In this document: positions 1 to 47,841 of the stretch, in pieces
Numbering within the stretch: the first letter of the stretch is position 1
Layout: every line of letters begins with the position of its first letter
Assembly (NCBI GenBank): GCA_027604505.1
Contig: JADIIX010000016.1
Span: forward strand, 186,001 to 233,841
Reading direction: 5' to 3'
DNA: 47,841 nt
DNA from: Gonapodya sp. JEL0774
Taxonomy: Eukaryota
The notes under the pieces: model-generated
The model's database searches: none
Seen by the model: the letters and a program-made list of their open reading frames with translations, nothing else
What the model was told of the DNA's origin: nothing
Translations under genes and position numbers: made by a program

Positions 1-2665
1 CCCAATCTGTTTCAACCCCTCCAAAGCCTTCCTCCACAAGGCGATCGGGTCCGGCGGCGGAGGACGGCCAGCTTCAATGCCTAACGGCACTGGGCCGGGT
101 TTGACGCGATATGGTGGGGCGATGGAGTTTGCGGTTTCCACGACTTCAGCAGACGTTGAGGAGAAACTGATCGAGGGACCGTTCGCGGTTCCGACATCAA
201 TTGCTACATCGGTGTCACCGACCACGTCCACATCTCCATCCCCTGTGACAGATGTATCAAGTGTACTGTCAGCTTGCTCATCGCTCAAACCTTTCATAAG
301 GAGGGCACTACCCGGTGATGCTGATTCTTTTCCTGTCGTGTCTTGTGCTCCGCTCTGTACATGCCATTCGGCCTGCTGCTCCTCCCGCTGAATTGAACCT
401 TCCGCCCCTTCCGCGGCGGCTTCTCCTCCCTCTCCTTCCCCTACTCCCTCCGTCTTCACTCCCTCCATTTCTTCCTTTCCCATCAACTCCCGCTCTCCTT
501 GTTCTTCCTTTCCCTCTCTTTCCTCTTGCTCCCCTTGCCGAAGATTGTGCTCCTTCCTAGGCATCTGAACCCACCCACCCTTGATCCAATACTGTAACCC
601 TCCTTTTCCGATCCTACTTCTTCCCCACTCTATCACATGTTCATGTGCATCTGGCACACCCTCGTCACCGGGGGCGAGATGGGAAGCGATGTAGCCTAAT
701 CCGGCAAGGCGGCGCGGGAGGGTCAAAGATGTGGGGAAGGAGAGGGTGTATGATGTCGGTGGGAGAGTTGGAGAGGGGGAACGGGAAGGAGAAGGGGATT
801 GGGAGCGGCGAGAAGGGGAAGGAGACATTCGGGCGGAACCCGGGGATGGAGAACCGGAAGAGGCTGTACAGGGTGATGAGATGCGGCCTGGCAAGGCATC
901 TTTCAATGCCATGTCCTCCATGTCTTCTTCAACATTTTGTTCGTGGTCTCCTTTCACTCTTTCTTGATCTGGCACCTCCAAGGTCCCATCACTTGTATCA
1001 CGGCCCAGCGCTACTAGAGCCTTTGCGATCCCACTCCCTGAATTGTTTCTCTGTCTGGAACTCGGGCGTCTATACGCTGGTATGGACAAATCCATCGAAG
1101 GGATGAGGAAGTTGAGGAGGGGATTTGTTGGAGGTGCAGAAAGAGGTTCCGCGAGTGCAGGAACTGCTAACGCATTGGTAGGGGGAGCGCCTACTACCGT
1201 GCCGTTTGTTCTCACATTGAGAGCGGAAGAAGCGGAGTCGGGTCCGGCTGTTGTGAGTGGTGGCGCAAAGGGATCGGAAGGGGCCATTCCGTTTGTGGTT
1301 CCGCCTCCACCTCCGCCTGGACCATGCGGTGCCGCGGCAAGGCTGGAGATGATGTCGGTGAGTCCTGTGCAATACAGATGTGGGGGTTTTTATGAATGAC
1401 AAACCAGGTGGTAGCATCGACGCACGAACAACGCCAGTCGGTACTCACCAATAGGGAATGGTCCCGGATCGAGTCGAACAAAGCCACCCTTGACGAGCTT
1501 TCCATCATTGATGTTGTTCTGGAGTTGCCCATGCCCTTGATACCCTGAGGAGCCCTGTTGACCATGCCCTGGGATGACGAATTCGTACTCGACGGTTGAT
1601 GACGCATGTCCATGGCCGCGTTGGCTGTTGGCGGGGCCACGAAAGGAATGTGGCGTCTGCGCTGACTGCGAGAGTTGGGAAAGTTGAGAGTCGAGGAGGA
1701 GAGAGAAACCTGCAACTGGGTCTGTTGTATTCGGCGAGATATCCGGACAAAGCATCGGCGGACCGTCAGTAGCAGTTTGAGTGTTCTCACAGCTCCACAT
1801 TCAGGATCAATCCTCCACCCATAATCAGACGTCAGTGCCTTTCAAACGACGTGTTCCTACCGAACTGCTTGATATCTCCCCGCTTCGCACTTAATAAGTT
1901 CAGCCTTCTTCGTCTAGCTGTAACAAGGTCCCACTCGAGGATGTTGCGGCTTCTATGCATGTCATCCCGACTGCTGCAACCACCCCTGCCACACGTGTGA
2001 AACTCACCTCGTCCACCGACCAGTGCAGAATCACTCGGTAGAGTACCATTTGCACCCATGGAAAGTGCCCCGTCGACGTCTATGTTGGGCACGACCTGGG
2101 ACGGCAACGTATGGGGAACTACCACCGGCAACCGCACGTTGGGATTATTCGGTTCCAGCGAGAGCCAATCACGCGCGAAGGCATGCAAATCCTCCGCTCT
2201 GACATTCAGTTCGTCGAGCGCTCGGGCGGTGTCTGCCAAGTCTGTATTCGTACGACCTGCGAATTCCGCCCAAAGTCGTGCGCGTCGTGCGAGAAGCGAG
2301 AGGTAGGTGAATGCAAGGTCTGCAAGCGTGTCGACAGCGGATAAAGTTGCCCGCTCAAATCCTGCTTGAACAACAACCTGGGCAGTGAATAGGCGAGCAA
2401 TAGAAGCCGAAAATGCGGGAGCACCGTTTGAGCGGGAAGACGGGACACCGAGAATCGAAAAGGGATTGGACAGAGGTTGAAGTGGGAGGTGCTGGTATTG
2501 AGAGAGAGGGTGATGCGGGTGCGAGGAGTGTTGGCTGTGTCCAGTGTGAATGATTCCTTTCGCCCTTCTTCCACTTTTCCCCACCCCAGCTTTGGCGCGC
2601 TGCACTTTGTTGATCACAGGCGTGTCCACCGGAGCGAATGGATTCTCGTCTTTGTCCACGTCCAT
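1..2665 (-). CDS. Bromodomain-associated (Bromo_TP) histone-fold protein, TAF3/TAF8-like; multi-exon, 3' end runs off the window
   Basis: ATG 2665 (MDVDKDEN). Histone-fold segment IARLFTAQVVVQAGFERATLSAVDTLADLAFTYLSLLARRARLWAEFAGRT is typical of Bromo_TP. Phase-consistent introns 1710-1860 and 1365-1448. The last exon stays open to position 1 (S/P/R-rich, then E/G-rich). Confidence 0.75.
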
Positions 2666-3400
2666 TGCTGAAGTTGATGCGCAGCGACTGTTTCTTTGGA
2701 ATCCGTCAAGGACCAACCAACTGATTCACTGCCTCTGTGATTATTTTCGTGTCTCAGTCGCTCGTTTTGACAGTAGAGCCTGTCTTCCATCGTCTCTTGT
2801 CCTTCACCCTTCGAATCTCTTTCGTCTTGGTGTATTCACTGGAATCTCCTCGCGAACGGTGTGAAAACCTTGGGGTAACATCCAGCAACTCGGCTGTGGT
2901 CGGGCGCCCGGCCACTGATTACATTTATCAGATACATAGGCACCCAGCCCCTCACACTATACCAACTGCTTCCTGAGAAATAGATTTCATCTTGGTTCGA
3001 AGCCGTTCTAATGTTAGCCAATGGGCTTATCAGTGAAAAGCGATTGAACGGGAAGATTGGGATGCGGCCTGCTGATTGTGTTTATTTACAGCGTACATAG
3101 CAAGAATCATGCTGGGCACACAAGGTGAGTGGTAGAAGCTGACCATTGGGTTTAATTTGATCACCAGCAAGCTGACGTCCTTACATTGAAAAGTCACATG
3201 GCAAAATCATGTTTCATCTACTACACACAAAAAGTGACATATTCGCTCCCAAGTAAAAATCAGAGAGGGTTGACCCGAGAGCGGGCCGTGCGATTGCACA
3301 CAACATTCGGAGTCGGAGTTTCTTTCCAAACTTGGAAAGGCGTGCCCCCCACGTGTTTTGACCTTATCATACTCACCTGTCCCCGAAACCCGGAAACACG

Positions 3401-6042
3401 ATGAAAGCTTTCAGCGTGATTCTAGCAGCAGCTTTGCTCTCCTCCAGGGCGGATGGATGGGTGCTCAATCCGGGCCCAACGTTTGGCGCTGTCGCCAAGA
3501 ACAAAGTAGGTCGTCGAGATTCCCCGCGCGCGACAACAGAAGCCTTCAATGGCTCGCAACACGAATTGATTGTCTTAATGCCGAGAATCGATCATCGCGA
3601 TCGTTGCTCTTTCTCATTTAATCAAACCTTGCATTTTGGTATTGAACGTCCTTGACCCAATTCTCATCCATTTTATCTTCATTCAGGTCTGGCCAAAGGC
3701 ATCTTCAGCATGGAAAACTCTCGATGGCTCTCCATCGTTCTCGGCTTGCCATCGTGGGTCGCGTTGGCATCTTCCCGAGGAATCCGCTGGTGCCTACTGG
3801 GAAGGAGCTCTCACCAACTGCGAGTGGAACGAGCCCGACATTGTGTGGACTAGTGATGGTGTTCCAAGTGAGTGATGACTGCAGCATCTTGGGTTGGAAA
3901 GTATGCATGACACTCATGCATGTAACTCCTCGTTGAATTAAATAAAGTGGTGTCTCACGATTCTTTTGCCGACCCTGCGAGTGAGATGACATCACACTGA
4001 CTTAATACTACCAACTGCGGAGCTCACAACGACTTTGCTTTCCTTGCTACCGCGCATTCGCCTATACTGTTCGCAGTCACGAATGTGGGAACGAACCCGT
4101 ACTTTGCGGGCAAGAACCGCACTCTCTGCTCGCTTTTTGAGGACCAGTACTTATGGTAAGCCCCCGCTTCAAGGTGCACTCATTTGTGGCTACTCAAGCC
4201 AATATATTATTCCTCTGTGGCGGCCCGTTGGTAATATAATATACCTTCTTCATGAACTTACTCAGCCAGGTTTGCACAATCTTCTATACTTTGTTGCCTC
4301 TTTAAAACCGTCATTTCATTTTCTCTCGTTTTAGAACAAGTACTGGTTCTCAGACTTCAATGTGACTGAGGTCAAACTCTTGAACGAAATTCAGAACACT
4401 GGCCGCGCGTATCCAAAAGGTTACCGTCCAAACTTCGTGAGTATACGGTCAAGCGTTATTTTCCAATTTGTGACCGTCCTGAAGTAGTGGCTGTCTCACA
4501 CACATTTGCAGTACGATTCGACATTCAAGGTTCTGACGTTCCAGGAGTTCATTGACATTAATATTAATGTCTCCACCATTATCAACACCACACTGGGTCT
4601 GATTCCAGAGCTCAAGCAGGTGAACACTACAGTTCCCCAAGTACATTTAATCCGAACGTCTTTAATGCATCGTTCCCTGTCCAGCCGTTCCTACAAAACA
4701 CACAAGTTCTGAACAAGGTTGACAACACCACCGAAGCCAAGTTCCGCAAGGCTTACTTTGATTTGGTCGATGGCATCGACCCAACATATAACCACACTGC
4801 TGAGGACAACTTTATGGCTCTTCTTAAGAAGAACAACCTTCCCAGTGGTAATTGAGTGCACTTATGCTTGATATCAACTGCTCCTCACTGGCTAATGCAA
4901 TGGTTCCGTCAACAGCAAGGAACCCCGTCGTCATCCAATGCTTTGAGTATGAAACTATTCAATACTTGGCACGCAAATACCCCAATAAGAGCGGATTCAA
5001 CGCCCTCCTCTTCCTCCTTGACATCAAGTATGTGTGTTACGTTCAGTTGGGCATCTCATGAAGACACCCCTTTACTCTGCTAATTTCCCGTCGTTCGTGG
5101 TGTCTTTTCTACTCTCTCCATAGCTGGTGGCCTTTGACTCCCAAGGGAATGGAGTGGGTACTATTTACTCGCAACAGCCAAAGTTCACGTTTCTCACAGT
5201 GATCGTGTCTGTAGCCGGATCGCGGCTTTGCAGAAAGAGACGAACAACACCATTTACGTTGGCCCGTGGAAAGACGTGGGTCTTCTGGGTGATGCATGCC
5301 AGTGTTTGTGAGAAAGTAGCGCTCAAAACCGTCTGCGCCCCGCCGCGCAGAGCTTGTATGACGGAATCTACCTGTACGCACTCTCCACATCTGCTGGATA
5401 CGGAATTGATTATCTCGACGCCAAGACGAATCCCGACCTTCAGTACCCCGGTTACAAGGTGACGGACATTGTCGACCCAGATGTGAGTTCGATATCCACG
5501 TCGCTCGTGGAGTCGAATGCACCATGACACTAACTAACACTCCACTAAGCAAACTGTCAACGAGCTCCACAAGCGGAAACTCGGATATCTTGGATATACG
5601 TACTACGACTCTCGCCAGGACCCGCTTTACAATTGTGTGGACGTGAGTATCGGGCTGGGGAACTGGGCCTGGACTTTCACTGTCTCTGACAAATTGTTTA
5701 ACTCTAGCCTGCCGGCTATAAAAACATCACCGAGGTTTTGGCGAAGCTCTGGTACACACCAAAACCCTGCCCTAAAAACAAACGCATGGAATTCTTTGAC
5801 CAGTTTGCTATGGGTGTCGATGGATTCTTTGTTGAGAACAATGCGGAATTCGCGCAGCTCCGCAACGAGTACAATAACCTGCTGCTTGCCACTACTCGTA
5901 AGTCTTGACTGCGTTCCCGATATTCACCCGTCTTGAGATACAAAACTAATACCCCTATTCGGTCATTGCAGCTGCTGATGGCGACTATTTCAAAAATCTA
6001 TTCATTGGTTTGAATGACACTGGCATCAAGGTTGTGTTTTAG
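3401..6042 (+). CDS. Secreted glycerophosphodiester phosphodiesterase (GDPD/GlpQ-like, PLC-like), many introns
   Basis: Signal peptide MKAFSVILAAALLSSRADG. Spliced motifs ACHRG..LPEES..AY, EPDIVWTSDGVP|MVSHD (second catalytic His), FKVLTFQEFI, LIPELK, VVIQCFE, GVDGFFVEN. Stop TAG 6040-6042. Confidence 0.85.
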
Positions 6043-7065
6043 TTGGTTCTCGTGAAGCAGCCTCTGGAGAACCCGGGGAATGCTGGCACGGGAAATTTTG
6101 CGTAGATAAGCGCAGTACTTATTACGGGAAATTAATAATTACAAGTACTACTTGAACTTTCGAACAAGAATGTCAGTGCAAGTCGTTCAACTAGAGAAGA
6201 GATGCGTTTCCCAGTACTCCCAAAAAAACGTCACTGATTTCATTTCACAAGCCCACATTGATACACAACGGAGATCCATCACGCTTAGTATTGGCGAGCT
6301 AAAGACAGAAATCGAAATCGAGGAATAGAAGTGCAGGAAGACGACGAGGGGTAAATAGAAAATGGGGAGTCCAGTTCTTCAAGTTGACAGGTGAATTCAA
6401 ACGCAATTGTGGACAGAGACAGGTTAGCATCGACTCAAAGACAATATCGGAGGTTGAGTTGAGAGTGTGATTTGTTTGCGTCGTGTTTCAGAATGTTCGG
6501 TTGACGCTGTAGCTTCGCAATTGTTCTCTTGCGTTCGCTTCAGAGGCAAGTGAACTCAAATTCCTTCATTATGGGCTCTGTTAGGATGGAGCAGCGTTAT
6601 GTTCGGTTGCTTCCAAGAGAAGGGAGACACTTGCAAAGGAGATGGATGGAAAGACCCAGGAAGAACAACTTCCAAACTAAAAAGAGCATCATAAAAGTAG
6701 GGGCGGCCGTACCGGAACCCTGGAGTAGCGCCACAAGCTTCAGCAAGTCAAGTTGATGAATGTCACGACAAGATGATGGAAAGTTGCATGGAAGCGAGAA
6801 TCAATCGAGAATCAATATACATAATAATATGCACACATTTCACATTTTCATTTCTAGCACCAGAAGCTTTCGTCCTCGCTCGCAAAGATATGTACACACA
6901 AGCAATGGCTTTCCCGTTGGAGGACTCACAATATTCCAGGCGTGCAGCAATGATGGATCCGGTGCGCGTGTTCCATCTCGCCGACTTCCCGTGTAGCCGC
7001 AGTAATGGATCCCGCCCATGTACCACAAGTACTAATGCCTGACGGTCGCAAGATATTATTCAGCG

Positions 7066-8015
7066 ATGTCCGTAAAGATTATACAGATCAGCCGTCGGCG
7101 GGCTGGTATCACGCAAAGGGAATTTCGTCACTCTTTCTTTCAGGGTCACGGGCATGTGAGCGCAAACGCCCCGAATTCTAAAGAAAACCTACGGTACGTT
7201 GAACTGTCCTGTATCTCCTCCCAGCGCCAGTTGTAGCTTATGAAACCGGATCCAATGTAGCCAATACTTCCAGGTTCACTTCTTTGATACTGCCTACCAC
7301 CAAAGTCCCCCACCTCCGAATGCGCATGTGCCCCCGCCCATCGCTGCCAACTTCAACCCTCGCTGGGGTTTCCACGATGGTCTTGCCGAACTCTACTTTG
7401 ACGACATGGAGCATGTCCACAAAACACTCAGTTGCGAATACACAAAGAAGGTGGTGGGACCAGATGCCCTTAGATTCATTGATTTTTCTGCTGGAATCAA
7501 CGTTCTTGCTCGAGAAGTGGACATCATATCCGGTCCAAAAGACGATACCAATGGTTCTGTGACCGCGATTTTGGCTCTCGCCCTAGCGAATCTGGACGGG
7601 AACGCTGAGGCAGCGTTGACCACCCAGTTGACGGACATTCTTCTGCAAGAGATCGGAAAGGGCCTCCTTGCCTTCCAAGCCAACTACGCCATGCAATCAA
7701 CGGGGGACCAACTCTCTAAGTACTTCGGAACTCAGAGTGGAACCCCACAACTATCAGTTGTGTACATCGCCCGCCTCGCAGGGCCGGAGCTGCTCCATGT
7801 TTTTCGTGAAGCACAAAAGAGGTTCGAGGATGCTACTGCGGGAAAACTGAACCTGCAGAACTCGTTTGTTGCACTTGGTAGAAGAGGTTTAGTGTTCAAC
7901 ACAACTACACCGGTGGGTTCGTTATGAGATGCAACTTGATGATCTCTTGTCACTCACTCCTTTCTTTTCCTTTTTCATTCAGTTTGATGCCAGTCGCGTC
8001 CCCTTGCCATTCTAA
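7066..8015 (+). CDS. EthD-domain (dimeric alpha-beta barrel) protein, 3 exons
   Basis: Exon 1 MSVKIIQISRRRAGITQREFRHSFFQGHG (EthD N-terminal RRxG.T..EF...H pattern). Intron 7194-7260, then YFQVH..HDGLAELYFDD..VVGPDALRFID. Intron 7913-7982, last exon FDASRVPLPF* (TAA 8013-8015). Confidence 0.7.
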
Positions 8016-8229
8016 GCGTAAAATAAATCAGACGCATAAGGAGGACCCGAGTGTATGACGTAAAATTTATGATGATTTCATGCAGCTGGGTGTAGCAGCG
8101 GCGGTGGCTCTGGTTTATGCGTAGTGCGTTGTGTCCAAAGCAATTGGCCCCACCCCTCCCATACTCCAGTTCACTTTTGACCCAAGCCACTCACTTGGAC
8201 AACATACTACGTACTATCCGTGCAGAAAT

Positions 8230-11200
8230 ATGACGGAGGTTACAATCGAAGTTGGAGGAGGACCACGATTGTTTCCCGGGCTTCCATCCGAGGTAAGTTA
8301 TTAGATCCGGAGTGGTTGAGGAACGAAAGGCGCGCCCCTGCAACATCTATGTGCTTCTGACCACTTTCCTCTCCACCAAAACAACACGCAAACTTGCCAA
8401 TTCTGCTTTGCACCGTTCATCCCTTCTTCCACCGTCCCCTACAGCTTCAGGGCCATGTTCTGGTTTATCTGGATCCTGAATCCTTGTCCAAAATCAGACT
8501 GGCCAACAAAGCTGGAAACGATATTCTCAGGGAGCCGACAGTACGTTTTACTCTTTAATTTCAGTGGCATGCCCTCATCTAATGCCTGATTTCTACCAAA
8601 ACTCCTGGCGACACCGATGGGTCAGTTCCGTGCCCGGTGGCTTATTGCGCATTATACTACAGTTGGTGCCCTTTACTGGGGTCTCAAGAAACACCGAGCG
8701 CTACTCAGGCTCAGGTCCCCCGACACTGGTGAGACCGTAGTTGACGCCCTCGTGATTCAAGGTGTGCGCGTCTCCAGGTATCTGCTCCAGGAGTTTGGAC
8801 TCTGGCTTTTTAATATGGACAGTCATGTGAGTGCGCTTAGAAGTATCTGGGGCAATGATTCCCTCGGTTCACTGCCAAAATCCAGGCTTTGCCCCAACTG
8901 AAACTTCAATATTGATTTGCAGTATCGCTACTCTCAAATCGAGGCTCTCACGGATGAGCGTCCACTGACCTCCGACGATCAACCTCCGTCAGGTCTCCCT
9001 CGAGTAGCCGACCATGCACTGTATGGCCACCTGCTCAAGCACGCGATGTCACAATACCCGCCCGACTCAATTCGCTTCGCTCACTCTGATATCTACATCG
9101 CTCGGATGCTCACAAGCCCGGAAGATGTCGATGATTTACCCCAACAAGTTGGTGCGGACAACTCCTGGATAGGTCAGACGAAGGCATTTGTTCAGGGCAA
9201 TCTCCCCCGTCTCCTCGAGCTCGTGGAACAGTTCGATTTCGTGCCAGTTCCTCCCGTATTCCTTCACCGCTATCAGAATGATTCCGAGGCGCTGAATCAA
9301 CTCGTTGTGGAAATTCTCGCTGGCTTGGCAATTGGAGCACCAGACCTGTTGTCCCAAGTGCTGATACCCACTAAAACAATCCTAAGCTTCGCCGAGGCCG
9401 AATACCGCCTACCCTCCGCTATCGCAGGACTCTACGAGCGCATTATGGAGAAAACGGGCCCTACTGCAGACACACCCAAGCAGTTATCTGATGTGCTCAT
9501 CCACCCGGACTTTCCCCGTGCTCTCTGCTTTCCGCGGGAGGTGCTTCGCTGTTTCCTTGAGCGACAGGACATATTTTATCTCAATTACCTCCGGGACACG
9601 GCGGCGCGCGTACCAGAGCCAGATGATCCGGAATTTGCTAAAGAGGTGGACGAGTTCTTGATGAAGGACAGCGAGGAGGCCGGAATAGCTCCAACGAGGC
9701 AAAGGACAGGCAAGGCCGATATCTTCGTGGAAGCGCTGGCCAAAAACATGTTTAGGAGCAAGTGGGATCAGCTATTGGAGCCGCGTTCATCCGGGACCAC
9801 AACAGCAACTGGAGCCGCTGCGGCCGAGGCTACCACGGAAGGCACCCCTACGAGTCCCAGCGCAGCAGCTGACGAGTCGAATGCACCTCTAGTGATCATT
9901 GAATCAGGAGAAAAACCTCCGGCACCTAAAAGACAGCGACTGGATTCTACGGACCAGGAGATCATGACCAACATTGTGAAAGCCATGTGGGCGGAGCGTA
10001 AGTGAGGCAAAAAGTCATTTCGTTACCATTTCATCTCACCATGATGAATTCCGGGCTTAGCTGATGACCGGGTGAAGTTCCTCAAGCGCCTTGTCCTCGA
10101 CCCTCATGACTGGGCTGCCGAGCTTGCAGCGTTATCCCCCAGCGTGCCCTTCTCAGACGTACCACGTGTTGTCGGACTTCCCAAACTTAAGCCAATGGAC
10201 GGATCGAGGGTGAACTTTGTGGCCGAGGTATGCGATTGCAGGAGTACTATTCCCGCATGAAATTTGCCCACATCGAACGTGCCATTCATTTCCCTTGGTC
10301 GATTTGCTCATGGGAACTACATTGAAGATTTTTCGCGGTTTGCTGGACTCAAATGCGAATGAGACTGTCCCAACCATGGAAGCAATCTGCAGTGGTAAGT
10401 GGATGCGAAGCACCATTTGGTGAATATTCTCACCAGCATCTTCAACAGACATGGTTGACTCTTGCTTCGTCCACCTCATGCTTGACACTCTGACTTACCC
10501 CAGTGACGTTGTAGAGGATGAAAAAGCAGAAGACATGAAGTCGTTGACGACTAATTGGATGCCCGGACCATGTGTATTGGCGACCGTTGCTTTTGGGTAA
10601 GGACCACGTCGTCGACCTGCATCATAGGCCCAAAATACACATGTGAGCCTATTCTCCCCAATTTTAGTGGAGCAATTCTCATTTCAAAGTTCATGGCGGC
10701 CGGGGAGGTTAAAAACATTGATCGATACCTGAGGAAACGCGAATGGCCTCCAATTGAACCCACACTCGAACCCACGGCTTCTACCACGTCCGTAACCTCC
10801 TCTACAAACGACACTCCTGTCACAGCTACACCCGTCACGGCCGGCCTCGGGTCGGCAACAGGTTCAACGAGCTCAGTTAGTTCGAGTGTTCTGCCCAGCT
10901 TAATTGAGACTATACCACCTGCAAATGCAGAGTCAGAGAAGGAGAAACGAACCCGACTGGGATATGCCATGGTGGAGAGACTGGCAGTGTGCGTGGAGAC
11001 AGTTGGCGAGCTGATGTTGGTTAGTGCAGTGCGCAACGCCGCGATATCTTCAGTAATTGCGAGCTGCTGAAAGGCTTTGTCTTCCGTCTAACAGAAAGTC
11101 AGCGAAGTGAAGGTGAATGATGCTGGAACCAATGTGATGCGTAGCGATGAGTTGGCGAGACTCGTCGAGCTCATTCTCCAACACGAAGAACGTGCACGCT

Positions 11201-12654
11201 TGGCGACCCTCTGTGGCGGCACCCCGCCTCCAACCATTCCAAAGGGACCTGTGTCCTTGACCGGGTTGCTGCCGACCGCTGCATCTGTCGTGGACCCTTC
11301 ATTCGCTGACACATCAGCAAACGGGTTCATTTCCTCCATACACCAGCAACCCTTGTCGGCTGATCCAGGTTTACCGAGTGCGGTAGCGGATGGTGTGCCA
11401 GTGTTAGAAGAAGGGGATCAATCTCCCTGTTCTCCTACTCCCACGCCGTCTGAACGCCCGATTCTCACACCACTCAGTATTTCTCCTACTCCTGCAACCG
11501 AAATTCCGAGTAGCATGCTATTTCACAAGTTTCCACACCCTAACGTTCACTCGTTGCCCTCACTACTTGCATACTTTCGGCTACTCGTTGATCACTATTC
11601 AAGTATCATCCATAAAGCGGAGTTGGCGCGTCGAGGTGGCCGTGGAATTGCGGACTCTGTTCTGGAAGGATCCACGCTGCGAGCTCTGTTCTCTCCGACC
11701 AGCGCGGTGCCAAACATAGAAGACTTGAAAGCGTATGAAGATCATGTGAGGAAGCAAGCGAAGCCACGAAGACCTCCTATCAAATATGGGCAGTGAGTAT
11801 GAATTTCCATTTTTTTGGGGGATCATTGGCAACGGACCTGGTGTACTGGCAGGTCGTACGGTTTGGGAACTCGTGGTAACAGAGACACTGCAAACGAAGT
11901 GTCAATGGAGTGGGAGCCACGATCGCCGGAAAAGGTTCTGAGCAAAATCCATATCTACGCCGGAGAGTACTTAGAACGTGAGCATCCTCGTCTAGCTTTG
12001 TGCTGGAGCATGACCTTACTGTATCATTCCTCAGGGATTACATTCTGCTTCTCTGATGACACCCGAAAATCCGTCGGACGGCTCCTCTTCTACAAACCAC
12101 CAGACTTCACTCTCGTTGTTCCGCCTGGCGAGCACATCAGGAGCGTCAGTGGGCGATCTGGACATTGGATTGATGGTGTTCAGATCCAGCTCACTGATGG
12201 AACAAAAACTCCCTACCTAGGGGGACAGGGGGGTAGTGTGTTTTCAAGCGCAGGAGGAGCAAGCAGCGGCACGAAGCCCGTTGTAGGCGGTGTCAAAGCG
12301 TATGGAGCGACGGATCACTATGTGACCAAGCTGGGTTTTGGATTCTGCGACCTGGAGTGGGAACAGAATCTCAAAACTCGGAAAGGAGCGCGCAGCGGCG
12401 ACGCGGGCTCGGATGATGGTGAAAATGAAGAGGCAGGCTACACAGAAGATGCACTGATGGACTTGCGTGCTCTTTTCCCGCCTGGTGCGGATTCTGTCAC
12501 TCTTCTGTTAGAAGTGGGAGAAGATGGTTCTGAAGGTCAGACATTGACAACGCAGGTAGAAAGCAATGTTGACCCAGTTGGAGAGGGTCCTTCTACTGGA
12601 GATGAAGACGTGAGTGTTATGGCCTTCTCCGCGGAACTCTCACCAACCCGCTAA
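8230..12654 (+). CDS. F-box protein with C-terminal jacalin-like (beta-prism) lectin domain
   Basis: Exons 1+2 give FPGLPSE|LQGHVLVYLDPESLSKIRLANKAGNDIL (F-box). Phase-compatible GT..AG introns join the ORFs at 8617, 8917, 10072, 10555, 11107 and 11815. C-terminus GEHIRSVSGRSGHWIDGVQIQLTDGTKTPYLGGQGG..YVTKLGFGF (jacalin-like), then an acidic tail. Confidence 0.7.
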
Positions 12655-12794
12655 CGATATGTATGTATTTTAATATCTATAAGTCTTCTGCTAGCAGTGG
12701 ATGGTTTGGGTCCCTTCATGCCTTTGTCGGACAACTCTTTGGAGCCTCAGAGGATGAAACTACGTAGATTACTGTGTATTCCGACATACCAAAT

Positions 12795-15118
12795 TTACAA
12801 TAGTCCTCCAATGCGAAGCCATCCAACCCTCCATGGGCCAAACATACTTTTTGCTGGACTCACCCGATCCGTGGCTTCACATGTCATCAGTAATTCTTGA
12901 ACCACAGTTTCAGCATAGTTATATGGATAGACCAGCTCCTCAACTGTAGCTGCCGGCAATTCAGGTGAAGACAACGCAGGAGATGCCATGGACGGCACAA
13001 ATGAGGAGATAAGCCTTTGAAGGGACGTAAAGGGTGCCTTGATGAGGAGGAGAAGACTGTGATTACTGCTTGGAGGTTCACTCACCGCCGGGTCGAGTCG
13101 GGCAGAATATTCGACGCCGCGCAGTCGAGGAAAAGAATTTTCAGAGCTTTGGGGAAACACGGCGGAGGGGAGGGGATGAGGTGGGTGGGGAAATAGCCGT
13201 AATCAGGTAAGTGGTTCTTAAGATTGTACACAGCAAATGCTTGGAAGACACACCTGGGGCAAGCTCTCCAGGTGAGGCCTCCCGACAGAGCGGAGCTCCA
13301 TTATCCAGAATGGCCAATCGAGCAATTTTCTGTTCTACAGCTGTCAAGGTCGTGCTCGTGACGTCCCTTTTCGGCCCGTCCGTCCACCCGACCCAACCAT
13401 CCCAGCCGAAAACCCATATGATCGCTCGAACATCACGACACTCGGAACTTTCGGTCACTCTCATGGAGCGCAAAACGAACCGATAACTTGCGTGCGCTTG
13501 AACACGTTCCAGGAGGTCGGCAGCAAGGTAATCTATAATAGACGGAGACGGTAGAGGTCGAGGGGGCAGCCCTGAGTTCACTGGTGACTTTGCAGAAAAT
13601 CGAACGGCGTATTTGAGTAAAGACACCACCGCTTCAGGAGCAACCGCAGGGCAGAGAGACGGAGAACAGGAGTCCAGTGGAGGAGAAAATGATCCGAGTA
13701 TACTCCGACAACATTGACAAAGAATTGGGCGAGGGCCGTAGCGAGAATGGGAGGAGGAGTCACCCAGACTGACCAATGGGGGAGACGGTCCCTGCAATGT
13801 CCAAGAAAACAAAAAGGCACGTTCCTCAAGTCAGATGTATAACGGGTACTAAAGTCAGAGGAATCACGGCAATTCTTGAGATGTTCTCCTGTAACTATCT
13901 TTTCCTCAAGAGATCCGTGGCAGACTCAAAACGCCAGCTCACTCATCGCAGCATCCTGTTTTTGTCGCTCGAGGCCACGAGTGCCGAATGACGGACATGT
14001 ACTACAACGAGGAGCAATGAGAACGTCCCGAGTACCACGATGAGGGAAGGATTAACCACCAGGATGCCCAACATGAGCAGTTGCATTCACTTTTGGAGGC
14101 CAGTATCGGCAAACAAGCAACGCACGGTCTTGACCGGCTGCCTGTGGCCACCATGAGCAAAGGTGGGCGCCTGCTTGAGCCTCCAGGAATAACTTTCAGC
14201 ACTCTCGTACACGTAAGACCGTGCATACAGGCCAATGTTGCCTCCTGAAGTGCTACGACTTCAGATACGTGATGGACATGCCAAATCATCATCCACATCG
14301 TTCTGACTCTTACCCACCTCCGCCAGTTTCGCCGAGTTCGTCGGCTCCATGAAGTCAATCTCAGCAATACTCTCCCAGTCTAATTCGACCCCGTTCAAAG
14401 CGACGGCGTCGTCGGAGACCAAGCAGACACCAGGTTCTGGCTTCCCAAACACCTTTCTGGCAGTATCGAGCTTTCCATCCCGATTAAAGTTCTCGTTGTG
14501 ACACATCCAGGCATCAATGAGCTCGTGCCAGTATGGGGATGGTAGAGAGAGAACCGAGGTAAAGAGACGATCGTTGGGTGGTTGGGGTGGGTCGGAAGGA
14601 GGGTTCGATATGCCGACATCGCCGTGCTCGTTCCGAGTAATTTGAGCGCCACATGTACCACAGACGATGGCACAAACATTTTCAATGTCCTTCGCCGAAA
14701 GAAGTCGGATAGAAGATTCGACCGACTCGGATGGTCTTTTGGAAACTCGCAGCTTCATTTCCAAGCCGGGATAGACCTTCCTTGCAGCTTCGTCCTTGAC
14801 GGTTGTTGCTAAAGACGAGGAAGCTGGCACTGTCCAAGTCGCGGACAGCTGCAAAGAAGAGGGATCCACAAGAAAAGCGGGATGGAAGGAGAGAAGCGAC
14901 ACCCGCGCCTCGGGATCTGCAAGTGAGGGAGCGTACAAAAGTTGTCTAGACGATGAGGAGAAATGGGCGAAGAGAGGTTTCCCCTGGGAGGCTGCGGATG
15001 ATGGGGGGTTCCTGACAACCACTGAGACCGAAACACTCGCGATGTTGGGCAGGTACTCGACGAACACAGAAAACGCATTAGAGAGAAAAGACGAGGTCGC
15101 ATTCGCTTGAGCGCGCAT
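12795..15118 (-). CDS. UBE3D: HECT_2 / E2-binding protein, UBE3D (Ipa1) family
   Basis: EYLPNI N-terminus, CGTC, LPSPYWHELIDAWMCH signature, second CxxC (ILCQCC), C-terminal FGPWRVGWL. Long intron 13792-14317 joins LAE|GPSPP in phase 0. Confidence 0.85.
14094..14185 (-). ncRNA. Candidate structured intronic RNA (three-way junction) in the UBE3D/Ipa1 intron
   Basis: Minus-strand fold by eye: UGGAGGC/GCCUCCA closing stem, internal loop UCAAGCA/GAUACUG, GGCG/UGCC stem, hairpin CCACC/GGUGG, hairpin CAGGCAGC-CGGUC/GACCG-GUUGCUUG. Confidence 0.55.
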
Positions 15119-15625
15119 TTCTGCGCGGCGATTGATTCACTGGGATTATAGGATCCTCCAACGAGAGGTACACCAATTATTTGTATGAGATGAGAACATT
15201 ATAACCTGTTGAGGGCAGGAACTTCTTCGCACGTTGCTCCCCCACGTCGCCCTGCCCTCTAAACGTGGGGGCCTCGCAGGTTTTCTTCGTCAGTCCCGCC
15301 CGTCCGCGCCTCGTGTTGCCGGACATTGGGACTAATAACCTTGGATCTGTCTTTGATTGCTTGTTGATTTGGTTGGATCTTTGCTTTGAAACCTGAAATT
15401 TGCTCGTCAATTGCTTCTTCTTAGCTTCTATGTAGGAAAACTGTTACATAAACTGCTGTGATGTGAAGCGAAGCTGGTTCTCGGACTGTGGCCGACCGAC
15501 CCCCACTCACATCCTCCACCCACCCCGCTCTCCCCCTCGCCTCGCCAAACCTCCCTTCTCGCTCTCAAGGTGCGCCTGCCCACCAACACCTGACTTTCAA
15601 CCCCAAGCCATTCTGCATCACGTTC

Positions 15626-16952
15626 ATGGGCACTCTTAGATACAATAGAACTACAGACGTCGTCCATCTCAAAGCCATTGACCTGTCGCCATTTTGCACC
15701 CCGTCTACAATCGCAGAAAAGGCGCAGGCAGCATCTCTCGTCCGGGAAGCGTGCTCCACATTCGGGGCATTCTATGCTTACTTCTCTTCTTCGACAGAAG
15801 CATATCCGTCAAGCCCAGTCGATGAGGCTTTAAACTCTCTTTTCTCCCTCCCCGAAATCCTCAAATCGCGCCTTCCACGAATACAGCCTGGTGGGTTCAC
15901 ACGCGGCTACATTCCTCGTGGTGGTGAGAGTGGTTCCCTGGTTGAGGAAGTCAAAGAAGCATGGAGTTACGGATTTGCATTCAGCGACGAACACACTCCA
16001 GATGAGGACAAGGGTGAAGGATGGAACGTTTGGCCAGAATCCGAAACTACAGCAGCTCTGGATGCAAGTTTCCTTGCCAGCTCCAATTGTGGATTGCAAT
16101 CATGGCGATCCGCACTTGAGAACTTCTATTCCGAAACCACTTGCCTGGCAAAGTCCATTAGCAGCTGTGTTGAGATGGCACTCAGAAATACAGAGACGGA
16201 AGTAAAGGATGACGGGGCTCAGAGAGCTCATCTATGTGATGGTGGGGAAAGGATCAGTTTGATGAGGTATGTGAAGTTTCTGTGAAATTTCGCTTTTCTT
16301 AACAGGAGGAGCTTGCGGCAATTAGTTTGCTTACCTGACCCTACTGTGTCACCTGTCTTCTTTCACCCAATTTAGACTGTTCCACTACTTCCCCCGCCCA
16401 CCTCAGACCTCTTCCCATCAACAATCGAGCGCACTCATTGGTTCCTCCCCTCACACTGACTGGGGTTTTCTCACGCTCATCTATCAGCCTCATATAGATG
16501 TTCCAGGATTGGAACTGTGTGTAGATGGAGAGTGGAAGGCAGTGGCGCCGCCCGGACCATTACGTTCAATCGCAGCACCAAGCACATACAAGACCACTGA
16601 ACCTACGCCGTCAGCTATCGTACCTATCCTCGTCAACTGTGGCGATTACCTCTCCCTTCTCTCTCGCGCACATGGGCACAATTTTGTGAGTCCGCTCCAC
16701 CGCGTCGTGCTTGGCTCAGGCCATCGCACCTCGTGTGTGTTTTTCTGGTACCCAGGGTATGAGGCGCGAATACCGGGGATCGTTGAAGGAGATAAGTTGA
16801 GTTTGTGGGAGGATCAGAGTGCAGGTAGTGCAACGGAGGTGGGGCATCGTGAAATGGGAGCAGGTAAGGGGAACATAGAGGGCCGTATGAACTTATCTCA
16901 AGTGCCATTTGGGGAGTTTATCAGACGCAAGTGGAGTCAAGTGTACCGGTGA
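15626..16952 (+). CDS. 2-oxoglutarate/Fe(II)-dependent oxygenase (IPNS/DIOX_N family)
   Basis: IDLSPF, ACSTFGAFY, RGYIPRG.E, KEAWSYG, NVWP. Intron about 16267-16375. Then HTDWGFLTLI (HxD), VNCGDYL, SPLHRVV (distal His) and RTS (RxS). Confidence 0.88.
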
Positions 16953-17023
16953 AAGTGTGATCACAAACAAACCCAAACCCCATCATTCCAAAAAAAATTC
17001 CCGAAAACTTTCACTGACCAATC

Positions 17024-19934
17024 ATGGTCGAGTCGCCTGACAGGAATCGATCAGCCGGATTCAATGGCGCCTACGGTACGACAGAGCACCTCAAGCGCAA
17101 GAAAGGGAGGAAGCGGCAACCTCCTGGGTCGGTTGGCTCCATCATCAACGGTTTGAACAACGCCAATGGAAATCGAAGAGCGAATGGACATGCTGGTGGA
17201 AACAGTGGCAAAAATGCAATCAATGGCCGTGTGGGGGAGGGGAGCAAGTTTCTAGCGCACAGGATGAAGTTGCCGATTTGGACAGGTTAGTTCTTCCCCT
17301 CCCGCGAAAAGGTATCTCAAGAATGCGATTCGGAGCTTTGTTCTGGCGATCGCCTAGCCAAAGAGGCATTAGTGTCATCTCTCAAAGAAAACGACGCTGT
17401 GGTGGTCATCGGAGAGACAGGCAGTGGTAAAACAACCCGTGAGTTTCCAATCGTCGAACTGCTGAGCATGAGCCTCAAGACCCCTGCTGCTGCGACTGCG
17501 TGGCTACAATTCTCTGTGCTTTAGAGCTGCCCCAGTTTCTGTACGAGGGCGGTCTCGCGAGACCTCCTCGCCGTATGGAGAACCAGGAACTGGCCAAGGC
17601 CTTTTCCAGCTATCCTCATTGTATCGCTGTGACTCAACCTCGTCGTATTGCTGCTGTGACTATTGCACAGCGTGTTGCGGAAGAGGTTACGGGAAGGGAT
17701 GACCTCTTGGGAAAAGAGGTGAGTTGAGCAACTGTCAGCACAGGCCCACTCTTACCGTTTCGCAGGTCGGCTACTCTGTCCGGTTCACCTCTGCCTACCA
17801 CCCAACGGTGACGAAAATAAAATACCTCACGGACGGCATGCTCCTTCGTGAACTTCTTGCAGATCCGTACCTGTCGTGCTACACCGTGATAATTCTCGAC
17901 GAAGCACACGAGCGCAACGTCCGGACAGATCTCTTGTTTGGCCTCGTGAAACGTGTAATGACAGTCCGGAATAGACGACCTAGCGACAGTCCTGTGGATT
18001 CTGCCTCGCGTGGGTCCAAGGACTTGGAAGTGAGCAAGACCGCCGAACGGGACGAACTGGCAGCAAAAGTGCTGGGACCTTTGAAGTGTGTGGTGATGAG
18101 CGCAACATTGGACGCGGAGTTCTTTGCATCCTATTTCTGTTCTGTCGGTTCTTTTCGGACACTGGCAATCCAACCTTCCTCGACAACACCAAAGATACCC
18201 GCTCCGATCTTATACATCGAGGGTCGCACTTTTCCAATCACCACTTTCTATACCACGTCTCCTCAAGATGATTACATAGATTCTGCCTGTGTTACCATCT
18301 TCCAAATTCACCGGAACGAATCCCCTCCGCCTGGCGATATCCTTGTCTTCCTCCCTGGCCAGGATGATATCGAAACACTAGAACAGCTTGTAAGAAAATA
18401 TTCTCAAGATTTGCCGTCTACCCTGCCGAAACTCCTCGCTATGCCGCTGTTCGCGTCGTTGCCGACAAATCTGCAAACTCGCGTTTTCGAACCTGCGCCG
18501 AGAGGTACCCGGAAAGTCATCCTTGCCACAAACATCGCAGAATCCTCAGTTACAATTCCGGGTGTCAAGTACGTGATCGATACCGGGGTAGAAAAACGCA
18601 AGATGTGGGATCCCAAAATTGGTGTTGAGGTGCTGGCGCTGAGTAGCATCAGTAAAGCCAATGCGCGACAACGGCAAGGTAGAGCTGGAAGAGAGGTAAG
18701 TTTTCTTAATATTTGTTCAACCGAATCTGATCGTTTTCGATGGGAATTAAAAGTTTCCAGGTTTATGTTACCGCCTGTACACTGAAGAGACATTTAATGG
18801 GCTGCGCGATTCTGCGATACCCGAAATGAAGCGCGTAAACTTAGCATCTATAATGCTGACGCTGAAAGCGTACGGCGTCGAGGATCTCACCAAGTTCGAA
18901 TTCCTGGAGAAGCCATCAAGGCAGCAAAGTGAGTGCCTCTTCCGTTTTCAAACCTCGCACATGACACACTAGCTCAACCGGATGTCTATATGCTTTTGCG
19001 TTCAGTCTCGCGTTCCCTCGAGACTCTTCTCGCACTCGGTGCTCTTCATCCAGAGACTGGCAAACTCACTGACCTTGGCAGACAAATGTCTTTACTTCCA
19101 GTCGAACCAGCTCTAGCTAAAGTGCTCCTTCTGTCACCACAATACCAGTGCACTGCTGATATTATTGATTTGGTTGCTATGCTGGATATCGATAACGTTT
19201 TCTACACCCCCACAAGCTCCAAGGGGTTGGGGGCAAATGCCGGGAATGAGGATGAGGTTGACATAAGGATGTCTGAGCGCAGACAATTTGCACATCCAAG
19301 CGGGGACCATGTCACTTTGGTTGGGGTCTGGAGAGATTACGAGAGAGTCGGAAAAGGGGACGGTGGGGGCGACAAGGAGGAACGGAGGAAGAAATTAGAG
19401 TGGTGTAAAGAGAATCGGATTGACAGTAGGTCAATGCGACATATAATGGTTCGTACTTTCGAATTGTTGGTCTCGGCGGTATGCACACAGTTTGACGACA
19501 TTGTTCGCAAAAGGATGTTCGCCAACAACTCATCTCAATTGTTTCTGCCAGTCCATTCAACATGGATACAACCACAACCGTACATCCAACAACTACACCT
19601 AATCCATCTCCATTTCTGAAGTGCGTTCTCTCCGGATTTGCGCAGAATGTGGCTTTACGACAGCCTGACGGCACGTATAGGACATATGTGAACCATGTGA
19701 CGTGTGCGGTTCACCCTGGGAGTACTGTGAAAGGACAGGAGAGAGAGCGCGAGTTCCCTTCTGTGGTGTATCACGAACTAGTGAGTATCGAGAAGTACTC
19801 GTTTGTATTTTACCTGATCTTGTGTTGCCAATTCCTAGATGTTCACCTCGAAGAACTACATGCGGACTGTCTCCAGAATAGAGAACACTTGGATGCCGGA
19901 GATTGCACCCCAGTATTATGGTCGAGCCCTTTGA
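17024..19934 (+). CDS. DHR2: DEAH-box RNA helicase, DHX33/Dhr2-like
   Basis: [64 protein letters not shown], plus HA2/OB-fold C-terminus. Short N-terminus lacks Prp2/16/22-type extensions. Confidence 0.88.
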
Positions 19935-20108
19935 ATCACACATTTAATTTCGAGATTCCCGAGAATCCCTGCCCAAAATATGATCTAGTAACAGTATCAA
20001 GATTTTTACACCATTATTGAAAAATGCGTGGTACAAATGCCTGCATAATGTACTGCGAATGATAAGTAATTCGACCAGCGCAAGGCAACTTCTCCAGGTT
20101 ACCAGTGT

Positions 20109-21916
20109 TCAGAACAGTCCCTCCGTAACCTCTATTGTCATCTTCCTTCTCCAACTCGGTGGAGACCACGCCGCTGCGAGATCCACCGTCCTCATGGGCG
20201 CTGCGACACCGCTGCTCCGGGTCCTTCGGGCAGTCCTCAGCACCCGAGGGGGCTTTCGAATGTCATCGGGACTGATTTCCGAGATGTCAGAAGCAGAAGA
20301 GTCATCGTAGTCCCCGTTGCTGTTGGGACTCCCTTCCTGGGAATCGGGGACCCTTCTCCACCATCTTACAATGTCACGGAGCTTACGAGGATCAACTCGC
20401 TTCAAAATCCATGGGTGTTCCAATAAATCGGCACACGACATGCGGTGAAACACATCTCGAGACAGGAGGCGGCGGATGAAGTCAACGGCCTCGTGCGTAA
20501 GCGGGCGGCCGTTTTGGCCGACGGGAACAGTATCGAGTTGGCCAGCTTCAATGCGCCTGAGAACCTCAGCAGCACCAGTATTCATACCAAACGGGTGGTT
20601 ACCAATAAGAAAGTAGAGAGTGAGCATCCCAATGGACCAGTAATCAGCCTCTTTGCCGTAAGGCTCATTGTTGAGGAGTTCAGGCGCTAACGCAAATCAA
20701 ACATTTTTTGAGTCGAGCACCGAAACAGAAATAAAAATAGAGCCCGTTTCGTTGGCAGGAGCGGATCGAAATGATCAAGAAAGGTCCGGAACGTTTTCAT
20801 TGGAACACAGATATTTGAGACATCAAGGTGAGTATCCAGAGGTGCTGAAGAGAAATAAACTGGGGGTATCCCGATATGTAACTTACATTGCCAGACGGGC
20901 GTACCGACCGCGCCAGAGGTGAGTGATGTGGACGGTGTGTTGCCAACGACACAACCGTTAGTGAAATCCGTCAAAACCACTGACGCTGGGTCCTGTGGAT
21001 CTCGCAGAACAATGTTTGATGGTTTGATGTCCCGGAGAATGACATGTCTGTCGTGCAGGAAGCCCACAGCGGACGCTACACCAGCGATAAGTGTCTGGAC
21101 ATAGTGTCGCCGGTGTGGTACCAATAGCAGTACCAAGTACCCAGTAGCATACAATTGAATACACTTGTATGAAATTAAGCTTCGCGATGTGGACTCACCG
21201 CCGTCCACCCTTCTCCGTGCTGAACACCCATCTCAATTCCATCTTCCGGTTCCCCGACGTACTCGTAAACGATCATCCATCCGCTCCGTGTCTCCCACCA
21301 GTCAAGAAGTTCCACGATGTGAGGGTGGTGAGTAAGTGAGCGTAGGATGTGGATATCGGGTGCAAGGTTGGAGGGAGTTCTTAGAGAGGGAAAGGATGAT
21401 AGAATGGATTTGGAGATGTTCTTGATGACAACAGGACGCCTGAAAAACGTCAAGATGGATGAAAAGCGGCGAATAAGGGTCAATACAGTGCTGCTCTGGA
21501 CTGCTTTCAGACAGTTCCGTCGCCACACAATCGCCAAAGTTGAACCTCTGTCAGAGGGAGCCGTACGCACCCTGTAAGAGTATGAAACCCCCGATACACC
21601 GTCTTGTACGAGCTACTTTCTGTTCCCGGATCGGATTCAGGCGCAGATGTTGGGGATGAGGAAATTGGAGCCGAAAAGGAGCAAATCATACACGTTGGCA
21701 CTACATCGGTGGCCGGCGACCCTCAAGGCGTCGAGGGATAGCAGAAACGAACTTAGTGTGTCCTGAATGTCATACGCATCCTGGTCCCGTTGCCGTCTGC
21801 TCATCGCTACCTGGTGAATCAGTTGGGTGCGGAAATAACCACGGGAACGCCACACGAGCCCTGTTTCTACGGCTTTGATGGCCTTCTTCCACTTTTGCTG
21901 GAAAACATCATTCGAT
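20109..21916 (-). CDS. CAMK-like Ser/Thr protein kinase with degenerate motifs (possible pseudokinase); 5' end uncertain (ATG 21804 or spliced from upstream)
   Basis: Spliced SYKTVYRG..RPVVIK, HPHIVELLD, ILRDIKPSNIVL, LTDFT, GTPVWQ..PE, DYWSIG, R..C.DLLEHPWI. Introns 21613-21691 and 21440-21570 are phase-consistent. Confidence 0.8.
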
Positions 21917-21966
21917 CTACAAATGAGCACCATCAGCATATCGTGCTATTGTAAAGCAATCTCTAT

Positions 21967-23836
21967 TCACGCCTTCGTTGGTGTTGCTTTCCTCAATCTC
22001 AAAGAGACCAAAAACAGCACCGCTTGATAATTATTAGGAAAAGAGGCATTTGGAATAACATTTGACATCAAACACATTCAGGCAAATGAAGCCACGATTC
22101 ACAAGTAAAGATTGGATTCGGCGTCATTGCAGGCCAGACAACAAATCATTCCAGCTGGCACTCACCATACTGATACAAAATCTCCTTAGCCATGAACAAA
22201 AACGCAGCTGTCAAGACTGACTGCAGCAGCTTAGATTCAATGCCTTTGTACAAACCGCCAATGCCTTCATTGCGGATGATTTTGCGGAAGCCGTCGGCAA
22301 TGGAGTTGTACCGGACGTTCTCATCCTGGCTTTGCCGGAGCTGCATACGGGATTTGATCACGCTACAATGATGGATGTGAGTGTAATGTGATCGCCGCGC
22401 ATAAGCGTGGGGTTAAGACTCACATATAAGGATAAGTGATGGACGTTGCAGCAAGCTTGCTGATGGCACCAAGCAAAAAGAAGTCAAAGTTGCTTAGCTT
22501 TCGGCTGGCCTCGACCTTCGCTTTGACCTGCTCGAAGACAGTGTACTGTTCGTCATGAAACATTGTACCCGAGTCGGCAACAGGTGCGGAGAATTTGTTA
22601 TGCATTTGATTGATGCCGGAGCGTCATTAGAGACTCCCTATCACCCGAGTCCAAAACCTGGTCGAACTAACCTGAATGATTGGGTTTATGACCAGAATTA
22701 ATGCTGGAACTAAACCCCTGAAAAACTCTTGGGGACCTTCGTTCTTGAAGATCTCCCAGGCAGTCTGAATCGCACTTTTACCCTTCGCGGGGGTCTTGTC
22801 GTCTGTGCTGGAGGTCTTACGAGTGTTGGAGCGCGTGTTGATTACCCAAACGGGATTAGTGATGGTAGCAGTGGCAGCACCTGAGCAAAAGGGTCTTTTA
22901 CTTCGCGCAGGCAGAGCGTGTTCAAAAGCTCAATTTTTCGCCGCACCTGCAACCGCTCCAGCAAGCATGCTTTCAAGAGTGGTCATGGATCGTGTCTTGC
23001 CGGAAGCTTTGAGAGCCGCAGCTTCGAAGGCAGCCTTAGCCGCCTCTGATGAACAATGTGTTATCAAAGTGCATTAATCGACTATCCCCGCGATCCTGAT
23101 CCTCACCATAGAAGTAGTAGTACACTCCGTTTGTGATAGCAATACCGAAAATGGCTGAGTCGATACCTCTTCATCAGGAAGGTGTGAGAGTCACTCACGA
23201 TGACAGGAACACCATGCACATTTCACTTACGCGTAGAAGCCGCCAACACCTTCCTCTGTTAATATTTTCTTGGCAATAGCGATCTGTCCACCCTTGTCCC
23301 TCGACACCTGGTTGCGGGTTGACAGTGTGAACAGGGGATCTGCGCAGGCGAGTACGGCAAACCGTTGAAAACGAAAAGGGCGGAAGTATTCGCGACACAA
23401 CTTACAGGTGAGTACCATAGAGACGATTCCACCTCCGGCACCTGAACAGTTGGGAATGAAACATCGGGGATCGTTAAAATAAGCCAAACCAATAGGGAAA
23501 CCAAGCATTATGAGTACAAAGGAAAGCTCTTAATCATAGACATCGAATCATCGAGTCCCTAGGTTTCACTGATGGCTCCATCAGTCTCTTGCTGGCTCGA
23601 ACCCACACAATCAGGTGACTCAGCCTTCCATGATCAGATCCGACGGGTCATCCCTCCCGCACCATTAGGGTGTCGCTTCAGCCCTGCTTGCACACCGAGT
23701 TTCGGTCCGGTTCCGCATCTCCGTCCACGTCTGCCGCTTCCGACCTGAACAACTGTCCCGGAAGAGCGACCGTCGAACGAATATGATTATGGAGCGATTC
23801 CTCACCGGCAAGTGCGTGTGCTACGTTATCGCTCAT
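21967..23836 (-). CDS. PMP47: Peroxisomal SLC25 carrier, PMP47/PMP34 (SLC25A17)-like
   Basis: MSDNVAHALAG|AGGGIVSMVLT, carrier motifs TNPVWVINTR and TYPY|VIKSRMQ, EGIGGLYKG..KLLQSVLTAAFLF. Last exon AVLFLVSLRLRKATPTKA* (TGA 21969-21967). Confidence 0.88.
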
Positions 23837-24013
23837 GGCTTCTCGGATGTGGTAGCTGCTGATACGGGCGGAGAGTGCGAAAGTAGGAACAATAAATTCC
23901 TTCTTTCCGGTCCCAACTTCACGCAATATCACATGTGACGGACACAAACAGATATTCGGAACGATCCACTGACATTCATTACTTTATGTAAAACAAGACT
24001 ATTAATACAGCGT

Positions 24014-25466
24014 TTAGATTTTGTTGAATGCAGCAACCTGGCGGAAGTGAACCAAGCAGTTTCATCAAATCAAATGTCCAACCCAACACAACGGCCAGGC
24101 ACGATTGTCTACTCACGTCCACACTTTGTACGTGATCCTCGTCCTCCTGAATTTTCTCAGTGAGGTCATCCACACCAACCTTGTCGTCCTCGACGATGCA
24201 GGAAATCTGCAACTTCTTGATGCCGAAGCCAACAGCTACGAGCTTGGACGCACCCCACAGGAGACCGTCCATTTCGATCGCACGCACGTTTGATTCGAGT
24301 GCCTTCATGTCTGAGGGTATATTCATTCAAATCAGGAAAGAAGAAAATTGAGTGGAAGCACGGACGGCCAACCCGAGGGGACCTACGTACCTGTCTCGTC
24401 GTCCCACGGCTTAACATCAAGGACAAGAGAAGATTTCGCAATAACAGCGGTCTCTGGCGACGAATGAACATTGTGAACTTTCCGCATCATCACTCCTACA
24501 CACACACCACCCACTCGTCTTCTTCTTGTCCTCGTACTCCTTCACCCTCTGCGCTTTGATTCGCTCAGCTTCCTCGTCGACCTCATCATCGTCTCCGAAG
24601 AGATCGATTTCCTCCTCCTCCTCCTCTGGCTCCTCCTTTTTAGCGGCGGCCTTCGCGGCGGCAGGCTTAGCAGGGGAAGGAGACCTCCCAGCGGGGGCAG
24701 CGACGGGGGTAGGGCCATACGCGGATGCAGGCTTCTTGGTACCGGGGAGTCTGTATTCACGGGAACGGAGGGGGGGGGGATAAGGACTTTAGCTCACATC
24801 CAACCATGTCTCACCAAACGTAAGACAATTCAACGCCAGAACTCACGTGCTCTTGGACTCACCGAGGTGAGCTATGTGGTGGTACCACCTCCACACATGG
24901 GGGTATTTGCTGTCCTCTGGCGCTTTGCCGACCGCGGTGAACACTGCCACATCGGCCTGGGAGGGTGTCCAGCTTTAAGTCAAAATGTGACAGCGAAGGA
25001 AAAGTTAGCGAAATTGTTGGTGGTGTGGCAAAACAAAAACATTCAATGTGGCGATACCCCAACTCCATGTGAGAAAATAAGTCAGATTGCATTTTAATTG
25101 CCTTTCAAATCACTATGTGGGTGTCACCCCTCATAAACACGGACCAATTGACAAGGTTGAATCATCATATACGGGGGATGGGGCCGCCAAATGAGATGGT
25201 GAATGTTGCCAGACATTCCATTCATGTAGCCCAACTGCTCGGGAGGATGCCAGGATCACGGAGAAGAAATATTCGAGGCTTGCCGCTTCGAAAGTACTCC
25301 GAATCGCTGCTCCGAGAGGTAGTCCCCGTGGGGATTGCCAAAAAGGCAGCTCCCTGAAAACCAGGAGCAACTATGCAACCACTTACCCCTCAATGTAAGA
25401 TCTGAGCTCAAGCCATTCGTTAAGGGCGTGAAGACCGGCGGGCGCGGGAAGTTTGTCGAAGCCCAT
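24014..25466 (-). CDS. EFB1: Translation elongation factor 1-beta
   Basis: [88 protein letters not shown]. Confidence 0.96.
25080..25171 (-). ncRNA. SNR18: Box C/D snoRNA U18/snR18 in EF-1beta intron 1 (24973-25386)
   Basis: Box C ATGATGA (25168-25162). Guide TTGGTCCGTGTTT (25147-25135) is complementary to LSU rRNA AAACACGGACCAA. D' ATGA (25134-25131), C'-like GTGATTT, box D CTGA (25085-25082). Same host gene as yeast snR18. Confidence 0.9.
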
Positions 25467-25834
25467 GGCGATGGTTGGAGTTTTGAGTTTGGATCGAGTG
25501 CAAAGAGAAATTCGCGGATGGTGCTGACCTGTGCCACAATCCCCGTCGTGTTCTGGAAAGTATCCTGCCGTCCCGACTGAAACACCATTACGCATGTAAA
25601 TTGGAGTGGAATACATTGCTCTGCTTGCATCGTTGGTACATGATGAATCAGGAACAGAAATAACTGAATAGCTAAATGACTGCCGGGCATCATTGGAAAG
25701 TGCAATCTTGAGTCTTGGCCCACTTCTCTCACTTTCATCCTATGCAATACTATGTGTAGATCTCTTTGCCACAACAAATTTGAAAAAATGTTTCTCAATT
25801 CTTACTAGTAGCGAACAGACTCCCTGAGGAGAGT

Positions 25835-26860
25835 TCAATTATCATCCCCCAGCACCACCACCTCCTGGTGCTCTTTTTTCAAAGATGCCTCGCTCCCGTT
25901 CCCATCTTTGAGTGTGAGCGTGAACACATTCTTCTCGGTTGGTGACGGTAGCAGTGTGAACGTGAAGGGGAGAAAGGAAAGCGGAGAGCGGTAATTGGGG
26001 TCGCCGGCGACTTGTGTGGAGATCTGGGTGTAATAGAAGAATGGTGTGAGCACGCAAGACCATTCAACCACGTGAGAGCAGATGGAATTGAGGCCCTTCG
26101 ACTGCGTCCCGAGTCCCGCTTCGGCTCCGACTCTAAAAGCAAAGCACCCTCCCCCTTCTACAAACCATAAGCAGGAGGGGGTAATCCTGTTGAAGTCCAG
26201 GCAACCTATTGAACACGGATACGCCTTCACAGCCTCTCTTGCGTGCTTCCAAAACATCATAACCCTCCAATGGCTTTGTGTCGGCACCGTCTGGCCACCC
26301 CTCTCAGGTCGTGATCATATCTACTTCTTCGTTTCACTGCGCACAGGAAGATATACGGTTATGTCCTGCCGTGTGACATGGTAAGCTGCGATCTGTCTTG
26401 GTGATCCTGGACCTCTCCATACGGACAAAAAGCCACAGTCCCAGCATTCTCAGGTTCGAACTCACCATCGCCCGTGAAGACACCAAGGACCCGGTCCAGC
26501 CATTTTCCTCGTTTCCTGCGAGATTTTCCACCTACATCAAAGTCGAGGTTCGTATGGTAGAACCTCCCGTCAGTTCAAGTCATCGCCTTCCATGAAACGC
26601 AGCGAAAAACGCACCTGGACCGCTCCCGAGATCCCATTGATATTATCGTTCATGATGAGCGCAGTGATCGCCACCCCAAGTTCGCCAGGCTTCGGTTCTG
26701 GGTATGGCGATGGCTTGAAGGAGATTCGGGGCGCTCGTGGGATGGTCGGAACCGGCTTCACGAGGGACCAGGTTCCCAGTAAAGGGGCTGGTATTAAGGA
26801 AGAAGCCATGGCGAGCGGGAGGAGGGTGAGCACGGTCAGCAGGAGAAATGTTCGCTTCAT
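25835..26860 (-). CDS. Small secreted protein, META/HslJ-like domain (tentative)
   Basis: Signal peptide MKRTFLLLTVLTLLPLAMA. LLGTWSLV..PRISF..N.INGISG..MISTQVAG..FTLTLKD resembles the META pattern. Exons 26860-26615, 26531-26466 and 26023-25835, all phase 0. Confidence 0.5.
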
Positions 26861-27060
26861 GTGTGTGAGTGTGAAGGGACGGTCAAGTGGTTCTGTTTGT
26901 GTCTTGCACGCGTAAATGGGGAGTGGCCTGCACATTGTGTCATCCATCACAGTCATTCCACCGCATCTCTTTCCTCGAAATCTTCAGATGATAGTATTAA
27001 TCCATGTGTCATCATGTGTCATGAGATCTACATAAGAGTTCCAATGTCTAAAAAACCCTG

Positions 27061-28278
27061 CTAAGCCTCCCCGTCACCATTCTTGCCGAAAATGTCGAGC
27101 TTTTCGCCTGTTCTCGCAGAGGTTGGAACGATCGGCAGCAGCGCTAATGCCACGAAGCGGCCTTCTGTAAGGAGAACGTTGTAGGTGGAGGAGGCAGTGC
27201 GCTGGTAGTGAGGGCGTAGAAGAGAAGACAGGTGAGCAATGAAGAACCTCGGCGAGACGGGTAGCGAGAGCAAGTAGTGCCAGAAGCGTACTAACAGTCT
27301 TCTGCACTTCGCATTGAATACCGAGTCCGTGCAGGTGCCGGCGAAGGAGGTTCGGTAACGGAACAAACTGAGCACCAGTGCCGAAAACAAGTATTTCTAT
27401 GGGGAGCACATGGGTGCCAGTGCCGAGAATAAGTGATTTTGTAAGAAACAGAAACATACTCCAGGTCAGATGAACAGCAGATATCTGATTGGGTTGGTCA
27501 GCAGATTGGTAGTCTGCCACATTTGCCTTGAGAAATCCTACGTTCCTAGTTGTCACGCCATCAAGCACAGTTTCAAAGCTTGTGCGATGCAGTGTGATTT
27601 CAAGTGGCAGATCGCCAGTCCTTCAATCTCGGACTGCGGATTTTTCCGGCAGAGTGGTACCCATCCATCGTTGTGACGGATCGCCATGGGCTCGCCCGGT
27701 CACGTCTGTTCTCATTTCAACGCACCGGGTGGTTGCTCCAGAACCTCAAACACTTTGAACGCGTCCGTTGACCACCCGTCGAATAACCCTCCAGTGCCTG
27801 GAACAAGAGAGTCCCGCCCAGAGCTTGCCCCGCGAGCTTCAGCTCCCTCTTCGGTAACAGGACCTCCTTTGCCATATTGTGGCACATTCCACATTAAGAC
27901 CTTCCCATTGACAGAGATGACCGGTCCCTTGTATAGCACGCCGTTGATGACGGCCCCGTCGTCGGTAAGACGATCCACAGATACGCCAAGAGAGGCATCG
28001 GGACGAGCAGAGCTGAAAATATCAAAAGAGGAAATGGAGGGACGATCCGCAGATTGAACCTGCTTGACAGATGAAGTGAATGCACGAGGTCTCGGATGGA
28101 GCGGGTGTCGGTAAAGACCGGCAGTTTCAGAAGTGGAAGCCGAAGAAAATGATTTGTAGAGGCGACCAGTGAGACTTTGAGATAATGTGTACCGAAGGCG
28201 ATTGGATTCATTAGATCCAAAGTGAACTGTGGGATGGTGAATCGAACGTGGAGCCCAGCTAGATTTTAAACCAAACAT
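27061..28278 (-). CDS. NDUFAF3: Mitochondrial complex I assembly factor NDUFAF3 (Mth938-like)
   Basis: R/S-rich presequence. GAVINGVLYKGPV..LMWNV, FKVFEVLEQPP|EILVFGTG, LGIQCEVQKT|RTASSTYNVLLTEGRFVALALLP. Confidence 0.88.
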
Positions 28279-28670
28279 GGATCCACAGCCTCGCTCGCAG
28301 ACTAATCGAATGTCGAATACGCTGGGGTGAACACGGTGTTGGGTCATGGTGTTATTCTGTTCACGGCAGTGACCTGTGACAAGCCGTCTGCCATCACGGC
28401 ATGCGCAGCGAAAATCACTGTGTATGAATAACCCGACAACACTCAGTTCCGTTTCTTCATAGATCATCATTATGCCGCCGTAAGTACATGGTTGAATATT
28501 AATAACAAGTGGATCACTTGCTCACACAGGCTGTTCTTACTGGCCCCCTTGCATGAATCGATGAATTCACGCAGGCGGAATGGTTATATTTCCCCCGCAA
28601 GCGAAGGTCCGCCCGCACCCATACATATATAAAATAAACTTTCAGGAGTTTGGTCATTCACAAAACACCA

Positions 28671-30551
28671 ATGTCTCTACTCCCATACCGTCGGTCGGAA
28701 ATCCCTGATCTCATCGCCTGGTACGCTTGTACTGTGTCACAATGTCCAACGCGATGCGCTCAAGTCTTTGTGACATCAATTTCAACATCACTCTGGGAAT
28801 CCGCCATCCTTGACAGGGGCAAGTTCATTTTCTGGAGCCCTTACTATTCCTTACTCAATTTGTGGCTTAAATGGAAGACGATGCCCAGAATCTGGAGCCC
28901 CAAAGGCAAGGTGTGTCAGACTTCTTCCTACGGAAGAGTATTTGAACCGATTTTAACCCTCCAAATTCCTTCTCCCCACCACCAATATTTCCCTGCTGCT
29001 GACAGGTCTGTGTTATCACGGGATGCAGTGCAGGTCTCGGGTCAGTTCAGAAAGAGTCACCACACACTGCCCTTCACACATGAATCGTCATACACGTCAC
29101 GCACCCAACTCTCAATTTCACAGAGAAGCCCTTGCCAAATTATGGGCGTCAAAAGGTGCTCACCTTGTAATTTGTGCACGCCGCCTCGAGCCGCTGGAGA
29201 CTGTTGCGAAAGAGTGTGAAGTTCTTGGTGCGGCATCTGTCACAATCTTAAAGGTGGATGTATGTGTCGAGGCAGACTGTGCGAACCTTGCAAAAGTGGC
29301 AGGGGAAAAGGTGAGGACATCGTTGTTGCGCAAGAAACGTGACGCCATAGATCCAGCAGTGATTCCGCTCCGCTAGTTCGGACGGATCGACTGCCTCGTA
29401 CTTAACGCGTAAGTGTATTGCTGGGTCTGAGCAATGTGTGCGCGTGTTTCTTAAAATTTGCGACCTTGTGACGACCTTCCTGCCAGTGGTATTTCCCTGG
29501 GAGACACGCTCGAGAATCTCCCCTTAAGTGCCATTCACGCGGTGACAAATACAAATGTGAGTCGTTTTTGTCTGTCTGCGCTATTCCATATGGAGTGTCA
29601 CCTTCGTGCGTTTATCTCGACGACCTTTGTGAACGAAAGTACACTGGGTAAGTCTTCGAGTACGATTGTAGTTTTCTGTATTTTTGATCTTTTAAGGATC
29701 GTGATATCATGTTGTATCTAGTGCCGGTGAGCGTGATTCGTCATGGATATTCGAGTTACAATGAGTTTCTTCGTCCGGTCTGTTCCACAGTCGATTGCAC
29801 CTACTACGCGCTCCCTTATTTGAAGAAATCCACACAACCGAAAATTGTACCAATCTCTTCTTTGGGTGGTCTCGCTGGTTCACCCACTCGAACTGGGTAC
29901 TCTGCAACAAAGTTTGCCCTCAAGGTTGGTAGGAGAGGTGACTGTCCCTGGAGTACGATTCGTTTTTAGAAAGCGTTTCTCGAAAATAGGGCTTCTATGA
30001 CGCGTTGAGGAATGAGTACCCTGGCTTCCTCGAGGTCAGCATTATTTATCCCGGCGTAGTCAAGACAGGTGAATACTTTCGCTCTAAATGCTTTGCTCGA
30101 GCCCATGTGCCGTCATTCCTGAATTTTTGTATCTCCCTTATGGTTAGACCTTAATCGCACTCGAATTGGTGGGAAGGATCTCAGTTGGAAAGGTGCCATG
30201 AGTGCCGAAGCTGCAGTTGGTTTGATTGACACAGCAGTAAGGGATGGAAAGTTGGAAGAGGTGAGCCTCTATTTGCGGAGGTTTTAGTGGAAACAAGAAT
30301 TTTCCGTATTGAGTGCGCTCACGTTGTGATGGCGCGTAGGTGTTCACGGACGCAGGCAAGACGACGTATTGGATACGTGACTGGTTCCCATATCTTCGAA
30401 ACCAAATAATCGTCGAAAAGTTCCAAGTGAGTCATATCAAATGTCCGTGACCTTGGCACCAGCGGCAGCACTAACTTGTGTAATTCTGTCCGTTCAGCGC
30501 GTTATGGTTGAAAAGGGAGCTGAAGGCACAGAAGGCAAGAAATACTCGTAA
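28671..30551 (+). CDS. Classical short-chain dehydrogenase/reductase (11beta-HSD1/DHRS7B-like)
   Basis: VITGCSAGLG (TGxxxGxG), ICARR, IDCLVLNA|GIS, ISSLGG, YSATK (YxxxK), IYPGVVKT. Many short introns; stop TAA 30549-30551. Confidence 0.88.
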
Positions 30552-30697
30552 AAGGGCAAACTCCTGTAATATTGTCGCAATTGAAGTGCTTTGGCTTATG
30601 AGGTTCCATTTAAAGCAAATGAACGTGGAGCTTTGTGCTCGAGTTCCGTCCAGTGTCACTAAAGGGCAATCGTCTTGTCGGTACGAACCAATCCCCA

Positions 30698-33006
30698 ATG
30701 GCAACGTCCGCCGATCGCATGATAGAACTCCACTTAAGCGCTCCATCGCCGCCCCCAGTGATTTCGCTGACGCGAACAGAGGCTAATCCAGAGCTCAAAA
30801 TCGCGAAACATCCTAATCCCATCGGTTCGCTCCCAGACCTCCCCAGTCCTTCGCTCAAAATTACCAGTGTGGACGGTGTTAAAACAGTACCGAAACACCC
30901 TCCCTCAAAATACGACGATGTTGCGATACTAGAGGGCGAGGAGGGTGTTGTCGTGTGGCAAATGGAGACTCAAGACAAGGCAACGTGTCTGTGCGGTTGC
31001 GCGGACCCTAAAAACTTCACCGTGGATGCTTGCCTGCGCCAATTGAAAGAGTACGGGATGCATGTGACTTTACCGGCGCCTCCACCCGGAGCAGTGGATG
31101 CCCGTCCAATCGCCGAAAATGACGTAGGGCATCATTCGGGCAGTAAGACTTTAAACTCACACGGGTATGTCCAAGGGTGAGTTGTTGATTGTAACATGAA
31201 ATATGTTCGCTCCACATCAGTTTGATTGACTGACTGCTGTTGTTCTTGCCCTACGCTAACAATCGGGCAGGACGGGCACCATGAAGGCTCTCCTTGTTGG
31301 TATCAATTACTTCAATACAGATATTGAACTGTTAGGAAAGTTGATTTGTTGCCTCAAACCCGAACACACTTTCACTAATCTTATGCCTCTGTTCATTGTT
31401 GTTAACTCCAGGTTGCATTGACGATGTCGGAAATATGTATAATCATTTGATCAAAAAGTACCGATGTGAGGACAAGGTATGCTTTGGCAACCAATCGAAC
31501 TCGGATACTCATAGTAACTTCCCAACTTTCTCATACTCGCAGAATATTTGGATGCTCACCGACGACCTCGAAGACGAGAAATACAGACCGACCTACGCCA
31601 ATATGATCAGTGCTTTCAAATGGCTTATTGAAGGCGCGCAACCGGGCGATTCGCTATTCTTCCACTTTTCGGGTGCGCAGCGGTTGCCGTCATAATGTGT
31701 CCGGCTTAATCCTAACACAATGAAATTCGGAAGGTCACGGCGGGTCACTTGAGGACAGTAATGGAGACGAAGTAGATGGTCGAGATGAAACAATTATGCC
31801 CGTGGTGAGTTTATACTCTTGAGTCCTTGGAGAATGGTGGACCAATAGTTCATCTCACGCAGGATTTTGAAACGGCGGGACATATTGTTGACGACGAGAT
31901 CTACGAACTTCTCGTTCGTCCGCTACCCCGTGGTGTCCAACTGACCGTGGTCTTTGATTCGTGTCACTCTGGTACTGCAATGGACCTCCCATTTTCCTAC
32001 GCTCCCCGGCGCTTCCCGCACCGCTCACGATTCATCCGCCGAATCACCGAGATAAATACGTTCAGAAACGCAATCAAATCAGATCTTGAGAAGGGTTTAG
32101 TTGAAGAAAAGGACCTCCCAGATGGTCTGCGATTGGAGGACTTTGATCTCAGTGGGGATGACGTGCGACGACCTCCGTCTCGACCGACTTCAGCTGCCTC
32201 CACCTACTCCGCGGCCTCCGAAGCAGATGGTGATCATTACATAGAGAAGAAGGCATCAGTGGTTGGCGTTTCTGTTGCTCCCCTTTCCTCGCCAAGTTTG
32301 GAAGTCGAAAATGACCTCCTGCGACGGGGACGCAAGTCGCTTCCAGACATCTCCGCAATCACATCACCCGCCCGCTCATTCACCGGCGATCAGAACAGTC
32401 TTACTATCGGAGCCTACGAGACTACTGGAAGCCAATTGCGTTCAAATTCAGGTGCTCCTCCAAAACGAGTCAAAATCCGAAAATTTCGACCACAACCCGG
32501 AGACGTAGCTGAAACTGTGAGGACTAAACTTTGGCCAGGGTGCTCGACTGGTGCATCAGAGGGACTGGTACTGCAGTTTGCAAGCTGCAGAGATTTTGAG
32601 ACAGCAGCAGATGCTTATATTGCAGGTGAATGGTACCGACGGTTGCTTTCCACTAACTTTTAAGAATCATTTAAGTACGTACACATGTCGCCTCCGCAGG
32701 TAAAGGCCAATTTGGTGCCATGACATGGGCATTTGTCCAAGGTAAGTTTAGACTTAATCAGAAGAGACAGTCAAAGTCGGCGACTGAATTTCTGCTCCGG
32801 GCTAGTGATGGAGCGTCTCCATCGTCCAACCGTTGGTCAGCTTCTGTTTCACATTCGAGACTTATTGGCAGAGCAGTACACACAGAAGCCGCAGTTAAGC
32901 TCTGTTCGTAATTTCCTGTGCACAACTTTTGCATGAAACTGACATGGAGTTATTTTACTTCACTTAGTCGTGCCAAATTGATATGGACATGCCCTTCTCG
33001 CTGTAA
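30698..33006 (+). CDS. MCA1: Type I metacaspase (caspase-like Cys protease, C14B)
   Basis: KALLVGINY, GCIDDV, PTYANM, AQPGDSLFFHFSG|HG (catalytic His), DEVDGRDETI, VFDSCHSGT (catalytic Cys), SCRDFETAAD, GAMTWAF, QKPQLS. Confidence 0.92.
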
Positions 33007-33459
33007 AGCACTTTGCTATCACAGTGCAGGAGGAATCGACTGTAAATATTAATTAAATGCAGTTTCGTATCTTTGCGTGGCAAAGTCAACTATTTGTGCG
33101 ATATGACGTGGAGGATCATCAGGTCGTCGTAGTTTGACCCCGTGTCTCCGTTGAAGAACTCGTTGGCCCTGAGAACACCTCGATTCTTTGCAACAACAGC
33201 TTAGTATTCGTCAAAATGTCATGTCAATTGTTAACGATTCACGTACCAACTACGAGATGTCCATTTGGCGGGAAGCACCCCGAAGTATTCGGGCTATGTG
33301 CTTCATGCATGGATGGTGGGTTCTAAACCAGGAGTGCCGGCTAGGCTTCTTCAGGCTGATAACTGCTACAAAATAAACTACTGATATGTCGGCTAGCAAC
33401 AATTACCCGATCAGCACGTCTCTCGTCACCAGTGAAATCATCACCATCACATAACTGCC

Positions 33460-36028
33460 ATGTCGCAAGCATCGCAATCGCTGCTTCCTGTAGCCAATCC
33501 GCCACCCTCCTCGTCTGCGAGTTCGCTTGCCAGTCTCCTACACTTTCTGAAAACTCCACTAGATGAGATTTTGGCCCTGAACGATGGATCTCTGGCTCCG
33601 GTTGAGGCCAAAAAGAGGTTTCAGAGACTCATCAGGGCTGCGGCAGGAATCGGGGGTGGTATGAAAACTGGCGGATGTTCCTACAAAACGGCTTCCAATT
33701 CCGGATTCCTTTTTCAGTTCCCTCCATACCAGCATATCGCCAACTTCTTCTTTCAAGCTACTCTCTATCTGCTGGATTGGAGCCTGATTCTGATCTCAAT
33801 CTTGAACATGAACTCGAAAAGCCCTTCGAAGAACTTATGCTTACTCTACCGATTGTCGACAAGAAGAATTACATCAACATATTTTCTGGAGAGGAAAGAT
33901 GTTTTTATGGGGGTGAGAATCTCGTGCGAGCGAGGCCAGCCGACTATTATGCACGTAACGCCGCCTGTTCTTTATCTGCAGGCTGTCTTGCCGATTTCAT
34001 TCACCTTTCTTCTGGCTCCAGTGGTGTTCCGACCGTTTGGCAAAGATCTGTCAACGATGAGCTTACTGTTGCGTCGCGATTCGAGCAGATTCTGAGTGAC
34101 GGGTTCGGTTGTTACCCAGGCCGAAATGGAAAGAGAACTTTGTGCGTAATCGGCCTGCCGATGGGGTCATGGGGTGGGTCTTGTTTTGTTTTTGCAAACC
34201 ACCGGTTTGGCGTGAAGGGAAGCTTCTGTGCAATGGTCCACCTGTTTTCCACGTCTCTGTTGCTTCCCCGAGACACAGTGGGAGGGCTTTTCACGACAAT
34301 GTGCCTCCGCCACCTTTCACTGAAGGGTTACCCACTTTCATTGCTCACTCCGGGCAACGACCCATTGGAGATTATCAGGTGTTGCGAGCGGACAGCTAGT
34401 GATTTCGAGCAGCTGGTGATCGTAGGGTACGTTTTGTCTCGCGTGATGGGCTGTGCAGGTTTCATTCACTATTTCTTTCAGCTATCCACCTTTCATAAAG
34501 ACTGTGATTGACCTTCACAACCACAGGCGCGGTCTGGGATTATCCACTCTCGACTTACGGAACCACAAACCCAAGTTTATATTTGCGGGAGAGGTTTTCA
34601 GCGAGAGCTGGAGAGAGATGGTGGGGGAGAGGAGGTAAGAGCTGTCTCGAGTATAGACCCGACCTTGGTGTGTCGCCCATTTCGCCTGTGTCTTGCAGTG
34701 GCACAGAGGACATAACAACAGATATGTGAGCATTGATATCGACTTCGTATCGCGTTTTCCACATGGCAGCCAATGCATTTTCCGTCTCACTAACCCGTCA
34801 TTAGTGTTAGCATTTACGGTACTGCAGATGCCGGAGTCCTCGCCTGCGAAACGCCTTTAAGTGTTACTATCCGGCGATGGCTTTGTGAGTTCTCGTCATC
34901 TCAAACCACCCACCTTGAATAACTCAATCAGCTACCGAGTCTGAGCACCTTCATATTTCACATCCTGTACTGACAGCTCAGCATCCATCGCTCTCCAGAG
35001 CAATGTTTGGCAAGTCCCGACTTCCTTCTTTCTTCCAATATGACGCATGCACGCGTCTTATGGAGCTCACTCCCCCCGCTTCCCAAACACGACACCTTCT
35101 CCCTCACGCGTCCACTGCGGCATATCAGTCTGATAGCGGGCTTACAGCGATCCGAGATGAAGAGAATAGAACTTTGTGTTTTACTACTCTTCCGTCGACG
35201 TATGGGGATCCCGCCAAGGGAGAATGGTCAGAAGGGCTGATTGCCCCGTTGGTGCGTTGTGGACGAGTTTGTTTTTCTGTCCATCGAGACATTGTTCATG
35301 ACATTTGGATATCTTGCATCGAACCACGCACAGATCCGCTACAATATTTTTGATGCTGGTGGCGTCTTATCCTTTGACGACGTGCTCGCGTTTTGTCGAA
35401 GCAATGGCTTTGATCCCTTGATGCATCTTCCAGAAAGTCACCGGAGAGTGCGGAAGATGCCGTTTTGTTTTGTATTCGGGTGAAGTTCTTTTGAGTTCGG
35501 ACTCGATCCTCAAATTACTGAAAAGCTAATATTTTTTACAGCCGGTCAATGTGGACAGTTTCTCTCTATGGAGCGAATGTGTTTGTGGAGAACATTATGG
35601 TGAGGAAAATTTTGTGTGTTGTCCATCTCTGCCGGCGGCGATGAACAACTTGTTGTTCATCATTTCAAAGGTAGGATTAGAGACGAAGGAAGTGAAGGAC
35701 GGGGTTACTGGTAAATTTGTTCTTCTCACGTCCGAGGATGAAAAACAGGACGTCGTACTCAAGATTATTGGTGAGTTCGGATGAGCTCGCTCACATATAG
35801 GTTCTTTCACCAACTACGGAAAAAGTTGAACTCCCTCCTTCGCGAAATCCTACTCCCGAGTTTGCATCAATTATTTCCACCAGTGTTCTCGAAAACTTGG
35901 TCCGGATTAACTCTGAATTTGCACACTATGTCCCAAGGGACAAACAGACAATTCTTGTCGAGCTGCGACCATTTGGTGACAAAGAATGGTTCCCCGTGGG
36001 CGTAAAGCACAAGTATACAGTCGGATGA
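33460..36028 (+). CDS. Phenylacetate-CoA ligase (PaaK/F390 synthetase)-like adenylate-forming enzyme, bacterial type, with spliceosomal introns
   Basis: PAYRQ, LPIVDKKNY, HLSSGSSGVPTVW, GYPPFIK, FAGEVFSE, YGTADAG, RYNIFDAGG, FGRS..SLYGANVF.ENI, LNSEFAHYVP, FPVGVKHKYT. Stop TGA 36026-36028. Confidence 0.85.
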
Positions 36029-36734
36029 CGTAAAATTATGCTCGTAGTTGCTTGCTAGAAGCATGGTGTTAGGGCGGTTACGAGGAAGTAACCACTGCCG
36101 ACATGTTTCTGAGTTTCGTGGTTGCGGACCCCCCCGACAAAAGAAATGCAGATTTCGACACATTGCTGTGAGCGCATGGCCTGACGTGATTTGGACAAGG
36201 AAGTCGGCACTTTTCAGCAAGCGCCCGTGTGTGCGGTGTGACCGACGTTCTCTGCAACAAATGACCCCACAAAACTACGAGATAGAAGACTGTATCCATA
36301 TATTGATATCATCATATCACTGACGCTCCTTGTCGAAATCATCGTTCCCACTGGTCTCTACTAGACACAGGACAACACCTGGATGGTTCATCCGCCAATG
36401 TGAACGGGACAAAACGGACTTGCCGTCCACACTCTCGTTCTGAAACATGAAATTCCATCTCTGTCTGCTGCTTACATGACTTTGAGTAAATTGCATACAT
36501 CGCATACGATGGTGCATGAACTTTGGAGGGCACCATACCGTTTTGAATTTATGTTTTTTGTTCCGCACTCTGCTTTCTATTGTATTCATGTCACGGACGC
36601 AAAAACAGATATTAGACAAAGCATACGCTCACAGGAAGTAGATTGCTCCTTTCAACGCCATACGGGCTCTCAGAGGCTGACCCATTCCGAACTTATGGGA
36701 TTGTGAAATGAGACATTACGAATTTCAAATGGTG

Positions 36735-36919
36735 AAACCTCCCGCAAACCTCCCGCAAACCACCAGCTCTCGAAGAAAACAACACATATCGCACCTCTCA
36801 TGGCTGGTGGCAGCTTTGAGCATGTTGACGCGAGAATACATGGGATCCCCGGCCCAGGAACGAAACCCACCTTCGCGGAAAAATTCACCCACCTTCATGG
36901 AAAAATTCACCCACCTTCA
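36735..36919. repeat. Short intergenic tandem duplications
   Basis: AAACCTCCCGC x2 plus partial (36735-36761). GGAAAAATTCACCCACCTTCA x2 (36877-36897, 36899-36919) plus partial ACCCACCTTC (36865-36874). Confidence 0.8.
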
Positions 36920-37616
36920 GCAAAGGCCCGTTTATTCCACTGTATTCGGCAACGAGCCCGTTCCAGTTTCCATTGACTTTGATTGCTTACGACTCCTTTT
37001 GGAGGGCGGAAAGGTTCGAAGTGAGCGGATAGGTACGGGGGAAAGGGCATGCGGTGGGTGACAGCGAGGCCGAGAACGAAGATATGCAACTATGTTTGCT
37101 ACTGTTATTTCCCACGTGAGCGCAGTCAGGACTGTATCAAAGCGTCTAAATTGACGTGCGAGATACGGCATGACTTTGAATGATGAGTGGGGTACGGCAG
37201 CCAAACAGACTCACATTCACCTGACTGATTAGTACAATTTTCCACCGGTTTTACATCGTTCAAACCTCCATCTGATGTTTGACACCCGCCTTCATGGTTG
37301 TCCCAATCGCTCACTCCATGATGGTGGTCCAACATCCAGCAGGGGCCTGTCATCCCGTGCATCAGAGACCGATGGGGACGATGATACTCGACAGGTAGAG
37401 TGAATCAGTTAGACGACTAATCATATTTGCTTTCCAACTTCCACAGGTTTTGGTGGTTGTGCGTCATTGGCCTGACAACCACATCAGCCAATCGTGCTGT
37501 GGCCTTATCCGACCCTGGTTGGATCTTCGGCAAATTAGAGATTCCCTCATTCCCCCGGTTTCCTTTTCGCTCCCCTCTGTTAGTTGGACACTGGTTGGAC
37601 CCTCCGAAGTGATGGA

Positions 37617-38579
37617 ATGGAGGCTTCACCGGATATCCGAAAACAGAGTCTCGTCACCCTCCTCCCTCTTGAGCTTTTGGTTCACGTCGCCCAATATTTG
37701 TCCGTCCAGGCCATTCTCCGCCTGACAGCCTCGTGCACTCCTTTCCGCAACCTCCTCTCGTTTAAGCATCTTTGGACCCGCCTGGACTTTTCTTGCGTCA
37801 GATCTCCTCTGGAGGAAGCCGGTCTTGAAGCTTTCTTGAAACAGGTTGCATTATGGATCGCTCCCCTCGGCGGTTCAACCGATGTCGTATTACAAGGCAC
37901 CAAAGAGCTCATTTTAGACGGCAGCTGCTTTACAGCGCCGATAATTTGCAATCTGCTCTATAAGTTCCCAGCGCTCCAACGACTCTCGATGCGCGATATG
38001 AATGTGTACCTCAGCCACCACACCGATCATATATATCCCCTTGCCGCCCCCATGCCTCAATTGACCTACTTGGACGTATCCAACTGCTACACTGGCTTCT
38101 CTGGCACCCGCATCAACCGTGTATACTCCAAAGTGTTCGAGCTGTATCCCAACCTTGTTACCTTCCACCCCAACTTATGTGGCACATGCAAGGAACCAAA
38201 ATACTCCGTTGCATTGGACGATAAAGTCATTTCATTCGTTCCGCCACTGAACTCTCCCACCGACACACAATATCGCTGTTGGTCTTGCATACGCAGGGCC
38301 ACGTGTGCTGATTGCAATACGTACTTCCCGGATGCCAGGCCCGAAAACTCGTTTCTACCGCTACAGCACCGCTACTGCCTTCTTTGTGGCGAGCAGTGGT
38401 TTCTTCATCGATGCATCGATTGCTCTGCCTTGTGGCAGAAGTGCATAAAGATGGGATGCAGTAGAGAGGCATGCCCGAGGTGTGTGAATAGAAGCAAGCA
38501 AACGTGTTCTCGATGTGGGAACGGCCCCTTATGTGGGAGGCATAGACAGGATTGCAGGTGTGGGGACGATGAAGACTAA
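37617..38579 (+). CDS. F-box protein with LRR-like middle and Cys-rich (CxxC) C-terminus, intronless
   Basis: LLPLELLVHVAQYLSVQAILRLTASC..LWTRLDFS (F-box). LRR-like TKELILDG, LQRLSMR, LTYLDVSNC. Eight or more CxxC-type pairs at the C-terminus. Confidence 0.8.
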   Translation: MEASPDIRKQSLVTLLPLELLVHVAQYLSVQAILRLTASCTPFRNLLSFKHLWTRLDFSCVRSPLEEAGLEAFLKQVALWIAPLGGSTDVVLQGTKELILDGSCFTAPIICNLLYKFPALQRLSMRDMNVYLSHHTDHIYPLAAPMPQLTYLDVSNCYTGFSGTRINRVYSKVFELYPNLVTFHPNLCGTCKEPKYSVALDDKVISFVPPLNSPTDTQYRCWSCIRRATCADCNTYFPDARPENSFLPLQHRYCLLCGEQWFLHRCIDCSALWQKCIKMGCSREACPRCVNRSKQTCSRCGNGPLCGRHRQDCRCGDDED

Positions 38580-39099
38580 GCAAATGCGTGGAGATGACAC
38601 ATTGAGTTTTGGACTCATCTCAAATGGGTGGTGTCTCTTGAAGCAATCCCATTGATATCGTGGAGAGACCAACATCGTGCAGGCAACAGAGGTTGAAATG
38701 TACTGAATCTCAATTCCATATGTATGCTTCAACTTCTCGTGCCTGGGAATCTGCATCGCTTAGAACCTCGTACTTACAGCCTCCTTTCTGACGGTTGGCA
38801 CCTGTACCTCCTGAACTCGGAGTCCCATATGTGGTCAGTTTACTTCTCAGGTTCCCGCGAGCTTCTAAACCCTATCAGACACAACGCATCCGGTTGTGCA
38901 AATTCGTGACTGAAGATCACTGCTACTTTCGATCCACTTCAAAATACAGAATTCATGTAAGTTATTTGATAGGAGACAAGTCACAAATTACATGCAAGAC
39001 AACATTTGTTTTTGTATGTGATCACGGTGAAGCGGAGGGAACACAAATCTCACTTCGCCCATTTGGTTCTTTCTCCCAAAAACAATCCCGACTCGACCA

Positions 39100-41067
39100 A
39101 TGCCCGCTCCTCTGATGGGCCCAAAAGCGCCTTCCATGTCTCCCGCACAAGTGGGAGTCATCTCCAACCCAGCCCTTCGTACTCGCTTGGAATCGGCAAT
39201 GAACTCACCAGAAACCAACATCAGTAGCGTCGATCCAAGCATACTTGCGTTTCACCAGCGCCTCATTTCCGAGTCACAAGGAAAGCGGGATGAGATCTCA
39301 CTGAAAACATCCCAGTCGTCTGCATCGGACGCCGGAAAGTTCAGAAAGATGCCGAGCGGAGCAGAAGCGCAAGTCGATTTCAGAAGCGTCTTGAAAAAAA
39401 AGGAATCTGTGCCGGGAAATCTCCAGGACGTTGGGAACGCGCTCCAGTGCTTCACAATAGACAAGGGTTCCGCCTCCAAGTCGGCAGTCGAGACCGCGCA
39501 ACCAGCGACCGACTCACTCTTGCCCGACCTCCCTTTCAAAGCCCACTCGCCGTCTGGCCGTATGGATTCAATTCTGGGTCTTGCTCGACAATCATCTGGT
39601 CATGCGACCACCCAGTCCGACGCCATTACCCCAACACCTGTCCTACCACCACGTTCTCGCCCAGGAACCGGTCGCTCTATAGATTCACTCAGGGTTGAGA
39701 CTGCACAAGGACTCACACCTGCTTTGGCAACTGCAGAAGCGGTGTGTTCTCCCGCACCTGACCCATCTCGTTCCTTTCGCAGCAAGATTGCCAAATTCAG
39801 TTCCCAACCGGAACTTTCGGCAGGAGATGGACCGTCTTTTGTAGAAATGCATGCACGTCCTTCTTCACCCATCTCCGATGCAGTCCCAACAGAGAAGGGA
39901 GTCAGTAACAGTACGGCGAGGGTCGCAGATATGCCGCTGCCCCCACCGCCACCCCCGAGGGTGCGAATGTCTGATCTTGTCCCTCAACGTCCCTCAGCTC
40001 TGTCTTCGGACTCAGCTGGGCGGCGGTCACCTTCTGCACCTCAGCCAACCAAGGCTCTTGCATCTCCATCGGCCGTGGAGCCGGCAACACAGCTTCAAAC
40101 TCCTCCTTTGCCCCCCAAGCCGTCTTCCCGGCCGGCTACTCCATCTCGCTTATCCTCAAAAGGGTTTACAAAAACGTATCTCCTCCCGCTGCCCCCACCT
40201 CCGACAGGTCCTCCACGTTCTGTTGGCTCTATGTCCCCCGCAATATCAAACACATCCAGTATCAGTGCTTCAGTCTTACCCAAGCCCATTCTGGCGAGTC
40301 GAACAGATCCGGAGTCTCTCCGAGGCTCGTTTCCGCTTCTTGCCCGTGTTTCAGCCCAGCAGTCACCGGGCAGTACAACAACTCCCACAGGCGCCGCAAA
40401 CCACACTGTAAGGCGCAAAAAATCGCTCATAGTTCCACCGCCACCACCTCCACGGACACATACAGTTGTAGCAGAATTCTCCATCGGGCAGGACAGATCG
40501 TCAAAAGAACCACACCTCGATCAGACCGGAGATCTCGTGTCGCTCTCTGTGACGGCCACTCCCGAAAACCCACACTCGAAAGAAGCCAGCAGTTGTGATG
40601 ACCCATCATTGCACTGGTACGATGTACTTTCTATAGATGGTCTCTCTGGAGATGAAGGAGGGTCTCGCCCGGTAAGCTCGACGGCATCGAGAGAGCCATC
40701 GCTCGGGGTCGGTTCGACGTGGTCGAGGGCCACATCTTTCATGTCCGCACACTCTTCTCTTGGAGGGCTTTCTGTGCTGGCCTCGCCACCGAGCGAATCC
40801 TCTCGAGCTGCGTCCTTGGTGTCCACGTCGACATGTACTGTGTCTAAGTCGCCGGTGTCACCCGTAAAGCAAACCACGGTACGTTCTCCTGCACGTGCTG
40901 CCTCCCCATGGGCGAGGGGTGTTGGAAGCGATCCACCAATACCGCCACTGGATCGGAAGCCTCGGAGAGGTAGACCGTTGAGATTCGTGAAAGGAATAAA
41001 TGTGCGTCGTTTCGTGAATGATGTTCCGCTTTCCGTGAGTTATCAACTAACAGACCTGTGGGGATAG
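39100..41067 (+). CDS. Pro/Ser-rich disordered protein with DFRxxL motif (possible actin-cytoskeleton adaptor)
   Basis: 655-aa ORF with QVDFRSVLKKK and several polyproline motifs (PLPPPPPPR, PPLPPKP, PPPPPPR, PPIPP). A possible donor near 41035 makes the end uncertain. Confidence 0.6.
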   Translation: MPAPLMGPKAPSMSPAQVGVISNPALRTRLESAMNSPETNISSVDPSILAFHQRLISESQGKRDEISLKTSQSSASDAGKFRKMPSGAEAQVDFRSVLKKKESVPGNLQDVGNALQCFTIDKGSASKSAVETAQPATDSLLPDLPFKAHSPSGRMDSILGLARQSSGHATTQSDAITPTPVLPPRSRPGTGRSIDSLRVETAQGLTPALATAEAVCSPAPDPSRSFRSKIAKFSSQPELSAGDGPSFVEMHARPSSPISDAVPTEKGVSNSTARVADMPLPPPPPPRVRMSDLVPQRPSALSSDSAGRRSPSAPQPTKALASPSAVEPATQLQTPPLPPKPSSRPATPSRLSSKGFTKTYLLPLPPPPTGPPRSVGSMSPAISNTSSISASVLPKPILASRTDPESLRGSFPLLARVSAQQSPGSTTTPTGAANHTVRRKKSLIVPPPPPPRTHTVVAEFSIGQDRSSKEPHLDQTGDLVSLSVTATPENPHSKEASSCDDPSLHWYDVLSIDGLSGDEGGSRPVSSTASREPSLGVGSTWSRATSFMSAHSSLGGLSVLASPPSESSRAASLVSTSTCTVSKSPVSPVKQTTVRSPARAASPWARGVGSDPPIPPLDRKPRRGRPLRFVKGINVRRFVNDVPLSVSYQLTDLWG

Positions 41068-41663
41068 TGTTAATGCCTGTGTCATGAATCAGAGTTGATG
41101 ATCAGAAGTGTACTTAAAAGTTATCACCTACAACACGAGCTATTTCAGATAGATTACATTTGACTTTGATCACGAACAACCCCGTGCATAACATCCTGTC
41201 CGTACCACATTGATTGTACAATCTTGCACCCGAGAACAGAACATTGCAGTTGGTTGTATTCACACACATGAGTACATTTGTGTGAGATTGTGTGTGCAGT
41301 GGAATGCACTCCAAACGAGATCACTCGATTTACTTGTTGGAGAATGAGAAACCACAACCCACTGAGCCTCTACATATTTAGCTGTGCACTGACGATTGCT
41401 TGAAAGGAAAAACCATTCATATAGACACCTAACAAAGTTTCTCTTGACAATTTGGTTTCGACCTCGTGATGCCGTGTTGATGATGAACAGTGCCGACCTT
41501 TTTGGGTCATTACAACATTGTTTTGAGCATACGCTCTATCACTCTGGAAACTTTTACTATTATTGTCTCAGATAATTCATCTGCCGCCACACCTTTGATG
41601 CAGTTCTGAAACAGAGTCTTGCGGGTGTCCTCTGATTCCTCTGCAAGACTGTCACTCTAGTTT

Positions 41664-43744
41664 CTACAACCTCTCACTGTCAATATCTCCTTCCTCGTCT
41701 TCAGCAACTTTCTCCTTTCGCACCATTTGATCCTGAAATGTCACATCATCCTCCAACATTTTCGTCAGATCGTCAAGCTCAGCTTGAAGAAATTGCGATG
41801 ACGCGGAAGCGGTACCGGGACTGGGAGAGCGGGACGCAGAACGTGAAGGATCACAATTCGACATGAGCTGGTCCACATGTGATGCCTTCGTACAGTCAGG
41901 CACCAACAATTATAACAGAGACACAACACGACGAATTCCTTAATTATCAGACCGAGACTCACTGGAAGTTCAGCCCGATCAACTGCATCCACGTGCATCC
42001 CCTCTCCCTGGAAGGGCAGCAAGATGCTCATTTGAGGACCATCGATCTGCATCGAAGCGTCAGGCTGCTGGTGCAAGTCGTCAATGAAATTACAGGTCAG
42101 ATCAGTGCTTGACCACGAACCACTTCGCACAATTCTCACCATCCCTCCTATGGCTTCAGTCCAGGTTATCGTCACGGTATCAGAACTCAGCTTGTCTCTC
42201 TCTAACATGTCCAATAAAGGCTGATCCCGAAATACCTCATCAAAACTCGAAGAATGAAGTAGACTTTCTCCTCCAACATCACCGATCCCATGCATTTCAG
42301 GATTTGTGACACCTTCATTCCCGCTTAATAAAATGCGGCGACGAGATAGATCGGCCCCCGAGTTCAGGTTGGCTCGATTAACGGGTCCGAAAGTGTCAGA
42401 GATTGACAAATGCTGGATTGAAGGACAAACAGCATCGTCCACTGAACCCGCGCTCACCCTGGATGGTACTGACTCACGCAAGGCATGCGCCGGCGATGAA
42501 GGGTTACAGAATTCAAGTGCCTCATCTCCACCATGCTGTTGCGAAAAGTCAAGTAATGGAGAAGAGTCGCGCTCCACGTTAGCAGGAGTAGCAGAAGGAA
42601 GATCGTCAGGTGTAAAGAGGGGAGCAATCGTGGGGAGCTCCATTAGCGTCGGTGGTGGCACACAGCCATTACAAAGAGCAGATTCAGAAGACTGAGAGCT
42701 TTGGTGGAAGGGCAGTGGTGGGATGGATAGTGGCAGTGGCGGTGACCGCGGTTTTGAAGTGTTCATAGAATCATGTTCACTGGCGGAGAAGGGCAGGCCC
42801 AGTTCGAGTTGCTCCGGTATAGAGGAGATCAAGAGGCTGTTGGGAGCATTCTGTCCGGCCGCGAGGGCTTCCAAAGTTTCAGATTTTCGGTTGCTCGCCT
42901 CGGAAGAACCTCGGTGTTGACCACCAAGCACAACTTGCTGCTGTTCGAGACGAGACGAAGATATTCCCACTATAGATTCAATATCTGGAGGCGTTGTTTG
43001 GGATCCCAGTGATGACGGTGAAAGAGACACTACTCCTTTAAGTGGCTCGGAGTTCGAAGGAGGCATAACAATGAGGGGTGCTCCCGTGTGTCCTGACTCC
43101 TGCGTGCGAGTGTGCCGAGATAAAAGCTCAGGTGGTCGCAGAAACCTAGCCTCGTCCAGTCCCGTGGTCGTTTGGGCTAACTGCGTAAGGTTCTTTCTCA
43201 TTGGGGGGGTACGTGGGCTTCGTCTGCGTAACGCATGCGCTATTTTGGGAGAGCGAGTGACTAGCGGCCGTGAATCCGACGCTGGCGGGCATTTTGCGGG
43301 GGAAGGTGGGCTGGATTCCTTTGGTTGTGCATCATCCTGATACTCTCCGACCACCACCGCCCCCTTCGTCCCCAGTAATGCGACAATCCCAGGCGAGGAT
43401 TGTTTGTGCACAGAGTTTTTCCGTTTACTGGCTGGTATTGAAATCCCATTTTGCTGTAGAGGAATCGGCCACCCTTCTAGCTCAACAAGGTCATCCAGAG
43501 GGTTAAACTCAATGGGTAGATAGTAGCGCGTTTGATAAAATGCGCGCAGATCGCCGCTGGCGTATAAATCACGGACTTTGGCGACGTCAACTGCTGTGAG
43601 GTCAGCTGAGACGTTGACATGTGTGTCCGACAGATGCACGCAAATTCCATTCATTGTGAGATCCTCGTGCAATCCAGAAATAATCGAAACAGGTGATACA
43701 GGAGCGGAGAGGTCATTAGGGATGGTGCTTCCGCGTTGTTGTAA
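41664..43744 (-). CDS. Hypothetical protein, mostly S/P-rich; both ends uncertain
   Basis: 635-aa ORF 41765-43672, open upstream to a CAG acceptor near 43744, plus an adjoining frame-shifted acidic exon 41664-41909. No family recognised. Confidence 0.5.
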
Positions 43745-44079
43745 CTGTCACCTCCCGAGTCAGCGAGCAGCAGCTCTCACTGCAATGCTGCCTCTTTGTT
43801 CATCACGTTCCACGACCACGACCGTTCTCTACACAGTTTATAGGCTCTACAAATACACCTGTTTCCAAAACGCTAGCAGACGCCTGTCATAAAACTTCCT
43901 TCAGAATATGTACAATCACAACCACCAAATCATCCCAGAAATCACGATACGAATGGTGTAAAACAGACGGGACAACGCGCGAAGTACTGCAAAATGCGCG
44001 CCCGCCACTCCTCGAGTGTCCCTTTTTCATTGAGTTCCGAACCTGGCCCGTCTGGCCAGTCTGTCCACCTAAATTGGTC

Positions 44080-46656
44080 TCATCTCCGCATCTCCCCGGG
44101 GCGTGGGCCGTGCGAGTCGCTCGACAGAGGCGTCATGGATCCATCAAGCCCATCATCCAACGCACCAAAACTGCCCATGAGTCCGTATCCATTCCCGTAT
44201 CCAACCGTCGGCATTCCCGCCATCCCACCCACCGCACCCCGAACAGGGTTTGACATATTCATCCATCCTACCCCACCATATCCGCTCACTGATCCGCTCA
44301 TTGTGGATATATTCTTCGCCAAAGCTTGGTACTGAACAATGTTGTTCCCAAGGCCAGGCGGCCCTGGCGGCACGACAGAAGTTCCAACCGGGTTTGCCAG
44401 ACCCATCGATATAGCGGGTCTATACAAACCATCTCCTGGTCCACCTACAAAACTCGTTGGGCCATTTCCTCGGGAGGGTGATGATGGATTGAAGGAGCCA
44501 ATTGAATTATGCGACGACATTGGAAGCGGAGCGTCGAGAGAGCGATCACCACCACATGCGCAGAGCCATATCCGAGTCTTGTATACTTTGAAAAGCTCCC
44601 GCACCAGTTCTCGGAAATCAATTCGACGATCAGCAACAAAGTAGAAGGTCAACTTTTTGCGGTCCCTAACGTCACAAAAAAAAATTAAGACGTCTGAATC
44701 AAATGCTGTGGCACGCATTTAATGTAATCGAGCCTACTGACCATTGAAACTCCGCGTCAACTACTTCCATCGGCAGCCTTCTCTGCCTTGCTTTTTGTTG
44801 ACACATCACTAGCGCCAATTCCTCATCGTGCATTTTGGTGGCCAGCATCGCCAATTCCGCGGTCTGTGCCAACCGGAAAATACGCTTCGGCTGCACCTCT
44901 CCATTAGTCGGCTGGTCGACAAAGCTGTCCGGAAACTGGCTCTGATATGCTTGTACTTGAAGCATGTTGGTCATGTTGTCTTCAACTACCTTGCCTAGAT
45001 CTTTGCCACGGTCTGCTTCACAGATACAGAAGTCTCCACGGCGTATAAGCTGGCTAGCTGAATCCGGAGCGAAAAAGAAGAAGTCCTTACGTCCAGCTTT
45101 GAACTCTACCACGTAAAGAGGCCACCGTGGGGTATACTGGTGGTACTGGAGATTCCGGGCTCCTTCAGCCCATGCTCGAGCTCGGTTCTCAGTGTTCTCA
45201 AAATAGTCATTGATTTCGTTTTGGATGAACGACTCAATGCCTGTCGGTGAGCTCCCCGTCCCATTCGGCGTGCCCAGTAGGCTCCCCCCACCAACGACTT
45301 TACCCGGAGAGTCGATATAAGATACAAACGGGGGACCAGGGCCGTCCACGAGCCGCATCGCAGTCTGCACATGCTGCGCGAGGTCTTCATCTTGCTCATC
45401 CTCAAGATGCAGCGGAGTAGGAACGGAGTGGCGGCGCCGAATCTCTGCCAGACCGGTTGAGGAAGATGTACTTGAAGTAATAGTTTCGTCATCGCCACCA
45501 GGGCTGCAGAATTTACAGAGTTGGAAGCTTCAGCAATAAAACGGCCAGTGTAACCATCGGCAGTCTCCTCTTACAATCACACTCACCGGTTAGGAACTGC
45601 CGTGTGATCAAAATACATTGGGTGAACACTCGAGTATCTCCTTTGAATGACTTTGGGACCCTCCGCACCCCCGTTGTGTGAATCTTCTCCTCCCGAAAGT
45701 GGCTTCGTGCTCAAAAACCTCAGCGTTGAGAATTCCCTAGCGTCCGAATTGTCTGCGTAATCGCCATCATCGCCTTCTTCCCACATCGACTGCGTGATAG
45801 ACGGCCTGCGCGAGTTCGGTTTAGGAAACTGAAAGTCGCCAATTGCGGAATTCGAAGCAATATCCTCGTGGGATAGGCTGATGGCTGCTTGGGTTCCGAA
45901 ACTGTTGGAGCGTGACCGCGCGTGGGATCCATTGTGAAGATTGGAATGGGAAACTTTTCCGAAGCTTTCGGCACGAGAATGACTTTGCGTCGAGACGACA
46001 TTGAAAGGAGGACCTGCCTCGGGAGAGTTTCGAGGTGACGATATCGAGCCACTTCTGATCGGAGGGGTATGGTTTCGGATCCGCTGAGTTTCGGGAGGAG
46101 ATCCTTCCCGGCTGCGCGGAAGCGAGTGCATTTGAGGAAGCCGATTTGTGAGGGGATGGGGGGACTCAAGATGGCGGTGATTCCCGTTCACGAGTTCAAA
46201 ATCCCTTTCACGGGCTGGTGTTGACTTGAGATCGATTCCCATCCTCGCGAGCGCTTGTCCAGCATAGTCGCCTGACTGATCATGTGGCCATGAATAGTTT
46301 CCGGGAGGTGACTCCCCATTCGGAGTGCCAGCGCCATTCCCAGGGTAAACTTGATTAGGCACAAGGGATGTAGAGGTCGTCATGGGAATTGCGCCAGACA
46401 GGTAAGGCAGCGGGCCACTCAGGCTGCGCTTCCGTTGTTTCGGATATTGGTCCGAGTCGGGAGTTGGGTCAAGCAGCACACCCGAAGGAACGATCATATC
46501 ATTTGATCTATCCATTGATCGAGATGGAATGGGCAGCAGAGCGGGCCGAAAAGACGGCGGGGTGAGTGGAAGATTGGACGAGGATGTAGTACGGTGCTCC
46601 GGTTTCGACTGAACGGGTCGAGTAATAATTGGTGGATTCGAGCCTTCATCACCCAT
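44080..46656 (-). CDS. PSP1: PSP1 C-terminal domain protein
   Basis: [75 protein letters not shown]. Long S/P-rich N-terminus; start tentative (MGDEG, 46656). Confidence 0.88.
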
Positions 46657-47554
46657 TCGGTGAAAGTTTTTGTTCCAATGAGGAATCGGCGGGTTCAAAG
46701 CGGAGGAAGAAACGTCCTTGAGCTTTGAAAGAGCGGAGAACACTGATGTAAAGACTCACTTGTCTCCCACATTGGACCGGCGGTTCTACCGGATCCTTCC
46801 CCCTCATAGAGCTCCATGGCTTTAAACGTGACGTCTTGTCAAGGGGTGCTCACGATGACGAATGGGCAATCTTCAATGCGAAAATCGAACTAAACAGGGA
46901 ACATGTCTCTCTTGCCCCGGAAATACACACTACTCAGAACGCATATGCACTCCAATAGCGGCAGCTGCAGCCTTTGGGATCCTCTATATGAAGAGGCAGG
47001 CACTGGAGGTAGAGTGGTGGGTCACCTCCCACGATTTCTTTAGTCGACTCGGGGCGTCACCGCTGAAAAAAACCCCACAGAATATGGAAGAGCAGAAATT
47101 TTGGGCCGTTGAGTCCCGGCGGGCAGTCTCGTGATCGTCGGGGAGGATGGAGTGCCTATATTTGGATTCCCACCGGCTGGGAGACACGAAACGACAGAAC
47201 ACCACAGCCGAAACGAATTTGGTCTGACAAGGAACATAAATTGAGAATTGGTTACAGACACTTGAAGGTATCAGCTAGTCGGGTACAAAACTAAACGAGC
47301 TTTTCATTTATTTCAAAAGCATGATTAGTGATCTCTTTCCTTCCTCAATTATTCACTTTCATGGTGGCAGCAACAGACATGTCTCGTTAGTCGACCAAAC
47401 CTCTGAAGCAATTGGTTTATTCGCGTGAATTGTTGATCCAGCAGAAATTTTTCTTTGCATCTAGGGCGACAAGAGACAAAAAATGTATTGAAACCGGGGA
47501 AAACGTACATGGTCAGCTATGGATACTAGTTCCCTCAAAATTGCAGCGATTTCC

Positions 47555-47640
47555 ACAGTGACACTGTCCCCAGTCATTGGAGCCTGGGGTTCAGCTGGGA
47601 CAGTGTCACTGTCCCAGTCATCGGAGCCTGGGGTTCAGCT
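47555..47640. repeat. Two ~42-bp direct repeats with embedded palindromes
   Basis: ACAGTG(A/T)CACTGTCCC(C)AGTCAT(T/C)GGAGCCTGGGGTTCAGCT at 47555-47596 and 47600-47640. Perfect palindrome CTGGGACAGTG-T-CACTGTCCCAG at 47595-47617. Confidence 0.9.
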
Positions 47641-47841
47641 TCTGGCATATCGATAGAGTGGGGATGGGGATTGCGGATCCGGAATGCTTATCACCCGCTC
47701 GCGAGTCACGTTAACTACTACCCGATTCCAGGAACGGACAATGCTTCTTTCCTACTACATACTAGAATGGCCAATCTGAACGATCAGTACGCTACGTAAT
47801 CCCAGAGGGGTTTATTGGGGGAGTCATTGCATCGTATCGGC

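Follow-up and report, generated by a model that had tools for sequence, protein, structure and literature searches.

A candidate box H/ACA-type guide RNA for U2 in the oversized intron of a UBE3D/Ipa1-like gene

Guides for U2 and RNAs of fungal introns

Box H/ACA guide RNAs, which act in trans, are defined by two hairpins, the first followed by an H-like box and the second by an ACA box, with each box 14-16 nt from its loop. The snR81 RNA of Saccharomyces cerevisiae has this two-hairpin layout, with its U2 guide in the 5' hairpin. Its 5' pocket guides the pseudouridine at position 42 of U2, a known site, and its 3' pocket pseudouridine 1051 of 25S. In the passages of PMC6049503 that deal with snR81, the 5' pocket leaves U42 and G43 unpaired, and the partner of C41 in U2 is a guide G.

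The modified position in U2 is conserved from yeasts to vertebrates, according to the relevant part of PMC5733568. The section of PMC5824354 that touches on snR81 reports it in Saccharomyces only, and a survey, as described in part of PMC5033589, reports a failure to detect it among members of the Candida parapsilosis group. In vertebrates, SCARNA4/ACA26 and SCARNA15 guide pseudouridine 41 of U2, the equivalent position, and the part of PMC5733568 that concerns them states that they can replace snR81 in yeast.

The family of RNAs discussed here lies in introns of UBE3D/Ipa1-like genes. It was met in a window of 47,841 nucleotides from Gonapodya sp. JEL0774, the whole stretch of DNA that was analysed. 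The family shares with snR81, as judged from the published description of the latter, the two hairpins and, as predicted from its pocket, the position of the U2 guide in the first of these, an unpaired U42-G43, a G that tops the 3' pocket strand and faces C41, and several pairs on each side. It differs in its host, a UBE3D intron, and in the branched top of its 5' hairpin. Its likeness to SCARNA4/ACA26 and SCARNA15 is one of predicted target; these are Cajal-body scaRNAs of animals.

Fungal snoRNAs encoded in introns are released by splicing and exonuclease trimming, as set out in part of PMC5033589. Like them, the family places one guide in each host intron, on the strand of the host. Unlike them, its host encodes a cofactor of 3'-end processing rather than a ribosome or translation protein, and the pairing of host and guest is kept across very divergent loci.

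Fungal introns also hold the TPP riboswitch, a known cis-regulatory RNA of the kind that the initial annotation of this locus had proposed. The family resembles it in being a conserved, structured RNA within a fungal intron. It differs in being without an Rfam match, in having conserved letters that can pair with an RNA in trans, and in showing the distances of the H/ACA RNAs. We found no earlier description of an RNA in a UBE3D/Ipa1 intron in those parts of the literature on Ipa1/UBE3D and on snR81 that were available to us.

The host gene and its long intron

UBE3D/Ipa1 is a cofactor of the 3'-end endonuclease Ysh1/CPSF73. In the window, a gene of this type runs on the minus strand. Its first exon (14318..15118) is an open frame from an ATG at 15118, is followed directly by a GT at 14317, and matches profile positions 1-191 of Pfam HECT_2 with E 3.4e-16. 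Its second exon (13144..13791) carries CxxC...LG and HASYRF motifs that align with those of homologues, and matches profile positions 204-291 with E 1.9e-6. Between them lies an intron of 526 nt (13792..14317), bounded by GTGGGT and TTGCAG, whose removal keeps the frame. Thus, the initial annotation was right to see an oversized intron in a UBE3D/Ipa1-type gene: HECT_2 matches both exons, and no exon is missing from between them.

The same annotation had supposed that part of the intron might serve as a stop-containing cassette exon. The splice-like sites that it named do exist, a CAG at 14247-14245 and a GTGAGC at 13941, and a hidden middle exon could be built from 55 stop-free splice combinations; yet an alignment with 11 distant homologues calls for no such exon between exons 1 and 2.

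A search for close relatives by a word-based protein method returned the window's own 285-aa call alone, and an exhaustive protein search gave 22 distant relatives, the best with E 2.8e-9. A scan of metagenome contigs then supplied 80 distant UBE3D loci. The HECT_2 clusters with known members are mostly from Ascomycota (Atlas).

The long intron is not peculiar to the window. With the protein of one transcript contig (L066) as query in tblastn, a gap of 265-460 nt appeared at the equivalent point in 50 loci. In the genomic locus L046, whose intron boundaries were taken from L066 (98-100% identity across the flanking exons), the host intron measures 385 nt, against 53 nt for each of two neighbouring introns. 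The entire region of the intron is missing from the spliced transcript contigs L027 and L066, which points to plain removal. A trimmed guide RNA residing within it would account for a host intron several times the length of those beside it.

Other contents that might fill a long intron were sought. An Rfam scan, a step that the initial annotation had advised, gave no support: among all 4227 models run with cmscan, none matched the intron element or L046 at E<=10. Chance matches with E 2.9 and 8.1 fell outside the intron, nothing in the whole window reached gathering score, and at that score 20 loci yielded one tRNA (in L056) and nothing else. A tRNA scan of the window found no tRNA genes. Searches for a repeat or mobile element met no second copy in the window and, by eye, no target-site duplication. 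A nested protein gene was considered for a hydrophobic ORF of 47 aa (14086-13946, minus strand) and four further intron ORFs, but none carries a Pfam family, the best match being TarH with E 0.26. Codon bias gave no guidance on short ORFs, being too weak in this genome. For a box C/D snoRNA, AUGAUGA (14292-14286) and CUGA (14264-14261 and 14199-14196) are present, with no terminal stem visible by eye. An identity of 9 nt, UUUGAGUCU, between the 3' end of locus L005 and the window in the 13930s was judged to be chance.

A conserved two-hairpin RNA and its predicted U2 pocket

The element that drew attention to the intron is 92 nt long and spans 14185-14094 on the minus strand, in the gap between the two HECT_2/UBE3D exons. 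The pairings first listed for it were all found in the minus-strand sequence, and the minimum-energy fold agrees, returning a three-way junction. Its basal stem, P1, joins GGAGGC (14184-14179) to GCCUCC (14100-14095), with an additional pair possible between U14185 and A14094. P2 joins GGCG (14171-14168) to UGCC (14111-14108). Above these stand a CCACC/GGUGG hairpin (14166-14148) and the second hairpin of the junction (14144-14113).

Folding energy alone gives this element no distinction. The minus strand folds at -40.0 kcal/mol (z -1.95), and 10 of 200 shuffled sequences do equally well; the plus strand reaches -38.9 kcal/mol (z -1.68), with 12 of 200 shuffles equal to it. The whole intron has a z of -1.45, and the segment 13917-14103 on the minus strand one of -1.77. 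Within the whole window, composition-adjusted energy is lower than that of the element in 62-70 of 11,938 stretches of 92 nt, which represent at least 30 distinct loci. The initial annotation had noted G-U wobbles that "work on this strand only", and had proposed a comparison of the folding energy with shuffled controls. By energy the fold does no better than chance; because the plus strand folds almost as well, energy shows no preference for a strand. What places the element beyond chance is homology, not energy.

That homology is extensive. Among the 80 distant UBE3D loci, 74 have a conserved RNA in the equivalent intron, oriented as in the window. R2 matches 73 of these at E<=1 and 70 at E<=0.01, always on the strand of the gene and 200-350 nt past the WMCH motif; 26 of the matched loci lay outside its training set. 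R3, a covariance model trained exclusively on other loci with the window left out, adds L003 (E 2e-7) and gives no significant match to the spliced transcripts L027 and L066. In relatives the conserved unit extends beyond 92 nt: its 5' hairpin, which has a branched top, is followed by an H-like box, and its 3' hairpin by an ACA box. All 45 aligned relatives have an unchanged GAUAC in the 5' pocket, and AAGAA is the family's invariant opposite strand; the 3' pocket has the invariant strands AACAAC and GCUAC. The AAGAAG...GAUAC motif that the first reading ascribed to other Ipa1 introns thus turned up in relatives, as did the predicted AAG(A/C)A/GAUAC loop with covarying stems, in the equivalent introns of many other loci.

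Covariation backs both hairpins of this hairpin-hinge-hairpin-tail layout. For the 5' hairpin, alignment A4 was made with MAFFT only, from 45 distinct sequences; A6 is broader and was fitted to a model; A5, with 5' ends out of register, was left out. In A4, 93.9% of cells are paired, compared with 15-46% when the partners are slid, and both sides change in 10 of 16 pairs. Its 77 compensatory cells compare with 29.4+-6.2 after shuffling, a count reached in none of 500 shuffles. In A6, 94.8% of cells are paired, with changes on both sides in 12 of 16 pairs. For the 3' hairpin (alignment A2), the paired fraction is 79.9% against 39-56% for slid partners, with 11 of 13 pairs changing.

The distances are equally regular. 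From the top of the pocket to the H-like box there are 15 nt in 41 of 45 relatives, 14 nt in three and 16 nt in one; from the upper stem to the 3' box, 41 of 42 have 14 nt. In these 42 that box reads ACA (35), AAA (3) or AUA (2), or is shifted by one position (2). An A.A placed one nt past P1 is invariant (45/45), while the hinge box takes the strict form ANANNA in 26 of 45 and the relaxed form A.A..(.)A in 41. Thus, both hairpins of the relatives show the 14-16 nt from loop to box, and this spacing, combined with the order of hairpin, H-like box, hairpin and ACA, indicates the architecture of a box H/ACA guide RNA.

The copy in the window belongs to this family. Across the whole 47.8 kb, R3 finds a single significant match, at 14184-14087 on the minus strand (17.4 bits, E 0.0067), the second-best match in the window having E 2.3. 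R2 places the element first of 15 matches, and gives it E 0.01 in a search of the intron alone. The three-way junction (14095..14184, minus strand) is thereby matched to the 5' hairpin of a box H/ACA-type guide RNA. Here, R3 aligns the 5' pocket strand UCAAGCA (14172..14178) to the family's AAGAA; the window reads AAGCA, one letter changed in an otherwise invariant run. The 3' pocket strand is GAUACUG (14101..14107), whose GAUAC is the one fixed in relatives; 14 nt separate this strand from the H-like box downstream. That box, AAAGUGA (14087..14093), is aligned to the family hinge consensus AGAnnnA; it fits the relaxed form but not the strict ANANNA, and an equal 7-nt form occurs in several relatives (AGAUUGA, for example).

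What would such a pocket recognize? The Methods of PMC4712673, in the part consulted, print yeast U2 nt 31-78, in which GUAGUAUC (nt 34-41) is followed by U42 and G43 and then by UUCUUUU (nt 44-50). The relatives' GAUAC(UAC) and AAGAA are reverse complements of nt 34/37-41 and nt 44-48, respectively. Judged against yeast U2, therefore, the two pocket strands are complementary to both flanks of U42-G43. The letters of the loop would be invariant because they pair with U2 on either side of this dinucleotide, and we infer from them that what was first called an internal loop is a pseudouridylation pocket. In the window, the 3' strand is predicted to pair with U2 nt 35-41 and the 5' strand with nt 44-48 with one C-U mismatch, giving seven pairs (one of them G-U) on one side and four on the other. 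Yeast U2 and a mimic of human-type U2, each taken from papers, served as references for these predictions; the U2 of this organism may differ. The minimum reported for a guide, in the passages of PMC6049503 that treat the question, is eight pairs in total.

These results make it probable that the 92 nt form the 5' hairpin of a guide RNA of box H/ACA type housed in the intron. This RNA is predicted to be excised from the spliced UBE3D/Ipa1 intron and to direct pseudouridylation of U2 at the equivalent of yeast U42. In the proposed mechanism, the intron would be spliced out and debranched, and exonucleases would trim it back as far as the bound Cbf5, Nop10, Gar1 and Nhp2. Pairing of U2 with the 3' strand of the pocket (GAUAC...) would end at C41, and pairing with the 5' strand (...AAGAA, AAGCA in the window) would start at U44. 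At the base of P2, U42 and G43 would stay free of pairing, as they do in the snR81 5' pocket of yeast.

Transcript data touch the window's copy at one point. The metatranscriptome run X1 contains a single contig of 187 nt, at depth 3.1, that matches 13917..14103 exactly, without differences. Its ends differ from those predicted for a mature RNA of about 190 nt, and it runs 80 nt beyond the candidate ACA box, so that it could be pre-mRNA, a lariat or DNA carry-over. Only 0.07 of the sampled words were present in this run, which besides the contig gave one spurious piece of 36 nt; the rest of the 2.1-kb stretch was without cover, and no inference was drawn from this.

Alternative readings and meaning

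The view that the fold arose by chance in an ordinary long intron draws on the energies, which many windows equal, with z just -1.95 and -1.68 for the two strands. It is extremely improbable nonetheless, given a family with covariation in 74 of 80 loci and an R3 match that is significant over the whole window, in the intron and orientation expected from homology. A second alternative concerns the 3' half. The window's copy might descend from an H/ACA guide and have lost its working 3' hairpin and ACA box, surviving as an inactive relic in an intron that is still long. A search of the intron with R1, which models the 3' hairpin of relatives, gives no match, and a scan for a canonical 3' pocket with ACA, AUA or AAA gave 37 candidates, weak and rich in G-U, none of them convincing. 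The altered pocket letter, the non-canonical hinge, and some 200 nt of extra intron past the candidate ACA box fit the same idea. Yet P1, P2, GAUAC, the 14-nt spacing and both pairs flanking the unpaired dinucleotide are intact. The minimum-energy fold also offers a candidate 3' hairpin (14003..14085, minus strand), closed by UGCAAC (14085-14080) and GUUGUA (14008-14003). This 6-bp stem ends 2 nt before a candidate ACA box (13998..14000), whose distance from the H-like box is as expected. Further, R1 also misses 15 distant loci that R2 matches clearly; its miss in the window is therefore not proof of absence. Other distant lineages with an evident ACA box escape R1 as well. Loss of function in this copy is, on balance, unlikely.

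The regulatory reading of the initial annotation fares differently in its two parts. A conserved structure in the intron did emerge; control in cis of splicing or cleavage did not, its place being taken by the H/ACA layout and the pairing with U2. One might still imagine a switch in the pre-mRNA, alone or beside the guide role, that acts on UBE3D/Ipa1 splicing, a poison exon or intronic cleavage, for example by pairing in cis with the branch-site recognition sequence of U2. RNA and host gene are kept together in 74 of 80 loci, in-frame combinations of splice sites surround the element, and the pocket's 3' strand, which reads GAUACUAC in several lineages, looks like a branch site with the potential to bind U2 inside the intron. 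However, the H/ACA architecture and a target in trans account for every conserved feature, the homologues require no extra exon, L027 and L066 are spliced without the entire region, and no riboswitch or other cis-element family matches. We regard such a switch as very unlikely. A guide RNA for U2 remains the preferred reading.

A further suggestion concerns why the guide would be locked in the UBE3D/Ipa1 intron across very divergent fungi. The pairing of host and guest may be regulatory, tying guide output to the expression of a 3'-end-processing factor, and the anti-U2 pocket might also bind U2 in cis and so tune the splicing of the host intron. We hold this to be a long shot. The choice of host gene, kept for a long time, may deserve attention.

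The family would account for the outlier length of the intron, and offers genome annotators an RNA gene missed by Rfam. A simple rule serves to locate it: the place to search is the long intron that directly precedes the UBE3D/Ipa1 CxxC motif. The family is a candidate for the missing guide of U2 pseudouridine 42 in many other fungi.

The host gene and the energy of the intronic fold

The UBE3D/Ipa1 gene lies on the minus strand as two exons, each of which matches part of Pfam HECT_2, the profile of this family: exon 1 (15118-14318) at profile positions 1-191 with E 3.4e-16, and exon 2 (13791-13144) at positions 204-291 with E 1.9e-6. The intron between them is 526 nt long, has the ends GTGGGT...TTGCAG, and keeps the frame across the junction. 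In an alignment with 11 distant homologues, the linker at this junction is already longer than theirs, and a hidden exon is therefore unnecessary. Pfam matched no family in the intron's open reading frames, and codon bias is too weak for short frames to be judged by it.

The only near match to the host protein in the public protein collection is P0001, a 285-aa gene call at 14264-15118 on the minus strand. This call runs through the splice donor to a stop at 14261; thus, the host gene has been mis-called as a truncated single-exon protein. No close relative was found among 1.84 billion representatives, where the best other match has E 2.8e-9.

The initial annotation drew attention to a 92-nt stretch of this intron (14185-14094, minus strand). 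All of the pairings that it listed are in the sequence, and folding at minimum energy yields the three-way junction it described. Folding energy alone, however, does not distinguish the element. Its energy of -40.0 kcal/mol (z -1.95) was equalled by 10 of 200 shuffles, so the comparison with shuffled controls does not set it apart, and 62-70 of the 11,938 92-nt windows in the whole 47.8 kb score lower in composition-adjusted energy; these come from 30 or more distinct places. Nor do thermodynamics bear out the claim of a one-strand fold, since the plus strand reaches a nearly equal -38.9 kcal/mol (z -1.68; equalled by 12 of 200 shuffles). The lowest composition-corrected 92-nt window of the 47.8 kb is at 12145-12236 on the plus strand (-42.6 kcal/mol, about 5.5 SD below expectation), within a plus-strand reading frame at 11803-12654. 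Rfam at E<=10 gave no credible match for the element region, a tRNA scan found no tRNA genes, and a repeat search found no further copies of the element.

A conserved RNA with box H/ACA geometry

Relatives of the gene were sought in metagenome contigs, using as query exon 1 aligned with 15 distant homologues. The scan returned 106 stretches encoding a relative, from which 80 loci were retained. In two of these, L027 and L066, the frame is uninterrupted, which marks them as spliced transcripts. When the L066 protein is compared with the other loci, 50 of them show a single long gap (265-460 nt), always at one position in the gene. This position, immediately before the CxxC motif, is also that of the window's intron. 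In locus L046, whose flanking exons are 98-100% identical to those of L066, the long intron spans 385 nt (1383-1767), against 53 nt for each of the two introns that follow. The long gaps share blocks of about 110 nt at 70-80% identity; the exons have 55-76% protein identity to the L066 query. A motif that the initial annotation had named for other Ipa1 introns is indeed there: GATAC stands at the matching position in all 50 long gaps, and 43 of them also have the strict AAGAA pattern.

Read 5' to 3', the conserved unit opens with a lower stem, P1 (GGACG/CGUCC), followed by a loop strand with AAGAA at its end and by an upper stem, P2, with a branched top. A loop strand starting with GAUAC follows, then the closing strand of P1, one nucleotide, and an A.A...A motif. 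In the 3' half comes a second hairpin, whose loop strands (AACAAC and GCUAC) are invariant, and then ACA; some lineages have a further small hairpin before this second one.

Covariation in this unit is strong. In 45 distinct sequences aligned by MAFFT only (alignment A4), 93.9% of cells in the 5' hairpin are paired, against 15-46% for slid partners, and both sides change in 10 of 16 pairs. The 77 compensatory cells compare with 29.4+-6.2 after shuffling, a count reached by 0 of 500 shuffles; covarying stems, which the initial annotation had proposed to look for in orthologous introns, are thus present. A second alignment of 52 loci (A6) gives 94.8% paired and 12 of 16 pairs changing on both sides, figures that lean towards the structure to which it was fitted. 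For the 3' hairpin (alignment A2), the corresponding values are 79.9% against 39-56%, and 11 of 13 pairs; the register of its lower stem differs from lineage to lineage.

The unit has the geometry of a box H/ACA RNA. The hinge motif lies 15 nt from the base of P2 in 41 of 45 sequences (14 nt in three, 16 nt in one), and the terminal box lies 14 nt from the base of the second upper stem in 41 of 42. That box (n=42) is ACA in 35, AAA in three and AUA in two, and is displaced by one in two. The hinge follows a strict ANANNA in 26 of 45, and a form longer by one nucleotide in 41 of 45. The ACA box of some lineages is followed at once by the branch point and 3' splice site.

The copy in the window

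Does the window's element belong to this family? A covariance model of the relatives' 5' hairpin (R3), built from 52 loci with the window left out, was run on both strands of the whole window with filters off. It gave a single significant match, at 14184-14087 on the minus strand (17.4 bits, E 0.0067); the runner-up among the 13 matches listed has 7.5 bits and E 2.3. An earlier model (R2), trained on 45 sequences, places the element first of 15 (E 0.92 over the whole window, E 0.01 in the intron alone). In the R3 alignment, the window's GGAGGC/GCCUCC falls on P1, AAGCA on AAGAA, GAUAC on GAUAC, and AAAGUGA on the hinge motif, with 14 nt from pocket to hinge. Because both models rank it first, and because it aligns on P1, the pocket strands and the hinge, the element is, judged by its sequence, the 5' hairpin of the conserved RNA, and what was annotated as an internal loop is its predicted pocket.

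The 3' half of the window's copy is uncertain. The model of the relatives' 3' hairpin (R1) has no match in the window's intron; it also has none in 15 distant loci that R2 matches, at least some of which show a 3' hairpin and ACA by eye. The best candidate is at 14085-14003 on the minus strand, with a 6-bp closing stem and an ACA (14000-13998) that starts 2 nt on; no clean pocket was found in it.

One exact contig of 187 nt (13917-14103), from a freshwater metatranscriptome run (X1), lies inside the intron. Being single and at depth 3.1, it could come from DNA in an RNA library, and, as it extends 80 nt past the candidate ACA, it is no mark of a mature RNA. It covers the whole of a hydrophobic 47-codon frame (13946-14086, minus strand) that has no Pfam family and an uninformative codon score. 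Downstream of the candidate ACA box is a long, near-continuous hairpin (13917-14037, minus strand) with about 45 pairs, including many G-U ones. It forms on the minus strand only (z -1.77, versus +0.45 on the plus strand), and its 3' end is the end of the contig. Upstream of the H/ACA hairpin, the intron also has a perfect C-box-like AUGAUGA (14292-14286, minus strand), followed by CUGA at 14264-14261 and 14199-14196 (14196-14292 overall); no terminal stem around these boxes is visible by eye.

Predicted target and distribution of the proposed guide

Yeast U2, as printed for nt 31-78 in PMC4712673, reads GUAGUAUC at nt 34-41, then U42 and G43, then UUCUUUU at nt 44-50; the human-type U2 mimic printed in PMC12342898 has identical letters over the same stretch. 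The family's two pocket strands are reverse complements of the U2 letters on either side of U42-G43: on the 3' side, GAUAC corresponds to nt 37-41 and its extended form in several lineages, GAUACUAC, to nt 34-41; on the 5' side, AAGAA corresponds to nt 44-48. With both strands so paired, U42-G43 would stay unpaired at the base of P2. The account of the yeast snR81 5' pocket in PMC6049503 agrees with this and has U42-G43 unpaired, C41 facing a guide G, and 7+7 pairs, with a working minimum of 8. Against the U2 of other organisms, the window's GAUACUG would make 7 pairs, one of them G-U, and AAGCA would make 4 plus one C-U mismatch; the window's copy keeps both predicted pairs adjoining U42-G43. 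In the 3' hairpin of relatives (e.g., L046 1598-1696), the letters of the invariant pocket strand AACAAC (A2 columns 68-73) recur unchanged, not as their complement, within the yeast U2 stem IIa that PMC4712673 prints, probably by coincidence.

The initial annotation had read the element as a cis-regulatory switch. That reading is unsupported, the conserved unit having box H/ACA geometry and a predicted pairing to U2, and the RNA is filed instead as a predicted intron-hosted box H/ACA guide RNA. It would work like snR81, as described in PMC6049503, a likeness of predicted function, and like SCARNA4 and SCARNA15, given as vertebrate U2 pseudouridine-41 guides in PMC5733568. As to homology with snR81, Rfam matched no family to the window region or to L046. 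As far as their accessible text goes, "The fungal snoRNAome" has snR81 in Saccharomyces only, a Candida survey looked for snR81 without finding it, and papers on Ipa1/UBE3D with introns or snoRNAs, or on snR81 with intronic location or host genes, describe no RNA in this intron.

R2 matches the 5' hairpin in 73 of the 80 loci at E<=1 (70 at E<=0.01), always on the gene's strand and 200-350 nt past the WMCH motif. Twenty-six matched loci are outside its training set, several with compact 65-140-nt hairpins. R3 contributes one more locus, L003 (E 2e-7), and has no significant match in the spliced transcripts L027 and L066. These two are among the six loci that have no match; L032 and L080 are cut about 60 nt past WMCH, and L034 ends about 190 nt past it. 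Only L025 (1096 nt) is a complete-looking UBE3D locus without the RNA. Its CxxC comes just 179 nt after WMCH, so this lineage may have lost both the long intron and the guide. The pairing of the predicted guide RNA with its UBE3D/Ipa1 host is, with 74 of 80 loci, persistent.
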